NCBI GenBank assembly: GCA_944385885.1
Contig: CALWYY010000095.1
Coordinates: 10,634-74,633 of the forward strand
Source of the DNA: an uncultured Oscillospiraceae bacterium
Lineage (GTDB): Bacteria; Bacillota; Clostridia; Oscillospirales; Oscillospiraceae
Direction: 5' to 3'
DNA: 64,000 nucleotides
Within the stretch, counting starts at the first letter, position 1; each line of letters opens with the position of its first letter. Shown here in pieces: positions 1 to 64,000 of the stretch. The notes under the pieces were generated by a model that was given only the letters and a program-made list of their open reading frames with translations, did not search any database and was not told the DNA's origin. Made by a program: the position numbers and the translations under genes.

Positions 1-262
1 TCCCCACATTCATGAATACCGGGGTCTGCACCGTCCCGTGGGGCGTCACATACTCTCCCCGGCGGGCCTTCCCCTCCTGTTTAAACAGCCTGTACATTCC
101 GCACCGTCCTGCCTATAATCATTTGAAATCGGTCTTACCCGCTATCCCGGGAGCGCCGATTATCAGCCCCAGCCGCCTCCCGGCAGAGCCTTAAAACAGC
201 GTGTGAGAATTCCGCCGCAGCGCGGCTTTTTCCCGCTTACCGTCCTCCGGCAGGATAAAGCC

Positions 263-1285
263 TTACATCAGAAGCATGGCGTCGCCGAAGGAGAAAAACC
301 GGTACCGTTCCCGCACGGCTTCCTCATAGGCCCGCAGCACATTCTCCCGCCCCGCCAGGGCGGATACCAGCATAATCAACGTGCTCTCCGGCAGGTGGAA
401 GTTGGTCACCAGAGCGTCCACCACCCGGAACCGGTACCCCGGATAAATAAAGATATCCGTCCAGCCGCTGCCAGCCTGGAGGATGCCATCCTCCCCGGCA
501 AAGCTCTCCAGGGTGCGGCAGGAGGTGGTGCCCACGGAGACGATCCGCCCGCCCCGGGCCCGGGTCTCGTTCACAGCCGCCGCCGTCTCCGGTGGGACAA
601 TGCAAAACTCCGCATGCATGGGGTGGTCCTCGATGTTCTCCTCCTTCACCGGGCGGAACGTGCCCAGCCCCACGTGCAGCGTCAGGTACGCCAGCTGTAC
701 GCCCCGCCCTTCGATCTCCTCCAGAAGCTCCCGGGTAAAGTGCAGGCCGGCGGTGGGTGCTGCGGCGGAGCCAAGGTCCCGGGAATACACCGTCTGGTAC
801 CGTTCCCGGTCCTGAAGCTGTGTTCGAATGTACGGAGGCAGAGGCATTTGGCCCAGCCGCTCCAGCACCTCCAGGAAAAGGCCCTGGCAGTGAAACCGGA
901 GGACCTTGTTCCCGTCTGGCCCGGCCCGAACCACCTCCGCCGTCAGTTCCCCGTCTCCAAAGCGAAGCTCCGTCCCCGGCGGAGTCTTGCGGCCCGGGCG
1001 GGTGAGACACTCCCATTCCCCGCCCCCCAGGTCCCGCAGAAGCACCACCTCTACATTCCCGCCCGTGGGGCGGGTTCCAAACAGGCGGGCAGGCAGCACC
1101 CGGGAGTCGTTCATGACAAGGCAATCCCCCGGCCGCAGCAATTGAGGCAGGTCCCGGAACATCCGGTGCTCCAGTGCTCCCGTGGCCTTGTCCAGACATA
1201 GAAGCCGGGACGCATCCCTTTTTTCCAGAGGGGTCTGTGCAATCAATTCCGGCGGAAGGTAGAAATTAAAGTCCGATTTTTTCAA
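263..1285 (-). CDS. queA: S-adenosylmethionine:tRNA ribosyltransferase-isomerase
   Basis: 340-aa ORF. N-terminus [20 protein letters not shown], internal [11 protein letters not shown] and C-terminal [10 protein letters not shown] are hallmark QueA segments. Confidence 0.93.
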
Positions 1286-1439
1286 TTTTTTGTTTCCCTG
1301 CTTTCCCGGGCAGATGAAAACCCGGCCGTTGTTCTCCCGGAGCGGACGGAAGCCGCCGCAGGGGCGGAAGCATAGGATACAGAGCCCCTATCCCTCCCCT
1401 GCCGCAGGCGTTTCGGCCCCGTTTGCCGGGAAGCTTCAC

Positions 1440-1468
1440 TTGACGCTTTTTTCCGGGAGTGATATGAT
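1440..1468 (+). promoter_or_regulatory. Candidate sigma-A promoter for asd-dapA
   Basis: TTGACG (1440-1445), 17-nt spacer, TATGAT (1463-1468), preceded by TGa (extended -10). Lies about 125 nt upstream of the asd ATG. Confidence 0.5.
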
Positions 1469-1592
1469 AAAAAACCAATACGCAGACGCACTGGGCGCCA
1501 TGCTGAGACATTATATATCAAGGCGGCATCCCTTTGCAAGAGATACCTTCCCCAGCATCTGAGGAAGAGACCTTTGAAAAGGAGAATATCCC

Positions 1593-2675
1593 ATGAAGAA
1601 ATGGAAAGTAGGCGTAATCGGCGGCACCGGCATGGTGGGCCAGCGGTTTGTCACCCTTCTGGCAAACCATCCTTGGTTTCAGCTGGAGGTGATTGCCGCC
1701 AGCGCCAGAAGCGCGGGGAAGACCTATGGCCAGGCGGTGGAAGGCCGCTGGTGCATGGACGAACCCGTACCGGCCGGCGCCGCCGGGCTGGTGGTCATGG
1801 ACGCGGAAAAGGACGTGGAGAAAATCGCCGCTCAGGTATCCTTTGTTTTCTGTGCCGTAGAAATGGATAAGAGCGCCACCAAAGCCCTGGAGGAACTGTA
1901 CGCCCGGGCGGAGTGCCCCGTGGTGTCCAACAACAGCGCTAACCGCTGGACGGCGGACGTGCCCATGGTGATACCGGAGATTAACCCGGAGCACCTGGAC
2001 GTCATAGAATACCAGAGAAGGCGCCTTGGTACCCGCCGTGGTTTTATCGCGGTGAAGTCCAACTGCTCTATCCAGAGCTACGTTCCCGCTCTGCATCCGC
2101 TGCGGAATGAGTTTGGCCTTTCCCGGATCCTGGCCTGCACCTATCAGGCCATTTCCGGCGCGGGCAAGACCTTTGAGACCTGGCCGGAGATGGTGGACAA
2201 TGTGATTCCCTACATTGGCGGGGAAGAGGAAAAATCCCAGGACGAACCCATGAAAGTCTGGGGCCGCGTGGAAAACGGGGGGATCGTATCCGCCGAAAAG
2301 CCGGTCATCACCGCCCAGTGTATCCGCGTACCTGTGTCCAACGGGCATATGGCGGCGGTGTACGCCAGTTTTGACAAGAAGCCTTCCAAGGAAGAGATCC
2401 TTGCCGCCTGGGCTGCCTTTCGGGGCCGGCCCCAGGAGCTTCACCTGCCCAGCGCGCCGGAGCAGTTCCTGAAGTATTACCAAGAGGATAACCGGCCCCA
2501 GACCCGCTTGGACCGCATGAACGAAGGCGGTATGCAGGTCACCATCGGCCGGCTGCGGGAAGACACAATTTTTGATTATAAATTTGTCTGTCTGTCCCAT
2601 AATACGCTTCGCGGCGCGGCAGGCGGTGCCGTCCTGCTGGCGGAGCTGCTCTGCGCGGAGGGATATATGGACTGA
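1593..2675 (+). CDS. asd: Aspartate-semialdehyde dehydrogenase
   Basis: 360 aa. Rossmann motif VGVIGGTGMVGQRF and active-site Cys context KSNCSIQ. RBS AAAAGGAG upstream of the ATG. Confidence 0.93.
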   Translation: MKKWKVGVIGGTGMVGQRFVTLLANHPWFQLEVIAASARSAGKTYGQAVEGRWCMDEPVPAGAAGLVVMDAEKDVEKIAAQVSFVFCAVEMDKSATKALEELYARAECPVVSNNSANRWTADVPMVIPEINPEHLDVIEYQRRRLGTRRGFIAVKSNCSIQSYVPALHPLRNEFGLSRILACTYQAISGAGKTFETWPEMVDNVIPYIGGEEEKSQDEPMKVWGRVENGGIVSAEKPVITAQCIRVPVSNGHMAAVYASFDKKPSKEEILAAWAAFRGRPQELHLPSAPEQFLKYYQEDNRPQTRLDRMNEGGMQVTIGRLREDTIFDYKFVCLSHNTLRGAAGGAVLLAELLCAEGYMD

Positions 2676-2702
2676 CAGCCGCCTTGTATAAGGAGGTCTT
2701 AT

Positions 2703-3590
2703 GTGAAAGTCCCTCTCTTTACCGGCTCTGCCACCGCCCTGGTGACCCCCTTTGGGGAGAACGGTATCGATTACGGAAAAACCGCCCGGCTGATTGATTG
2801 GCAGGCGGAAAGTGGAACCTCCGCCTTGGTTGTCTGCGGCACCACGGGCGAGGCCGCTACACTGACGGAGCAGGAACATGATGCACTGGTGGAATTCTGT
2901 GTCCGGCACACCGCCGGGCGAATGAAGATCATTGCCGGCATTGGTTCCAACAACACCCTGGCCGCCTGCCGCGCGGCAGAAAAAGCCGCGGCAGCGGGGG
3001 CGGACGGCACGCTTTTGACTACGCCCTACTACAACAAAGCCAATCGGGCCGGTCTCGCCCAGCATTTTCTCCAGGCAGCGGAGGCCTCTCCTCTGCCGCT
3101 GATTGTTTACAATGTGCCAAGCCGCACGTCCGTCAGCTGCACAGCGGAGCTGTACGCAGAGCTGGCCGCCCACCCGCGCATCAACGGGGTCAAGGAAGCG
3201 TCCGGAGACCTGTCTCTGGTCTCCCGCACCCGGCGGCTGTGCGGAGATGAACTGAACATCTGGTGCGGCAACGACGACCAAACCCTGCCCATGATGGCCC
3301 TGGGGGCCCTTGGAGTTATTTCCGTGGCCTCCAACGTGATCCCCGGCCCTATGTCGGAGCTGTGCGACGCCTGTCTGCAGGGGGATTTTGCCCAGGCCAG
3401 GCGCATCCACAGCCAGTACGCCGAGCTGTTTGAGGCACTGTTCTGGGAAGTCAACCCCATCCCGGTGAAAACCGCCATGAATCTCATGGGGGTGGATGTG
3501 GGCAGCCTTCGGCTCCCTCTGTGCGAGATGTCTCCTTCGGGCACGCAGGCCCTGTATGCCTGCTTGAAAAAACTGAAGCTGGCGGCCTGA
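2703..3590 (+). CDS. dapA: 4-hydroxy-tetrahydrodipicolinate synthase
   Basis: 295 aa. GTG start 6 nt after AAGGAGG. ALVTPF, VVCGTTGEA and the Schiff-base Lys context INGVKEASGD are typical of DapA. Confidence 0.93.
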   Translation: MKVPLFTGSATALVTPFGENGIDYGKTARLIDWQAESGTSALVVCGTTGEAATLTEQEHDALVEFCVRHTAGRMKIIAGIGSNNTLAACRAAEKAAAAGADGTLLTTPYYNKANRAGLAQHFLQAAEASPLPLIVYNVPSRTSVSCTAELYAELAAHPRINGVKEASGDLSLVSRTRRLCGDELNIWCGNDDQTLPMMALGALGVISVASNVIPGPMSELCDACLQGDFAQARRIHSQYAELFEALFWEVNPIPVKTAMNLMGVDVGSLRLPLCEMSPSGTQALYACLKKLKLAA

Positions 3591-3612
3591 GGCCGCTGAA
3601 AGGGTGAAACCA

Positions 3613-5046
3613 ATGAAACGAGTCCTGCCGCTGCTTTTGATTGCCTGTCTCCTTGCCGGCCTGCGCGTCGCGGCGGCGGAAGGCGCTCCAGAGGACGCCG
3701 CCGGGTCCCTGGCCACATCCCAGTACGCCCCGGCGGCCTCCTACAGCCAGCTGCAGTGGCTGTTCTCCGATGCCCAAGCCCAGGCCGGATCCTCCCTGGC
3801 CACCCGGGGGAGCCTCGCCGGGATCCTTTGGCTTTACAGCGGTGAGGACGTGGAGGACGTTATCGGCACCGGCCGCCCCCTTCGGGCCGGCGTGGCCCTT
3901 ATGGCGGAACCGGACGAGAATAGCGCCGTCCTTCGCCGCCTGGGGAAAAGCAATTTTCTCACCGTCACCGGTCTGGCGGATGGCTGGTACGCTGTATCCA
4001 CCGACGCCCTGACAGGATATATTTCCCAGGACAGCGCCCGGATCTACTGCCAAGGCCTGGAGGACGTGCCCTATGGCGCCTGGTACGCTCAGGGAGCCCT
4101 CTGGGCCGCCGGCGCAGATATCATTCCGGCGGAAAGCGGGGCGTTTTCCCCTGAACAGCCGCTAACCCGGGAGGAGCTGTGCCTGATCCTCTATCGGTAT
4201 ATGCAATACCTGGACCAGACGCTCCCGGAGATCAATGATACGTACTATTTCATCGACGAGGCGGACTTCACACCCCAGGGCCGGACCGCTGCCGGCGTCC
4301 TGCAAAAGGCCGGGATCTTGTGTGAATTCAGCGACGGCAGCTTTCGCCCCGGCGCCACCGTCTCTCTCAGCGAGGCCGAGGGAATTCTGCTGCGGTTTTT
4401 TGAGAATTTGCAGGCGCCATTTTCGTTCCGGAGCGTCCCTGTCTCCACCGTGGACGAAAGTCAGCCGGTGGATGACTCCTGGTTTGACGACGCCTGTTTT
4501 ATCGGCCACTCCCAGGTAGTGGGGATGGCAAAATATTTTGGGCTGGAGCAGGCAGATTTTTATGCCGTCGTGGGGTTCAACGTGCAAAACATTCTGGATT
4601 TTGAGTACTTTGAGCGCCCCACGGGCCGGATGGGTACCCTGGAAGAGGCCCTGGGCGATGAGTCCTACGAGAAGGTTTACATAATGCTTGGGATCAATGA
4701 CTGTTCCACCCGGGAGGACCGGATTGAGACTTTTCTGGCATCCATGCGGGAGCTGCTGGATCTGGTAAAGGAGCAGCAGCCGAAGGCAAAGGTCTACCTG
4801 CTCTCCTTGGCTCCGGTCGGGCGGGAAACCCCCAACAATCTATGCTACAATCTGGATAATGTGATCTTATACTCCCAGGCGGTGAAGCTTCTCTCCAGGG
4901 AGTATGGTGCGGAGTATCTGGATGTATTTCGCCTTATGGCGGATGGTGAAGGATACCTTCTGGGAGAGTATGACGCCGGGGACGGCATCCATATCCAAGC
5001 GGCCCGGTATGAGAACATTTTGGAGTTCCTGCGATGCCACATTTGA
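3613..5046 (+). CDS. Secreted SH3b / SLH-like / SGNH (GDSL-type) hydrolase family protein
   Basis: Signal peptide MKRVLPLLLIACLLAGLRVAAA. SH3b-like segment (GWYAVSTDALTGYISQ). Two SLH-like repeats (FSPEQPLTREELCLILYRY, FRPGATVSLSEAEGILLRF). C-terminal SGNH blocks (FIGHSQV, MLGINDC, GDGIHI). An in-frame GTG at 3604 is an alternative start. Confidence 0.6.
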   Translation: MKRVLPLLLIACLLAGLRVAAAEGAPEDAAGSLATSQYAPAASYSQLQWLFSDAQAQAGSSLATRGSLAGILWLYSGEDVEDVIGTGRPLRAGVALMAEPDENSAVLRRLGKSNFLTVTGLADGWYAVSTDALTGYISQDSARIYCQGLEDVPYGAWYAQGALWAAGADIIPAESGAFSPEQPLTREELCLILYRYMQYLDQTLPEINDTYYFIDEADFTPQGRTAAGVLQKAGILCEFSDGSFRPGATVSLSEAEGILLRFFENLQAPFSFRSVPVSTVDESQPVDDSWFDDACFIGHSQVVGMAKYFGLEQADFYAVVGFNVQNILDFEYFERPTGRMGTLEEALGDESYEKVYIMLGINDCSTREDRIETFLASMRELLDLVKEQQPKAKVYLLSLAPVGRETPNNLCYNLDNVILYSQAVKLLSREYGAEYLDVFRLMADGEGYLLGEYDAGDGIHIQAARYENILEFLRCHI

Positions 5047-5564
5047 TCCCTCCCCTCTCCTTCTACGCCCGGGATTGTCTGGAGGTGGCTCCGGAGCTGG
5101 TGGGAAAGCTCCTATGCCGCCGCCTGCCGGACGGTCAGGTACGCCGGCTGCGGATCCTGGAAACAGAAGCATACCGGGGCCAGGAGGACACTGCCTGCCA
5201 TGCCCACCGGGGCCGGACCAGGCGGACGGAGGTCCTGTACGCGGCTCCTGGTACTTTGTACGTGTATCTTTGTTACGGGATCCACTGGCTTTTGAACATT
5301 GTAACTGGCCGGGAGGAGGAGCCGCAGGCTGTACTGATCCGCTCCTGCCAGGGGGCTGAGGGGCCGGGGAGGCTCACGCGGGCGCTGGAGATAGGCGGGG
5401 AGTTTAATCGCCGCAGCATTCTCACCTGCGACGAGCTATGGCTGGAGGATGACGGGGTTTCCTATGGGGTCCGGCCAGCGACCCGGGTGGGAATCGGCTA
5501 CGCCGCCCCGGAGGACCAGGCCAGGCTTTGGCGATTTGTCGCTGCGCCGAGGGATACCAGGTAG
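5034..5564 (+). CDS. mpg: DNA-3-methyladenine glycosylase (AAG/Mpg family)
   Basis: 176 aa. FYARDCLEVAPELVGKLL, ILETEAYRG and DTACHAHRGRT match the Mpg family. Overlaps the upstream ORF by 13 nt. Confidence 0.88.
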   Translation: MPHLIPPLSFYARDCLEVAPELVGKLLCRRLPDGQVRRLRILETEAYRGQEDTACHAHRGRTRRTEVLYAAPGTLYVYLCYGIHWLLNIVTGREEEPQAVLIRSCQGAEGPGRLTRALEIGGEFNRRSILTCDELWLEDDGVSYGVRPATRVGIGYAAPEDQARLWRFVAAPRDTR

Positions 5565-5582
5565 TGCATAGGGGTGCAGTAG

Positions 5583-5622
5583 AGGACAGGCGAGAGCTTC
5601 AGCTCCCGCCTGTCCTATTTTT
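5583..5622 (+). terminator. Rho-independent terminator after mpg
   Basis: 15-bp stem aggacaggcgagagc / gctcccgcctgtcct with one mismatch, loop ttca, then a T-run. Confidence 0.6.
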
Positions 5623-5649
5623 CCCTCTGGTGTTTCCCCGCCCGTGCGC

Positions 5650-6204
5650 CTATGCGTTATCCGGCGCAGCCATGGCCTCTAACGTCATCTGAAACAGCTC
5701 GTCAAGCTCCACGCCCATAAGTTCAGCGCCTTTCCGGATCACATCACGGCTGCAGCCAGCGGCAAATTTCTTGTCCTTAAATTTTTTCGACAGGGATTTG
5801 ACCTCCATCCCCTCCAGGCCCGTGGGGCGCATCCGCGCCGCCGCGCCAATCAGTCCGGTAAGCTCGTCCACCGCAAAGAGCACCTTTTCCATGTACAGCT
5901 CCGGCTCCACCTCCGAGCAGATTCCCCACCCGTGGCAGGCCACCCCATGGATCAGCCCCTCGTCCATATCCAGCGCCCGGAGCATTTCTACCGCCTTGAC
6001 GCAATGCTCCTGAGGGTAGAGCTCAAAGTCAATGTCGTGAAGCATTCCCACGCTGCGCCAGAAATCCACCCGCTCCGGGTCATAGCGCCCCGCCAGGATG
6101 CCCATAACCTTGGACACCGTCCGGGCATGTTCCAGGTGAAACGGTTCCTTGTTATACTCCCGTAGGATTTCGTAGGCCTCCTCCGGCGTCGGTATACGGC
6201 TCAT
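5650..6204 (-). CDS. HD/HDIG-domain phosphohydrolase family protein
   Basis: 184 aa. Contains an HD dyad (GMLHDIDF) and downstream His residues (HGVACHGWG), typical of small HD-domain proteins. Confidence 0.75.
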   Translation of the reverse strand: MSRIPTPEEAYEILREYNKEPFHLEHARTVSKVMGILAGRYDPERVDFWRSVGMLHDIDFELYPQEHCVKAVEMLRALDMDEGLIHGVACHGWGICSEVEPELYMEKVLFAVDELTGLIGAAARMRPTGLEGMEVKSLSKKFKDKKFAAGCSRDVIRKGAELMGVELDELFQMTLEAMAAPDNA

Positions 6205-6299
6205 ACCTTTTGTTTCCCTTCCGGGCCCTCCGGCCCTATGTTTTCTGCTTTCACCGGCCGGCGGGCAAGATTTCCGGGTGCTCAGCCAGCCGGTTTACC

Positions 6300-7031
6300 T
6301 TAACCGTTTTCCCAGTTGTGCCAGACGTTCTGCACGTCGTCATTGTCCTCAAACATCTCCAGCATCTTGCTCATATTTTTAATATCCCCCTCGTCGGTGA
6401 GGGTGATGTAGTTCTGCGGGACCATCTCCACCTGGGCGGACAGGAGCCGGTATTTTCCGGAAAGAGCCTCAGATACAGCGGCCACGTCGTCTGGCTGGGT
6501 GTATACGGTAAAGATCGCTCCGTCTGGTTCAAAATCCTCGGCGCCGGCGTCCAGAGCCGCCTCCATCACCTCGTCCTCGTTCAGGTCCTCGTCCTCGTTG
6601 TCGATCACAATGACGCCCTTCCGGTCAAAGCTCCAGGACACGCAGCCGGCCGCTCCCATATTCCCGCCGTATTTATCAAAGTAATGCCGCACATCGGAGG
6701 CAGTGCGCTTACGGTTATCGGTCATGGCGTCCACAATCACCGCCACGCCCGCCGGGCCGTATCCCTCGTAGGTAACGCTTTCAGAGTTTTCCGTGCTGCC
6801 GCTGCCCAGGGCCTTTTCAATGGTGCGCTTTATGTTGTCGTTGGGCATATTGGCGGCCTTTGCCTTGGCAACCACAGCGGCCAGACGAGAATTGTTGGCA
6901 GGGTCCCCGCTCCCTCCCTCTTTTACAGCCACGATCATCTCCCGGGCAATTTTGGTAAAAGCCTGGGCACGTTTGGCGTCCTGGGCGCCTTTTGTTTTTT
7001 GAATATTATGCCATTTGGAATGTCCCGACAT
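6300..7031 (-). CDS. yebC: YebC/PmpR family DNA-binding transcriptional regulator
   Basis: Canonical N-terminus MSGHSKWHNIQKTKG starts at the internal Met (7031). The ORF-track start at 7094 adds 21 non-conserved residues. Confidence 0.92.
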   Translation of the reverse strand: MSGHSKWHNIQKTKGAQDAKRAQAFTKIAREMIVAVKEGGSGDPANNSRLAAVVAKAKAANMPNDNIKRTIEKALGSGSTENSESVTYEGYGPAGVAVIVDAMTDNRKRTASDVRHYFDKYGGNMGAAGCVSWSFDRKGVIVIDNEDEDLNEDEVMEAALDAGAEDFEPDGAIFTVYTQPDDVAAVSEALSGKYRLLSAQVEMVPQNYITLTDEGDIKNMSKMLEMFEDNDDVQNVWHNWENG

Positions 7032-7104
7032 AAAAAAATTCCCCCAAACAAATGCGTTTGGGGAAATTATACCACGCTTTTTATCCTCTGACAAGAGGCG
7101 GCGC

Positions 7105-8607
7105 CTATCGTGCCCGGGGGATCAGCAGCAGGCCGCCGGAGAAGGAGGCGCCAGGATTGGCCGCCTCAATGAGGGCAGGAGTGGAACAGTATTTTTTGGC
7201 CAGAGTCCACACGCTGTTCCCGCCTCCCCGTACCACAACAAGGGATGGCGCACCGCTTCCCACGGCGGGGGTGTCCGTGTCCAACTCTACGGAGCGAACG
7301 AAATTCAGCTTCTCCATGTCGCAGATAGTGACACGCACCTCCAACGGCAGGCGCAGCTCCAGTCCGCCCGCCGCCGCAGACAGGTACGGGTCATGGCAGA
7401 CGGCCTCTCCCATCTCACAGACGGCGGAGTCCGGCATGTCAAAAGGCAGTTCCATGTTCAGCCGCCGGACGGCGCAGGAGGCAGCGCCCCGGTCTGTCAT
7501 GTACATGGCATGGACGCACACGGGCACCCTCACGCACCCGTCCTCCCGTACAGGCGTGCCCACGTCGGCGTAGCAGGCCACCGGTTCTCCCACTGCCTCC
7601 GGGGTTTCCAGCAGTTCCCGGGCGGTCTCCCGCAGTGTAACGTTGCGGCAGGCGCTGACCATTCCGGTGGGAACGGTCTCCACCGTGCACGCCCAGCGGG
7701 TACTGTACGCATCCGCCATGTAGCGAATTTCCCGCTGACCCCGGCACACGCTTTGGGCGGTTAGGTGCATCTCCAGGCTGACGGAGTTTGCGCCGTATGC
7801 GCCAGGGAGCGGTTCCACATAGCAGGAAGTCTGCATTAGGGTGACGCTCTGAAATCCGCCCTGTTCCGCCGGGGCGTCCAGGATCTGGGAAAAGCCGGTA
7901 GTAAACGTTTCCCGGATGGGAGCGCCGCCTTCCCCCGCCGCATACAAAATTTCCAGCCAGGCCGTGCCCTGGAGAATGACTTTTTCCCCAACTTGCTTTG
8001 TGTCCTCCACGGCCGCCCCGGCCCGGTACCGGAGCAGGCAGGACAGCGCCGGCCGGGCCGGCGGGATGGAAAACTCCTCAGCAATCACAAAGGTCTTTTC
8101 CTGCACAGACGAGACGTAGTGGATGGTCTTTTCCAAGGCCAGCATTTGCAGAGGCTCCCCCTCCTCCGGCTGTACGGAATATTCCAGGCCGTCCCGCCGG
8201 TATACGGATACGCTCCCTGTCACATCCGCCCTCAGCAGCAGCTTGCGGGGATTGAGAAGACGGACATCCGCTGTATTAATGTGCAGGAGGGCTACCAGGA
8301 AGTCATCCTCCTCTAACCCGTCCCCGTCGAAGGAAAAAGAACAGCCGGTGGCCATATCCAGCCGGTACAGGGTTTCGTCTCCTTCCGCCAGGTACAGCAC
8401 GGTGGCCTGGATATTGCCCTCCACAAGTATCTTTGCGTCCTGAATGGTTTTGCTGCGCAGGTAAATAGCCGTGCTGGTGTCCACCACCCGGGCCACGTCC
8501 GGCATGGTATCCGGCACTACGGATTCCGCCGTTTCCTCCCGGTTCTGGGTTCCTGTATATACGAGACAGCAGCAGTCAATGTGTTCCCGTTTCAATTTTG
8601 CTTCCAT
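7105..8607 (-). CDS. DUF3794-type protein with C-terminal LysM domain (SipL-like spore coat morphogenesis protein)
   Basis: 500 aa. N-terminal repeats resemble DUF3794 (VPDTMPDVARVVD..., ILVEGNIQATVLY). C-terminal LysM (VWTLAKKYCSTPALIEAANPG...LLLIPR). Architecture matches clostridial SipL. Confidence 0.6.
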   Translation of the reverse strand: MEAKLKREHIDCCCLVYTGTQNREETAESVVPDTMPDVARVVDTSTAIYLRSKTIQDAKILVEGNIQATVLYLAEGDETLYRLDMATGCSFSFDGDGLEEDDFLVALLHINTADVRLLNPRKLLLRADVTGSVSVYRRDGLEYSVQPEEGEPLQMLALEKTIHYVSSVQEKTFVIAEEFSIPPARPALSCLLRYRAGAAVEDTKQVGEKVILQGTAWLEILYAAGEGGAPIRETFTTGFSQILDAPAEQGGFQSVTLMQTSCYVEPLPGAYGANSVSLEMHLTAQSVCRGQREIRYMADAYSTRWACTVETVPTGMVSACRNVTLRETARELLETPEAVGEPVACYADVGTPVREDGCVRVPVCVHAMYMTDRGAASCAVRRLNMELPFDMPDSAVCEMGEAVCHDPYLSAAAGGLELRLPLEVRVTICDMEKLNFVRSVELDTDTPAVGSGAPSLVVVRGGGNSVWTLAKKYCSTPALIEAANPGASFSGGLLLIPRAR

Positions 8608-8637
8608 GACATTCCTCTCCTTGCCGTGTTTTCTCTA

Positions 8638-8670
8638 TACAGTATGAGGAATGTCCCGGCGATATGTCAC
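8638..8670 (-). promoter_or_regulatory. Candidate mother-cell (sigma-E/sigma-K type) sporulation promoter
   Basis: Minus-strand reading is GTGACATATC-N15-CATACTGTA. CATA-N3-TA resembles the mother-cell sigma -10 element. Located about 30 nt upstream of the SipL-like start. Confidence 0.3.
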
Positions 8671-8757
8671 ACTCCGCCGGACCCCATGAGCCAGCGACGG
8701 AGAAATCCGGGAAGCCGGATAAATATAACCCTCATGACTCCTCCTTTCCCCCAACAG

Positions 8758-8913
8758 CTACCAGCGTTTGAGACATAAGCCGCAGGCAATCAGGCAAACG
8801 CCCAGCATAAACCACCAAAAACCTGCCGGCAGTATCATGGACAGCAGCACAATGATCCCGGCTGTGATGGTCACCCACGCGAAAAGATTCCTGCGCCTGC
8901 AAGGCCTTCGCAT
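8758..8913 (-). CDS. Hypothetical 51-aa membrane peptide (below the ORF-track cutoff)
   Basis: My own translation: MRRPCRRRNLFAWVTITAGIIVLLSMILPAGFWWFMLGVCLIACGLCLKRW. Basic N-terminus followed by two hydrophobic helices. AGGGGG lies 7 nt upstream of the ATG. No homology evidence is available. Confidence 0.3.
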   Translation of the reverse strand: MRRPCRRRNLFAWVTITAGIIVLLSMILPAGFWWFMLGVCLIACGLCLKRW

Positions 8914-8915
8914 AT

Positions 8916-8966
8916 AAAAACCCCCTGCCTGCGGAATGTATCCGGTACATTCTACGCGTCAGGGGG
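8916..8966 (-). terminator. Rho-independent terminator after rsgA
   Basis: Outer stem ccccctg/caggggg enclosing inner stem gaatgta/tacattc, followed on the minus strand by TTTTT. Confidence 0.55.
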
Positions 8967-8987
8967 GCTTCTGTGACTGTCCTATGG

Positions 8988-9872
8988 TTATTTTTCCCAA
9001 TCCCGAATAAGCCTGGCCTGTTCCCACAAGCGGGCGTAGGAGGCGTGCCGGGTGGGCTGAATCTTCCCTTCCTCCAGCGCCTCCAAAACCGCACAGCCCG
9101 GCTCCCTCAGGTGAGCGCAGTCCGCAAAGCGGCAGCGGCCTAAGTACGGGGCAAATTCCGGGAAGCAGTACTGCAGCTCCGAGGCCCGGATCGTCTCCAT
9201 CTGCTCCACGTCAAAGGACCCGAACCCCGGGGTATCCGCTATGTATCCGCCTCCCGTCAGGGAGAACAGCTCCACATGCCGGGTGGTGTGCCGTCCCCGG
9301 CCCAACTTTTTGCTAACCTCCCCGGTAAGCAAGGCTAAGCCTGGTTCCATGGCGTTCAGGAGGCTGGATTTTCCCACGCCGGAGTTGCCTGTGAAGGCGC
9401 AGATCTTCCCCGCCACAGCCTTTCGAAGGCTTTCCACTCCTTCCCCGGTTGCGGCACTTGTCCGGATAACCGGCAGCCCCGCCGCCCGATAGATCTCAGC
9501 CAGAGACTCCCCTGGGTCCAGATCCGCCTTGTTCACACAAAGCACCATCCCGCAGCGGTGGTGCTCCGCCATGGCCCAGACACGGTCAATGAGAAATGGG
9601 TCGGTAACGGGATTCACAGCGGCCGCCACCATCACCAGGCAATCAATATTGGCCACCGCCGGCCGGAGGAAAAAATTCCGCCGCGGCAGAATCTCCACCA
9701 CAAAACCGCTCCCGTCCTCCCCTTCCTGGATACGCACACTGTCTCCCACCAACGGGCTGGACCCGTCCAGCCGGAACCGGCCCCGGGCGCGGCAGGTAAC
9801 GATCCGGCCTGGAGTCTGTACGAAATAGTATCCGCTCAGGGCCTTGACAATCCGGCCTTCCACCATCCCCAT
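8988..9872 (-). CDS. rsgA: Ribosome small-subunit-dependent GTPase A
   Basis: 294 aa. Circularly permuted GTPase (NKADL then GNSGVGKSSLLN). C-terminal zinc motif CRFADCAHLREPGC. Confidence 0.92.
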   Translation of the reverse strand: MGMVEGRIVKALSGYYFVQTPGRIVTCRARGRFRLDGSSPLVGDSVRIQEGEDGSGFVVEILPRRNFFLRPAVANIDCLVMVAAAVNPVTDPFLIDRVWAMAEHHRCGMVLCVNKADLDPGESLAEIYRAAGLPVIRTSAATGEGVESLRKAVAGKICAFTGNSGVGKSSLLNAMEPGLALLTGEVSKKLGRGRHTTRHVELFSLTGGGYIADTPGFGSFDVEQMETIRASELQYCFPEFAPYLGRCRFADCAHLREPGCAVLEALEEGKIQPTRHASYARLWEQARLIRDWEK

Positions 9873-9874
9873 AC

Positions 9875-11602
9875 CTATTCTACCACCGGTTCCGGCGTAG
9901 GTTCCGGCGTAGGCTCCGGTGTGGGCGTTGTCTCCGGGCCCATGGATACCTGCAGGTATATTTTGGAATGGACGGGTATCTCTGTGCCCGCTTCCACGTT
10001 CTGATTGACAATACGGCCCTCCGCAATGGTATCGCTATACACGGGTGTAATGGACACCAGGGTAAGGTTCAAGGAATTGATCTTGTCCTCCGCGTCTTGT
10101 CTCAGAGTGTCGATCAGGTAAGGCATGATCACCGTCTCCTGCACTGGGCCGGTGCTGATGGTCAGGTAGATCGTAGCCCCCGCCGGAAGCATTTCCCCGG
10201 GGGATGGGCTTACGCTGATGACATAGTCCGCGGTAATATCATTGGACGCTTCAAAGAGTTTTTCTACGACAAAGCCAAGCCGCTCCAGTTCCGTGGAGGC
10301 GGTACGGTATTCCTCGTTGACCACGTTGGGGATTTCCGTAAGCATAACTCCGGTGCTAATAGCCAGCTCCACGTCGATACCATCTTCGGTGAGCATGTAG
10401 CTCTTGCCAGCCTCCGGGGACTGGCGGATAATGACCCCTCTCTCCACATCGGGGTCAATTTCATAGGTAAGGGTGAAATTGAACAGCTCGTTAAAGTTTT
10501 TGCTGTTGATGATGGTCTCATAATCGCTGCCGGTAAAATTCGGGATAACCACCCGCTGGGAGATGGTAAAAATATCCCGCAGCCAGTAGTTCCACAGGAA
10601 GACCCCTAGAAAGACGATAAAGACCAGCACGCCCAGCAGTCCCGACAGGGTACTGACGTTCCTAGCCCGGCGGCGCCGGCGCTGGTAACTTTCCAGAGAC
10701 ATCTCGCCCGTAGTACCCACAGGCTTAACGTTCCCGGTGACCGGCTCATCCCGGACGGCCAGCATGGCCTTGCGGAATTTCTCCATATCCGCCAGCATCT
10801 CGTCCGCCGTCTGGTACCGGGATTCCAGGGCGGGATTCATGGCCTTCATGGTGATCTCCGCCAGCTCCTGCGGAATATCCGGGTTCAGCTCCCGTAGAGG
10901 CGTAGGCACCGCAGAAAGATGTTTCAGGGCGATGTCCTCGTCACTGCCTCCGTCAAAAGGCAGACGCCCGGAGAGCATTTCATACATCACGATGCCCAGA
11001 GAATAAATGTCGCTGCGTCCGTCCACCGGCTGACCCTTGGCTTGTTCCGGGGAGACGTAATGCACCGAGCCAATGGCCTCGCCGGTGTCCTCGGTGAGCT
11101 CCGACTGGAGGTTGGCAATCCCGAAATCCGCCACCTTGATCATGCCGTCATCCACAACCAGGATGTTCTGCGGCTTTATGTCCCGGTGGACAATACCCTT
11201 GCTGTGGGCGTGTGCCAGGGCTTTGGCGATCTGCATGGCGAAATGCAGGGACTCCCCCCAGCTCAGGCGTTCCCGGTCCCGCAGGTACTGTTTCAGAGTG
11301 ACCCCCTCCACCAGCTCCATGACAATGTACTCCACATTGTCCGAGCGGCTCACGTCATAGACCGCCACGATGTTGGGGTGGCTGAGCATGGCAATGGCCT
11401 GGGACTCCGATTGGAACCGCCGGCGGAATTCCGTATTGCTGGCCAGCTCCTCCCGCATGATCTTCACTGCCACATACCGGTTGAGCCGGTGGCACATGGC
11501 TTTGTACACCACAGACATGCCGCCGCTGCCAATGACTTCTAGGATCTCATATCGATCATCCAGGTACTTGCCCAGATATTTGTCCATTTTTTCGTTTTCC
11601 AT
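9875..11602 (-). CDS. prkC: Ser/Thr protein kinase with PASTA repeats
   Basis: 575 aa. Hanks motifs GSGGMSVVYKA, VAVK, HRDIKPQN, DFG. One TM segment, extracellular PASTA-like repeats, TPEP-repeat tail. Confidence 0.92.
   Translation of the reverse strand: MENEKMDKYLGKYLDDRYEILEVIGSGGMSVVYKAMCHRLNRYVAVKIMREELASNTEFRRRFQSESQAIAMLSHPNIVAVYDVSRSDNVEYIVMELVEGVTLKQYLRDRERLSWGESLHFAMQIAKALAHAHSKGIVHRDIKPQNILVVDDGMIKVADFGIANLQSELTEDTGEAIGSVHYVSPEQAKGQPVDGRSDIYSLGIVMYEMLSGRLPFDGGSDEDIALKHLSAVPTPLRELNPDIPQELAEITMKAMNPALESRYQTADEMLADMEKFRKAMLAVRDEPVTGNVKPVGTTGEMSLESYQRRRRRARNVSTLSGLLGVLVFIVFLGVFLWNYWLRDIFTISQRVVIPNFTGSDYETIINSKNFNELFNFTLTYEIDPDVERGVIIRQSPEAGKSYMLTEDGIDVELAISTGVMLTEIPNVVNEEYRTASTELERLGFVVEKLFEASNDITADYVISVSPSPGEMLPAGATIYLTISTGPVQETVIMPYLIDTLRQDAEDKINSLNLTLVSITPVYSDTIAEGRIVNQNVEAGTEIPVHSKIYLQVSMGPETTPTPEPTPEPTPEPVVE
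9888..9923. repeat. 12-nt tandem repeat x3 inside the prkC 3' end
   Basis: ggttccggcgta / ggttccggcgta / ggctccggtgtg, encoding the (TPEP)n tail. Confidence 0.7.
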
Positions 11603-11617
11603 ATAGCCCCCCAGGAT

Positions 11618-12373
11618 TCAGCGGTCAGAATCGGGTTTCCCCTCTCTGCACAGGATAAGAATGGTCACATTGTCCGGCGCACCCGCCGCCAGCGCTAGGC
11701 GCAGCAGCTCCCTGCAGGCCGGTTCCGGCTCCAGATGGCACAGAAGTACGGAGGCAATTACGTCCTCCGGCACCACGTTGCTCAGCCCGTCGGAGCACAG
11801 AAGCAGCGCCTGCCCTTCTTCCAGGGCCAAAGAAAACACATCCCCTTTCACCCGCTCTTCCAGTCCAGCGGCCCTGGTGATGATGTTCCTCCGCGGATGC
11901 CTCCTTGCCTCCTCGGCCGTCAGCTCGCCCCGGGCTACCATTTCCTGTACCAAAGAGTGGTCCCGGGTGATCTGGCGCAGCACCCTGCCTGTCAGGATAT
12001 AGGCCCGGCTATCGCCGATGTTTACAAGGGCGCCCCCGCCTTCCGAGAGAAGGACCCCCACCAGAGTGGTGCCCATCCCCGCGCAGCTCTCGTCCCGGCA
12101 AGCCCGGTCGTAGACCCGCAGGTTGGCATAAGCCGCCGCTTCCCGCACCAGCGTGGCCGCGTTGGTATCTTCCGGCTCCCGTCGGCCATCCGTAATGTAG
12201 GACATAAATGCATCTGCTGCCAATGCGGAGGCAAGGCCGCCGTTTTTTTCTCCGCCCATGCCGTCGCACAGCACGGCCACTGCCGTCTGTCCTCCGTCCG
12301 ACACCATGTAGCGGAATGCGTCCTGGTTTTCCAGGCGCACCATGCCTCTGTCCGTAATTCCGTATGCTTTCAT
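11618..12373 (-). CDS. stp: PP2C-family Ser/Thr phosphatase
   Basis: 251 aa. Contains the DGMGG motif and GDSR. Typical position directly upstream of prkC. Confidence 0.9.
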   Translation of the reverse strand: MKAYGITDRGMVRLENQDAFRYMVSDGGQTAVAVLCDGMGGEKNGGLASALAADAFMSYITDGRREPEDTNAATLVREAAAYANLRVYDRACRDESCAGMGTTLVGVLLSEGGGALVNIGDSRAYILTGRVLRQITRDHSLVQEMVARGELTAEEARRHPRRNIITRAAGLEERVKGDVFSLALEEGQALLLCSDGLSNVVPEDVIASVLLCHLEPEPACRELLRLALAAGAPDNVTILILCREGKPDSDR

Positions 12374-13422
12374 TCCGTCGTCGTCCTCACCGTTTTCCGG
12401 CGAAGCTGCCCGCAGGACGCATCCACGTCGCTGCCCAGCCTGCGCCGCACCGTTGTGTTGACACCGCTTTCCGTCAATATATCCACAAACCGGCGGATCT
12501 CCTCCGGTCCAGATGGCTCAAAATCCCGTTCGTCTACATGGTTTAATGGAATCAGGTTCACGTGGGCGCCCAGCGGCCGTACTCGTTTGGCCAGCAGCCG
12601 CGCATGGGCCGGCGTGTCATTTACCCCACGGATCATAGCGTATTCAAAGGAAATCCGCCGCCCGGTGCGGTGAAAGTACTCGCCGCATTTCCGAAACAGC
12701 TCGTCCACGCCCCGGGTCCGGTTCACCGGCATAATCCGGTTTCTCGTCTCGTCATCCGGCGCATGGAGCGATACCGACAAGGTCAACTGCAGATCTCGGT
12801 CCGCCAGCTCGTCAAATCGTTCTGTCAGCCCGCAGGTGGATAGGGATATATGCCTCATTCCCAGGTTTCTCCCGTTACGGTGATTGACCAGCTCCAGAAA
12901 CCGCATCACATTCTCAAAATTATCCAACGGCTCTCCGATGCCCATAAGAACGATGTGGGAGATCCGCTTGCCCGTTTCCCTCTCGGAAAAGAGCACCTCG
13001 TCCAGCATCTCCCCGGCGCTCAGGTTCCGTACCAGCCCGCCAATGGTGGACGCACAAAAGGCACAGCCCTGACGGCAGCCGACCTGGGAGGAGATACACA
13101 CCGTATTGCCATACCGGTATTCCATGACTACTGTTTCCACAGCATTGCCGTCCCAGAGCTCCCAAAGGATCTTCACCGTGCCGTCTAACGCGGACAGCTG
13201 TTTTTTCCGAACGCTGGGCCGGGCCAGGTGGCAGCGCTCCGCCAGGGCCGCCCGGAGCGTTCCCGGCAGGTTTGTCATCTCATCCCAGCTCCCACAGCCG
13301 GAAGAGAGCCAGTGAAATATCTGCCCGGCCCGGTATGCCGGCTGGCCCATCTCCTTCATCAGGCCTTCCAGCTCTCCCGGCAGGAGGGATTTTATATCCA
13401 CTTTCCCGTTACATGCAAACAT
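12370..13422 (-). CDS. rlmN: 23S rRNA (adenine2503-C2)-methyltransferase, radical SAM
   Basis: 350 aa. CX3CX2C (CRQGCAFC) and LMGIGEPL. Conserved neighbourhood. Confidence 0.93.
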   Translation of the reverse strand: MFACNGKVDIKSLLPGELEGLMKEMGQPAYRAGQIFHWLSSGCGSWDEMTNLPGTLRAALAERCHLARPSVRKKQLSALDGTVKILWELWDGNAVETVVMEYRYGNTVCISSQVGCRQGCAFCASTIGGLVRNLSAGEMLDEVLFSERETGKRISHIVLMGIGEPLDNFENVMRFLELVNHRNGRNLGMRHISLSTCGLTERFDELADRDLQLTLSVSLHAPDDETRNRIMPVNRTRGVDELFRKCGEYFHRTGRRISFEYAMIRGVNDTPAHARLLAKRVRPLGAHVNLIPLNHVDERDFEPSGPEEIRRFVDILTESGVNTTVRRRLGSDVDASCGQLRRKTVRTTTE

Positions 13423-14713
13423 TTCGCCTCAACCGTCCCATAAAAAACCCATCCGTACCGTGGATATGAGGCCAGAGCGTCCGGAATTCCTCCAGGGCAA
13501 ACTCCGGATTATCCGCCAGAAATGCTCTCAGCACCTCTTCGTTCTCCTCCCGCCGAATGGTGCAGGTAGAGTACGCCAGCACTCCGCCCGGTCTTACGCA
13601 ACCGGCCAACCCCCGCAAAATAGAGAGCTGCACCTCCGGCAACCGGCCCAGGTCCTCCGGGTCCCGGTAGCGGATCTCCGGCTTTCTCCGGATCACTCCC
13701 AGGCCGGAGCAGGGGACGTCCGCCAAAACTATGTCAAAGCATCCGGCCAGATCATCCTTTGGCCGGGCGGCATCCATCGCCGCCGTGCGAATACTGGAGA
13801 ACCCCAGGCGGGCCGCCCCCTGGCAGATCCGGCTCAGCTTTTTCTCATGCAGGTCACAGGCAAGAATCTCCCCCCGGTCCCGCATCAAAGAGGCGCACAG
13901 AAAGCTCTTGCCGCCGGGAGCGGCACAGGCGTCCAGTATCCGCATTCCCGCCTCCGGCCCCGCAGAGATCACGGACAGGGCCGCCCCGGCATCCTGGACG
14001 AAGAACTCTCCCTCCCGGTACCCCGGCAGCGCCGTGACGTCGCCCCCGTTCTCCGCCAGCACGGAAACCCATGACAGCGGGCTAACCCGGGCTGGATGCC
14101 CCGCCTCGGTCAGCTGTTTTTCCAAATCAGCCGGTGTGATGCGGCACAAATTCGCAGTCAGCGTCCGGACCGGCTCCCGGTTGTTCTCCCGAAGAAGAGC
14201 CTCGGCAAAATCGTACCCATGCTCCTCCATCAGCCACTGGCACAGCCACAGAGGGTGGCTGAAGCGCACGGATAGCTCCTGGGCTGTGCCAGGATCTGGA
14301 ATGGCGGGAAGCGCCTTTTGGTTCTCTCCCACCCGACGCAGGATAGCGTTTACCAGCCCCGCAGCGCCGGGCCGGATCTCCTTGGCCAGCTCTACCGACT
14401 CGTTGACTGCCGCCGGCAATGGTATCCTGTCCAGAAACAGGATCTGGCAGACCCCCAAACGCAAAATATCCCGGATCTGCGGCTCCAGCCGGGAAACCGG
14501 CCCAGAGCAGTAGCAGCGGATATAGTAGTCACACAGGGCCGCGTTCTGCAAAACGCTCCGGCACAGCCGGGTGCACAGCGCCCGGTCCCGCCCGTCCAAG
14601 TTAAACTTCTCCCCTGCGCTCTCCAACGTCTGCTGTGACCAGGCGTCAAACCGGCGGCACCGGCTCAACACATACAGCGCCGCACGGCGGGCCGCAGAGC
14701 TTCTCTCAGCCAT
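13409..14713 (-). CDS. rsmB: 16S rRNA (cytosine967-C5)-methyltransferase
   Basis: 434 aa. NusB-like N-terminal region, SAM site DACAAPGGKS, catalytic DVPCSGLGVIRRKPE. Confidence 0.9.
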   Translation of the reverse strand: MAERSSAARRAALYVLSRCRRFDAWSQQTLESAGEKFNLDGRDRALCTRLCRSVLQNAALCDYYIRCYCSGPVSRLEPQIRDILRLGVCQILFLDRIPLPAAVNESVELAKEIRPGAAGLVNAILRRVGENQKALPAIPDPGTAQELSVRFSHPLWLCQWLMEEHGYDFAEALLRENNREPVRTLTANLCRITPADLEKQLTEAGHPARVSPLSWVSVLAENGGDVTALPGYREGEFFVQDAGAALSVISAGPEAGMRILDACAAPGGKSFLCASLMRDRGEILACDLHEKKLSRICQGAARLGFSSIRTAAMDAARPKDDLAGCFDIVLADVPCSGLGVIRRKPEIRYRDPEDLGRLPEVQLSILRGLAGCVRPGGVLAYSTCTIRREENEEVLRAFLADNPEFALEEFRTLWPHIHGTDGFFMGRLRRNVCM

Positions 14714-15629
14714 CGGCAGTCATGGGATGGCCCAGCAGATACGCAGCGGCGCTCATACGCTTTTTCCCTGCTGGCTGTACCTGGGTTATCCGCAGGGTCT
14801 TTCCCCCGCCGCAGGCTACCTCGATCCCCTCCCGGCCAGCGGAAACCACGCTGCCCGGGGGAAGAGCGGTAACGTTCTCTGTATACGCCGCGCCAAAAAC
14901 CCGGAAACTCTGTCCCTGCAATTCCGCCGTCGCTACCGGCCAGGGATCCAGGCCGCAGATGTGCTTGACAATCTCCCGAGGCGTCCGGGTCCAATCAATG
15001 GGGCATAGGCTCTTATCCAACATCTTCGTATAGGTGGCGGCGTTTTCATCCTGGGGCTCAGCCGTTACCTCGCCAGCCTCCAGCCGGCAGACGGTCTCCA
15101 CCAGCAATTGTGCGCCAATCCCTTTCAGCCGCTGCGCCAGCTCCCCCGCCGTCTCGAACTCCCCGATCTGGGTCTCCCGGGCGGCAATCACGTCCCCGGC
15201 GTCCATGGCGGCCGCCATAAACTGAATAGACACGCCGGTGACTTGGTCACCCTTGAGCACCGCCCACTGGATGGGGGCTGCGCCCCGGTGCCGCGGCAGC
15301 AGAGAGGCATGGACGTTGATGCTGCCAAGCCGGGCAATATCCAGCACCTCCTGGGGCAAGATGCGCCCGTAGGCCACTACCACCAGCAAGTCCGGCGCAA
15401 TGCCCCGCAGGATCTCCGCCGGTACCCCGTCCCGGAATGTGACCGGCTGATAAACCGGGATCCCGTGTTCCTGCGCCAGAAGCTTCACCGGCGACGCCGT
15501 CAGCTTCATTCCCCGATCTTTTGGTTTGTCCGGGCGGGTAAATACCGCCGCCACGTCCTGGCCCGAGGCCAGAAGCGCCCGCAGGGATGCCTCCGCAAAA
15601 TCGGGCGTGCCCATAAATACGATCTTCAT
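14706..15629 (-). CDS. fmt: Methionyl-tRNA formyltransferase
   Basis: 307 aa. MKIVFMGTPDFA and HASLLPRHRGAAPIQWA. Confidence 0.95.
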   Translation of the reverse strand: MKIVFMGTPDFAEASLRALLASGQDVAAVFTRPDKPKDRGMKLTASPVKLLAQEHGIPVYQPVTFRDGVPAEILRGIAPDLLVVVAYGRILPQEVLDIARLGSINVHASLLPRHRGAAPIQWAVLKGDQVTGVSIQFMAAAMDAGDVIAARETQIGEFETAGELAQRLKGIGAQLLVETVCRLEAGEVTAEPQDENAATYTKMLDKSLCPIDWTRTPREIVKHICGLDPWPVATAELQGQSFRVFGAAYTENVTALPPGSVVSAGREGIEVACGGGKTLRITQVQPAGKKRMSAAAYLLGHPMTADG

Positions 15630-16141
15630 TCCGCCTCGTCTTCCCCGCCGCCGTACATTTCTTCCAGTTCCGCTTCCGTTAGCATCCGATCCGCCAGATC
15701 CACGAACAGCGTTCCATCTAAATGATCCAGCTCATGGCAAATAGCCCGGGCTGTCAGCCCGAGTCCCTCCCGTTCAAAAACGTTGCCGTACCGGTCCTGG
15801 GCACGGACCACCACCCGTTCCGGCCGACGGACAATGCCGAATTGGCCGGGGACGCTCAGGCAGCCCTCCGTTCCCTCCTGCTCTCCCTCCCGGAGAAGGA
15901 TCTCCGGGTTCACCAACTCGAAAATATACTCCTCCCCCTCTGGGACGTTGGTCTCCAGCACCACGCAAGCCCGGCGCAGGATACCAACTTGCGGAGCCGC
16001 CAGGCCCACGCCATTGGCCTGCGTCAGCGTCTCGCCCATATCGTCCAAAAGCTGGTGCAGACGATGGCCAAATTCCGTGTAGGGACGGCACTTTCTCCGC
16101 AGCGCCGGGTTTTCCTGTGTCAAAATGTGTCTTAAAGCCAT
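15626..16141 (-). CDS. def: Peptide deformylase
   Basis: 171 aa. The three PDF motifs are present: GLAAPQVG, EGCLS, HELDH. Confidence 0.95.
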   Translation of the reverse strand: MALRHILTQENPALRRKCRPYTEFGHRLHQLLDDMGETLTQANGVGLAAPQVGILRRACVVLETNVPEGEEYIFELVNPEILLREGEQEGTEGCLSVPGQFGIVRRPERVVVRAQDRYGNVFEREGLGLTARAICHELDHLDGTLFVDLADRMLTEAELEEMYGGGEDEAE

Positions 16142-16147
16142 AATTTA

Positions 16148-18610
16148 TCACTCCATGGGGTTGATGTCCGCATACACGGACACACCTCTATATTCTTTTG
16201 CCGTATTGCAGTGGATCAGGATCCCGGACACCAGTCGCCGGAGCTCCCGGTCGCAGGACCCGTGGACGGAGACCCGGTACCGGTAACGGTTGTTCACTCG
16301 CACCACCGGCAGGGGGGCCGGGCCCAAAACTTGGGTGTCCTGCCTGGACGCCAGTTCCTCTGTCAGCAGTTCCCGCACGTAAGCACAGCAGCGCAACACC
16401 AGGTCCTCATCCAGGCCGGAGGCCGTGACGGTGACAATATCGGCAAAGGGCGGGCAGTTCTGCAGCTGACGGAGCTGTATCTCCCCCCGGTAAAAAGCCT
16501 CGTAGTCCTGCCGCGCGGCCAGGCGGATCACCTGGTTTTCGGGAGTAAACGTCTGAATAATGGCCCGTCCCGTTCGATCTCCCCGGCCGGAACGGCCCAC
16601 CACCTGGGTTAAAAGGGAAAAGCACCGCTCTGACGCCCGGTAATTGCCGCAGTAAAGAGCCTGATCGGCGGAGACGACTCCCACCAGCGTCACGTTCTCA
16701 AAATCCAGTCCCTTGGCCACCATCTGCGTTCCCAGAAGGATAGGGATACCCTCCTTGTAAAACCGGGATAGGATGGACTCATGGGACCCAGCGGGAGCCA
16801 CGGAGTCGGCGTCCATCCGCAGTACCCCCACCCCCGGCAGCGCCTGGCGGAGTTCTTCCTCCAGCTTCTGGGTACCAATCCCGTAATGGTGCAGCCGTCC
16901 GCCGCACTCCGGACAGGCCATGTCCAGCTTCCGGCTAAACCCGCAGTGATGGCATATCAGCCGCCCGGCAGCGGCGTGCAAGGTCAGGCTAACGCTGCAC
17001 CGGGGGCAGGAATAGGTAAAACCGCACTCACCGCAGGAAACCAGACTGTAGGTCCCACGCCGGTTCAAAAACAGGATGCTCTGCTCCCCCCGGGCCGCGG
17101 TCGCCTCTAGGCACTCCAACAGCCGCCGGCTGAGCGCCCCGCCGTTTCCCGCCCGGAGTTCCTGCTTCATGTCCACGATCTCTACCGCCGGCAGGCCTCT
17201 TTGGTTATACCGCCGGGTAAGGGTGAACATGTGGTAGGCGCCTTTTTCTGCCCGCCACCGGCTCTCCAGATCCGGCGTGGCCGAACCCAGCACCAAAAGG
17301 GCCCCTGAAACCGAGCATCGGAACTTTGCCACCTCCCGGGCATGGTATCGGGGGGAATTTTCCGATTTATAGGAGTACTCCTGTTCCTCGTCCAGGATAA
17401 TAACTCCCAGGTCCCTGCAAGGCGCAAACACCGCGCTGCGGGTGCCAATAACCACCCGGGCCCGGCCGGAACGGATGCGTTTCCACTCGTCGCACCGCTC
17501 TCCCACAGACAGGGAGCTGTGCAAAATGGCAATCTCCTCGCCAAAATAGGAGGAGAAAATACGGATCATCTGCGGCGTCAGGGCAATCTCCGGCACAAGC
17601 AGCATGGCTGACCGGCCTTCCTGAAGGACGCTGCGGATCAGCTGGATATACACCGTGGTCTTGCCGCTGCCCGTCACGCCGTAAAGCAGGCAGGCGGAGG
17701 GAGTCTTTCCATCCCGGAGGCGCCGGATCCCGTCCAAGGCCTCCTGCTGTTCCGCCGTCAGCTCCGGCATAGGGAGCGCCGGCCCCCGCTCGTAAGCCGG
17801 ACGGCGGAATATCTCCTCCCGGCTCAGAGCTGCCAGCCCCGCCTTCTCCAGCGCCGCCACCGTGTTCCGGGACGCGCCGGTGAACTGCCGTATCTCATCC
17901 AGAGAAACCCGCTCCAACGTACACAACAGCCGCAGGACAGCCGCTTGAGCAGGCGCACGCCTTTCCTTCTTCTCCGCATACTCCAGGGCTTGATCCGGCG
18001 GTACCGCCAGGGCCACCATGGCGGCGGTTTTATCCCCCCGCCGGCGTTTCTCCCGGCTGTCCGGCACAACGATCCCCTTGCGTACCAGCGCCTGGAGCGC
18101 CCTGGAAGGGTCCGCTCCCTCAAAGGCCTGGCGGAACCGCTGTGCTGGGCAGCTCCCCCCGTGGGCGTACAGCACATCCAACGCCAGCCGTTCCTCTTCC
18201 CCCTCCGCCGCCGCGTATGCCTGCGGGCGGTCGACTCCCCCCGCCAGAGAGTAAAACGGCTCCATCGTGTACCAGAGCCCGGCAGGCAGCATGGCATGGA
18301 TGGCCTCATACACCGTGCAGAAATACCGTTCCCGCATCCACAGGCACAACCGCAGCAAATCCCCCGCAAGGATGGGTTCCCGATCCAGCACACCGGATAC
18401 CGGCTTTAGCTCCCGGCCGGCCGGCCCCGTGTCCAGTGCCAGGACCATTCCTTCCGTCCGGCGGTTGCCTCGCCCAAACGGTACGGTAACTCGCATACCC
18501 GGCCGTATCCTCCCGGCCAGGTCGTCGGGGATCCGATAATCGTACGGCCGGTCAATCCAGTAGGTGGCCGCGGCCACAGCGATCTTCGCGATCCCCGGCT
18601 GGTCAGTCAT
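16148..18610 (-). CDS. priA: Primosomal replication-restart helicase PriA
   Basis: 820 aa. Walker A GVTGSGKT, DEEQE box, four CxxC zinc pairs (CGECG, CPRCS, CHHCG, CPECG). Confidence 0.93.
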   Translation of the reverse strand: MTDQPGIAKIAVAAATYWIDRPYDYRIPDDLAGRIRPGMRVTVPFGRGNRRTEGMVLALDTGPAGRELKPVSGVLDREPILAGDLLRLCLWMRERYFCTVYEAIHAMLPAGLWYTMEPFYSLAGGVDRPQAYAAAEGEEERLALDVLYAHGGSCPAQRFRQAFEGADPSRALQALVRKGIVVPDSREKRRRGDKTAAMVALAVPPDQALEYAEKKERRAPAQAAVLRLLCTLERVSLDEIRQFTGASRNTVAALEKAGLAALSREEIFRRPAYERGPALPMPELTAEQQEALDGIRRLRDGKTPSACLLYGVTGSGKTTVYIQLIRSVLQEGRSAMLLVPEIALTPQMIRIFSSYFGEEIAILHSSLSVGERCDEWKRIRSGRARVVIGTRSAVFAPCRDLGVIILDEEQEYSYKSENSPRYHAREVAKFRCSVSGALLVLGSATPDLESRWRAEKGAYHMFTLTRRYNQRGLPAVEIVDMKQELRAGNGGALSRRLLECLEATAARGEQSILFLNRRGTYSLVSCGECGFTYSCPRCSVSLTLHAAAGRLICHHCGFSRKLDMACPECGGRLHHYGIGTQKLEEELRQALPGVGVLRMDADSVAPAGSHESILSRFYKEGIPILLGTQMVAKGLDFENVTLVGVVSADQALYCGNYRASERCFSLLTQVVGRSGRGDRTGRAIIQTFTPENQVIRLAARQDYEAFYRGEIQLRQLQNCPPFADIVTVTASGLDEDLVLRCCAYVRELLTEELASRQDTQVLGPAPLPVVRVNNRYRYRVSVHGSCDRELRRLVSGILIHCNTAKEYRGVSVYADINPME

Positions 18611-18800
18611 TCTTGTCCAGGATCAGCTTGCCTGAGTAGACTTCGTCAATGGCGGTGGATACCGGCTTCTTTTCCAGCACCTCGCCGTTCTCCTCAGCCT
18701 CGCCGGCAATCTCCCGGGCTCGGCGCGCCACCAGGTTTACCAGAAGATACCGGCTGCCCACCTTGTCCACCAGGGAAGCCATGGGAGGATAGAGCATCAT
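18603..18800 (-). CDS. rpoZ: DNA-directed RNA polymerase subunit omega
   Basis: 65 aa. SRYLLVNLVARRAREI core. Positioned between gmk and priA. Confidence 0.88.
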   Translation of the reverse strand: MMLYPPMASLVDKVGSRYLLVNLVARRAREIAGEAEENGEVLEKKPVSTAIDEVYSGKLILDKND

Positions 18801-18849
18801 AACAACAACATTCCTTTCGCAGCCCCCGGCCCAGCGCCGGGTTGCCTGA

Positions 18850-19410
18850 TTATTTTTGCTTATTCAAAATCTCCAACAGTTCCCGGGCCGCCCGGTCCGG
18901 ATCGTCGTTGATCACAATATAGTCATAGGTCCCGGCCAGTTCCATCTCCCGCCGGGCCGTCTCCAACCGTCCTTGGATTTTCTCCTCCGACTCCGTCCCC
19001 CGGCCTCGGAGCCGCTTTTCCAGCGCGCTCAAATCCGGCGGCGACAGAAACACAGAGATCGCTTCCGGCATCAAGGCCTTGACCTGCCTGGCCCCCTGCA
19101 CCTCAATGTCCAGGATTACGGTGACCCCCTGCCGGAGCTGTTCCAGCACCGGAGCCCTGGGTGTTCCATAGCAATTGCCCACAAACTCCGCATGCTCCAA
19201 AAGCTCTCCCTGACGGACCATGCCTTCAAATGCCTCTCGGCTCACAAAGTAATAATCCCGCCCCTCCTGTTCGCCGGGCCGGGGACGCCGGGTGGTGGCA
19301 GAAACGGAGAATTCCATCCTCTCCCCCAGAGCCATCAAACGGGATATCACCGTGGATTTCCCCGCCCCCGAAGGCCCGGAAATCACCAGCAGCTTTCCCC
19401 GATCACGCAT
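18850..19410 (-). CDS. gmk: Guanylate kinase
   Basis: P-loop GPSGAGKST. The start is taken at [12 protein letters not shown] (19410), which overlaps the remA stop by 8 nt. The ORF-track start at 19497 lies inside remA. Confidence 0.93.
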
Positions 19411-19675
19411 CCTCGTCCCCACCTTCCTCCGGCCCATCGTCCCGGCCCGCCGTGCGGGCCCGGATGGTATCCGGCTGCAAGGCCGACAGGAGTACATGGC
19501 CGCTGTCCATGATTAGAACCGAATGGGTGCGCCGGCCGTAGGTCGCATCGATCAGGTCCCCTTTTTCCCGCACGTCTTGGATAATGCGCTTGATAGGCGC
19601 GGATTCCGGGCTGACGATGGCAACAAGCCGGGAGGCAGAGACCAGGTTGCCAAATCCTATATTGATCAGCTTCAA
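19403..19675 (-). CDS. remA: RemA (DUF370) family regulator
   Basis: TTG start after AGGGAGGGA. Sequence (M)[32 protein letters not shown] is the canonical RemA N-terminus. Confidence 0.85.
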
Positions 19676-19689
19676 TCCCTGTCCCTCCC

Positions 19690-20574
19690 TTATTCGATGT
19701 TCTGAACCTGCTCGCGGATCTTTTCGATCTCGCTTTTGATCTCCACCACCACCTGGGCCGTGGCGGCGTCGCTGCACTTGGACCCGATGGTATTTGCCTC
19801 CCGATTGAACTCCTGGATTAGAAAATCCAGCTTTCGCCCCACCGGCGAGCCTTCCTCCAGCAGGGTTCGGAACTGGGCCATATGGCTGCGCAGGCGAACC
19901 GTCTCCTCGTCCACCGCCGTCTTATCGGCAAAAATCGCCGCCTCGGTAACAATCCGCTGCTCGTCCACGCCTCGGCCGTCCAGCACCTCCCGCAGGCGGT
20001 TTAAAAGCCGTTCCCGGTACTCGGACACGATCTGGGGGGAACGCTCCTCCACCGCGGCAACATACCCCTCAATCGACGCCAATTTTTCCAGGATATCCTC
20101 TTTCAGCCGGGCCCCTTCCCGGGCACGCATGGAATTGAACTCCTCCACAGCCCGCCCGGCGATCTCTCCCAGCCCGGACTCCAGCCCGGCACGGTCCAGC
20201 TGTTTTTTCTCCACCGTCAGAACGTCCGGAAACCGGGCGATGGAGTAGGCGTTGGCCCCGGTTTCCAACCCCAGGCTGTCGGCCAGCTGGATGAGGGCCT
20301 TGTGGTAGCCCTCCGCCAGTTCCCGGTTTACGCAAATTACCGTCTGTCCCTCCCCGGCGGACCCGGCCGTGACAAATACGTCCACCTTTCCCCGGCTGAC
20401 CTGGCCGGATACGGCTTTTTTGACGCATTCCTCTCCCGCCTGCAGTGCCCGGGGCAGGCGCACGGCGCAATCCAAATACCGGTTGTTCACACTTTTGAGC
20501 TCTACGGTGACTTCCATGCCCTCCACCGTGCCCGAGGCGCTGCCGTAGCCGGTCATGCTGCGCAGTTGTGCCAT
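19690..20574 (-). CDS. yicC: YicC family protein (stress-induced, putative endoribonuclease)
   Basis: 294 aa. SMTGYG N-terminus and the C-terminal [12 protein letters not shown] motif. Confidence 0.88.
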
Positions 20575-21089
20575 TACTTAAGCCTCCCCTGGATCTTTCG
20601 CATATAAATTAAAATCACCTGCGTCAATGCGTAGTCATACACGCAAAACGCCGCGTCGGCCGCCGCAAAGGCCAGCAGAACCGACCAGGTACTCTCCAAG
20701 GGAACCGCTATAAGCAGTAGTTCCCGCAGAAGGAATAATGCAACGGCAACCACCACGCTGCATACGGCCAGCTTCAGGCCCCAGCGCAAAGCCGGTTGTC
20801 TCAGTCGCTCCAGCGCCAGCTTGATTAGCGGGTAATATCCCAAAAAAACAGCGTACAGCAGCGCCGTGGATTTGGCCGGCAGCAGCAGGAGCCCCAGCGC
20901 CGCCGTGGCGCCGTAACAGCATAACGCCCACCGCAGTCCGCAGCTCATGCGCACCAAGACCACAAACACGCTGGACAGGCAAACTCCTGCCAGCTTCCCC
21001 CATGGGATTACAGAGTCAATAAGCAGTACCGCCACGCCCAGCGCGGTCGCTAAAGCCGACCGGGCTAAATTTCTCGCCGTTATCCTCAT
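20574..21089 (-). CDS. Hypothetical polytopic membrane protein
   Basis: 171 aa with about 5 hydrophobic helices. Its stop shares a nucleotide with the yicC start and it begins 4 nt after the J-domain ORF stop. I do not recognise a family. Confidence 0.5.
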   Translation of the reverse strand: MRITARNLARSALATALGVAVLLIDSVIPWGKLAGVCLSSVFVVLVRMSCGLRWALCCYGATAALGLLLLPAKSTALLYAVFLGYYPLIKLALERLRQPALRWGLKLAVCSVVVAVALFLLRELLLIAVPLESTWSVLLAFAAADAAFCVYDYALTQVILIYMRKIQGRLK

Positions 21090-21093
21090 ACCA

Positions 21094-21702
21094 TCAGCAG
21101 CAGGAGATCAGGTCACCGCCCATCATCTCGCAGCAGCAGTCCAGAACCAGCAGGTTCCCGCAGATGTTGCAGGCGTCCACGCCTTGGTTCATGCCCATGG
21201 GGGAGTAGGGCCTGGCGCCGTTGGACTGCACATAAGCCACCGCCTGCCGGTATTCCATATTGGTGGGATCCATGGTGGCGGCGGTGCGGAAATACCGGGA
21301 CGCCTCGTCCATCCAGCCACGGCGGTAGGCCAGCATCCCCATCAGATAGTTCCACTCCGCGCCCCGGTCCGTAATGGAACCCAAAATCATCTCCGCCCGG
21401 TTCAGATCGCCGCTGTTGATGGCCGCACGGGCATCGGCATAGGGTCCTGAGGTGTGCCCGGACCGGCCCGAGGAGGAGTTGTAGCCGCCGTATTGCCGCT
21501 GGGTACCGCCTCCAGCCCGTTCCTTGGTAATGGCGTCGTAGGCCTCGTTGATCTCTTTCATCTTCTCCTGCGCCAAATCCGCCAGGGGATTATTGACGTA
21601 GTTATCCGGATGGTATTTTCTGGCCAGTTCCCGGTAGGCCCGCTTGATCTCCTCATCGCTGGCGCTGCGGGTAACGCCAAGGGTGACATACGGATCGTTC
21701 AT
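21094..21702 (-). CDS. J-domain protein with TPR-like region and Cys-rich C-terminal tail
   Basis: J domain [29 protein letters not shown] (HPD present). The last 25 aa, [25 protein letters not shown], contain 7 Cys. Start taken at MNDPYV, overlapping the upstream stop by 4 nt. Confidence 0.8.
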
Positions 21703-22601
21703 ATATTCTCTCCCCGAAAAAGAATGGCGGGCGCCTTGGCCCTCTTTCTGCTCTTGCGCCATTGGCCGGAAAAAACCAGCTCTGTCACTTCCGGTACTCC
21801 GATGGTAATAATGTTTTCCAAAATTGGCTTCCACACGCCGGTATCCAGCAGCGCCAAGGACGCCGCCGCGCTGCGCTGGGATAAGTTCAGCGTAATATGC
21901 AGCTGCGCCTGGTCCTCCTCCCGGAGCGTACCGCCCACAGGGGTAAAACGGTAAATCAGCGGGTTATAGCGCCGGGCATGCACATCCTCCGCCAGGTCAT
22001 CCACCGCGTCCAGGATATAGACCATACGGCCCACGTGGTAAAAGAGCTGCCTCTGGATCCGGCGCCGGCTCTCATCGGGCGTATCCTCAGCCGCAAAGGC
22101 CAGTATTTCTGCAAAGCAATCCGCCGCCCGGTCCAGCACGGGGCATTTCTCCGCCTCCAGCGCTGCCAGCTGCTCCAGACGGCAACGGACCTCCCCGTCA
22201 AAGCCGGGCCGGCGGGCGGCCGCCCGCCGGTAGGCCCGGCCCAGCAGCAGGCGGGCCATCCGGGCGGACAGCCCTCGAAAAAAGGCGCTGTCCGCCACGG
22301 CATCCTGCAACTTCCACCAGGCCAGGATCACACTGTAATCCGCCGCCACCCCCAGAGCCTCGTCCCCGCATACGCAGGGCCGCTTTCGCAGTGGATGCGC
22401 CGGGCAGCGCCTCTCTTCCAGCCTCCCCTCCCCTTGGGACAGGGCCATGGCCAGAAATGTCAGGTCATAGTTGACCACAAACCGTGACAGTAGCCCGCAC
22501 CGGCGGCGCAGCGCCTCGCATAGGCCGCAGTAAGCCGCCCGGAATTGCTGGTATTCCCGGACCTTCAGTTCTCCCCGGTCCGGGCGAATGTATCCGTACA
22601 T
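21699..22601 (-). CDS. DUF5685-like uncharacterised protein
   Basis: 300 aa. N-terminus [36 protein letters not shown] and the later [14 protein letters not shown] give Cys clusters. The family assignment is from memory of the DUF5685 N-terminal pattern. Confidence 0.6.
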
Positions 22602-22632
22602 AAGCCGGTTTCTCCTGTTTTACGGTCTCCGC

Positions 22633-23916
22633 TCAGCCCGAGCGCAGGTTAATGTGAACGGTGTAATCGCCAATGACTCCCGCGTTGGGGAACCCATCAA
22701 TGTAAATCCGGACGCCTGGATTGGCCACCCCGGAAGCAATGTTCAGGTTCGCCAGATCCGCCACTGCCCGCAGGTTATTCTCCTGGATCTGTTCCAGCAC
22801 TTCCTCCGGCGCCCGGATAGTCACCGTCAGGTCCTCGGTGATCACCTCGGCCTCACTGCCCTCCGGCACGTTCACGCAGGATATATTGTCGTGATGAATG
22901 GTAAAATTCTTGGTAGACATCCCCAGGATCGTCACCGTCACCACCGCCTCCGTAGTCCCGGTCAGGTTTTCCGTATCGTTGGGCGGCACAATGGTATATG
23001 TCTGGGTAAAATCCATGGCAAAGTCCGACAGATCGATGGTCCCCAGAATCAACTTGCTGACGTCGTCAATGGTAGCCGCATCCCCGGCCAATGTGATGGA
23101 GGCGGGTTTGATATCGATCTGCGTGTTCTCCCGGGTGGCGCCGCCGCCGTCCACGATGGTCACGTCCAATAGGACCGTCTTTGTGGCCAGCACCGACAGG
23201 GTCACCGTCACCTCTTCCGTCTCCCGAATGATGGAGTCGTCGTCGATCACATTCCCATCCCCGTCCTGCAGCTCATAGGTGGTGGAGTACTGCAAGGTCT
23301 TGTCCACCTCCTGCCGGGTGATGGATACGAAAGCCCGCTCCACCTGGCTGACAGCGGATCGCGGCCCGCTGATTTTCACCGCCAGCGGATCAAACCAAAT
23401 GGTATCTGCCGCCAGATACCCCTCCGCAGTGGAGCCGGTAAACTCCCCTTCCACTTCCACCGTTTTAGTAACAAGCCTGTCCACATAGAAATTGATTACG
23501 TCCGTGGACCGGTGCACCACCGTCACGTCGTCCGCAGATACGCCGTTGGGATACTGGATCGTATAGGTGATGGAGTACCGGCCGTCCGACAGCACATTGG
23601 ACAAATCCACCTGGGCGGTAAGATTCGCGGAGGTGAGCCGGCTGATCACCCGCCTTGTCCCTGACAGGGTCAGATCCACCGTGGTGCTGTCCTGTTCCGT
23701 GATTACCAGCCCGCTGGCTTCCCGCAGGGCCTCCTCCCCGGCAAAGACGACCTTGACCCCCGAGAATGTCTTGTCGATCTGCACTCCCTCCGTGGAGGTC
23801 ACATACATCCACAGCAAAAACGCGGCCAGAAGCGATACCACCAGCCAGAATGTCCGGGTGTTTGTGATGTTCTTCCAGTCAATTCTTTTCGTCTCGGCGT
23901 TCTCTTTATGATTCAT
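22633..23916 (-). CDS. cdaR: YbbR-domain protein (CdaR, regulator of diadenylate cyclase)
   Basis: 427 aa. N-terminal TM then repeated YbbR-like beta-rich modules. Overlaps the cdaA stop. Confidence 0.8.
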   Translation of the reverse strand: MNHKENAETKRIDWKNITNTRTFWLVVSLLAAFLLWMYVTSTEGVQIDKTFSGVKVVFAGEEALREASGLVITEQDSTTVDLTLSGTRRVISRLTSANLTAQVDLSNVLSDGRYSITYTIQYPNGVSADDVTVVHRSTDVINFYVDRLVTKTVEVEGEFTGSTAEGYLAADTIWFDPLAVKISGPRSAVSQVERAFVSITRQEVDKTLQYSTTYELQDGDGNVIDDDSIIRETEEVTVTLSVLATKTVLLDVTIVDGGGATRENTQIDIKPASITLAGDAATIDDVSKLILGTIDLSDFAMDFTQTYTIVPPNDTENLTGTTEAVVTVTILGMSTKNFTIHHDNISCVNVPEGSEAEVITEDLTVTIRAPEEVLEQIQENNLRAVADLANLNIASGVANPGVRIYIDGFPNAGVIGDYTVHINLRSG

Positions 23917-24766
23917 TGCCGTCTCCCTTTTCCCGTCTGCGGAAAAGCCGGCGCGGAGCGCCCTCTTCCTCCTCCGACATCAGTTCGTTGTGAAGCAGCT
24001 TCTCAAAGGTCTCCTGAGACAAATGACGTTTGAGCATACCCTCCGTGGCTACGGAAATGGACCCGGTTTCCTCCGAGACGATAACCACCACGGCATCGGA
24101 GACCTCGCTCATGCCGATGCCTGCCCGGTGCCGCATCCCCAGTTCCCGGCTCAGATTGGTGTTGCCGGACAGGGGAAGCATGCACCCAGCCGCCTGGATC
24201 CGCCCCTTGCGCACAATCACGGCGCCGTCGTGGAGAGGCGCTTTAGGGTAGAAAATGTTCTTTAACAGCTCCGCCGTGGTCTCGGCGTTGATGACCGTCC
24301 CGGTGCGGATCTGGTCATCCAGCCGGTTGTCGCGCTCAAAAATGATCAGCGCCCCCGTCCGAGTGGCGGACAAGTCCGCACAGGCCAGTACCGTCTGGGT
24401 AATGGCCGCCTCCGTAGTGAGCATTTGCGCGCCGGAAAAGAGCCGCGTTACGGACCCGCCAGTGCCTAATTTGGCCAGGAACCGCCGGATCTCCGGCTGG
24501 AACAGGATCACCAGCGCCAGCAGTCCCAGGGATACCGTATTGCGAAGAATAAAGTTAACGGCGTACAGCTGCAGTTCCCCAGACAGCCAAAGGGCCAGCA
24601 GTAAAATGATGATCCCCTGAAACACCCGGTAGCTCTGAGTGCGGCGGATCAGAGTGATCAGAAAATAAAACAGCGCCGCTACAAGGAGGATGTCGATAAC
24701 ATCCACGATCCGAATTGCGCCGATGTAACCGAACGCTTGTTTTATGTTTTCCAGAAAATTTTCCAT
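23906..24766 (-). CDS. cdaA: Diadenylate cyclase
   Basis: 286 aa. Three N-terminal TM helices then a DAC domain (TGALIIFERD, HDGAVIV, MRHRAGIG). Confidence 0.92.
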   Translation of the reverse strand: MENFLENIKQAFGYIGAIRIVDVIDILLVAALFYFLITLIRRTQSYRVFQGIIILLLALWLSGELQLYAVNFILRNTVSLGLLALVILFQPEIRRFLAKLGTGGSVTRLFSGAQMLTTEAAITQTVLACADLSATRTGALIIFERDNRLDDQIRTGTVINAETTAELLKNIFYPKAPLHDGAVIVRKGRIQAAGCMLPLSGNTNLSRELGMRHRAGIGMSEVSDAVVVIVSEETGSISVATEGMLKRHLSQETFEKLLHNELMSEEEEGAPRRLFRRREKGDGNES

Positions 24767-24847
24767 AGAGCCGCTCCCGCCTCCGTTTCCGGATGTATCT
24801 TCGCCGTCTTATTATATAGGAATCCATTTATATTAGCAAACGTTAGA

Positions 24848-25975
24848 TTACAATTTGTAACCATTTTTTAAAATATTTTCAAAAACCCCGCAGACTCGAC
24901 GCATTTCCCCCTCCGTATTGAAGGGTCCCAGGCTCAGACGCACCGTACCGGTATCCAACGTACCGCCCGTCTCATGGGCCAGGGGGGCGCAATGCAGGCC
25001 CGCCCGCACCGCCACGCCCGCACCGCCAAGGGCCTCTGCGGCCTCCTCGCAGTTCATGGTTTCTGTTACCACGGACAGGACCCCCGTCTGGGTTCCCGGC
25101 GGTCCCTCTAACAGGCGCAGGCCCGGCAGCGGCCTCAGCCCTGCCGCCAGGTGGGCCATGCCGTCCCCCTCCCTCTCCCGTACGCTGCGCAGGCCGGTGC
25201 GCCGAAGGTACCGCAGGCCCTGCTCCAGCCCCGCAATACCGTATACGTTGACAGTCCCTGCCTCCAGGCGGTCCGGCAAAAAATCCGGCATAGCCCGGGA
25301 AGCGCTCATGCTTCCCGTCCCGCCGAATAGGATGGGTTCGGCTCCTTCCCGGCACAAAAGCAGCCCGGTCCCCTGGGGGCCCAGGAGTCCCTTATGCCCT
25401 GGCATGGCAATAAAAGCGGCTCCCAAGGCGGCAAAATCCAAGTCCAGTACGCCAGCGCTTTGGGCCGCATCCACGATCAAGGGCACACCCTCCTGGCGGC
25501 ACAGGGCCGCGATTTCTTTTATCGGAAGAATAAAGCCATACACGTTGGAGGCATGGGTACAGATTACCGCCTGGGCTCCGGGAATCCGTGCCCGGAACGC
25601 CTCTAACGCTGCGTGGGGCTGGAACAGCGGGGAAGCTGCCACGTCCACCCGGGCGCCCAGGGCGTACAGCGGGCGCATAACGGCATTGTGCTCGTAGCCG
25701 GATACCACCACCCGCCCGCCGGGCGTCACCAGGCTGTGAATGGCAATGTTCAAGCCGTGGGTCGCGTTCATTGTAAAGGCCACCTGTTCCGGGGCCGGGA
25801 CGTGAAACAGAGCGGCGGCTTCTTCCCGGCAGGAGTACACTGTCTCAGCGGCCCGCATGGCCGCGGCATGGGATCCCCGGCCCGGTGTGGCGCAGGTATT
25901 GACGGCCCGGTACACCGCCGCGGCCACTTCCGGCGGTTTCTGCAGGGTGGTGGCAGCGTTGTCCAGGTAGATCAC
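24848..25975 (-). CDS. Class V aminotransferase / cysteine desulfurase-like PLP enzyme
   Basis: GTG start gives VIYLDNAATT. PLP-Lys context MPGHKGLLGPQGTG. Upstream of the GTG, the ORF-track 469-aa frame overlaps the DUF3343 gene. Confidence 0.85.
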   Translation of the reverse strand: MIYLDNAATTLQKPPEVAAAVYRAVNTCATPGRGSHAAAMRAAETVYSCREEAAALFHVPAPEQVAFTMNATHGLNIAIHSLVTPGGRVVVSGYEHNAVMRPLYALGARVDVAASPLFQPHAALEAFRARIPGAQAVICTHASNVYGFILPIKEIAALCRQEGVPLIVDAAQSAGVLDLDFAALGAAFIAMPGHKGLLGPQGTGLLLCREGAEPILFGGTGSMSASRAMPDFLPDRLEAGTVNVYGIAGLEQGLRYLRRTGLRSVREREGDGMAHLAAGLRPLPGLRLLEGPPGTQTGVLSVVTETMNCEEAAEALGGAGVAVRAGLHCAPLAHETGGTLDTGTVRLSLGPFNTEGEMRRVCGVFENILKNGYKL

Positions 25976-26223
25976 GGCTGCACCTCCCGCCAGGAGCCAT
26001 CCATCTCGGCCATGAGCACCCGCCCGTGCTGGATACCGTTGGTCTCCAAAATCTGTAGGACACGGGGAAGCCGGGCAGCTGGCAGCCGTATGCAATAGGT
26101 GCACCCTTGCCGGGAGGTGCCCTGGGGCGCTTTGGTGATGGCCGCCGTGGTACCGGCTCGTTCCAGTATCCTTGAAGCTCTCTGGGCATACGTCAGGGAG
26201 CGAAACAGAATCAACGCGGACAT
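25972..26223 (-). CDS. DUF3343 (putative S/Se carrier-like) protein
   Basis: 83 aa. ILFRSLTYAQRASRILERAG...QGCTYCIRL fits the DUF3343 pattern. Its TGA overlaps the downstream GTG start (GTGA). Confidence 0.75.
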   Translation of the reverse strand: MSALILFRSLTYAQRASRILERAGTTAAITKAPQGTSRQGCTYCIRLPAARLPRVLQILETNGIQHGRVLMAEMDGSWREVQP

Positions 26224-26270
26224 AAAAAATCCCTCCGCAAGAATGAGAGTACCCCATACTATGCGGAGGG
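26224..26270 (-). terminator. Rho-independent terminator after ispF
   Basis: Stem ccctccgca / tgcggaggg, followed on the minus strand by ATTTTTT. The 3' arm (GGAGGG) doubles as the SD of the DUF3343 ORF. Confidence 0.55.
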
Positions 26271-26281
26271 CTCTATGCTGT

Positions 26282-26758
26282 TTACGTCCCGGACAGCAGG
26301 ACCGCCGCCATGGCGGCCATCCCCTCCTCCCGGCCGGTAAAGCCCAGATGCTCCTCGGTGGTGGCTTTGACGTTCACACACCCCAGATCCAGGCCCATGG
26401 CCTCCGCCAGGTTCTGCCGCATGGCCGGAATATAGGGCGCCAGCCTGGGCCGCTGGGCAATCACAGTGGCATCTGCGTTTACCACTCGCCATCCCCCTAT
26501 CTCCAGCCGCCGCATTACCTCCCGGAGCAGCGCCAGGCTGTCTGCCCCAGCATAGGCAGGATCGGTGTCGGGAAACAGCTTGCCAATATCCCCCATGGCC
26601 GCGGCGCCCAGCAGAGCGTCCATCACCGCGTGTGTCAGCACATCGGCGTCTGAGTGGCCCAGGAGGCCTCGCTCCCAGGGGATCTCCACGCCCCCTAAAA
26701 CCAGGCGTCTCCCCTCCGTCAGCCGGTGCACATCGTACCCTTGCCCGACGCGCAGCAT
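26282..26758 (-). CDS. ispF: 2-C-methyl-D-erythritol 2,4-cyclodiphosphate synthase
   Basis: [13 protein letters not shown] and [10 protein letters not shown]. Start at the internal Met (26758); the ORF-track start is 26773. Confidence 0.93.
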
Positions 26759-26762
26759 CCTA

Positions 26763-27482
26763 TCATCCCCCACGGCTTCGAAGTATGGCGGACGCCGTCT
26801 GCATGTCCAGAGGGCGGGTGATCTTGATGTTTTCCGGCGACCCCTCGGTAAGCCGCACAGGGATTCCCATGGCCTCCGCCGCCGCGCAGTCGTCTGTGTA
26901 CTCCTTCCCCTCCCGCAGAGCGCGGGTAAGGGCTGCCTTAATCAGATCCGGCTGGAACGCCTGTGGGGTCTGTATGGCCGCCAGCCGGCTGCGCTCCAGC
27001 GTACGGATCACCGTTTCGCCCTGGGTCTCCTTCACCGTGTCCGTTACCGGCACCGCTGGCGCGGCGCACTTATACAGGGCGGCCCCGTGCACCGCCTTCC
27101 ATACCACCTCTTCGGTAACCAGCGGCCGCGCACCGTCGTGAATAATCACAATCCGCGCCCCCCGGCGGATCTGCACCAGCCCCGCCAGCGCCGACGCGTT
27201 TCGGGTGCTGCCGCCGCAGACTACCTTCTTTACCTTTAAAGCCCCGTAATCCCGGCACAGCTTTGCCGCCTGCTCCAGCCGGTCTGGCCGCACCACCAGC
27301 ACTATCTCCTCCACGCATCCGCAGCCGTTCAGCGCCATTAGCGTCCTGGCCAGCACCGGGATACCTTCCAGAGGCATAAAAAGCTTATCCTCACCCATGC
27401 GCAGGGATGAGCCCGCCGCCACTACCACCGCGCTGCACGTGGTGTTCTTCGCCCGGCGGATCAAATCCGAAACCTTCGACAT
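26763..27482 (-). CDS. ispD: 2-C-methyl-D-erythritol 4-phosphate cytidylyltransferase
   Basis: 239 aa. [11 protein letters not shown] glycine-rich loop and IHDGARP. Confidence 0.92.
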
Positions 27483-27501
27483 CGTCTTTCCCTTCCGGCC
27501 T

Positions 27502-27981
27502 CTACTGCATGCAGGCGTTCAGCCGGGCCTCCGCCTCTTCATAGGTGGAGTCCTCCGCCAAAACGATCTCCGACAGCAGGATCTGCTTGGCGGAGTGGAG
27601 CATCCGCCGTTCCCCTGTGGAGAGGCCCCGTTCTACGTCCCGGCACATGAGGCATTTAATCACCGCCGCCACCTCCCGGATATCCCCGCTGCGGATACGC
27701 ATCATGTTCTCCCGGTACCGCTTGTTCCAGTTGGCCGTCATGTTTACGTGAATATCCGGGATAAGGGAAAAAAGCGATTCAATCTCCCCGGCGTCCACCA
27801 CAGGGCGCACACCAATGTTCTGGCAGGACTCCACCGGGATCTTCACCACCATACCACCTCCTGGCAACCGTAGGACATAGTACTGCCTGTCCGCCCCACC
27901 GATCCTCTGGGTCTCAATATGGTCAATTATACCCGCCCCATGAAGAGGGTGGACGATCCGGTCGCCGATTTGAAAGGGCAT
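27502..27981 (-). CDS. carD: CarD family transcriptional regulator
   Basis: MPFQIGDRIVHPLHGAGII N-terminus (Tudor-like RNAP-interacting domain). Start at the internal Met (27981). Confidence 0.9.
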   Translation of the reverse strand: MPFQIGDRIVHPLHGAGIIDHIETQRIGGADRQYYVLRLPGGGMVVKIPVESCQNIGVRPVVDAGEIESLFSLIPDIHVNMTANWNKRYRENMMRIRSGDIREVAAVIKCLMCRDVERGLSTGERRMLHSAKQILLSEIVLAEDSTYEEAEARLNACMQ

Positions 27982-28087
27982 CGCCAGTCTCCTTTCCCGA
28001 AAAAGTGCACAATACAATATAATAATATTATACACGTTTTTCCTTTTTTAGCAAGGCGCGGCAGGAAAAATATCTGGCACACAGCGC

Positions 28088-28123
28088 AAAAAAGCATCCC
28101 GCCTCCCTAAGGAAGCGGGATGC
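28088..28123 (-). terminator. Rho-independent terminator after ispH/S1
   Basis: Stem gcatcccgc / gcgggatgc with a 12-nt loop, followed on the minus strand by TTTTTT. Confidence 0.65.
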
Positions 28124-28150
28124 CCGGCGCGCGGATTTCCGCGTTTTGGC

Positions 28151-30340
28151 TTATTCTTCGTCCTCGTCCACGGGCAGAGCACCGGTAGCGGTACCGTCGG
28201 AGGATACCTCATACACCAGGGCGTCCCCCTGGGGCTCGGCCGGTCTCTCTTCCTCCCGGCGCGGCGCCGGGGCCGGCTCGGACAGAGCGCGGATGGACAG
28301 AGAAATCTTCTGCTTTTCGTTGTCGATGTTGGTGATCTTTGCCTCTACCACGTCCCCCACAGTGAGGACCTCGGAGGGCTGGCCGATCCGGCGGTTGGCA
28401 ATCTGGGAGATGTGGATCAGGCCGTCCGCCCCGGGCAGGACCTCCGCAAAGGCGCCAAAGGGCATGAGCTTGACGATCTTCACCTTGGCCACGTCGCCCA
28501 CGGAATAGGTGCTGGTAAAGCGGTTCCAGGGGTTATCGGCGGGATCCCGGTGGCCTAGGGAGATCTTGCGGTTCTCCCGGTCAAAGCTAATGACGTAAAC
28601 GTCAATCTTATCGCCCACGTTCAGCACATCGGCGGGCTTGCTGATCCGGTTCCAGCTGATCTCGGAGACGTGCACCATGCCGTCGATGCCGCCGATATCC
28701 ACGAACGCGCCGTAAGACGTCATGGATTTCACCACGCCCTCGTAGTGCTTGCCCACCTCGATCTCGTTCCAGATCTTCTCGGCACGCTCCTTCCGCTCCC
28801 GGTTGGCCACAGCCCGGATGGAACCCACCACCCGGCGGCGGCCGCGGTTAACCTCTGTAATTTTCAGGCGCACGGTCTGCCCTACCAGCTCGCTCATGGC
28901 CGCGTCACGGGGCAGGCCGGTCTGGGACGCCGGTACGAACACCCGCACGCCCTTGATGCTCACTACTACGCCGCCCTTGTTCTCCTCGGTGACCTTGCCT
29001 TCCACCACGGTTCCCTCGGCCTCGGCGCTCTCAATGTCCGCCCAGGACTTGATGGAGTCCAGCCGCTTCTTGGAGAGCATGACCGTGCCCTCCACGTCGT
29101 TTACCCGAACTACGCAGGCTTCAATCTTGTCACCCAGGTGGACTACATCCTCCACCTTAGCGGTGCCATCGTCCGTGAATTCTGTAACAGGGATGTAGCC
29201 GGAGTGCTTGGTCCCCAGATCCACAGTGACCTCTGTGGGAGTAATGGCTACCACGTAACCGGAGACGGTGTCGCCGTTGTATATGGTCCTGATGGAATCC
29301 TCCAACAGTTCATCAAACGTCTTCTCCGAGTCGGGCTTTTCCGCCGCAGGCTCTGCCGTTGTCTCTGCCGCGGGCTCCGCAGCCTCTACTGCAGGTTCCG
29401 CCACGGCCTCCACCGCGGGCTCGGCTTCCACAGGTGTGACCTCTTCAGCCACGGTCGCAGCGACTTCCTCTGCTGTGGTTTCCTGGACCTTGATCTCGTC
29501 GCTCATTGTTTTTACTACCTCCTTTATGATCCACGGCGGCACCGAAGCGCCGGCGGTGATGCCAATAAAACGCGCACCCTCCAGCGCACGGACGTCCAGC
29601 CCGGATGCGTTTTCCACGAACTGCACCGCACCGCAATTCTCACGGCACAGCTGCGCCAGATGGTTGCTGTTGGCGCTGTGCGCCCCGCCGATGACCACCA
29701 TCTGGTCGCACAGGCAGGAAACGCGTATGGCTTCCGCCTGCCTTTCAGACGTTGCTCCGCATATAGTATCAAATATTTCTGCGTTTGTACATCTTTTTTT
29801 TATTAAATTTACGATTTGTACAAGATTTCTGCGCATATATGTGGTCTGAAACACCACGGTAAGGGCCTTGTCAGACCGGCTGGGATCTCCGTCCAGCCAG
29901 CCGGCGACCTCTTCTGCGTCCGCCAGCACCACCGAATCCCGGCACCAGCCGCAGATCCCCCGCACCTCCGGGTGGTTGCCGTCGCCGATGACCATCGGCG
30001 TCCGGCCCTGTTCCCAGGCCTGGCGTACCAGCCGGTGGATGTGCAGCACCCGGGGGCAGGTGGCGTCAATAATCTCTGCGCCCCGGGCCCGAAGCATTTC
30101 ATACACCGCCTCCGGGATGCCGTGGGACCGGATCACCACCCGGGCCCCGGGCGGCACCTCCTCCGGTTCATAGGCCACCTGCAGTCCTTCCCGGACCAGC
30201 GGTTCCACCGCATCCCGGTTATGTATCAGCTCTCCCAGGCACCAGCACGGCCCGTCCTCCAGCGCCTTCCGGGCTAAGCGTACGGACCGCTCTACCCCAA
30301 AGCAAAACCCCGCGCTTTTGGCTACCAGATACTTGGTCAT
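28151..30340 (-). CDS. ispH: Bifunctional 4-hydroxy-3-methylbut-2-enyl diphosphate reductase / ribosomal protein S1-repeat fusion
   Basis: 729 aa. N-terminal LytB/IspH (GFCFGVERSV, IDATCPRV). Ala/Glu/Pro-rich linker (AEPAVEAVAEPAVEAAEPAAE). Then four S1 repeats (e.g. YGAFVDIGGIDGMVHVSEIS, FGAFAEVLPGADGLIHISQIA). Confidence 0.9.
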   Translation of the reverse strand: MTKYLVAKSAGFCFGVERSVRLARKALEDGPCWCLGELIHNRDAVEPLVREGLQVAYEPEEVPPGARVVIRSHGIPEAVYEMLRARGAEIIDATCPRVLHIHRLVRQAWEQGRTPMVIGDGNHPEVRGICGWCRDSVVLADAEEVAGWLDGDPSRSDKALTVVFQTTYMRRNLVQIVNLIKKRCTNAEIFDTICGATSERQAEAIRVSCLCDQMVVIGGAHSANSNHLAQLCRENCGAVQFVENASGLDVRALEGARFIGITAGASVPPWIIKEVVKTMSDEIKVQETTAEEVAATVAEEVTPVEAEPAVEAVAEPAVEAAEPAAETTAEPAAEKPDSEKTFDELLEDSIRTIYNGDTVSGYVVAITPTEVTVDLGTKHSGYIPVTEFTDDGTAKVEDVVHLGDKIEACVVRVNDVEGTVMLSKKRLDSIKSWADIESAEAEGTVVEGKVTEENKGGVVVSIKGVRVFVPASQTGLPRDAAMSELVGQTVRLKITEVNRGRRRVVGSIRAVANRERKERAEKIWNEIEVGKHYEGVVKSMTSYGAFVDIGGIDGMVHVSEISWNRISKPADVLNVGDKIDVYVISFDRENRKISLGHRDPADNPWNRFTSTYSVGDVAKVKIVKLMPFGAFAEVLPGADGLIHISQIANRRIGQPSEVLTVGDVVEAKITNIDNEKQKISLSIRALSEPAPAPRREEERPAEPQGDALVYEVSSDGTATGALPVDEDEE

Positions 30341-30924
30341 CCCGGCCTCTTTCCCAGCGCCCAGATGCGCTCCATCAGCTCCCGGGCCAGGCGGTCATAG
30401 TCCTCCCGGCTCTCCACCTGCACCGTATAGGGTTTCCCAAAAACCACGTCAACGCGCTGAAAGACCTTCTTGTCCCGGGGCAGGTACACCGGCAGAATGG
30501 GCACACCCAGCTTGGCCGCCAAGTGGATAGCCCCGCTTTTTGGTTCCACCATGGCGCTGCCGTGGACCCGTGTCCCCTCCGGGAACAGGATGATCTTCTC
30601 CCCTGCCCGCAGGGCTTTCATGCACTGGCGCAGGGAATCGATGTCCCTCTCCCCCCTGTGCACAAATACCGACCCCAATTTGTGCATGGCCCAGCCTACC
30701 ACCGGCACACGCCGCAGCTCTGCCTTGGCCATATGCCGCACGAAGGTGTTTCGTCCCAGGCCGAAGGAAATCAAAATCGGGTCTGTCCCGTTGGAATGGT
30801 TGGCACAGAGGATTACCGGCCCCTCCGGCACGTTTTCCCGGCCATAATTCCTCTGGGGGAAAAACAGCCAGCCTACCGGGCGCAGGATGCAATAAAAAAT
30901 TTTATACCAGGTACCCGTCTTCAT
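30337..30924 (-). CDS. plsC: 1-acyl-sn-glycerol-3-phosphate acyltransferase
   Basis: 195 aa. HX4D motif (NHSNGTD) and FPEGTR. Confidence 0.85.
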   Translation of the reverse strand: MKTGTWYKIFYCILRPVGWLFFPQRNYGRENVPEGPVILCANHSNGTDPILISFGLGRNTFVRHMAKAELRRVPVVGWAMHKLGSVFVHRGERDIDSLRQCMKALRAGEKIILFPEGTRVHGSAMVEPKSGAIHLAAKLGVPILPVYLPRDKKVFQRVDVVFGKPYTVQVESREDYDRLARELMERIWALGKRPG

Positions 30925-31601
30925 AATCCAAATTTCTCCTCCACCAGGCGGGCCACAGCCTCACAGCTGGCCTGGAAATCCAGAGCCGACGTGTCCAGGA
31001 TAACCGCATCCTCTGCCGGGCGCAGGGGGGCGGCAGACCGGCTGCTGTCGTTCTCATCCCGGTATTGAATGTCCCGAAATACCTCCTCCAGCGTGACGCC
31101 GGTCCCCTTCTCCCGCAGTTCCCGAAACCGGCGCTCTGCCCGGACCTCCGGCGCGGCGGTGAGAAACACCTTCAGCCCCGCCGAGGGCAGCACTACCGTG
31201 CCAATGTCCCGGCCGTCCATGACCACGTCGTAGCGCCGGGCCATGTCCCGCTGCATGTCCATGAGAAACGCCCGTACCGCCGGGATAGCGGATACGTCCG
31301 AGGCATACAGGGAGATTTCCGGCTGGCGGATCTGCTCAGTCACGTCCTCCCCGTTTAGATACATCCGCTGCAGGCCGTCTGTCCCGTGGCGCAGAGCGAT
31401 ATCCAATTCCGGCAGCATGGACGCCACCCGTTCCCTATCCCGGGGCGGGACGCCCCGCCGCCAGGCAGCCAGGCCCACCGTGCGGTATATGGCCCCTGTA
31501 TCTACGTATACAAAGCCAAACCGCCGGGCAATGGCCCGGGCAATGGTGCTCTTGCCCGCTCCGGAAGGCCCGTCCAGGGCCACGGAGATGCGCTCTTCCA
31601 T
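30921..31601 (-). CDS. cmk: Cytidylate kinase
   Basis: [20 protein letters not shown]-terminus. Start at the internal Met (31601). Confidence 0.93.
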   Translation of the reverse strand: MEERISVALDGPSGAGKSTIARAIARRFGFVYVDTGAIYRTVGLAAWRRGVPPRDRERVASMLPELDIALRHGTDGLQRMYLNGEDVTEQIRQPEISLYASDVSAIPAVRAFLMDMQRDMARRYDVVMDGRDIGTVVLPSAGLKVFLTAAPEVRAERRFRELREKGTGVTLEEVFRDIQYRDENDSSRSAAPLRPAEDAVILDTSALDFQASCEAVARLVEEKFGL

Positions 31602-31605
31602 GTCT

Positions 31606-32829
31606 CTATCCCTCCGATACAATGGAGCGGACGGCAGCATTGGCCGTGCTCCAGGCAATCTGCAGATTGTATCCCCCTGTACAGGCATCCAAGTCCAGGA
31701 TCTCGCCGGCAAAATACAGCACCGGCACCAGCCGGGACGCCATGGTCCGGGGATCCACCTGCCCCACGTCTACGCCGCCGGCGGTGATGATAGCCTCCTC
31801 CAGGGGCCGCAGACCCGTAATCGCCACGGAAAACCTCTTGATGGCCTCCCCCAGGCAGCGGCGCTGGGTCCGGGTAATCCCGTTGACCGGGGTTTCCCCT
31901 GGAATTCCGGAGCGGCTCACCACCACGGGGATCAGCTTTTGCGGCAAAAGGTCGTCCAGGGCATTTCGGAAATACCGGTTTTTGTTCCGGCCAAAGTCCC
32001 GCAGGATCCTCTCGTCCAGTTTCTCCGCCGTCAGGCCCGGCTTCAGGTCCACCTCACCCCGGCAGCCGGAGGCGTCTCCACCCAGGCAGGCGCTGGCAGA
32101 CAGGGTCAGCGGGCCGGACAGGCCGAAATGGGTAAACAGCAGCTCCCCCAGCTCCCGGAATAGGAGCCGTTCTCCACGGTACACAGACAGGGTCACATTC
32201 CGCAGGGACAAGCCTTGGAGCTGCCGGCATACCTCCTCCCCTTCCAGAGGTACCAGGGAGGCCCTGGGCGGCACAATCCGGTGCCCCAGGGCGGCTGCTA
32301 TCCGGTATCCGTCCCCGGTGGAGCCGGTGGCCGGATAGGACAGCCCCCCCGTACACAGTACCGCCGCCCGGCAGGGCAACAGCCCCTCCGCCGTCTCAAC
32401 CCCCGTCACGCCCGCCTGGTTTTGAGCGACCGCCAGCGCCCGGCGGCAAAGAAACCGCACGCCGCCCTCCCGCGCCCACCGCTCCAGGGCGTCGGCCACA
32501 TCGTCCGCCCGGTCGGATACAGGGAAAACCCGGTTGCCCCTCTCCGTCTTAAGGGGCACTCCCAGGCTTTCAAAAAATGCCGTCGTCGCTGAAGGCGGAA
32601 ACGCGTACAACGCGCTTTTGAGGAACTTCGGGTTCCGCATCACCCCGTCAAGAAATTCCCGGGGCTCGCAGGCGTTGGTCACGTTGCACCGGCCCTTGCC
32701 GGTGATCCGCAGTTTCCGGCCCGTGCGCATATTGGGTTCCAGCACCGTAACCGCCAGCCCCCGGCCAGCCAGCCCCGCCGCGCACATCAGTCCGGCGGCC
32801 CCGCCGCCGATTACGATCACGTCATCCAT
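31606..32829 (-). CDS. HI0933/YhiN-like FAD-dependent flavoprotein (aminoacetone-oxidase family)
   Basis: MDDVIVIGGGAAGLMCA dinucleotide fold and C-terminal FAGEILD...TGGYNLQ. Start at the internal Met, overlapping the rpiR-type stop by 8 nt. Confidence 0.85.
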   Translation of the reverse strand: MDDVIVIGGGAAGLMCAAGLAGRGLAVTVLEPNMRTGRKLRITGKGRCNVTNACEPREFLDGVMRNPKFLKSALYAFPPSATTAFFESLGVPLKTERGNRVFPVSDRADDVADALERWAREGGVRFLCRRALAVAQNQAGVTGVETAEGLLPCRAAVLCTGGLSYPATGSTGDGYRIAAALGHRIVPPRASLVPLEGEEVCRQLQGLSLRNVTLSVYRGERLLFRELGELLFTHFGLSGPLTLSASACLGGDASGCRGEVDLKPGLTAEKLDERILRDFGRNKNRYFRNALDDLLPQKLIPVVVSRSGIPGETPVNGITRTQRRCLGEAIKRFSVAITGLRPLEEAIITAGGVDVGQVDPRTMASRLVPVLYFAGEILDLDACTGGYNLQIAWSTANAAVRSIVSEG

Positions 32830-33685
32830 CCAGCTTCTCGTAAACCTCGTACTCGCTCCAAATCCCCTCCAGCCGGCGGAAGGTGTCCGACAGGTTGTCC
32901 GGCCGCTGGTAGCCAATCGCCACAATCAGAGCGTTGATCAGGCTCATGGGCGCCACCAGGGAGTCCAGAAAGGATACCATGTCGCTCTTGGCAAAGAGAT
33001 TGATATCCGCCACCCCCACAAAGGGAGAGGAGGCGCCGTCGGTAATGCCGATGGCAGTGGCACCGGTGGATTTGGCAAACTGCATGGCCTTAATGGTGCG
33101 GGAGGAGTAGCGGGGATAGCTGATGCCAATGAATACATCCCCCTCGTGGATGCGGAACACCTGCTCGTATACCTCGCTTACGGAGGTGTCATGGATCAGG
33201 CGCACGTTATCCAGCAGCAGGTTCAAATAAAATCCCATAAAGCTGGCCAGGGCCGTGGAACTGCGCATGCCCACGATGTAAATGGTTTCCGCCTTCAAAA
33301 TGGCCTCCACCGCCCGGTCAAAATCCGCCTTGTCCAGATCCTCAATGGTGCTGCGGAGCTTCTCCATGTCCGCCGACAGCACTGCCTCCAAAAGATTCCG
33401 CCGGTCGATCTGCTCCCGGGCCACCTCAATCCGCTGCACCGCCGTCAGGCGGTTGCGGATCATCTCCTGCATGGCCTTGCGCATGCCAGGATACCCGTCG
33501 TACCCCAGCTCTGAGGCAAACCGCACCACCGTGGACTCCGATACGCCCACCGTCTTGCCCAGCTTGCCAGCGGTCATAAACGCCGCTTTATCGTAATTTT
33601 CCCGAATATATCGGGAGATCAAACGCTGTCCCTTGGAAAACTTCTTGTCTTCCCGGCCAATCAGGGAAAGTATGTCTCGTTCCAT
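32822..33685 (-). CDS. MurR/RpiR family transcriptional regulator
   Basis: 287 aa. N-terminal HTH (AGKLGKTVGVSESTVVRFA) plus a SIS sugar-phosphate binding domain. Confidence 0.88.
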   Translation of the reverse strand: MERDILSLIGREDKKFSKGQRLISRYIRENYDKAAFMTAGKLGKTVGVSESTVVRFASELGYDGYPGMRKAMQEMIRNRLTAVQRIEVAREQIDRRNLLEAVLSADMEKLRSTIEDLDKADFDRAVEAILKAETIYIVGMRSSTALASFMGFYLNLLLDNVRLIHDTSVSEVYEQVFRIHEGDVFIGISYPRYSSRTIKAMQFAKSTGATAIGITDGASSPFVGVADINLFAKSDMVSFLDSLVAPMSLINALIVAIGYQRPDNLSDTFRRLEGIWSEYEVYEKLDG

Positions 33686-33783
33686 GTTTCTACTCCTGCA
33701 TAAAATCTTTTCTGGGTTGCAGAAGGCTCCCCCGAGAGTACAATTTTACCCGTATTTTACCGCAAATGCAAGAAAAAAATGCA

Positions 33784-33795
33784 ATTTTATAAAAT
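33784..33795. promoter_or_regulatory. Perfect 12-bp palindrome ATTTTATAAAAT flanked by AAATGC(A/G) repeats (candidate operator)
   Basis: Seen directly. The palindrome sits in the AT-rich region upstream of the RpiR-type gene. AAATGCA occurs at 33764 and 33777, AAATGCG at 33805. Confidence 0.25.
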
Positions 33796-33815
33796 AAATC
33801 CTGCAAATGCGAAAG

Positions 33816-34520
33816 TCAGATTTTGTGCAGATAGTCAATTTCTTCCGACGTCAGGTACCGCCATTCTCCCGGGGGCAGATGGCCCAGGCGAAGCTTTCCC
33901 TGGCGGACGCGCACCAGCCGGCGAACCGACAGCCCAACAGCTGAACACATATTGCGTACCTGGCGGTTCTTTCCCTGGCTGATGGTCACGGCCAGCTTTC
34001 CCCCGCCCTCTGTCCGGGATAGCACCTCCACCCCAGCAGGGTGGTAGGAGACCCCTTCCCAGTGCAGAGGATGGCGCAGCCGCTCCGCCCCCGCCTCCAG
34101 GTCCCGGCCTGTGACCCACACGTGATATGTTTTCTCCACCCCGTGGGAGGGGTGTGCCAAGCGGTTTGCCGTGGGCCCGTCGTTGGTGAGGATCAGAAGC
34201 CCCTCCGAGTCCCAGTCCAGCCGCCCCACAGGGAACAGCCGGCACCCGGCGTCCTTTACCAGGTCGGCCACCGTGGGCCGGCCTTTCTCGTCCCGCAGGG
34301 TGGTGACATATCCCCGGGGCTTGTGCAGCATGATGTATGTATACTCCTCCAGCAGGCGGACGGGCCGCCCATCCAGGCAGACCTCGTCCGCCGGGCTCCC
34401 CACGCTCATGCCCAGCTCCGCCTTCCGTCCATTGAGAGTAACGCGTCCCTGGGCAATCCAGCGCTCCGCCTCCCGCCGGGAACAGAGCCCTGCCGCTGCA
34501 ATATACTGCTGCAAACACAT
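33816..34520 (-). CDS. rluB: Pseudouridine synthase, RsuA/RluB family
   Basis: 234 aa. S4 domain (AAAGLCSRREAERWIAQGRVTLNG) and catalytic PVGRLDWDSEGLLILTNDG. Confidence 0.88.
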   Translation of the reverse strand: MCLQQYIAAAGLCSRREAERWIAQGRVTLNGRKAELGMSVGSPADEVCLDGRPVRLLEEYTYIMLHKPRGYVTTLRDEKGRPTVADLVKDAGCRLFPVGRLDWDSEGLLILTNDGPTANRLAHPSHGVEKTYHVWVTGRDLEAGAERLRHPLHWEGVSYHPAGVEVLSRTEGGGKLAVTISQGKNRQVRNMCSAVGLSVRRLVRVRQGKLRLGHLPPGEWRYLTSEEIDYLHKI

Positions 34521-34550
34521 CTGGCTTCTCCCTTCCGGCCGCTTGTCCTG

Positions 34551-35672
34551 TCAAACGCAATAGATATCCACGGCACGCCGTTCCGGGCAGACCGGAAACG
34601 CCCGCCACAACACGGTCATCCGCGCTACGTTCTGGGCCCACACCAGCGGGTATTCCCGTCCCGGGGCCCCGGTGCCGGGAAAACGCACTGTTCCGGCCGG
34701 CCCGCCCTGGGCCACCGCCGCAAATACAAACCGCGGCAGCGCCAATTCCGGCTCAGCCTCTCTTCCCACCGGCAGGCATAGGCTTACTTCCTCCTGCAAG
34801 GCCGCCCCCGCCTGGGTGTCAGCGCCAGACACCACCGGCACTTGGGCCAGCACCGTCCCGGCCGGGTACCGTACGCACCGGTACTCGCCATAGGCCCAGT
34901 CGTACAGTGCCGCGTGGTCCTGCCAGTCGTCCGGATCGGAGAGCGTTACGCAGATCAGCTCCAGCCCATCCCGGCTGCAGGTACTTACCAGACACCGTCC
35001 GGCAGCTTTGGTGTATCCAGTCTTTCCGCCGTTTACCCCCGCACATTCGCCCAGCAGGCGGTTGTGGTTGGAGTAGGTCTGGCCGTGGACCGTGGCGCTT
35101 TGGGCCGCTGTGATCTCTCGGAACGTCTCGTTTTCCATCGCGGCGGCCATGATGACCGCCAGGTCCCGGGCAGTGGAGTAGTGCTCCTGCCCATCCAATC
35201 CGTGGGGGTTTTCAAAATGGGTGTTCGTCAGACCCAGTGCGCGGGCCTTCTCGTTCATCCGCTCCACAAAAGCCCCCTCATCCCACGCTGCCAGGTGCGC
35301 TACCGCCACAGCTCCATCGTTGCCCGAGGCCAGAAGCAGGCCGTACAGCAGCTCTCGCAGCGTGTACGTCTCCCCCGCCTGCAGGTACATGGAAGAGCCC
35401 TCCACAGCCGTCCAGGCCGGGTCTATGATTACCGTGTCCTCTGGCTCCGCCAGTTCCAGCGCTGTCAGCGCCGTCATAATCTTGGTCGTGCTGGCAATCA
35501 GGCAGCGGCTGTCCGCGTTTTTTTCCGCTAAAACTGTTCCGCTCTCCCCATGCACCAGAATCATGGAGACCGCCGAGTTCTCAGGGACCTCCTGCGCTGC
35601 CTGCGCAGGCAGCGCCATTCCAGATACCGCCGCGGTAATGGCCAGCATCAGGGCCAGTATTCGTTTTCCCAA
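34551..35672 (-). CDS. dacB: D-alanyl-D-alanine carboxypeptidase (PBP5/DacB type)
   Basis: 373 aa. Signal peptide. SxxK (ASTTK), SxN (SGN), KTG (KTGYT). Confidence 0.88.
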   Translation of the reverse strand: MGKRILALMLAITAAVSGMALPAQAAQEVPENSAVSMILVHGESGTVLAEKNADSRCLIASTTKIMTALTALELAEPEDTVIIDPAWTAVEGSSMYLQAGETYTLRELLYGLLLASGNDGAVAVAHLAAWDEGAFVERMNEKARALGLTNTHFENPHGLDGQEHYSTARDLAVIMAAAMENETFREITAAQSATVHGQTYSNHNRLLGECAGVNGGKTGYTKAAGRCLVSTCSRDGLELICVTLSDPDDWQDHAALYDWAYGEYRCVRYPAGTVLAQVPVVSGADTQAGAALQEEVSLCLPVGREAEPELALPRFVFAAVAQGGPAGTVRFPGTGAPGREYPLVWAQNVARMTVLWRAFPVCPERRAVDIYCV

Positions 35673-35734
35673 AAATAAGCACCACCCTTATGGTTTGTCG
35701 GGCGGTGCTTATTATTGCCTGGGCAGCGGGCAGA

Positions 35735-36115
35735 TTATACCTTTTCGGTTTTGTTCTTGTTCAGCATGGACTCGATCTTGTCCAGAACATCCGGCACCAT
35801 TTCTACCACCCGGTCGATGGTGGTGCCAGGAGGCGGCGCCACACTGATCATGCGGCAGGCTCCGTCCTTGACCACCAGAAAACCAATGGGCTCTACCTTC
35901 ACTCCTGCGCCGTTGCCGCCGGTAAATTTCACGCCCTTTGCCCCGCCGCCCGAGGCGCCGGCCGTGCCGAAACCAAAGCTGATCCGGGATACGGGAATCA
36001 CCGTAATGCCGTCCGGCGTGGTAATGGGGCTGCCGACAATGGTATTGGTGTCAGCCAGCTGCCTGAGCTTGGTCATCGTCACGTCCATGAGTTCGCTGAT
36101 CTTGTTCTCTTCCAT
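35735..36115 (-). CDS. ytfJ: Sporulation protein YtfJ (GerW family)
   Basis: 126 aa. NTIVGSPITTPDGITVIPVSRISFGFG...GGG matches YtfJ end to end. Confidence 0.85.
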   Translation of the reverse strand: MEENKISELMDVTMTKLRQLADTNTIVGSPITTPDGITVIPVSRISFGFGTAGASGGGAKGVKFTGGNGAGVKVEPIGFLVVKDGACRMISVAPPPGTTIDRVVEMVPDVLDKIESMLNKNKTEKV

Positions 36116-36827
36116 CGTCGCTCTTCCTTTCCGCAGCGGCCGGGGACTTTTCCCGGCGGTGCTTTGACTTCCACTGTATAAATTCCCAGGCGAATACGGC
36201 GCCTACGCCTACCAGGCGGCCCAGGCACAGGGAGACGGCAATCCGTCCCTCCATCTCCGGCTTCTCCCCGGTAAAGTCCATCCCGATCTCCACGTCCCTG
36301 TGCCGGACGCGGATCCTATCCCCCGCCAGAGCCGGAAGGGCGGCTATGCCGGCGCACAGCCAGGAGTATGCCACGGCAGTATTATACGGATCTCCCGTGG
36401 CAACCACATACCGCAGTTCCAACCGGTCGATGGTAAAGCTGCGGAAGAAACGGCCCATGGCACGAGTACCCATCTGAGCCAGCGCCAGCAGAAGCTCGGG
36501 ATCCATGGTTTTTTTGGGTTTGACGGCCTGGGTCTGGTCCTTCTGCTTTTTGGCCGCGGCCCGTTCCTTGGCTGCCTTTTTCGCCTCTTTCCGGGCGGCT
36601 CGGGCGGCTTTCCTCCGCTGGGCCCGTTCCAGCTTTTTCCCGGTCAGTTCTTTTTTGGGAAAAACCGGCAGACGCAGCGGCCCGGCTTTCAGCCCCACGC
36701 GCACCTGTCCGCCGGAATAGGCCACATCCACGCCGTACGGCACCGCAAATACCGCCAGGATCACCAACAGAAGAACCGCCAGCAGAATATACAGTACAAC
36801 CAATCGCATCACTCCCCTGTGATTCAC
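36051..36827 (-). CDS. DUF2953-like sporulation-associated membrane protein (YtfI-like)
   Basis: 258 aa. N-terminal TM and Lys/Ala-rich linker. Located immediately upstream of ytfJ, as DUF2953 genes usually are. The 3' end overlaps ytfJ by 65 nt. Confidence 0.6.
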   Translation of the reverse strand: MNHRGVMRLVVLYILLAVLLLVILAVFAVPYGVDVAYSGGQVRVGLKAGPLRLPVFPKKELTGKKLERAQRRKAARAARKEAKKAAKERAAAKKQKDQTQAVKPKKTMDPELLLALAQMGTRAMGRFFRSFTIDRLELRYVVATGDPYNTAVAYSWLCAGIAALPALAGDRIRVRHRDVEIGMDFTGEKPEMEGRIAVSLCLGRLVGVGAVFAWEFIQWKSKHRREKSPAAAERKSDDGREQDQRTHGRDDDQAQAAG

Positions 36828-37453
36828 TCCGTTCCGGAAACGGCCCCTTCTCCTTCCGCCATCTCCCGGATCTCCAGCTGGGCCTCCCGTCCGGAGGCCG
36901 CGTCAATGGCATCCTGCAGCTCCTGCATTCCCTCTCCGGTGGCTACGTCCGGCAGCGGGGGCAGTTCCTTCAAAGATGACAGGCCCATCACCCGCAAAAA
37001 CTGCTCCGTGGTGCCGAACAGCACCGGCCGGCCCGGCGCCTCCAGCCGTCCGCAAGGTGCTATAAGTCCCCTCTGGGACAGAAGGGCAACGGTATAGGAG
37101 CTGTCCGTCCCCCGAAGCTGCTCGATGTACGCCCGGGTCACCGGCTGGTAATACGCCACAATGGACAGCACCTCCAGCGCCGTAGGAGACAGCCTGGGCT
37201 GACTCCCCTTTTCCAGGACCCGCTGGACCGTCTCGCTATGCTCTGGAGCGGTGGCCAGCTGGAGCCGGCCGTCCATCACCGCCAGGCGAAATCCCCGCCG
37301 GCCTTTTTCGTACTCCTCCCGCAGGGCCTCCGCCGCGGCGGATACCCGGGCCGGGTCTTCCCCCAAAACCTGGGCAATGCGTTGTATTTCCACGCTGTCC
37401 CCGGCAGCAAACAGCACCGCCTCCAGGGCGCGGGCAATCTCTTCCAGTTCCAT
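36824..37453 (-). CDS. scpB: Segregation and condensation protein B
   Basis: 209 aa. LEAVLFAAGDSV start and winged-helix repeats. Directly follows scpA. Confidence 0.92.
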   Translation of the reverse strand: MELEEIARALEAVLFAAGDSVEIQRIAQVLGEDPARVSAAAEALREEYEKGRRGFRLAVMDGRLQLATAPEHSETVQRVLEKGSQPRLSPTALEVLSIVAYYQPVTRAYIEQLRGTDSSYTVALLSQRGLIAPCGRLEAPGRPVLFGTTEQFLRVMGLSSLKELPPLPDVATGEGMQELQDAIDAASGREAQLEIREMAEGEGAVSGTE

Positions 37454-37454
37454 A

Positions 37455-38219
37455 TCAGGCTTTTTCCTCCGCCGCGCTTATCCGATACTCCCCGCGCCCT
37501 CCGCTGACCAGAATCTGCCCGTCGGAACACAGCTCCAGCACCGACAGAAACGTGGCCACCAATTCGCTGCGCGTCCGGCACAGGCCAAACAGCTCCTCCA
37601 GCCGGGTCGTGCCCTGCTCCTGCAGCAGGTTCAGCAGCTCGCGGCATTTCTTCCGCACACTGTATACGATGGGCCGGGGCGCCGCCCGGCGGATGCTGTC
37701 CAGATCCTCTTCCTTTTTCTCCACCCCGGCGCCCCGCAGCAGGATCCGCCCCAGGGATGCCAGCAGTTCCGCCGGCTCGTGCCGCCACTGGTAAGGCCTG
37801 TCCGGCCTTGGCAGCGGCCCGCGGGTGTGCGTACGCAGCCCCGCTTCCGCCAATTTCCCCAGTTCCGGCGCCACCTTCTGCACCGCCGCCAGGGCATCTC
37901 GGTTTTTCAGCTGCTCCAGCGCGCTTACCAGCACATCCAGTTCTGTGACTTCCTTCTCCTCCGCCAGCAGCATCCGGGTCTTTATATACGTCAGATGAGA
38001 CGCCATCTGTACAAACTCGCTGGCGATCTCCAGGTCCATCTCCTGCATCTGCCGCAGGTAATCCAGGTACTGGTCCAGCAGAAGAGATATCTGAATATCC
38101 CGTATCTCGATCTTATTTTTGGAAAGCAGCATCAGGATCAGGTCAAGAGGGCCGGTAAAGTCCTCCAGCTCGTCCCGGTTGCGGACCACGCCTTCCAGAT
38201 GGTAGCTCGGTTCCTGCAT
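37455..38219 (-). CDS. scpA: Segregation and condensation protein A
   Basis: 254 aa. FTGPLDLILMLLSKNKIEIRDI kleisin N-terminus. Confidence 0.92.
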   Translation of the reverse strand: MQEPSYHLEGVVRNRDELEDFTGPLDLILMLLSKNKIEIRDIQISLLLDQYLDYLRQMQEMDLEIASEFVQMASHLTYIKTRMLLAEEKEVTELDVLVSALEQLKNRDALAAVQKVAPELGKLAEAGLRTHTRGPLPRPDRPYQWRHEPAELLASLGRILLRGAGVEKKEEDLDSIRRAAPRPIVYSVRKKCRELLNLLQEQGTTRLEELFGLCRTRSELVATFLSVLELCSDGQILVSGGRGEYRISAAEEKA

Positions 38220-38225
38220 GTTCCC

Positions 38226-38918
38226 TCAAACAAACCTTTTCATAAGTTCAAAGCCCCACTCGGCAACGAAAAACAACCGGTCAAAGACCCACCCCGTCGC
38301 TGTCGTCAGCGGCGCGCCCAGCTTCCGGGTAGCCACCAACACCAAAAGCAGGATCATGCCGTACCGCTCATAACGCATCAGTCGGGCATAGGCCCGATCC
38401 GGAATCAGCGCGAATAGGATCTTGCTCCCGTCCAAAGGCGGAATGGGCAGCAAATTAAAAACCGCCAGCGCCACACTGAGGTAGGCCGTCAGATACACCA
38501 TCTCCAGCACATACGGGCCAACCTTACCCATGGGGTGCATCCACAGAGGCAGGTACAGCAGCCCGTAAAGGAACAGCGCCACGATCCCCAGCAGGATGTT
38601 GCAGGCCGGTCCGGCCAAGGACGTGATAGCCATGCCCCGTTTGGGATCCCGGAACCGGTACATATTCACCGGCACCGGCTTTGCCCAGCCGAACCGAAAC
38701 ACGATCATCATCGCAAGCCCCATAAGGTCGATGTGCCGCAACGGATTCAGGGTCAGCCGCCCGGCATCCCGGGCCGTGGTATCTCCCAAACGGTACGCCA
38801 CATATCCGTGCGCCAGCTCATGCAGGGTGATGCACACCAGCGCCGGTATCACACGCAGGAGCATGTCCGTAAGTACCGACCAGTCCAGGCCATTCCAAAT
38901 GTTTACTATCGCACTCAT
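38226..38918 (-). CDS. Site-2 protease (peptidase M50) family membrane protein
   Basis: 230 aa. HELAHG zinc motif in a TM helix and NLLPIPPLDG. Confidence 0.8.
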   Translation of the reverse strand: MSAIVNIWNGLDWSVLTDMLLRVIPALVCITLHELAHGYVAYRLGDTTARDAGRLTLNPLRHIDLMGLAMMIVFRFGWAKPVPVNMYRFRDPKRGMAITSLAGPACNILLGIVALFLYGLLYLPLWMHPMGKVGPYVLEMVYLTAYLSVALAVFNLLPIPPLDGSKILFALIPDRAYARLMRYERYGMILLLVLVATRKLGAPLTTATGWVFDRLFFVAEWGFELMKRFV

Positions 38919-38954
38919 ACCACCATAACCAATTTTACCAAACGGGCCGCCGAA

Positions 38955-39542
38955 TTACAACATCGAAATGTAGCTTTCGATCTGCTCCAGCAGCTCCTGC
39001 CGGCCCTCGCCCCGGGTACAGGAGTACAGAAGCAGCGGTGTCTCCTGCGTCAGAGCCAAAGCCGTCCGGATGCGCGCCGCAGCCGGAGCCCGTTCCAGGC
39101 TCCGGAGCTTGTCGCACTTGTTGGCCACCACCACCAACGGTCTTTCCCTGTCCTGGAAATACCGGGCCATCACCATGTCATCCCGGGTCGGTTCATGCCG
39201 GCTATCCACAATCAGCACCCCCAGGGATATGGCTTCCGGCCGGGCAAAAAACGCCTCCATCAGCTCTCCCCACCGCCGGCGCTCCCGGTCCGGTACCCGG
39301 GCAAACCCGTATCCTGGCAAATCCACGAAGTAAACCCCGTCCACCAGAAAATAATTGACGTGGGCCGTCTTTCCCGGCGTGGCTCCCACCCGGGCAAAAT
39401 TCTTTCGGTTCAGGAGGCTGTTAATCAGGGAGGACTTCCCCACATTGGAGCGCCCGGCAAACACCACGCCAGGCCGCCCGTCCCGGATAAAATCCCTCTC
39501 CCAGGCGGCAGAGCGGATAAATTGCGCTTTTTGTGTATTCAT
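38955..39542 (-). CDS. engB: Ribosome biogenesis GTP-binding protein YsxC/EngB
   Basis: GRSNVGKSSLIN P-loop and NKCDK. Start at the internal Met, forming an ATGA overlap with the lon stop. Confidence 0.92.
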   Translation of the reverse strand: MNTQKAQFIRSAAWERDFIRDGRPGVVFAGRSNVGKSSLINSLLNRKNFARVGATPGKTAHVNYFLVDGVYFVDLPGYGFARVPDRERRRWGELMEAFFARPEAISLGVLIVDSRHEPTRDDMVMARYFQDRERPLVVVANKCDKLRSLERAPAAARIRTALALTQETPLLLYSCTRGEGRQELLEQIESYISML

Positions 39543-41959
39543 TGGCCCAGAGAGAGGCCGGGACGCTCTCCCATTTCCGGCGGCAGGCAGGGGCCGGGGG
39601 CTTCCGGCTCCGGTCTCGGCTCGTTTTTCACCGCCGGGCACAGGCACTTTTCCAGCACGCTGTCCATATGGGACACGGCGGTGAAATTCACCGCGGCCCG
39701 CACGCCGGGATCCAGCTCTGCCAGGTCACTGATATTGGCTTCCGGCAGCAGCACCTCGTGGATGCCGGCACGCAGGGCCGCCATGGTCTTTTCCCGTACC
39801 CCGCCGATGGGCAGCACCCGGCCCCGAAGGGTGATCTCCCCCGTCATAGCCACGTCGCTGCGCACCGGCACTCCCGATAGAGCCGAAACCACGCAAAGGC
39901 AAATCGCCGCTCCCGCACTGGGCCCATCCTTCGGTACGGCCCCCTCGGGAAAATGCAGGTGTATATCCGTGTTGCGGTGAAACTCCGGATCGATCCCCAG
40001 CGTACCTGCCCGGCTGCGGATATACGTCACCGCCGCCTGGCAGGACTCCTTCATAACGTCCCCCAGGTTGCCGGTAAGCTCCAGCTTTCCCGTGCCGGGC
40101 ACCACGGCGCACTCCACGTCCAGCACCTCGCCCCCTACGGATGTCCACGCCAGGCCGTGAACCAGTCCCACGGAGTTGGCGGTAAACCGGGGTTCCGGCT
40201 TGAACCGCACGGGGCCCAGGTATGGTTCCAGCTCCCCGGCTTTCAGCCGCAGGGACCGGATTGTCCCCTCCGCAATGCCACGGGCCGCCTTCCGGCACAC
40301 CGCCGCCAGCTCCCGTTCCAGGGTGCGCACCCCGGACTCCCGGGTGTACAGGGCAATAATCTCCCGTATGCAATCGTCGCTCAGGCGCAGCTGGTTGCCG
40401 TTGAGCCCATGCTTGCCCCGCTGTTTGGGCAGCAGATGCCGCTTGGCTATCTGCAGCTTCTCCTCGTCCGTATAACTGCCTATGGTGATCACTTCCATCC
40501 GGTCCAGCAGAGCCCGGGGAATTGTATCGGTGGTGTTGGCCGTGGTTATAAAAAACACCTCCGACAGATCAAAGGGTATTTCCAGAAAATGATCCCGGAA
40601 CGCGCCGTTCTGCTCCCCATCCAGCGCTTCCAGAAGTGCGGCGGACGGGTCTCCCCGGTAGTCGGAACCCAGCTTGTCGATCTCATCCAGGACCAAAACG
40701 GGGTTACGGCTGCCCGCCTGCTGGATGCCCGCAATGATCCGGCCTGGCATAGCGCCCACATAGGTCTTCCGGTGCCCGCGGATCTCCGCCTCGTCGTGTA
40801 CGCCCCCCAGGGACAGGCGGGCCAGCTTCCGGTTGGTAGCCCGGGCAATGCTCATGGCTATGCTGGTCTTTCCCACTCCAGGAGGCCCCACCAGGCACAG
40901 CACGCCGCCCCGCACCTGGGGCGAGAGCTGCCGCACGGCCAGATACTCCAATATGCGGTCTTTTACCTTATCCAGCCCATAGTGGTCCTCATTGAGCATC
41001 CGCCGGGCCCGGGCCAGGTCCCGGATCTCCTCTGTCCGCTGGTTCCAGGGGAGTTCCAGGCATACGTCCAGGTAGGTGCGCAGCACGGCTCCCTCTGCCG
41101 AGCCAAACGGCTGCTTTGCCAGACGGCTGAGCTCCTTGAGGAGCTTCTTTTCCACGTCCTCCTCCAGCCCCAATTCCAGAATCCGCTGGCGGTAGGATTC
41201 CAGGTCGTCGTCCGCCGCCCCTTCGCCCAGTTCCTCCTGGATGATCTTGAGCTGTTCCCGCAGATAGTAGTCCTTTTGATTTTTGGCCATATGCTCGGCC
41301 GCTGTCTCCTGGAGATTCTGCTCAATGCCCAGTACCTGGATCTCCCGGCCCAGCATCTCCGCTAACCGCGCCAGGCGTTCCAGGGGGTTGGCTTCTTCCA
41401 AGAGCGTCTGTTTGTCCGCCGGCGGAAGAAACACATTGTGGGCGATATGATCCGCTACAAACCCCGGATCGTCCCGGTCCGCCGTTTTCACAAGCACCTC
41501 GGGCCCCACGGATCCGGTAATACCCGCGTACTCGGCAAACAGCTTGTTGCAGTAGCGGATCAGCGCCGTCCGGCGCAGATCATCCGGATCCCACTCCGCC
41601 TCCGGGATCGCCTGCACGTTTGCCCAAAAGCAGGGGGCCTCCGCCGTGACCCGCAGGAGCCGGGCCCGGTACAAGCCCTCCACAATGGCTTTCACGCCGC
41701 CGCTGCCGGAGGTGCGCAGAATCTGCCCCAGGCGGCAGACGGTTCCCACTGCGTACAGGCCGTCCATGGTCGGGGTGTCCTGGGCCATATCCCGCTGGGC
41801 AACCAGGAAAATCAGCCGGTCTGTTCCAATAGCCGCGTTCAGCGCCGCGATGCTCATGGGACGTTCCACATCAAAGTTCAAGACGGTCCCCGGATACACG
41901 GAGACGCCACGCAGGGCCAGTGTGGGGAGCGTCAGTATTTTTTTGCTGTCAACAGCCAT
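39539..41959 (-). CDS. lon: ATP-dependent Lon protease
   Basis: LON N-domain. AAA+ GPPGVGKTS. Proteolytic Ser context PKDGPSAG. Start taken at MAVDSKKILTLP. Confidence 0.95.
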   Translation of the reverse strand: MAVDSKKILTLPTLALRGVSVYPGTVLNFDVERPMSIAALNAAIGTDRLIFLVAQRDMAQDTPTMDGLYAVGTVCRLGQILRTSGSGGVKAIVEGLYRARLLRVTAEAPCFWANVQAIPEAEWDPDDLRRTALIRYCNKLFAEYAGITGSVGPEVLVKTADRDDPGFVADHIAHNVFLPPADKQTLLEEANPLERLARLAEMLGREIQVLGIEQNLQETAAEHMAKNQKDYYLREQLKIIQEELGEGAADDDLESYRQRILELGLEEDVEKKLLKELSRLAKQPFGSAEGAVLRTYLDVCLELPWNQRTEEIRDLARARRMLNEDHYGLDKVKDRILEYLAVRQLSPQVRGGVLCLVGPPGVGKTSIAMSIARATNRKLARLSLGGVHDEAEIRGHRKTYVGAMPGRIIAGIQQAGSRNPVLVLDEIDKLGSDYRGDPSAALLEALDGEQNGAFRDHFLEIPFDLSEVFFITTANTTDTIPRALLDRMEVITIGSYTDEEKLQIAKRHLLPKQRGKHGLNGNQLRLSDDCIREIIALYTRESGVRTLERELAAVCRKAARGIAEGTIRSLRLKAGELEPYLGPVRFKPEPRFTANSVGLVHGLAWTSVGGEVLDVECAVVPGTGKLELTGNLGDVMKESCQAAVTYIRSRAGTLGIDPEFHRNTDIHLHFPEGAVPKDGPSAGAAICLCVVSALSGVPVRSDVAMTGEITLRGRVLPIGGVREKTMAALRAGIHEVLLPEANISDLAELDPGVRAAVNFTAVSHMDSVLEKCLCPAVKNEPRPEPEAPGPCLPPEMGERPGLSLGQ

Positions 41960-42025
41960 ATCTCCATACCTCGATAGCAAGCCGGCGGGGCCTGAACCCC
42001 GCCGCCGCAATTTCGTTTGATCCGG

Positions 42026-43288
42026 TCAGGCAGGCAGTTCCCCCCGCTTTTTCCGGTATATCACAGGTTCCGACCCGCCACGGACACTGTCCGCCGTAAC
42101 CACCACCCGCTCAATGCTCTTGTCGGAGGGTACGTTGTACATAACGTTGGTCATAATCCCCTCCATAACGCTACGCAGCCCCCGGGCGCCAATCTCCATC
42201 TCGATGGCCTTGTCGGCAATGGCGTACAGCGCCTCCGGCTCATACTCCAGTTTTACCCCGTCCAGCTCCAGCAGGGCCGCATACTGCTTGGTAATGGCAT
42301 TTTTCGGCTCGGTGAGTATCCGCACCAGGGCCTCGCGGTCCAGGGAGCTCAGCGGCGTGAGCACCGGCAGGCGCCCTACCAGTTCCGGGATGATGCCAAA
42401 TTTCAAAATATCGTGCTGCTGCACCTGCGCCAGGATCTCTCCCAGGTTCTTCTCCTTTTTCCCAGAGATCTCTGCCCCGAATCCCATGCTCCGGCGGTCC
42501 AGACGGTTTTCGATGATTTTGTCCAGGCCGTCAAAGGCCCCGCCGCAGATAAAGAGGATATTCGTAGTGTCCACGTGGATAAATTCCTGGTGCGGGTGCT
42601 TGCGCCCTCCCTGGGGCGGCACCGCCGCCACCGTCCCCTCCAGGATCTTCAGCAGGGCCTGCTGTACCCCTTCCCCGGACACGTCCCGGGTTATGGACAC
42701 ATTCTCGCTCTTCCGGGAGATTTTATCCACCTCATCGATGTAGATGATCCCCCGCTGGGCCCGTTCCACGTCAAAATCCGCCGCCTGCAAAAGCCGCAGC
42801 AGAATGTTCTCCACGTCCTCCCCCACGTACCCCGCTTCCGTCAGGGTGGTGGCGTCGGCTATGGCAAAGGGCACATCCAGCACGCGGGCCAGGGTCTGGG
42901 CAAAAAGCGTCTTGCCGCTTCCCGTGGGCCCGATCAGGAGAATGTTGGATTTCTGCAGCTCCACATCGTTCCGGCCGCCGAAGAAGATGCGCTTATAATG
43001 GTTGTACACCGCCACCGACAGGGCAATCTTGGCTGGTTCCTGGCCGACAATATAGTCGTCCAGGACCTTTTTGATCTCCGCCGGCCGGGGCAGGTCCCCA
43101 AAGGGAATGGACTGGGGGGCCGCCGGTACCGCCGGAGCGCCGGAGAAATCCTCCTCCACAATGCTCATGCACAGGCGCACACAATCGCTGCATATATACG
43201 AGCCGTTGCCGGCGATAAGCTTATCCACCTGGTCCTGGGTCTTGCCGCAAAAGGAACAACGTATTTTTTTGTCTTCCGTCTTCGCCAT
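42026..43288 (-). CDS. clpX: ATP-dependent Clp protease ATP-binding subunit ClpX
   Basis: 420 aa. Zinc ribbon CSFCGK...CSDC, Walker [12 protein letters not shown]-type loop region. Confidence 0.97.
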
Positions 43289-43301
43289 AGGCGCTCCCCA
43301 A

Positions 43302-43883
43302 TTACCTCTTATAAATTACCTTATCAATAAGGCCATACTCCTGGGCTTCCTCGGCGGTCATGTAGTTGTCCCGCTCCGTGTCCAGGGCGATCTGCTCCAC
43401 GGGCTTGCCCGTATTCTCCGCCAGCATCCGGTTGAGCTTTTCCCGAATCTTCAGAATCTGCTCGGCCTGGATTTTAATATCGCTGGCCTGGCCCCGGCTT
43501 CCGCCGGAGGGCTGATGAATCATTATCTCCGCATTCGGCAGCGCCAGCCGCTTGCCCTTGGCGCCCGCCGCCAGCAGAAACGCGCCCATGGACGCTGCCA
43601 GGCCGATGCAGATGGTGGATACGTCCGCCTTAATATACTGCATGGTGTCATAAATCGCCAGCCCCGCCGATACGCTCCCGCCGGGGGAGTTGATGTAAAA
43701 CTGGATGTCCTTGTCCGGGTCCTGGGCCTCCAGATACAGAAGCTGCGCCACCACAAGGGACGCCGTGGTGTCGTTGACCTCCTCCGAGAGCATCACGATC
43801 CGGTCGTTCAGCAGCCGGGAGAAAATGTCATACGAACGCTCCCCCCGGGACGTCTGCTCCACAACATACGGTACAAGACTCAT
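43302..43883 (-). CDS. clpP: ATP-dependent Clp protease proteolytic subunit
   Basis: [25 protein letters not shown]. Catalytic GLAASMGA and IMIHQP. AAGGAGGG lies 6 nt upstream of this ATG. Confidence 0.97.
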
Positions 43884-43940
43884 TGTAAACCCTCCTTTGT
43901 ACAATGCCTTTCAAAGGAGCATACCCGCCGGAGCGGAAAA

Positions 43941-45311
43941 TTATTCCGCTTTCTCCGGCTCGGCCGCTGCTTCCGCGGCAGCCGCTGCTTCCTCGGTTTT
44001 CTTGGTTTTTGCCCGGGACTTAGCCGCCTTTTTCTTAGGCTTGGCCGCCACGCCGTTTTCCATGATAAAGATCCCGGCTTTCCGCCGCAGCAGGTCCTCC
44101 CGGAGACCCTGGGCGTCCATGGCTTTCTCTACGTCCTCCACCTTCATGCCGTACATGCCGGCCACTTTTTCATACTCCGCCTTCAGGTCCTCCTCCGTAA
44201 CCTCCAGGCCCTCTGCCTGCGCCACAGCTTCCAGCAGCAGTTCCGTCTTGGTCTGCTTGACGGCGGTGGCCCTGGAGCCTTCCCGGAAGGTGGCCACATC
44301 GGAGCCGATCATCTTCAGATACTCCTCCATCCGGATACCCTGGCCGGCCATATACTGGGCATATTCCCGAAGCATGGAGTCCATGCGCTCTTCGATCATG
44401 GATTCCGGCACTTCCACCGTCATGTTCTCCACGGCCTGCTCTACCAGCGCATCCTCAAAGGCGTTGTCGGAGGCCTCCTTCTTGCTCTTTTCCAGCCGGC
44501 TGCGGATGTCGTCCCGCAGAGCCTGGAGCGTGTCAAAATCGTTGTCCTTGGCAAACTCATCGTCCAGCTCCGGCAGCTCTTCCACCTTCACCTCGTTGCA
44601 CTTGACATGGAACACCGCCGCCTTGCCCGCCAGGTTCTCCGCATGGTACTTTTCCGGGAAGGTCACATTCACGTCCTTCTCCTCTCCGGCGCTCATACCC
44701 ACCACTTGCTCCTCGAACCCAGGGATAAAGCTGTGAGACCCCAGCACCAGGGTATGCCCCTCGGCGGCGCCGCCGTCAAATGCCACGCCGTCCACCGTGC
44801 CCCGGTAATCGATATTCACCGAATCGCCGTCCGCCGCCGCCCGCTCCACGGTCACCAGCCGGGCGTTCTGCTTGCGCATCCGCTCCACCTCGGCATCCAC
44901 TTCCGTGTCCGTTACCTCCACGGCAGGCCGCTCCGCTTCCAGGCCCTTGTACTGGCCCAGGACCACCTCCGGCCATACGTCCGTCCGGAAAGTCAGAATG
45001 GCGCCCTTCTCCGGCGTGTACGCCACATTCTCCACACCGGGCCGGCCCACAGGGCGGAGCTTCTCCTGCTCCACAGCGTAGGCAAAGGCGTCCGGGGCCG
45101 CGGCAGTGGCCGCGTCCTCGTAGAATACGTCGGCGCCGTACATGCCCTCCACCACCATGCGGGGGGCCTTGCCCTTCCGGAAGCCAGGGATCATGATCTT
45201 GCTGCGGTTCTTCAGAAAGGCAGCGTTCACATGCCGCTCAAACTCGGCGGGCTCCAGCTCCACGTCAAAGGTTACGGAATTCTTTTCTTTCGCGGTGTTC
45301 TTGACGATCAT
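43941..45311 (-). CDS. tig: Trigger factor
   Basis: 456 aa. Ribosome-binding GFRKGKAP motif and a central FKBP-like PPIase domain. Conserved tig-clpP-clpX-lon order. Confidence 0.95.
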   Translation of the reverse strand: MIVKNTAKEKNSVTFDVELEPAEFERHVNAAFLKNRSKIMIPGFRKGKAPRMVVEGMYGADVFYEDAATAAAPDAFAYAVEQEKLRPVGRPGVENVAYTPEKGAILTFRTDVWPEVVLGQYKGLEAERPAVEVTDTEVDAEVERMRKQNARLVTVERAAADGDSVNIDYRGTVDGVAFDGGAAEGHTLVLGSHSFIPGFEEQVVGMSAGEEKDVNVTFPEKYHAENLAGKAAVFHVKCNEVKVEELPELDDEFAKDNDFDTLQALRDDIRSRLEKSKKEASDNAFEDALVEQAVENMTVEVPESMIEERMDSMLREYAQYMAGQGIRMEEYLKMIGSDVATFREGSRATAVKQTKTELLLEAVAQAEGLEVTEEDLKAEYEKVAGMYGMKVEDVEKAMDAQGLREDLLRRKAGIFIMENGVAAKPKKKAAKSRAKTKKTEEAAAAAEAAAEPEKAE

Positions 45312-45372
45312 TTCGGGTTTACTCCTCTCTATATTTCAGCCGGGACTGAGTGTATATATTTCAAGCCGTCGT

Positions 45373-45401
45373 ATTATACCAGACCATTTTGTAAAAAGCA
45401 A
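45373..45401 (-). promoter_or_regulatory. Candidate sigma-A promoter for tig
   Basis: Minus strand reads TTGCTT, 17-nt spacer, TATAAT, with TGg immediately upstream of the -10. Confidence 0.5.
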
Positions 45402-45404
45402 TCG

Positions 45405-46094
45405 TCACCGGACTTTTAACGGGATAAAATCCAGATAATCTCCGGATATCAGCCGAAAATGGACCCCGTCTGCGGTACCCTGGAAGGCACTGCGGCACCC
45501 CCGGCTGTGGATGTGCCCATAATAGCACTCCCGAACCCCGTACGCCCGCAGCAGTTCCAGGATGCCGGGACAAGTATACCCCAGGTACCGGGGCGGATAG
45601 TGGAGGAACACCAGCTTCTCCGCCTCTCCGGCAGCCTTCAGGCTGGTTTCCAGCCGGCCGATCTCCCGAAGCATGATCTTCCGGTCGTGCTCGGCGCCAG
45701 TCTCCTCTTCAAAGAACCAGCCCCGGGTCCCGCACAGGGCCAATCCCCCCCACTGCACGCAGTTGTTGTGCAGGATGGATATGGAGTTCAGCCCATACCG
45801 ATCCAGGAATCCTCGAATCTTCGCCGCCGTGGTCCACCAATAATCGTGGTTCCCTTTCAGAAGGATTTTCCGGCCGGGCAGGCTCTGCAGAAACTGGAAA
45901 TCCGGCAGAGCTTCCTCCAGGGAGGAGGCCCAGCAAAAATCCCCGCAGATCACGCACACGTCCTCCTCTGTCAGCAGGGAGAACCCCTTGCGGATCTTCT
46001 CAGTGTATCCCGTCCAGCGCCCGCCGAAAGCCTCCATGGTCTTCTCCGGCGCCCCCAGGGCAAGATGAAGATCGCCCATGGCAAAAAGAGACAT
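45405..46094 (-). CDS. Metallophosphoesterase family protein
   Basis: 229 aa. Motifs GDLHL, GDFCW, GNHDYW and the His cluster GHIH. Confidence 0.8.
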   Translation of the reverse strand: MSLFAMGDLHLALGAPEKTMEAFGGRWTGYTEKIRKGFSLLTEEDVCVICGDFCWASSLEEALPDFQFLQSLPGRKILLKGNHDYWWTTAAKIRGFLDRYGLNSISILHNNCVQWGGLALCGTRGWFFEEETGAEHDRKIMLREIGRLETSLKAAGEAEKLVFLHYPPRYLGYTCPGILELLRAYGVRECYYGHIHSRGCRSAFQGTADGVHFRLISGDYLDFIPLKVR

Positions 46095-46178
46095 ATCTCA
46101 TCCCCCCGCGTGTATATTCCGCGCCCCGGCGCAAATACTGATACCGCTCCCATTTTCAAAAGATCGGAGGTAAATCCC

Positions 46179-46358
46179 ATGACCGACAAGAAAAAGAACG
46201 GCGGCAATGGACAGAACGTAGGCTGCACGGTAAAGGAATGCCGGTACCACACGGCGGCAAACTGCTGCAGCGCCCGCCAGATCAATGTGCAAAACGAAAC
46301 GGCCCATCAGAAGACGGAAACCTTCTGCGCCACGTTTGAAAACCGTCTGGACCTGTAA
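46179..46358 (+). CDS. DUF1540 small Cys-rich protein
   Basis: 59 aa, hidden inside a longer artefactual ORF. GGAGG lies 8 nt upstream of the ATG. GCTVKECRYHTAANCCSARQINV...TFCATFE fits the DUF1540 Cys pattern. Confidence 0.7.
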   Translation: MTDKKKNGGNGQNVGCTVKECRYHTAANCCSARQINVQNETAHQKTETFCATFENRLDL

Positions 46359-46390
46359 ACTCCGGGGCGGGAAGCCGCCCCTACATACGT

Positions 46391-47875
46391 TCAGCGCTGC
46401 AGAAACCCCTCCACCGCCCCGGGCATATCCGCTTTGGGAATGGCTCCGGAGAATCGCACCTCCAGGCGGTCCAGCTCTGCCAGCGGGGCCGGCACCGGCT
46501 GTTTTGTCAGGGCCGACAGCCTGGCAGCCTGGTTCTCGGCGGGGATATCCCCGGTCTCTCCCAGAGCGGACAGGACCGTATCGCAGAATTTAAAGGGGCT
46601 GGCGGTAGACACCACCACACAGGGAGCCTTCCGCCCAGACTCCTGCCGGAGCCGTCGGGCCACCGCCGACGCCACCGCCGTATGGGGATCGATCAGGTAT
46701 CCCTCGTCTCTCCATACCCGGCTGATTTCCTTCGCCGCCTCGTCCATCCCGCACCAGCCGGCGTCAAAATCCTCTCTCAAAGCGCGGAGCACGTCCTCTC
46801 CCACCCGAAACCGGCCGGTGCGGGAAAGCTGCTCCATCCACCCCGCCAAGGCCTTTGGCCCGGCCCGGTGGCTCAGCAGTCGCTCCAAATTGGAGGAGAC
46901 GAGGATGTCCATGGAGGGGGATGTGGTCATGTAAAAGGGCCGGTTTTTATCATACTCTCCGGTCTGGAAAAAATCCGTCAGAACCTTGTTGTCGTTGGAG
47001 GCGCACAGCAGCCTTCCCACAGGCAGCCCCATCTTCTTGGCATACCAGCCGGCCAGGATGTCCCCGAAGTTCCCCGTCGGAACGCAGAAATCCAGGTCCT
47101 GCCCCGCCTGCAGCCGCCCGGCGGCCACGCAGTCGCAGTAGGCAGAAAAGTAGTACACGATCTGCGGCAGGAGCCGTCCCCAATTGATGGAGTTGGCCGA
47201 GGACAAAAGCCAGCCTCTCTCCGCCAGCCGGTCCCCCAGCGCCTTGTCTGAGAAAATGGATTTCACGCCGCTTTGGGTATCGTCAAAGTTTCCCCTCACG
47301 GCCTGTACGGCCACGTTATTCCCTCTCTGGGTGCGCATTTGCAGCTCCTGCATCCGTGACACGCCGTTTTCCGGGTAAAAGACCTGGATCCGTGTACCCG
47401 GCACATCCCGAAACCCCTCCAGGGCGGCCTTGCCCGTATCGCCGGAGGTGGCCACCAGGATACACATGTTTCGCGTCTGCCCGGTCTTACGCAGGCTGGA
47501 CACCAGCAGCCGTGGCATCAGCTGCAGCGCCATATCCTTAAACGCGCAGGTGGGCCCGTGGTACAGCTCCATATAGGCGATGCCGTCCCCGGCAAAATGC
47601 AGCGGCGCACACTGCTCACCGGCGCTAAAGGAGGTCCCATAGGCCGCCTGGGTCAGTGCGCCCAGCTCCTCCCGGGAGAATTCCGGCAGGTACAGGCCCA
47701 GGATCTCCGCCGCCCGGCGCCGGTAATCCATGGCCGACAGGGCATTTAGGAACTGCGCCCCCACCCGAGGTATCTCCAAAGGGATGAATAGCCCGCCGTC
47801 GGGAGCCAGGCCCCGGACGATGGCTTCCGCGGCGCTCCAGTTGTCCTGGCCGCCGCGGCTGCTGCAATACCGCAT
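46391..47875 (-). CDS. thrC: Threonine synthase
   Basis: 494 aa. PLP-Lys motif GPTCAFKDMALQ. Long-form ThrC. Confidence 0.93.
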   Translation of the reverse strand: MRYCSSRGGQDNWSAAEAIVRGLAPDGGLFIPLEIPRVGAQFLNALSAMDYRRRAAEILGLYLPEFSREELGALTQAAYGTSFSAGEQCAPLHFAGDGIAYMELYHGPTCAFKDMALQLMPRLLVSSLRKTGQTRNMCILVATSGDTGKAALEGFRDVPGTRIQVFYPENGVSRMQELQMRTQRGNNVAVQAVRGNFDDTQSGVKSIFSDKALGDRLAERGWLLSSANSINWGRLLPQIVYYFSAYCDCVAAGRLQAGQDLDFCVPTGNFGDILAGWYAKKMGLPVGRLLCASNDNKVLTDFFQTGEYDKNRPFYMTTSPSMDILVSSNLERLLSHRAGPKALAGWMEQLSRTGRFRVGEDVLRALREDFDAGWCGMDEAAKEISRVWRDEGYLIDPHTAVASAVARRLRQESGRKAPCVVVSTASPFKFCDTVLSALGETGDIPAENQAARLSALTKQPVPAPLAELDRLEVRFSGAIPKADMPGAVEGFLQR

Positions 47876-47897
47876 ACTCGCTTCTCCTTACGATGGT

Positions 47898-48266
47898 TTA
47901 TGTCAGTTCAAAAGCGTTCTCCACATGGTGGAAGGTAAGCCGGGATGCATCCGCCCCCGCCGGGGCATAGATCTCCACCACATCAAACCGGGGCTGCAGG
48001 CCAGTGGGGTTCCGCTGGAGCCATTCTTGGGCCGCCGCCGCAATCCGCCGCTGCTTCGGCCGGGTAACGAACTCCCGGGCCTGGGCAAACCGGTCGTCCC
48101 GGCGGAGCTTTACCTCCACAAAGACCACAAACCGCCGGTTCCGGGCGATAAGGTCTACCTCTCCCAGCCGGGTGCGGTAGTTCATCCCCACAATGTCCCA
48201 GCCCTTCCGCCGCAGATACTCCGCGGCCTCTGCCTCGCCAAACCGGCCCAGCAACCTTGGGTCCAT
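47898..48266 (-). CDS. yraN: YraN family (UPF0102) endonuclease-like protein
   Basis: GEAEAAEYLRRKGWDIVGMNYR...GEVDLIA...VFVEVK matches the YraN core. The ATG overlaps the rnhB TGA by 1 nt. Confidence 0.85.
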   Translation of the reverse strand: MDPRLLGRFGEAEAAEYLRRKGWDIVGMNYRTRLGEVDLIARNRRFVVFVEVKLRRDDRFAQAREFVTRPKQRRIAAAAQEWLQRNPTGLQPRFDVVEIYAPAGADASRLTFHHVENAFELT

Positions 48267-48868
48267 CAATGCATCTTCCTCAGAAAGGCAGGCCGGTGGG
48301 CCGGGCACGGCCCCAGGCGGCGGATGGCCTCATAATGGGCCCGGGTCCCATACCCCTTGTGCCTGGCAAATCCATACCCCGGGTACTGCTCGTCCAGCAC
48401 CAGCATATACCGGTCCCGGGTAACCTTGGCCAGAATGGACGCCGCTGCAATGCTGGCGCACAGGCCGTCCCCCCGCACTATCTTCCGCGACGGAACGCCC
48501 AGCTGATTGCTGTCGCTTCCGTCTACCAGGGCCAGGGCCGGAACCGGGTCCAGAGCCAGGACTGCCCGATCCATGGCCAGATACGCAGCGTTCTTTATAT
48601 TATGTTCTTCGATCTCCTGCACCGAGGCAAACGCCACGGCAAAACTGATCGCCTGCTGGCAGATCACCTCAAACAGCTCTTCCCGTTTCCGTGGAGATAG
48701 CTTTTTGGAATCGTTCAGTTCCGGTATCCGCGGCTCCTCCGGGAGGATCACCGCCGCCGCGCACACGGGTCCGGCCAGGGGCCCGCGGCCGGCCTCATCC
48801 ACGCCGCAGAAAGGCGTCGCGCCCCCGGTCAGGGCGCGTTCATACTGGTACATATCCATCGCTTCCAT
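48266..48868 (-). CDS. rnhB: Ribonuclease HII
   Basis: 200 aa. GVDEAGRGPLAGPV and DSKKLS. Confidence 0.93.
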   Translation of the reverse strand: MEAMDMYQYERALTGGATPFCGVDEAGRGPLAGPVCAAAVILPEEPRIPELNDSKKLSPRKREELFEVICQQAISFAVAFASVQEIEEHNIKNAAYLAMDRAVLALDPVPALALVDGSDSNQLGVPSRKIVRGDGLCASIAAASILAKVTRDRYMLVLDEQYPGYGFARHKGYGTRAHYEAIRRLGPCPAHRPAFLRKMH

Positions 48869-48870
48869 GG

Positions 48871-49734
48871 TTACGGCCTCTCCAACGTAATCCGCCCCAG
48901 CTTCCCCGCCCGGAGCTCATCCAGCAGCACCCGGGCCATGCGTTCCGTGTTTACCTGCCCGCCGGAAACCAAAAACCCCCGCCGCCGGCCAGCTTGTTCC
49001 AGCATTGCAAACCCGTCCGGCCCGGAATCGGGTCCCAGCCCGTACCGCCCTCCCAGGGCGGCGGGATAGGTTCTTCCCAGCCGCTCCAGCAAACGTACGG
49101 CCACCAGCTCCACGTCCAGGATATCATCCCGGATGGCTCCCGTCCAGGCCAGCGCCAGTCCCACCTCCGGAGATTCAAACCGGGGCCAGAGGATCCCCGG
49201 CGTATCCAAAAGCAGAGCGCCCCCTGAGACTGCAATCCACTGTTTTCCGCGGGTTACCCCCGGCCGGTCGCTGGCTTGTGCCGCACGGCGGCCGGCCAGG
49301 CGGTTAATAAAGCTGGATTTTCCAACGTTTGGAATCCCCAGCACCATAAAGCGCAGCGCCTTGCCGGCCTGGCCTTTTGTCTCGTTGCGTCGGATGCGCT
49401 CCTCCAGCAGCTCCCGGGCCGCCCTGGGAAATGCTCCCACCCCCCGTCCGCTTCGGCAGTCCATCGGCAGGACCCGCACACCCTCCGCAGATAGGGCGCG
49501 TACCCATTGGGCCGTCACGTCCGGATCGGCCTGGTCCGCCCGGTTGAGAATAATCAGCCGTGGCTTGCCCCCCGACAGACGCGCTACATCTGGGTTTCTG
49601 CTGGATTCCGGAATTCTGGCGTCCCGCAGCTCGATGACGGCATCTACCTGCCGTAGGCTGTCCTCCATCATGCGCGTGGCCTTCTTCATATGCCCGGGAT
49701 ACCAGTTGATTGTGGGATCGGTTCGTTTTTCCAT
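48871..49734 (-). CDS. ylqF: Ribosome biogenesis GTPase YlqF/RbgA
   Basis: 287 aa. INWYPGHM and the circularly permuted G motifs (NRAD then GIPNVGKSSFIN). Confidence 0.92.
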   Translation of the reverse strand: MEKRTDPTINWYPGHMKKATRMMEDSLRQVDAVIELRDARIPESSRNPDVARLSGGKPRLIILNRADQADPDVTAQWVRALSAEGVRVLPMDCRSGRGVGAFPRAARELLEERIRRNETKGQAGKALRFMVLGIPNVGKSSFINRLAGRRAAQASDRPGVTRGKQWIAVSGGALLLDTPGILWPRFESPEVGLALAWTGAIRDDILDVELVAVRLLERLGRTYPAALGGRYGLGPDSGPDGFAMLEQAGRRRGFLVSGGQVNTERMARVLLDELRAGKLGRITLERP

Positions 49735-49737
49735 CGC

Positions 49738-50331
49738 TCAGTGCAGGAAGCCGATGCGGCTCCAGTCGCGCTTGCCTGTCTCCTCGTCCGCACCGGGATA
49801 GATCAGAAACAGGGCTTTCCCCATCACCAGCCGTTCGTCCACAAACCCGATCCGGTCGTCCCGGCTGTCGGTGGAGCCGTTGCGGTTATCACCCATGACA
49901 AACAGGCAACCCTCCGGGACTACCACCGGGTTGGCAAAGTCGATCCGCCGGTGGGTTGGTTCCAAAATATAGTCCTCCTCCAGGGCTTGTCCGTCCACGT
50001 ATACAATCCCCTGATCAAAGTCTATATCCACGCTCTGTCCCCCTGTAGCGATGATCCGCTTGACAATGGGTTCGTCGCTGAAGGACTCCTTCCAGAGCAC
50101 CACAATATCCCCCTGCTTGGGATCGTAAAACAGGTCCGATACCAAAAGCCGGTCCCCTTGCTGCAGGGTATCAATCATGGATGTACCTACCACCCCCACC
50201 ACTCGAACGATAAAGGTGAAAAGCAGCACGCACACCAGCAGCGCCGTGACCACGGACTGTATCCAGTCGAATACTTCGCCCCGGCGCTCCCGAAGCTTGC
50301 GTTTTTTAATTTCAGGCCAGGTTTCACTCAT
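49738..50331 (-). CDS. lepB: Signal peptidase I
   Basis: S26 motifs GTSMIDTL, KRIIA, GDNRNGSTDSR. Start at MSETW preferred, because the candidate promoter lies only a few nt upstream of the GTG at 50370. Confidence 0.9.
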   Translation of the reverse strand: MSETWPEIKKRKLRERRGEVFDWIQSVVTALLVCVLLFTFIVRVVGVVGTSMIDTLQQGDRLLVSDLFYDPKQGDIVVLWKESFSDEPIVKRIIATGGQSVDIDFDQGIVYVDGQALEEDYILEPTHRRIDFANPVVVPEGCLFVMGDNRNGSTDSRDDRIGFVDERLVMGKALFLIYPGADEETGKRDWSRIGFLH

Positions 50332-50383
50332 ATCGGCACTTCCACATTCCATATAGTTATGGATTTTCACACTATGACAGTGT

Positions 50384-50412
50384 ATTATACATCAAAAAAC
50401 CATCCTGCGCAA
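50384..50412 (-). promoter_or_regulatory. Candidate sigma-A promoter for lepB
   Basis: Minus strand reads TTGCGC, 17-nt spacer, TATAAT. Confidence 0.45.
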
Positions 50413-50650
50413 CAAAAATCCATCTTCCCATCGTTTCCGGCAGAAGTTTCTGAAAACAGCCTGGCTTTAAACGGTCAGGGCAGCCCTGTCCGGCCATAGC
50501 CGGATCTCCCTCCCAGAGGGGGGAAACCCGGCCGGCTCGCGAGAGGCTCGAAAGAACCCGCCTCTGCTGCATGGCTTTGTTTACAGAGGCAGAAAAGGGC
50601 CGTCCTCTAAGGCAAATGGCTGTGCCTGCGCCGGCGGAGTGGAGCAAAGT

Positions 50651-50676
50651 AAAATAAAAAAGAGCCTTTCGGCTCT
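50651..50676 (-). terminator. Rho-independent terminator after rplS
   Basis: agagcc-tttc-ggctct hairpin 3 nt after the rplS TAA, followed on the minus strand by TTTTTATTTT. Confidence 0.8.
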
Positions 50677-50679
50677 TTT

Positions 50680-51024
50680 TTACTTCACGAGGCCTTTGAC
50701 CTTTGCCCTCTTGCCCACGCGGTCGCGCAGGTAGTAGAGCTTGGCACGGCGTACCCGACCGCTGCGCACCGTCTCCACGGATACGATGCTGGGAGAGTGG
50801 ACAGGAAACACCTTCTCACAGCCCACGCCGTAGGAAACCCGGCGGACCGTAATGCTCTCGTTAATGCCCCCGTGCTTCCGGGCAATGATAGTGCCCTCAA
50901 AAGCCTGGGTGCGCTCCCGGCTGCCTTCCTTGACCCGCAAGGTTACACGCACGGTATCCCCCACGTTCATGGCGGGAAGCTCCGGCTTCATGTACTTTGC
51001 GGTAAGGTTCTGAATGAGATCCAT
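50680..51024 (-). CDS. rplS: 50S ribosomal protein L19
   Basis: 114 aa from MDLIQNLTAKYMK. GDTVRV, GVGCEKVFPVHSP. The ORF-track N-terminal extension is not conserved. Confidence 0.95.
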   Translation of the reverse strand: MDLIQNLTAKYMKPELPAMNVGDTVRVTLRVKEGSRERTQAFEGTIIARKHGGINESITVRRVSYGVGCEKVFPVHSPSIVSVETVRSGRVRRAKLYYLRDRVGKRAKVKGLVK

Positions 51025-51109
51025 AGTGACCCTTCCTTTTCCTGAGACGTTCTTACCGTTGTCTGGCGGCAGCGGACCGTCTTGATAGCCTGTACACACA
51101 GGCCTGAAA

Positions 51110-51138
51110 ATAATACCACACTGTTTTGAAAAGTGCAA
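51110..51138 (-). promoter_or_regulatory. Candidate sigma-A promoter for rplS
   Basis: Minus strand reads TTGCAC, 17-nt spacer, TATTAT, with TGg upstream. It leaves an approximately 80-nt leader. Confidence 0.5.
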
Positions 51139-51155
51139 GGGTATATTTCAAATTT

Positions 51156-51815
51156 TCAGCGAAAAACCGACATATCCTCCCGATACAGCTCTTGCCGGCA
51201 AAACCGCGTTCCCTCTGGGCGCAGCTCCGGCCAGTTTTGCGCCACTGCGTCTGCGATCCATTCGGGATTAATCACGGGCTCGGCAGCGGATATCACCGCT
51301 TCCACCGCTACGGAATCCGTTCTTGGGGAAAATGTCAGGTCCCGGAGGTGGTCTGAAAGAACCAGCGTCCCTTCCCCTCTCTTCGTGCGGCGCGTCACCT
51401 GTACCGGCGTATCCCGGAACCGCCCGGCCAGTGCTTCCGCCGCGGCGGCCATATCGCCCCCGCCGTACTCCCACGTTCCCTTCACCCGCAGCCACTTCAG
51501 TTCTCCCGGCTTGGCTCCGTTTTCATAGCAGCGCTGCACCCGGAGGCCCTCAGGCAGCACGGCGTTAAGCGTCCCTGGAAGGGCGGCCAGATCCACATCC
51601 CCCCGCAGGCGTACATCCGCCAGCTGGCAGAGGCTCTCCGTCCCCACTGACAGCGGCAGAAGGACGGAGATCAGGGCATGGGGGTTAAAGCCCTCGCTGT
51701 ACCGCACCGGCACCGACGCCCGGTGCAGGGCCCGCTGGAGGGTACGCATGGTATCCAGGTGGGAGCTCCACGCGCTCCGCCCGGTACATTCATACAGAAG
51801 CCGGATCCTATCCAT
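51156..51815 (-). CDS. Radical SAM-associated protein (TIGR03936 / DUF2344 type)
   Basis: 219 aa. HLDTMRTLQRALHRA...YSEGFNPH is the characteristic N-terminal block. Overlaps the upstream radical SAM gene by 8 nt. Confidence 0.8.
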   Translation of the reverse strand: MDRIRLLYECTGRSAWSSHLDTMRTLQRALHRASVPVRYSEGFNPHALISVLLPLSVGTESLCQLADVRLRGDVDLAALPGTLNAVLPEGLRVQRCYENGAKPGELKWLRVKGTWEYGGGDMAAAAEALAGRFRDTPVQVTRRTKRGEGTLVLSDHLRDLTFSPRTDSVAVEAVISAAEPVINPEWIADAVAQNWPELRPEGTRFCRQELYREDMSVFR

Positions 51816-53643
51816 CGCAGCGCCCTCCCCTCAGCAGAGCGGCGGCGCCGCAGCCGGTGCAGGCTGCACGGCAGTCCGGACTCAAAACCCCTTGCCGGGA
51901 CTGCTCCCGCTCCCGAATCAGATGTTCCCGCCGGACGCCCATGTCGATCCTGTCCCAGGGCAGAACCTCGTCCAGTGCCCGGGCCCGGTTAGCGTAAAAC
52001 TCCAAATCCACGCCGGTCCGGGCGGCGGCCTGCTCCCAGCGGGCCATGGAAAAGCCCTCCGACCAGGACTCCAGGTACCCTCCCTGTTCCCAGATGTCCC
52101 GCAGCAGAGGCCCGATCCGCCTGTCCCCCCGAGAGAGGACCGCCTCGGTAAAGGACGTCTCCGGGTCATGCCAGTTGTAGGTGACGGCCCGGGCTTTCAT
52201 ATTTTCCCGCAGCAAAGTAACCCGGCGCAGGTATTCCTCCCGGGTCACCTGCCCCTCCCACTGGAAGGGGGTGTGTGGTTTTGGCACAAAGCAGGAGGTG
52301 CTGACCGTTACCCGCAGGCCCCTGGCCCGGTTGGGCGCATTTTCCCGCCAGCAGTGCACCACCCGGTCCGCCAGCTCGGCTATGCCCAGCACATCCTCAT
52401 CGGTTTCCGTGGGCAGGCCCAGCATAAAATACAGCTTCACCCCGTTCCAGCCGCCCCGGAATGCCACCGCGCAGGAGCGGAGCAGGTCCTCTTCGGTAAC
52501 GTTCTTGTTGATCACATCCCGCAGCCGCTGGGTACCCGCCTCCGGCGCAAAGGTCAAGCCGGACCGGCGTACTTTCTGGACGCGCTGCATGATATCCATG
52601 GAAAAATTATCCGCCCGAAGGCTCGGCAGGGACAGGCCGATGCCCCGTGGCTCGCAATATTCCAGAAGGCCGTCGCACAAGGCCGGCAGGGATTGGTAAT
52701 CGCTGCTGCTCAGGGACAGAAGCGTGATCTCCTGGTACCCGGAAAATTCCAACGCCTGGCGGCCCTGTTCCAGGAGTTTCTCTACGCTCCGGTTCCGTAC
52801 CGGCCGGTAGATGTATCCCGCCTGGCAGAACCGGCAGCCCCGGATGCAGCCCCGAAACAATTCCAGCCCTACCCGGTCATGTACGATCTCCGTGGAGGGT
52901 ACGATGGCCCGCACAGGAAAACAGCTGTTTTCAAAATCCTCTACAATCCGTTTGGTGACCCGCTCCGGCGCTCCCGGCAAAGGTCGTACGGCTAAAAGCG
53001 TTCCATCCTCCTTCCATTCCGGCTTGTACAGGGAGGGGACATACACGCCCGGGATCTGTGCTGCCTGATGCAGAAACCGCTCCTTTGTCCACCCCTGGTC
53101 CCTCGCCCGGCGAAGCAGTTCCAGTACCTCCCCGTCCAGGCTCTCCCCTTCTCCGATCACAAACAGGTCAAAATAGTCCGCCATGGGTTCCGGGTTGCAG
53201 CAGGCGCTGCCGCCGGCAAACACCAGAGGGATCAAGCTCTCCCTGTCCCGGCTCAAAAGCGGGATCCCCGCCAGATCCAGCATCTCCAGCACCGTCGTAT
53301 AGGCCATCTCGTAGCCAATGGAAAAGCCCAAAGCATCGAATTCCCCCAGTGGGTCCCCGCTTTCCAGCGCCCACAGGGGCAGCTTCTCCTCCCGCATCTT
53401 CCGGTCCATGTCGAACCAGGGGGCAAAAACTCTTTCGCACCACACGCCGGGGATGTCGTTTAGCGTCTGGTAGAGAATCCGCATACCTGTGTTAGACATG
53501 CCAATCTCATACACGTCCGGAAAACATAGCGCCATGCGCAGCGCTACATCGTTTTTGTCTTTGATGATCTGCCCGTACTCGCCGCCCACATAACGGGCCG
53601 GCTTTTGAACCTTTGGCAAAATCCGCTCCAGTTTCCTGTCCAT
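51808..53643 (-). CDS. B12-binding-domain radical SAM protein (TIGR03960 type)
   Basis: 611 aa. CX3CX2C (CIRGCRFC) after an N-terminal B12-binding-like domain. Conserved partner of the downstream DUF2344 gene. Confidence 0.85.
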   Translation of the reverse strand: MDRKLERILPKVQKPARYVGGEYGQIIKDKNDVALRMALCFPDVYEIGMSNTGMRILYQTLNDIPGVWCERVFAPWFDMDRKMREEKLPLWALESGDPLGEFDALGFSIGYEMAYTTVLEMLDLAGIPLLSRDRESLIPLVFAGGSACCNPEPMADYFDLFVIGEGESLDGEVLELLRRARDQGWTKERFLHQAAQIPGVYVPSLYKPEWKEDGTLLAVRPLPGAPERVTKRIVEDFENSCFPVRAIVPSTEIVHDRVGLELFRGCIRGCRFCQAGYIYRPVRNRSVEKLLEQGRQALEFSGYQEITLLSLSSSDYQSLPALCDGLLEYCEPRGIGLSLPSLRADNFSMDIMQRVQKVRRSGLTFAPEAGTQRLRDVINKNVTEEDLLRSCAVAFRGGWNGVKLYFMLGLPTETDEDVLGIAELADRVVHCWRENAPNRARGLRVTVSTSCFVPKPHTPFQWEGQVTREEYLRRVTLLRENMKARAVTYNWHDPETSFTEAVLSRGDRRIGPLLRDIWEQGGYLESWSEGFSMARWEQAAARTGVDLEFYANRARALDEVLPWDRIDMGVRREHLIREREQSRQGVLSPDCRAACTGCGAAALLRGGRCDG

Positions 53644-53729
53644 AAACCGCTCCTTAAAAAAGTACCGTTATTTTACAACAGAAACGTGCTGTTGACAAGG
53701 ATTTGACGCAGCGGCTTTCGGAAAAACAC

Positions 53730-53758
53730 TTGACAATCTGAGGAATTCACAATATAAT
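53730..53758 (+). promoter_or_regulatory. Consensus sigma-A promoter for tRNA-Pro
   Basis: TTGACA (53730-35), exact 17-nt spacer, TATAAT (53753-58). The tRNA starts 17 nt downstream. Confidence 0.7.
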
Positions 53759-53774
53759 TCTAATTCGCTGGCAG

Positions 53775-53850
53775 CGGGGTGTAGCGCAGATGGTAGCGTG
53801 CTTGGTTCGGGACCAAGAGGCCGCGGGTTCAAATCCCGCCACTCCGACCA
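53775..53850 (+). tRNA. tRNA-Pro (anticodon CGG), CCA encoded
   Basis: Hand-folded cloverleaf. Acceptor CGGGGTG/CACTCCG (one G-T). D stem GCGC/GCGT. Anticodon stem CTTGG/CCAAG with loop TTCGGGA. T arm GCGGG-TTCAAAT-CCCGC. 3' ACCA. Confidence 0.93.
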
Positions 53851-53851
53851 T

Positions 53852-53910
53852 GCGGAGTATCATTAAAGGATCTGAAAGGGTCTGCTGATGATACTCCGCA
53901 TTTTTTATTT
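53852..53910 (+). terminator. Rho-independent terminator after tRNA-Pro
   Basis: 12-bp perfect stem gcggagtatcat / atgatactccgc (24-nt loop), followed by ATTTTTTATTTT. Confidence 0.7.
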
Positions 53911-54042
53911 TCCAGTTTATATGACGATCTATGCAGGGTAAAAACCTCTCCAATTGATAGCAGCCCAGGCCCCTGCCCCGCAGCTCTTATACTTGTTTTG
54001 CTTTGCAATATAGGCGGAGAATCCATTCTGTCTGGCCCGCGG

Positions 54043-55266
54043 TCACGTCACCTGATGCCGGCAATACTTTCTGCGTGCAATTTGAAGTTCGAGTGCGCCC
54101 AAGATGATGGCAACAAGCAGAATCATGTAAGGGAGGGTAATTACCAGTTTCCCAATGGAATACACATCGTAGGAGGAAAAGACAGAATATGTCATTACCG
54201 CTTTCGCAGGAAGCAGGGCAACAAAATGATTTATGACCGCGTTTTGGCTGGCGGGGAAAAACATCGGCGCCACCGTGCACAGCGTACTGATGATTACGGT
54301 CGTAAAGGGTGTTTTGCAGATGGAAGAAAGCAGCATGGTGAATGCCATGACAGAAAGTATCACAATATAGTTAATGCCAATGCCGTATAAAACAACCTGC
54401 CATATTTGAAGATCATAAAAGGAATAAAGAGATAAAATCTGAAAATCGCAATTCCACCCCCGCACGCCAAAGGTTGCCGCGATAACACCAACGCCGACAA
54501 AAACCGTAATCAGATAGACAATACTTGTCACAATCCAGCCTGCAACGATCTTTGCGCAGGCGGTAGCACCCCTCCCCTGTTTTGCTGGCAGCAGTATGGC
54601 ATCTGTACCGATTTGATACTCATAGGAAAAAATCGGTGAAATCATGATGCAGGTTGCCAATGCAAGCAGCATAAACAGGAGCGAAAAGGCTCTGATGAGA
54701 AGCGTTTCCCAGCCCTTGGTATGGTCAAACTCAAAAGGAATTGAAATTTGAGAGTCCCTGTCCAATATGTTTTCTTTTTCTGCCGCCGTGTAGCTGCCGG
54801 ACTCTAAAGCTGCCCGCACGTTGTTATGTCGGGCTTCATAGAAATCTCCCGCTTGCTCATAGGGGAAGGTCGCAAGGTCGGTCAGGTAATCGGTGTAGGG
54901 CGTGTATACGCCTCGAATAAGATCCAGAATCTTCCAGTACGGCTGTACGTTTTTTATATAGCTCTGCTGATAGTCGGTATTGCTGTCATAGTTTTGGTTT
55001 ACATAATTTTCTTGGTAATCCTGCAATATTTTTTGCAGCCGCTGGGAATCAAGAGGACCGGCCAAGGCGTGTTCATGGTTCCGCTTCTCTGAAATCGCAT
55101 CCAGGCCTTCCAATAGCGCACCGTCTTCTCCGTAGTAGGCTTGATCGGAAACAAAGACAAAGCTGATTGCTATGATGCACAGCAGCATCAGGGAAAAAAT
55201 AATCCACGTAGCCTTTCGCTTCCATATTTTTTTCGTTTCATAATACACAAGTGTTTTCATCGTCAC
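54043..55266 (-). CDS. ABC-2 type transporter permease
   Basis: 407 aa. One N-terminal TM, an extracytoplasmic domain of about 150 aa, then 5 TM helices. Overlaps the ATPase gene stop by 4 nt. Confidence 0.7.
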   Translation of the reverse strand: MTMKTLVYYETKKIWKRKATWIIFSLMLLCIIAISFVFVSDQAYYGEDGALLEGLDAISEKRNHEHALAGPLDSQRLQKILQDYQENYVNQNYDSNTDYQQSYIKNVQPYWKILDLIRGVYTPYTDYLTDLATFPYEQAGDFYEARHNNVRAALESGSYTAAEKENILDRDSQISIPFEFDHTKGWETLLIRAFSLLFMLLALATCIMISPIFSYEYQIGTDAILLPAKQGRGATACAKIVAGWIVTSIVYLITVFVGVGVIAATFGVRGWNCDFQILSLYSFYDLQIWQVVLYGIGINYIVILSVMAFTMLLSSICKTPFTTVIISTLCTVAPMFFPASQNAVINHFVALLPAKAVMTYSVFSSYDVYSIGKLVITLPYMILLVAIILGALELQIARRKYCRHQVT

Positions 55267-56180
55267 ATTCTCCTGGCGGAATGAGAAGAAACCCCGCCGA
55301 GTTCCTCCGCAAAATAAAATAGGTACAAATCCTCAAGGTTGGTTGGCACACTCACTGCCTCCGGCGCAGGCTTTTGGCTAGATACGATGCGAAGCTCCGC
55401 ACCGCTTCCGGTATGCCGCAGATTGCAAATGCAGGCATTCTTTTCATAAAAACTGACTTCCTGTTCCGGCACGGTAAGCGTCCAGGTCACACCCGAAGCA
55501 CGTTCAACCAGTTCCGCCGGATGTCCAGAAAGTATGAGCCTGCCTTTTTTCATCATCAGAATTTGATCCGCAATATATTCTACGTCGCTGACAATATGTG
55601 TGGATAGAATCACAATCTTGTCCTGCGATAGATCGGAAATCAGGTTTCGAAACCGGATCCGTTCTTTTGGGTCCAGCCCGGCAGTCGGCTCGTCCAGAAC
55701 AAGAACTTTTGGGTTATTCAAGACCGCTTGTGCAATACCTAGCCGCTGCTTCATCCCGCCGGAGAAAGCCCGTATTTTTTGCCCGGATACTTCCGATAAA
55801 CCGACGATCTCCAAAAGCGCACGGGCTCTTTCCAAAGCGGCGCGTCCGTAAATCCCTTTCAAAGACGCCATATACAGCATAAAGTCCTGGGCGGAAAAGT
55901 CCGGATAATAGCCGAAATTTTGCGGTAAATACCCAAGAATATCGCAATATTTTGTCCCCATGCTTTGAATATTGTTTCCGTTATATAGGATTTCTCCGCT
56001 TGTGGGCTGCAGGATCGTGCAGATCATACGCATCAGCGTTGTTTTGCCAGCGCCGTTTGCTCCAAGCAGGCCATAAACCCCGTTTGACATGGTATAGCTG
56101 AAGCGGTCTACCGCTATTGTGCTGTGGAATTTTTTTGTCAGCCTATCAAATGTGAGTTCCAAAATGATACCTCCACGCAT
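55263..56180 (-). CDS. ABC transporter ATP-binding protein
   Basis: Walker A GANGAGKTT, signature FSGGMKQRL, Walker B LVLDEPT. Start at the internal Met, overlapping the upstream stop by 1 nt. Confidence 0.92.
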   Translation of the reverse strand: MRGGIILELTFDRLTKKFHSTIAVDRFSYTMSNGVYGLLGANGAGKTTLMRMICTILQPTSGEILYNGNNIQSMGTKYCDILGYLPQNFGYYPDFSAQDFMLYMASLKGIYGRAALERARALLEIVGLSEVSGQKIRAFSGGMKQRLGIAQAVLNNPKVLVLDEPTAGLDPKERIRFRNLISDLSQDKIVILSTHIVSDVEYIADQILMMKKGRLILSGHPAELVERASGVTWTLTVPEQEVSFYEKNACICNLRHTGSGAELRIVSSQKPAPEAVSVPTNLEDLYLFYFAEELGGVSSHSARRM

Positions 56181-56944
56181 TATTGCAATCTTATATACTC
56201 CCACTGTTTGGAACAATCGCGGAACATTTTATACAATTCTGCTGCAAGGACTACAATACTGACCGCCAGTACAAACACCCAGACAGCCGTTGCTGTGCCA
56301 AAGTACCATTCCGGCCACATATTGATAGAGAGCGCACCGAGGGCAGACAGGCTAACACAGTATGCTGATATATAGTATTGGGCGTTTGCGCCCCCGAGGC
56401 GATTCATAAGGAACAGGGATCCCGCCGCGGCCAGCAGGCTCGGCACAAGCCCATATAGAATCAAGGCTCCCAGTGAATAATAGGTCTTCATGGCGGTCAG
56501 GCACAGCATGCATGTCAAAGAAAACAAATCAACCAGTGTTATCAGGATCAGCCTTGCCAAAAGGATTTGCGGCAGTGAAAAGTGCGCGGGTAATTCCAGT
56601 TCTGCCATTCCGTAGCGGGAAGAACGGGAGAGCTCTCCGGTTCCCAGCAGGACTGCAAGAGGAGCAATTGGAACGAACAGAAGGAACCGATCATTGTCTT
56701 GCAAAACCGCAATGGTATAAAGAGCATAGAGGCAAAGCAGCAAAAGCTGGAGAGCAAGCAATTTTCGGTTCAGAAAGCGGGCCTGTGTTCTGATAAACTG
56801 ATACAGCGAAAAATTCTTTGGCGGCGTAAGGGCGTTCCTTCCTGCCCGCTTCGTCAGCTGGACCGCCAGATCAGCATTTGGCATAGGGGGTATTGACTGA
56901 TAGAATGCTTTCAATTCCTGTTTCAAGTTTCGCTTCATTTCCAC
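56180..56944 (-). CDS. Polytopic membrane protein in anti-sigma position
   Basis: 254 aa. A cytoplasmic N-terminus of about 70 aa followed by about 6 TM helices. Overlaps the sigma gene stop by 10 nt. No recognisable zinc anti-sigma motif. Confidence 0.5.
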   Translation of the reverse strand: MEMKRNLKQELKAFYQSIPPMPNADLAVQLTKRAGRNALTPPKNFSLYQFIRTQARFLNRKLLALQLLLLCLYALYTIAVLQDNDRFLLFVPIAPLAVLLGTGELSRSSRYGMAELELPAHFSLPQILLARLILITLVDLFSLTCMLCLTAMKTYYSLGALILYGLVPSLLAAAGSLFLMNRLGGANAQYYISAYCVSLSALGALSINMWPEWYFGTATAVWVFVLAVSIVVLAAELYKMFRDCSKQWEYIRLQ

Positions 56945-57450
56945 TCCTCCTTTCCCAAATTTTTTTGCAGCTGATTCAATGCGCTGCGTATGCGGTACAT
57001 GACCTGAAATCGTGAAAGGCCAAGTATTTCCGCAATCTCTCCCACCTTAAGCTCTTGCCCGTAGCGCAGGAGCAAGACCTCCTTTTGATTGTCAGGAAGG
57101 GCGGAGATGGCGCTGGACAGGCAAATTTGTTGAACTGATCGCTCCGCAAAGTCCCCTGTTGTGCATATATCTGGGTTCTCCAGGGAATCCAAGGAAACAG
57201 GATGCGCCTTTTTGATCCAGTTTTGGCATAGGTTGCCGGCAATGGTATAGAGAAGCGCCTTCGGCCGTTTAATATCAGCATACATCTGTGCGGCATCCAA
57301 AAAGCGGATAAACGTATCCTGCGTAATATCCTGCGCCTCTGCGCTGTCGTGTATTTTCCAATAACAGAATTTATAGATCTGCCCATAATACGCAGATATG
57401 ATGTCCTCCATCTCTCCGGATGCGTCCGATAGGCCCCTCCTGCGTGTCAC
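56935..57450 (-). CDS. RNA polymerase sigma-70 family (ECF-type) sigma factor
   Basis: 171 aa. Region 2 (YYGQIYKFCYWKIHDSAEAQDITQDTFIRF) and region 4 HTH (LKVGEIAEILGLSRFQVMYRIRSA). GTG start 4 nt after AAGGGGGTGA. Confidence 0.88.
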   Translation of the reverse strand: MTRRRGLSDASGEMEDIISAYYGQIYKFCYWKIHDSAEAQDITQDTFIRFLDAAQMYADIKRPKALLYTIAGNLCQNWIKKAHPVSLDSLENPDICTTGDFAERSVQQICLSSAISALPDNQKEVLLLRYGQELKVGEIAEILGLSRFQVMYRIRSALNQLQKNLGKEEWK

Positions 57451-57519
57451 TTTCTCACCCCCTTACTGAATACGACAGTTGAGCAGCACAAAATGTGCAA
57501 AAAACTTTTTGCAGCTATC

Positions 57520-57790
57520 TTAAAGCAGAATGTCCCGCTCGGGGGCCGGCGATCCGCCCCCCAAAGCGCCGATGCAGTTATAGTTATAATAGTAGATCGT
57601 CGCCCGCGGATTGGCAACGCCGTCCCCCTTGGCCCCTGGATAAACCTCGATGCACTAATTGCTCGGCAACCATGCGTTGGAACGGTGGTAGCGTCTGTGG
57701 AGCGCCGCACCGTTTCCAGAAAGGCGGCCACGTCCATTCGCTTATCTTCCAGCTTTTTTAGCGCCAGCCCAAATTCAGGTACCGGGTCTG
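57520..57790 (-). pseudogene. Possible decayed gene remnant (two out-of-frame ORF fragments)
   Basis: One frame reads ...PEFGLALKKLEDKRMDVAAFLETVRRS... An adjacent frame reads IEVYPGAKGDGVANPRATIYYYNYNCIGALGGGSPAPERDILL-stop, and it is preceded by an in-frame TAG with no start. I recognise no family. Confidence 0.2.
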
Positions 57791-57804
57791 GGAGCAACGG
57801 GCAC

Positions 57805-57849
57805 AAAAAACAGACTGGATGTCCTAAAAAAGGTCGCCCAGTCTGTTTT
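57805..57849. terminator. Bidirectional terminator-like hairpin
   Basis: 10-bp perfect stem aacagactgg / ccagtctgtt, flanked by an A-run on one side and a T-run on the other. Confidence 0.55.
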
Positions 57850-57935
57850 GCTTTAAAGTAAATCTGTGAAAATGAACCAAAAGCAATATCAGCATACTGT
57901 ATATGCGCGCCATGGTAAACTGGTAATTGCGAACA

Positions 57936-57973
57936 ATTCAAAAAATTTTGCCGGAGGACACGCCTGTCCGGCT
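57936..57973 (-). terminator. Rho-independent terminator after the alarmone synthetase gene
   Basis: gccgga...tccggc hairpin 35 nt after the stop, followed on the minus strand by AAAATTTTTTG. Confidence 0.5.
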
Positions 57974-58007
57974 GACAAACGCTTAGCTTGAGAAACTCGG
58001 CTGTTAT

Positions 58008-58619
58008 CTAATTCCATTGGTCGTTTAAAATCAGTTCTTGTAAAGTTTGCATCGAAACATCCACCGAGGCGATCTCGTCTGCACATCGTTTCAGTTCGCC
58101 CCAAATGATTTTTTCATGCTCAACGTTTTTCTTATACTTCATCTGGTGCTCCAACGCCGCCCAGAAATCAATGGCGATTGTTCTCAGCTGTATCTCCGCC
58201 ATAAGCTTTTGATTGGATGGCGAGGGGAAAGATAAAACCAAATGCAAACTGCGATACCCATTGGGTTTCGGGTGGGAAATATAATCTTTTGTTTCGATAA
58301 CCTCAAATTCAGGACGTGTCTTTAGCCAGCTGGCGATTTTATCGACATCGTCCAAAAAGGAACATACGATTCGCACACCTACGGTATCGTGCATATGGGA
58401 AAGTGCAGTTTCCCCATCGGTCGGCAGCCCCCTCTGCTCCAATTTGCGGATCATACTGTCCGGCTGCTTGATTCTGGATTTGCAATATAGAATTGGCCCT
58501 ACGCTATTTGGATAACTATGCGTGGGATAGTCATGGATCAGATCCAGCAAGGTTTGCTCTACCTGTTTCAACCTGGAAAAAGCTTCGCCGTAGTACTCTT
58601 CATAGGTCAAGGCCATCAT
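58008..58619 (-). CDS. Small alarmone synthetase (RelA/SpoT-domain GTP pyrophosphokinase, RelQ/RelP-like)
   Basis: 203 aa single-domain protein. Synthetase motifs SRIKQPDSMIRKL, DTVGVRIVC, HPKPNGYRSLHLVL, EIQLRTIAIDFWAALEHQMKYK. Confidence 0.9.
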   Translation of the reverse strand: MMALTYEEYYGEAFSRLKQVEQTLLDLIHDYPTHSYPNSVGPILYCKSRIKQPDSMIRKLEQRGLPTDGETALSHMHDTVGVRIVCSFLDDVDKIASWLKTRPEFEVIETKDYISHPKPNGYRSLHLVLSFPSPSNQKLMAEIQLRTIAIDFWAALEHQMKYKKNVEHEKIIWGELKRCADEIASVDVSMQTLQELILNDQWN

Positions 58620-59010
58620 TCCTCATTTTTATACCCCTGTTTTTCCCTTTGGGACAGACAAAATACAGAATAATGCCCGTTAGGAGAAATAGAATTCCAA
58701 ACATCCAGTAAACGGAAACGAGCCGGTTTGTAGTCCCGTAAATCTCCAGCGCCCCTTTAAACAGACTGCCTATTGTCAGAGCCGCTATGCCGGAGTGATA
58801 CAAATTACGAGACACCCTGTTCGGCGTCGGCATTCTGAAAAAAGCCAGTCCAAAAAAAGGCAGCGCGCCGCCAACCAAAGGAAATACAAACGCATACAGC
58901 ATAAAGTAGGAATACACCTCATAACTGAAATACTCGTAGACAGCGCCAAACAGTATGCAGAATATTGAAATGAACAGGTAGAGAACTCCCGTCCAGACCA
59001 TATTCTTCAT
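58600..59010 (-). CDS. Hypothetical 4-TM membrane protein
   Basis: About 136 aa from the ATG at 59010, 4 nt after the upstream stop. The ORF-track TTG start is at 59034. Four hydrophobic helices. The 3' end overlaps the SAS start by 20 nt. Confidence 0.55.
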   Translation of the reverse strand: MKNMVWTGVLYLFISIFCILFGAVYEYFSYEVYSYFMLYAFVFPLVGGALPFFGLAFFRMPTPNRVSRNLYHSGIAALTIGSLFKGALEIYGTTNRLVSVYWMFGILFLLTGIILYFVCPKGKNRGIKMRNDGLDL

Positions 59011-59014
59011 TCGG

Positions 59015-59941
59015 TCAATATCCGATGTAGACAATGTCGCTTACGCTCCTTTCCTTAATGCTTCGTCCACTGGTTGTTGGATTGTTGATCACCTCGCCAT
59101 TGAAATACATGGTAGAGGAGCCCCCGCCATCCAGATTATAGGCGGTCAAAACGCCAAGCTCATTCATAAACTCCGCCAGCTGGGACAGGGACAGGCCGGC
59201 GCTTTCATCCGTTCTTCCATCGGAAACCACAAACACATAGTGAAGATCATCTATGATACCAATGGCAGTTCGTGGATTGCTCGTTTTTGCTTTTCCGACT
59301 TCATCGTCTTCTGAAACAACCACCTTGCCATCTTCTATCAAGGCGGGGCCAAACGATAAGATCTGCTGCGCCCCGTCCGCGAGGAGCTCCTCGGCAGTAA
59401 CGTCTGCTTCGTTGATAATGGCGAAGCTTCCATCGTTATAGATTACAAGATCCACCTGCCCATAGGCTGCTGTACTCCGATAAAGCACCCCGTTGCGGAG
59501 AACATATCCTTCTTCCTGCACCCCGTAATAATCGCCGTTAATGGCCAGAATCGCACCCGCCCTTTCCGCAATCTCAGATGTCTTTTCCGTCACATTGTGT
59601 CCGTAAGCGTTTTGCGCAAACGCGGTCTGAAGATACTCCGGCGAGGACAGTACGATATCCGCAACATAAATGTACGTGTCATATTCCCGGTACTCCGTGA
59701 TGGTTATCTGGATGTTCCCATCGCTGTAGGAGGATTCCGACACTACAAGCTCCGTGTAGGTGGAAATCGCTTCACTGCCCTGTTCCGCATCGGCTTCGGC
59801 AGTACTCTCTCCACGGCTTTCCGTTTCCGGTATTGCTGTATATACCTGGGTGATTACAAACGTATCCAAGGCAAGATAGACTGTAAATGCAGCCAGGAAG
59901 ATGCTGTATAGAACAGCCCACCAGTGCCGCTGTATGAACAT
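59015..59941 (-). CDS. Phosphodiester glycosidase (DUF2233/NAGPA-like) family protein, membrane-anchored
   Basis: 308 aa. N-terminal anchor WWAVLYSIFLAAFTVYLALDTFVI. C-terminal GPALIEDGKV...NPRTAIG...AYNLDGGGSSTMYFNG is typical of the family. GAGGTG RBS. Confidence 0.8.
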   Translation of the reverse strand: MFIQRHWWAVLYSIFLAAFTVYLALDTFVITQVYTAIPETESRGESTAEADAEQGSEAISTYTELVVSESSYSDGNIQITITEYREYDTYIYVADIVLSSPEYLQTAFAQNAYGHNVTEKTSEIAERAGAILAINGDYYGVQEEGYVLRNGVLYRSTAAYGQVDLVIYNDGSFAIINEADVTAEELLADGAQQILSFGPALIEDGKVVVSEDDEVGKAKTSNPRTAIGIIDDLHYVFVVSDGRTDESAGLSLSQLAEFMNELGVLTAYNLDGGGSSTMYFNGEVINNPTTSGRSIKERSVSDIVYIGY

Positions 59942-59987
59942 AAGATTTCACCTCTTCTCTTTCAGTTTCTTTGAAAATTTCCTGCGT

Positions 59988-60171
59988 TTTTCGCGCCCGG
60001 AATATCATCCTCCGCCAAACCGGCCAGCGGAACGGATAACACGCGCCCTGCTCTGAAGCAATCCGGCTTCGGCTTATGGTATAGCTGACGCGAGAGCACA
60101 CGATCCGAGCCACAGTATTCGATATCAGAATGCTTGTGCGTTCTCCGGGCCAGACGTCAAGGGCGCGAAAA
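59988..60171 (-). promoter_or_regulatory. Candidate structured 5' leader RNA closed by an 11-bp long-range helix
   Basis: Minus-strand UUUUCGCGCCC (60171-60161) is perfectly complementary to GGGCGCGAAAA (59998-59988). A second GGGCGCG copy at 60048-60042 offers a competing 7-bp pairing. Internal helix GAGA(AC)GCACA / UGUGCUCUC. Confidence 0.35.
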
Positions 60172-60224
60172 GGACCCCATATATTCTAACCTCCATTCGC
60201 CCCTTATACATGGCTAAGACAATG

Positions 60225-60263
60225 ACAGCTCCTGCCCAGAACTGCTGTCTGGACAGGAGCTGT
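60225..60263 (-). terminator. Terminator hairpin after the beta-helix lipoprotein gene
   Basis: About 16-bp stem acagctcctgcccaga / tctggacaggagctgt (one mismatch) starting 4 nt after the stop. The downstream T-tract is weak. Confidence 0.55.
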
Positions 60264-60266
60264 AGA

Positions 60267-61853
60267 TTAATGTCCGCCGCGGCCCTGTCCCATGCCGCCT
60301 GGACCGGCCATGCCTCCGCCCATCTGGCCCGGATTGCTTTCCGAGCCGTCGTTGGTGGTGACATCACCGCCGTTGTTGGCGTAAGTGCCGTCGCAGTCGA
60401 TGGCGGTATTTCCACTTCCGTTGCAGGTGAGTTTCAGCGTGCCGCCGTTGATGGTAAGGCTGCCGTTGGAATCAATACAGTCGCCGGTAGAGACAATGGC
60501 AAACGATCCTCCATTAATGATAATAAAGCTGTTCGACGAAGCAGCAAACTGCTCCTGCCCAGAACGCGCTCCGCCAAAACCGGAACTGTCCGCGCCGCCC
60601 GCCGCGTTAATACCGTCATCCACAGAAGTTATGTTGAACGTACCGCCATCGATGGTAACCGACAGGCCCTCGATCCCTTCATAGCAATACGGGATCGTAA
60701 ACATACCGTTTTGAATCGTGATGGCAGCATCTGAATGTACAGCATCATCGCCGCTTTGCAGACTATATTCGCCGCCTGCAATCAGAATATCTCCGCCCGC
60801 GTGGATAGAATCATCTGCCGTATCCAGTATAAAGCTTCCGCTCAAAATGGTGATTGTTCCGTCGGCTTTGATTCCTTTCTGGCTGGCAGAATTTTCTGCC
60901 GTTGCCGTGGTCTGGGTTTGGAACCCGCTTCCTTTCCCGGAACCGAATGTGTTGGCCGTCATGGTGACGCTTGCGCTGCCCTCACCTGTCGTGATCGTGA
61001 AATTGCCATTGTCGATTTGCAGGTATGCGCCGGCGCTCACACCGTCGCCGTCAGCCGCAATGGTAAAGGTTCCGTCTGCAATGTAGAGATAACCCAGGCT
61101 GGTATCATCCGTATTTTCCGCATGGATACCGTCTTTCCCGGATGTGATCGTGTACGTTCCACTTGTGATCTGCACACTGTCCTTGCCGGAAATACCGTGA
61201 CTCGCCGCCGTTATGGCATAGGTTCCGCTGGCAAATACCAGATCATCTTTGGATACGATACCGTGTCCAGCGGCAGCGTTGATCGTAAGGGTTCCCTCAC
61301 CGCTCAGAGTTAGGTCCGATTTGGAAAAGATCACGGCATCAATGTTGTTGTCGTCGATTGCAACATATTCCCCACCGTTGGCCAGAGAGTTTTCTGAGCC
61401 GGACGCCGTAACGATAAGCACCTTGTCCGCTTCTAAGATATAAATAGCGGCGGAGGTATTGTTTGTGATCTCGACTCCGTTCAATACCAGCTGCACCTCA
61501 TCCGTGTCCTCCGCATTGACAACAACCATACCGTTATTCAATGTGCCGGAAAGAACGTAGGTGCCCTCATCCGTGATGGTAACCGTGCTGCCGGAGATCT
61601 GAACGGCATTGGAATTGCTGGAGGCGCTGTCGCCTGAGAGAATGATCTGGGCGCTGGTTTCCTCATCGTAATCAATCTCCAGGTCCTGATCCGTAAGCAT
61701 TCCGGCCAAATTGTCGGCCGTTACGGATTCTACGGTTTCCGATTGCGTTGTTTTTGTAGAGGTGCTCACCGTTTCCGCAGCATCGGCGGTGCCACATGCC
61801 GAAAAGGTAAACACAACCGCCAAAGCCACCGGGAGTAATGCCTTTATCTTCAT
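60267..61853 (-). CDS. Cthe_2159-type carbohydrate-binding beta-helix lipoprotein
   Basis: AAGGAGG RBS then MKIKALLPVALAVVFTFSAC (lipobox-like). About 10 degenerate coils with D-x-I-H/D-G-I signatures (GHGIVSKDD, SHGISGKDS, KDGIHAEN, DDSIHAGGD, DDAVHSDA, DDGINAAGG, GDCIDSNG). Gly/Met-rich tail. Confidence 0.75.
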   Translation of the reverse strand: MKIKALLPVALAVVFTFSACGTADAAETVSTSTKTTQSETVESVTADNLAGMLTDQDLEIDYDEETSAQIILSGDSASSNSNAVQISGSTVTITDEGTYVLSGTLNNGMVVVNAEDTDEVQLVLNGVEITNNTSAAIYILEADKVLIVTASGSENSLANGGEYVAIDDNNIDAVIFSKSDLTLSGEGTLTINAAAGHGIVSKDDLVFASGTYAITAASHGISGKDSVQITSGTYTITSGKDGIHAENTDDTSLGYLYIADGTFTIAADGDGVSAGAYLQIDNGNFTITTGEGSASVTMTANTFGSGKGSGFQTQTTATAENSASQKGIKADGTITILSGSFILDTADDSIHAGGDILIAGGEYSLQSGDDAVHSDAAITIQNGMFTIPYCYEGIEGLSVTIDGGTFNITSVDDGINAAGGADSSGFGGARSGQEQFAASSNSFIIINGGSFAIVSTGDCIDSNGSLTINGGTLKLTCNGSGNTAIDCDGTYANNGGDVTTNDGSESNPGQMGGGMAGPGGMGQGRGGH

Positions 61854-61866
61854 CTGTATGCCTCCT

Positions 61867-62568
61867 TTACAATTCACCAATCAGGGTTTCCTGCGCAGAA
61901 AAGGAAATTTCCAGATTTCCATTGCGGCAGCGAAGCCGGTCGATCAATTCTTTTTCTTTTGCCGCGGTTTTTAATGTGAGGTTATAGGTAAGGCGAAAAA
62001 GGCTTCCCATGTTCGTGGTTTTTACCATTGTCAGTTCGTGGGAGGAGGCGTACTTATTTAGAATCGGTTCAAAAACATCCGTGTAATCCAGATCTTCCGG
62101 AATGGTAATATGAAGCGTTTTATACAGTGCCGATTTCTTTTTCGCCCCGAAATCCAGGCGGTCGTACAGAGCACTGACAAAGCCAAGAAGAACTGCGCAC
62201 AAAAACGCATAGCCAAGATATCCCATTCCAATGATCAGACCGGTGCCCATAGCAAGGAAGATCGCGCCTATCTCTTTTGCCGAACCGGGCGCAGACCGAA
62301 ACCGGACAAGGCTGAATGCCCCCGCGACCGCAACGCCGGTACCTACATTTCCATTCACCATCATAATGACTACACAGACCACCGCGGGGAGAAGCGCAAG
62401 TGTCGCCACAAAACTTTTGGTATATCTGGATCTAGTTCCGTACATATAGAACGCCACCAGGATTAGCCCAATGACCAACGCGCTTCCAACGCAAAGAAGG
62501 AAATCGGCTAAGGCAATAACACTGGTCATGTCCGTGTCAAACAGCCCCCGAAACAAATTAGCAAACAT
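61867..62568 (-). CDS. DUF4956-like membrane protein
   Basis: About 233 aa from MFANLF. Four TM helices then a soluble C-terminal domain of about 90 aa (LHITIPEDLDYTDVFEPILNKY...LTYNLTLK). Overlaps the VTC ORF stop. Confidence 0.75.
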   Translation of the reverse strand: MFANLFRGLFDTDMTSVIALADFLLCVGSALVIGLILVAFYMYGTRSRYTKSFVATLALLPAVVCVVIMMVNGNVGTGVAVAGAFSLVRFRSAPGSAKEIGAIFLAMGTGLIIGMGYLGYAFLCAVLLGFVSALYDRLDFGAKKKSALYKTLHITIPEDLDYTDVFEPILNKYASSHELTMVKTTNMGSLFRLTYNLTLKTAAKEKELIDRLRCRNGNLEISFSAQETLIGEL

Positions 62569-63289
62569 GGTAAGCCCTCCTTGATCCATTTTCTTTGGAC
62601 CCTGTCATCATGTGCTGGTAAGCCAGCCCGTACTTTGAAAACGATGTTTGGAAAGCCCTGAGTTGGTTCAGCGCATGGCTCATCCAAAGCGGCAGGCCAC
62701 CCGCTGTTTTGATCTCCATCAGCGTCTGCCCCTCCTTAAGCAGCGGCGTCCCATATGCCTCGCTGCCAAGGCTGAGATCGTATTCGCGGTAGAGAATATT
62801 CTCGTCAAAGGTAACGCGGAAATCCCCGCCATCCAATGAATAAAAGGCTTCTCTTTCATAGGAGAGGAATACCGTGGGATGCAGCCCTGCGTAATAAGAG
62901 CGGAAATATTCGATCTCCTCCGCTATCTGGGATTGAACCGGAAGAGGAAGATTGTGCTGGAAGGTACTCATAGCCTGCGCTTCCGAAAGGGTAAGCCTGC
63001 GTTTATAGACGACAGATTTGTATTTCTTTTTCAGCTCAACGAAAACAGGATCGTCGTCAGCCGCCATTTGATAGCTGCGAACACGCAGCTTTTCTTTATA
63101 TGCCGGTTTTTCCAAAGAACGCCGGATCAACCGAAAGCTGTCGGTATCGAAATAGACATTCCGAATCACGGTACGCCCATAGCTATCGAGCTTCATATAA
63201 GGTTTCATTGCCTGCAAAATCGCCCTCTTCTGCTGCGCCGTAAGCAGGTATTTGATTTCATATCGCTGGAAGGTTGCCTGATATGCCAT
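62558..63289 (-). CDS. VTC-domain (CYTH/triphosphate-tunnel, polyphosphate polymerase-like) protein
   Basis: 243 aa from the ATG 8 nt after AAAGGAG. Alternating charged beta-strand motifs RYEIKY, LRVRSY, VELKKK, YKRR, SYEREA, RVTFDE, MEIKT. No TM segment. Confidence 0.85.
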   Translation of the reverse strand: MAYQATFQRYEIKYLLTAQQKRAILQAMKPYMKLDSYGRTVIRNVYFDTDSFRLIRRSLEKPAYKEKLRVRSYQMAADDDPVFVELKKKYKSVVYKRRLTLSEAQAMSTFQHNLPLPVQSQIAEEIEYFRSYYAGLHPTVFLSYEREAFYSLDGGDFRVTFDENILYREYDLSLGSEAYGTPLLKEGQTLMEIKTAGGLPLWMSHALNQLRAFQTSFSKYGLAYQHMMTGSKENGSRRAYHVC

Positions 63290-63317
63290 TTCTTTCACTC
63301 CTTTCCCATTTACTTGC

Positions 63318-64000
63318 TCAGGCTATCAAAGATTCGATTAGATCCAACACTTGGGAAATGGGAATAGCGTACCCCATGCCTTCAACATCGGTGGAGGATA
63401 CTTTCGCTGTATTGATCCCTACAAGCTCGCCGTTCATGTTGAGTAACGCTCCCCCGCTATTGCCAGGATTGATGGCTGCGTCCGTCTGGATGTATGTGGA
63501 AGCACCTGTTTCCGTGCTGATCGTGCGGCCCAATGCGCTGACGATGCCCGTTGTCACGGATTGCCCGTATCCAAGGGCGTTTCCGATCGCTACGATCTGT
63601 TCGCCCACTGCCAATTCCTCCGAATCTCCAATGGCAACGACGGATATCTGGGAAAGGGTTTCCGAGGACAGCGCACCGATCGAAACCTTCAACAAAGCAA
63701 TATCCATGGGCTCATCATAGCCGCACAACTCAGCCTCATAGGTCTGGTCGTCTACAAACGTAACGGAAAGCGTTATGGCGCCTTCCACCACGTGGTAATT
63801 GGTCACCATATACAAATAGTCGTCATTGGCGTAGATGATTACGCCCGATCCGCAGCTGGTGGTCTCCTGCAACTGCGTTTGGACACGCCCGTTCCGCCCA
63901 AACTGGCCAAAATAGCTTTGTACCTCCTGGACCGAGATGTTCGTTACCGCTACAACGGAGGTCAAGCCCTGCGCGGCGATCCCCGACACATCAAGAGACT
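63318..64000 (-). CDS. S1C (HtrA/DegP-like trypsin-fold) serine protease, 5' end outside the window
   Basis: Catalytic triad contexts TNYHVV, DIALLKV and GNSGGALLN are all present. The frame is open to the window edge. Confidence 0.88.
   Translation of the reverse strand, partial: SLDVSGIAAQGLTSVVAVTNISVQEVQSYFGQFGRNGRVQTQLQETTSCGSGVIIYANDDYLYMVTNYHVVEGAITLSVTFVDDQTYEAELCGYDEPMDIALLKVSIGALSSETLSQISVVAIGDSEELAVGEQIVAIGNALGYGQSVTTGIVSALGRTISTETGASTYIQTDAAINPGNSGGALLNMNGELVGINTAKVSSTDVEGMGYAIPISQVLDLIESLIA

Follow-up and report, generated by a model that had tools for sequence, protein, structure and literature searches.

The gut Clostridia operon described here is best read from its sequence as encoding a VTC-type polyphosphate polymerase that is regulated, associates with the membrane and is paired with a non-homologous membrane protein. 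We propose tentatively, with a confidence that falls a little short of even, that it is a bacterial version, split and without SPX, of the VTC polyphosphate polymerase of eukaryotes; that the polymer is exported and captured at the cell surface is a plausible extension of this proposal. As the initial annotation had it, three consecutive minus-strand genes lie in the window (the whole 64-kb stretch of DNA analysed) downstream of an S1C protease gene, encoding a soluble VTC-domain protein, a DUF4956 membrane protein and a Cthe_2159-type lipoprotein.

How firmly can the soluble protein (gene at 62558..63289, minus strand) be assigned to the VTC family? A profile-HMM search, the check originally suggested, matched Pfam VTC (PF09359) with E=4.5e-41 and 141.4 bits against a cut-off of 23, over profile positions 1-234 of 235, and the Pfam assignment is VTC and not CYTH. 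The AF2 model (pLDDT 93.6) is a closed eight-stranded beta-tunnel, the triphosphate-tunnel barrel, and the seven motifs of alternating charge by which the barrel had first been recognised (RYEIKY, LRVRSY, VELKKK, YKRR, SYEREA, RVTFDE and MEIKT) are all present, each on a predicted beta-strand. In a Foldseek search of PDB structures with this model ranks 1-13 are all Vtc4, Vtc3 or Vtc2 chains (E 7e-13 to 8e-11, TM 0.60-0.72), and CYTH proteins, ygiF and class IV cyclases come next with E about 1e-8, so that the E-values of VTC structures are roughly four orders of magnitude better than those of CYTH. With a profile built from 92 bacterial homologues the best match was Vtc4 (E=1.9e-13), followed by Vtc2 (9e-9) and Vtc3 (about 1e-7). 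Since the profile, the structural ranking and the catalytic residues discussed below all favour VTC, the protein is a VTC-type catalytic domain, as initially claimed, and not a generic CYTH protein. Pfam finds only the VTC domain in the 243 residues, an SPX domain being absent, and a search for fusions of VTC to DUF4956 revealed none; in one homologue (P0330) a receiver-like domain is fused to VTC. Clustered at 50% identity, the family has 5,969 representatives; it gives over 600 matches in representative genomes and is common in gut Clostridia.

In yeast, mutating K200, R264, R266, K281, Y359, R361, E426, S457 or K458 of Vtc4 lowers polyphosphate (polyP). The first five of these align with K13, R69, R71, K87 and Y144 of the window protein and the remaining four with R146, E192, S218 and K219, the register for E426 and S457 being inferred via a fungal Vtc4 fragment and the 31-residue spacing. 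Eight of the nine positions are invariant or near-invariant among the 92 homologues (37-56% identity), the exception being Y144, which is kept in 78 of 92. K219, part of an FSKY motif that aligns with FSKF of fungal Vtc4, is present in all 92, and the corresponding position is Ile or Leu in the inactive Vtc2 and Vtc3. The catalytic residues are also kept in a CotH-linked homologue only 27.6% identical to the window protein. Moreover, invariant K67, K89 and R97 are additional basic residues of the bacterial proteins.

The VTC gene, as read from the sequence, starts with the ATG at 63289, 9 nt 3' of GGAAAGGAG, and encodes 243 residues; the GTG at 63298 is probably not the start used, because VTC homologues have this same length. 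The VTC stop codon (62560-62558) and the start of the DUF4956 gene (61867..62568, minus strand; 233 residues from the ATG at 62568, which is preceded by AAGGAGG) overlap by 11 nt, which supports the translational coupling proposed at the outset. The lipoprotein gene (60267..61853, minus strand, 528 residues) begins with the ATG at 61853, with AAGGAGG before it, and its start and stop codons confirm the earlier spacing of exactly 13 nt past the DUF4956 stop. Upstream, 28 nt from the VTC gene, lies the HtrA/DegP-type S1C serine protease gene (63318..64000, minus strand, its 5' part beyond the window end), which matches Trypsin_2 (E=4.7e-32) and TIGR02037 DegP/HtrA (E=1.1e-64, with a score under the family cut-off); in relatives L001, L005 and L011 this position is likewise occupied. 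Directly 3' of the lipoprotein stop codon a terminator-like scan and the sequence give a G+C-rich, 16-bp hairpin with a T-poor tail (60225..60263, minus strand), a probable terminator or attenuator closing the first transcription unit, and 325 nt separate the lipoprotein gene from the next gene.

Immediately downstream a second minus-strand unit, overlooked in the initial annotation, begins with a gene for a NAGPA-family phosphodiester glycosidase (59015..59941, 308 residues; PF09992, E=1.6e-40; structures 6PKI/6PKG matched at about 1e-11), which is membrane-anchored through an N-terminal hydrophobic segment seen in the hydropathy profile. Its stop is overlapped by the gene of a small polytopic membrane protein (58600..59034, about 130-144 residues, the start placement being approximate) whose hydropathy profile shows three or more strongly hydrophobic segments and which has no Pfam match. 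The last gene of the unit encodes a RelQ/YjbM-type small alarmone ((p)ppGpp) synthetase (58008..58619, 203 residues; RelA_SpoT, E=1.2e-31; GTP diphosphokinase YjbM model, E=1.3e-37, under the cut-off). NAGPA is found 3' of Cthe_2159 in six related loci (L002, L003, L006, L011, L028 and L081), the small membrane protein gene co-occurs with it in the same six, and the alarmone synthetase takes the same position in L002, L003 and L011. The NAGPA gene is an accessory, limited to the lineage of the window and a small number of others. Genes for an ECF sigma factor and an ABC transporter are also among the neighbours in the window.

Gene order was compared in 83 related loci from Bacillota. VTC is followed by a co-oriented DUF4956 gene in all 75 loci that have room for it, DUF4956 by Cthe_2159 in 62 of 64, and the stop/start overlap of the first two genes is kept in 62 of 74. 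The arrangement is not due to chance; the co-conservation that the initial annotation had wished to see examined is thus evident. The gene after the VTC-DUF4956 pair is always extracytoplasmic or membrane-related, encoding Cthe_2159, CotH or a PLD-type protein. We know of no earlier discussion of the constant linkage of Cthe_2159 to VTC-DUF4956. Of 36 loci, 29 have a two-component system next to these genes; this conserved neighbour had initially been missed. The Pfam-scanned neighbour clusters of the relatives further include adenylosuccinate synthetase, a LysR regulator, an M23 peptidase and a GH20 hydrolase.

The membrane protein matches Pfam DUF4956 (PF16316, E=6.3e-17). Its initial description as a DUF4956-like protein with a soluble C-terminal domain stands, with one small change: in place of the four transmembrane helices given there, hydropathy and a low-confidence AF2 model (pLDDT 58.8) suggest about five. 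In the same low-confidence model the C-terminal domain has a beta-alpha-beta-beta-alpha-beta, ACT/PII-like order, and a structure search found for it a weak resemblance to PII/ACT ligand-binding folds and for the model as a whole no significant structural neighbour. An R89-F90-R91 motif is invariant down to the most distant pair examined. When 58 DUF4956 members were scanned at E<=10, the Vtc1-type family was not among the 25 matched most often out of 60 Pfam families. Given no detected likeness to Vtc1, the poor model and no structural neighbour, DUF4956 as a channel is a conjecture. MgtC was matched weakly in 17 of the 58 members; with a best E of 0.13 and matches in a minority of members, this does not speak for membership of DUF4956 in the MgtC family.

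It is conceivable that polyP is made in the cytoplasm and stays there, with DUF4956 serving as membrane anchor and ACT/PII-type regulator, by analogy to MgtC-type phosphate/ATP homeostasis, and the lipoprotein merely being co-regulated by the same two-component system. Such an arrangement would agree with the conserved catalytic residues, the weakly PII/ACT-like domain of DUF4956, its MgtC matches and the MgtC-like description of the Streptococcus intermedius homologue (PMC12345266), as well as with the receiver-like domain of P0330 and the adjacent two-component system, which point to tight regulation. We consider it improbable, however, as it leaves unexplained the exported or surface gene after the pair (62 of 64 loci, with CotH or PLD elsewhere) and the Pel and aggregation phenotype of the DUF4956 mutant described below, and as the similarity to MgtC falls far short of significance.

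The third gene product is, as initially described, a Cthe_2159-type beta-helix lipoprotein with a Gly/Met-rich C-terminal tail: PF14262 is matched with E=4e-102 and the Cthe_2159 crystal structure (4PEU/4PHB) with E=1.9e-36, and the signal peptide ends in an FSAC lipobox. Cthe_2159 is described, in a report that cites Close 2014, as binding polygalacturonic acid (10.1101/401869). Elsewhere the secreted partner can be CotH. The VTC-DUF4956 pair, in most cases accompanied by CotH, has been described beside Gram-positive pel operons, where the accessory genes run cotH, 'polyphosphate polymerase', DUF4956 and in some cases DUF4832 (Whitfield et al., 10.1101/768473; SIR_1592-1594 in S. intermedius), and deletion of the DUF4956 and CotH homologues of S. 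intermedius lowers Pel production and aggregation (PMC12345266), a surface-polymer phenotype that, for DUF4956, counts in favour of the mechanism proposed below. CotH is also linked to VTC-DUF4956 in C. perfringens NELoc-2 (PMC2879425) and in E. faecalis, and it adjoins the pair inside an exopolysaccharide cluster in Pseudobutyrivibrio pNP95. The pair has thus already been annotated and mentioned in papers, and the initial statement that only domain-level annotation existed is close to correct, the pel context and the mutant phenotypes being what it leaves out; its other half holds, the literature searched having yielded no biochemical study or measured activity of any bacterial VTC protein. 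CotH itself, which had been expected in flanking DNA, was detected neither in the 64-kb window nor within 10 kb in the 83 related loci by a two-seed HMM and phmmer search (E<=1) whose seeds came from VTC-DUF4956 loci that do have CotH. Likewise, neither pel nor other exopolysaccharide biosynthesis genes were found beside the window trio or in the Pfam-scanned neighbour clusters of the relatives, the sole glycosyltransferase among the latter being a GT2-GtrA gene in two loci.

These linkages bear on a further possibility, namely that the pair exports polyP or short chains mainly as a phosphoryl or energy donor for enzymes outside the cell, where there is no ATP, CotH kinases elsewhere and here the NAGPA-like enzyme acting on a phosphorylated wall glycopolymer, with the beta-helix acting on the glycopolymer and not on polyP. 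The direct linkage of CotH in pNP95, E. faecalis, pel operons and NELoc-2, the lowered Pel upon deletion of the CotH and DUF4956 homologues, and NAGPA following in the window's lineage, sometimes with the GT2-GtrA glycosyltransferase, would fit such a role. Against it, CotH is absent from the window and the 83 relatives, NAGPA occurs in no more than about six loci and therefore stands outside the conserved core, and no kinase is known to use extracellular polyP in these organisms, so that we rate this explanation below cytoplasmic retention of the polymer.

Does the tunnel centre prove a polymerase? E11, invariant in the bacterial family where Vtc4 has Thr198, is the second Glu of ExExK, the motif from which hydrolytic tunnel enzymes form their second metal site. 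Three of the four positions of the acidic patch could be mapped (the AtTTM3 Glu-90 position could not); E11 is acidic, and R9 and K194, like their counterparts in Vtc4, are basic at positions where hydrolytic tunnel enzymes have Glu. AtTTM3 has the same Vtc4-like tunnel centre yet is a tripolyphosphatase, and its lysine equivalent to K458 is dispensable for hydrolysis; the conserved centre is therefore no proof of polymerase activity. That the protein is a hydrolase or another triphosphate enzyme (tripolyphosphatase/polyphosphatase, NTPase or cyclase) with DUF4956 in an unrelated role, as E11, the AtTTM3 precedent and the significant structural matches to CYTH-type enzymes might suggest, appears about as improbable as the donor role, given the two basic residues among the three mapped patch positions, the invariant equivalent of polymerase-specific Lys458 (with the AtTTM3 reservation just made), the Pfam assignment and the lead of VTC over CYTH structures.

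A membrane-associated VTC-type polymerase could then work as follows. The cytoplasmic tunnel enzyme would add the gamma-phosphate of ATP to a growing polyP chain, with Mn2+ or Mg2+ held by E192, and the chain would leave through the strongly basic tunnel. Made in fixed proportion with DUF4956, the enzyme would act at, and presumably contact, this partner, whose Arg-Phe-Arg motif at the predicted cytoplasmic membrane face and ACT/PII-like cytoplasmic domain may receive and/or gate the chain before it enters or crosses the membrane towards the cell envelope. There the beta-helix lipoprotein, of a family known for binding polyanionic polygalacturonate, may bind or organise the polymer. Expression would be set by the adjacent OmpR-type two-component system, and in the window's lineage the module appears to be grouped with genes of an envelope-stress type (HtrA, NAGPA and the small alarmone synthetase). 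A broader generalisation, which we put forward as speculation and consider rather unlikely in its full extent, is that Bacillota possess a PPK-independent synthase-translocase in which a Vtc4-like enzyme on an oligomeric DUF4956 polyanion conduit extrudes polyP into the ATP-free envelope, where interchangeable clients, Cthe_2159 here and CotH kinases elsewhere, bind the polymer or employ it as scaffold, chaperone or phosphoryl donor. Such a system would correspond in bacteria to the eukaryotic VTC machinery, which may have evolved from it.

Synthesis of polyP in bacteria is ascribed to the PPK1 and PPK2 kinases, and the VTC route is regarded as a eukaryotic one, as in a phylogenetic survey (PMC10657179). 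If active, bacterial VTC would constitute a third bacterial polyP synthase and, through its ties to a membrane protein and to surface proteins, might account for how polyP gets out of Gram-positive cells. A testable rationale would also follow for the linkage of CotH and Cthe_2159 to a gene annotated 'polyphosphate polymerase', as well as for the Pel and aggregation phenotypes in streptococci. Should the enzyme be a hydrolase, the finding shrinks to an ordinary conserved operon.

Among known systems, the cotH-VTC-DUF4956 accessory set of pel loci shares with the window the VTC and DUF4956 pair, the catalytic residues, the RFR motif and a gene for a secreted protein before or after the pair. 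It differs in that the secreted partner in the window is a Cthe_2159 beta-helix lipoprotein and not a CotH kinase, that the conserved neighbour is a two-component system in place of a pel or exopolysaccharide operon, and that the VTC proteins are only about 28% identical. Cthe_2159 of Clostridium thermocellum, a PL9-like beta-helix that binds cellulose and polygalacturonate, is clearly homologous over the beta-helix; the window protein differs in being a lipoprotein and in having a second set of coils and the Gly/Met-rich tail. The MgtC family has a layout similar to that of DUF4956, with an ACT-like domain in the cytoplasm after a small polytopic membrane domain. CYTH/triphosphate tunnel metalloenzymes (ygiF, CthTTM, AtTTM3, class IV adenylate cyclase, ThTPase) have the same eight-stranded tunnel with a C-terminal plug helix, and the window protein retains one Glu of their ExExK motif, but they are the weaker structural match (E about 1e-8 against 1e-12 for Vtc). 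With the eukaryotic VTC complex (yeast Vtc4 with Vtc1/2/3; 3G3Q, 7YTJ, 8I6V) the window enzyme has the Pfam family and tunnel fold in common, and with Vtc4 all nine catalytic residues, including the Vtc4-specific lysine, and the basic tunnel exit; its genetic coupling to a polytopic membrane protein would be consistent with synthesis at the membrane here too. Unlike Vtc4 it has the invariant Glu in place of Thr198 and the extra invariant basic residues, and unlike the eukaryotic complex it lacks SPX and a fused membrane domain, is paired with DUF4956 of about five helices and an ACT-like domain instead of a three-helix Vtc1-type domain, and is probably controlled by a two-component system in place of inositol pyrophosphates.

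The three minus-strand open reading frames proposed in the initial annotation are present in the window, and their likely starts could be set from the DNA. The gene for the VTC protein (243 amino acids, the length of nearly all its close homologues) starts with the ATG at 63289 on the minus strand, 9 bases past GGAAAGGAG, followed on the same strand by the genes for the DUF4956 membrane protein (ATG at 62568; 233 amino acids) and the lipoprotein (ATG at 61853; 528 amino acids), each with AAGGAGG ahead of its start. The tight spacing that had been described is also found, as the VTC stop and the DUF4956 start overlap by 11 nt and the lipoprotein gene begins exactly 13 nt past the DUF4956 stop, and an HtrA/Trypsin_2 protease (Pfam) is encoded 28 nt upstream of the VTC gene. 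The suggested Pfam searches returned VTC (E=4.5e-41), DUF4956 (6.3e-17) and Cthe_2159 (4e-102) for the three proteins, for none of which NCBIfam offered a model.

How close is the soluble protein to the yeast polyphosphate (polyP) polymerase? The VTC-domain family is a large one, with 5,969 representatives (50% identity, E<=1e-3). Compared as a single sequence with the PDB, the protein found Vtc2/3 at best at E=0.1-0.7, so that a profile was needed. This profile, built on 92 bacterial members that are 37-56% identical to the window protein, matched the catalytic domain of yeast Vtc4, the catalytic subunit, best (E=1.9e-13) and scored the inactive paralogues Vtc2 (9e-9) and Vtc3 (~1e-7) lower. 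Moreover, the AlphaFold model of the window protein is confident (pLDDT 93.6), and its 13 closest PDB neighbours are all tunnel domains of Vtc4, Vtc3 or Vtc2 (E 7e-13 to 8e-11, TM 0.60-0.72), with CYTH proteins, ygiF, class IV cyclases and thiamine triphosphatase ranking after them from ~2e-8; bacterial VTC-domain structures were not among the PDB matches to this model. Pfam, profile and fold neighbours thus agree on the VTC-type tunnel domain originally read from the strand pattern. Elsewhere in the family, the VTC-domain gene Clo1313_1989 of C. thermocellum showed weak convergent mutation signals in ethanol-adapted strains (PMC10503014).

Cryo-electron microscopy of yeast VTC identified K200, R264, R266, K281, R361, K458, S457 and Y359 as triphosphate ligands and E426 as Mn2+ ligand, and cellular polyP depends on every one of these residues, E426 included; the sole ligand residue that differs in the inactive paralogues is K458, which is Ile in Vtc2 and Leu in Vtc3 (10.1101/2023.01.27.525886). 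Equivalent residues were assigned from the HMM alignment together with an alignment with fungal Vtc4 fragments, the latter collected to place E426, S457 and K458 because a profile of the C-terminal 65 VTC residues had no match in the PDB. In this way window residues K13, R69, R71, K87, Y144 and R146 correspond to Vtc4 K200, R264, R266, K281, Y359 and R361, and E192, S218 and K219 to E426, S457 and K458, the last three on the basis of the motifs LE[IV]K and FSK[YF] and the 31-residue E-to-S spacing of the fungal sequence. One fungal fragment, P0447, is a degenerate copy with H/W at the R264/R266 positions and served for the C-terminal FSKF register only. Eight of the nine residues are invariant or near-invariant in the 92 bacterial sequences, and Y144 is found in 78 of them. 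All nine are present in homologues from Paenibacillus, Acetoanaerobium and Enterococcus and even in a CotH-linked Pseudobutyrivibrio homologue only 27.6% identical to the window protein. Judged by these alignments, the window VTC protein carries the complete Vtc4 catalytic set.

A conserved tunnel centre alone is insufficient for polymerase activity (Martinez et al., PMC4641920), and one alternative is a hydrolase. In hydrolytic tunnel enzymes four glutamates (E2, E4, E90 and E171 of AtTTM3) form a second metal site, whereas Vtc4 carries basic residues at these positions that guide the chain out (Martinez et al., PMC4641920). Three of the four positions could be compared. Window R9 and K194 are basic like their Vtc4 counterparts R196 and K428, but at the third position the bacterial family has an invariant glutamate, E11, where Vtc4 has Thr198. 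In addition, the bacterial family has gained invariant K67, K89 and R97 in place of Ala, His and Ala of Vtc4. Overall the tunnel resembles that of Vtc4 and has a still stronger basic character, but it includes one hydrolase-type carboxylate, which is the chief sequence-level ground for caution. PolyP synthesis by the window VTC protein appears likely.

For the DUF4956 protein four transmembrane helices and a soluble C-terminal domain had been proposed. Hydropathy gives four to five hydrophobic helices, and a low-confidence model (pLDDT 58.8, from a shallow alignment) has five, followed by a beta-alpha-beta-beta-alpha-beta domain, so that the C-terminal domain is retained and the helix count may be one too low. 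A fold search with this model yielded no significant match; for the C-terminal domain there is a weak resemblance to PII/ACT folds, below significance, and an ACT-like C-terminal domain was also described for the homologue of Streptococcus intermedius (PMC12345266). What marks the family throughout is a third helix rich in glycine that closes with an invariant R89-F90-R91-S, a motif retained in the most distant pair compared. According to the positive-inside rule the basic loops 45-50, 89-98 and 138-150 would be cytoplasmic, which would turn both the RFR motif and the C-terminal domain towards the tunnel enzyme. The MgtC profile showed no significant similarity to DUF4956 members (best E=0.13), and the families listed in their Pfam scan did not include a Vtc1-type membrane domain.

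A Rosetta-stone fusion of VTC and DUF4956 was not found among the long VTC proteins checked. Two of these, P0252 (677 aa) and P0332 (571 aa), join a truncated VTC domain straight to Cthe_2159 repeats without DUF4956 and are probably deletions or assembly artefacts, not true fusions. A third protein, P0330 (351 aa), has a receiver-like domain N-terminal to VTC (Response_reg E=7.8e-5, below the Pfam cut-off), which would suggest direct phospho-control of the VTC enzyme in some organisms.

The third protein is, as first described, a lipoprotein whose tail is rich in Gly and Met; its signal peptide has FSAC at the end. It is homologous to the beta-helix crystal structure of Cthe_2159 (4PEU/4PHB, E=1.9e-36), a protein with cellulose and polygalacturonic acid as ligands (10.1101/401869). 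Its homologues in the related loci L002-L083 have two kinds of C-terminal end: about one quarter carry low-complexity tails rich in Gly, Met, Pro and Gln, as in the window, and the remainder a conserved terminal '...PELSFAVVILSSPE..KGETYT.TVG' module. A lipobox is recognisable in at least 32 of 61 homologues.

Species-representative genomes contain more than 600 VTC matches, and the best 80 of these are all from Clostridia and 52-71% identical. Neighbours were counted by our own ORF calling and phmmer. DUF4956 directly follows VTC in all 75 loci with room and Cthe_2159 comes next in 62 of 64, a co-conservation of the trio that rules out chance adjacency. Overlap between the VTC stop and the DUF4956 start recurs in 62 of 74 loci and measures 8 nt in 47 of them. 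An OmpR-type regulator and a HisKA kinase (Pfam) lie within a few genes in 29 of 36 loci with sufficient flank, as in L001, a related locus with the order response regulator, histidine kinase, HtrA, VTC, DUF4956; in the window such a two-component system would fall past the end. Since that of L001 has no NCBIfam equivalog, RppA/B and PhoB/R being the best matches below cut-off, no link to phosphate starvation is claimed.

Outside this group the order varies. Paenibacillus has kinase, regulator and then VTC-DUF4956-Cthe_2159; Acetoanaerobium has regulator, kinase, VTC and DUF4956 ahead of a PLD-type protein that resembles cardiolipin synthases (L087:9495-11051); on a plasmid of E. faecalis, VTC and DUF4956 precede regulator, kinase and the secreted kinase CotH (L088:11704-13128); and the Pseudobutyrivibrio plasmid pNP95 has CotH-VTC-DUF4956 within an exopolysaccharide cluster. 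The context of another distant representative, P0379, is limited to a 1.1-kb contig. These arrangements indicate an invariant core of VTC and DUF4956 that is usually controlled by a two-component system, whereas the exported or membrane partner varies and seems interchangeable (PLD-type in Acetoanaerobium, CotH in E. faecalis). CotH itself, which had been expected in flanking DNA, is absent from the window and from 83 clostridial loci, as searched with one seed and then with a two-seed HMM.

Directly 3' of the lipoprotein stop lies a 16-bp G+C-rich hairpin (60263-60225, minus strand) followed by a 325-nt non-coding gap; its T-poor tail leaves room for a role in attenuation or RNA stability in place of classic termination. 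A promoter scan gave sites no more numerous than in shuffled sequence. Downstream, a second unit of mutually overlapping genes (58008-59941, minus strand) encodes a NAGPA phosphodiester glycosidase with a membrane anchor and a small alarmone synthetase, with a gene for a small polytopic membrane protein of no assigned family between them. The NAGPA and small membrane protein genes follow Cthe_2159 in about six loci (L002, L003, L006, L011, L028, L081), and the alarmone synthetase directly follows this pair in three (L002, L003, L011), the full order in L002 and L003 being VTC, DUF4956, Cthe_2159, NAGPA, small membrane protein, alarmone synthetase. The module is thereby connected with (p)ppGpp and with the chemistry of sugar phosphodiesters. 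Between Cthe_2159 and NAGPA, two loci (L028:13457-14491, L081:7632-8780) have a gene whose product joins a GT2 glycosyltransferase to a GtrA-type membrane domain, a hint that some forms of the locus may carry out lipid-linked sugar transfer. In the window the alarmone synthetase gene is closely followed downstream by genes for an ECF-type sigma factor, for a membrane protein of 254 aa that has no match in Pfam and may be an anti-sigma factor, and for an ABC-2 transporter pair (54043-57450, minus strand). Further on, positions 51000-53650, spanning radical SAM (Radical_SAM_N2) and DUF2344 genes, have a G+C content of 0.60-0.66 compared with ~0.48 in the flanks.

Taken together, the complete catalytic set and the strong synteny support and sharpen the domain-level interpretation of the initial annotation, and polymer export and surface display are reasonable inferences, given that the VTC protein is constantly paired with a membrane protein and with a partner that is exported. 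The statement that such genes had received only domain-level annotation and no biochemistry largely holds: no assay of any bacterial VTC protein was found in the literature searched, nor a paper in a search for DUF4956 combined with VTC, but cotH, polyphosphate polymerase, DUF4956 and DUF4832 genes have been described as accessory genes of Gram-positive pel exopolysaccharide loci (10.1101/768473), and in S. intermedius deletion of the DUF4956 and CotH genes reduced Pel and aggregation, the authors seeing the three-gene synteny at Pel loci only (PMC12345266). VTC genes are also accompanied by a CotH gene in NELoc-2 of C. perfringens (PMC2879425). A module that combines a two-component system with a Cthe_2159 lipoprotein, and has neither CotH nor pel genes, is a variant undescribed in the literature searched: compared with the Gram-positive pel-locus set, the window module is without CotH and without pel genes and has the Cthe_2159 lipoprotein instead.
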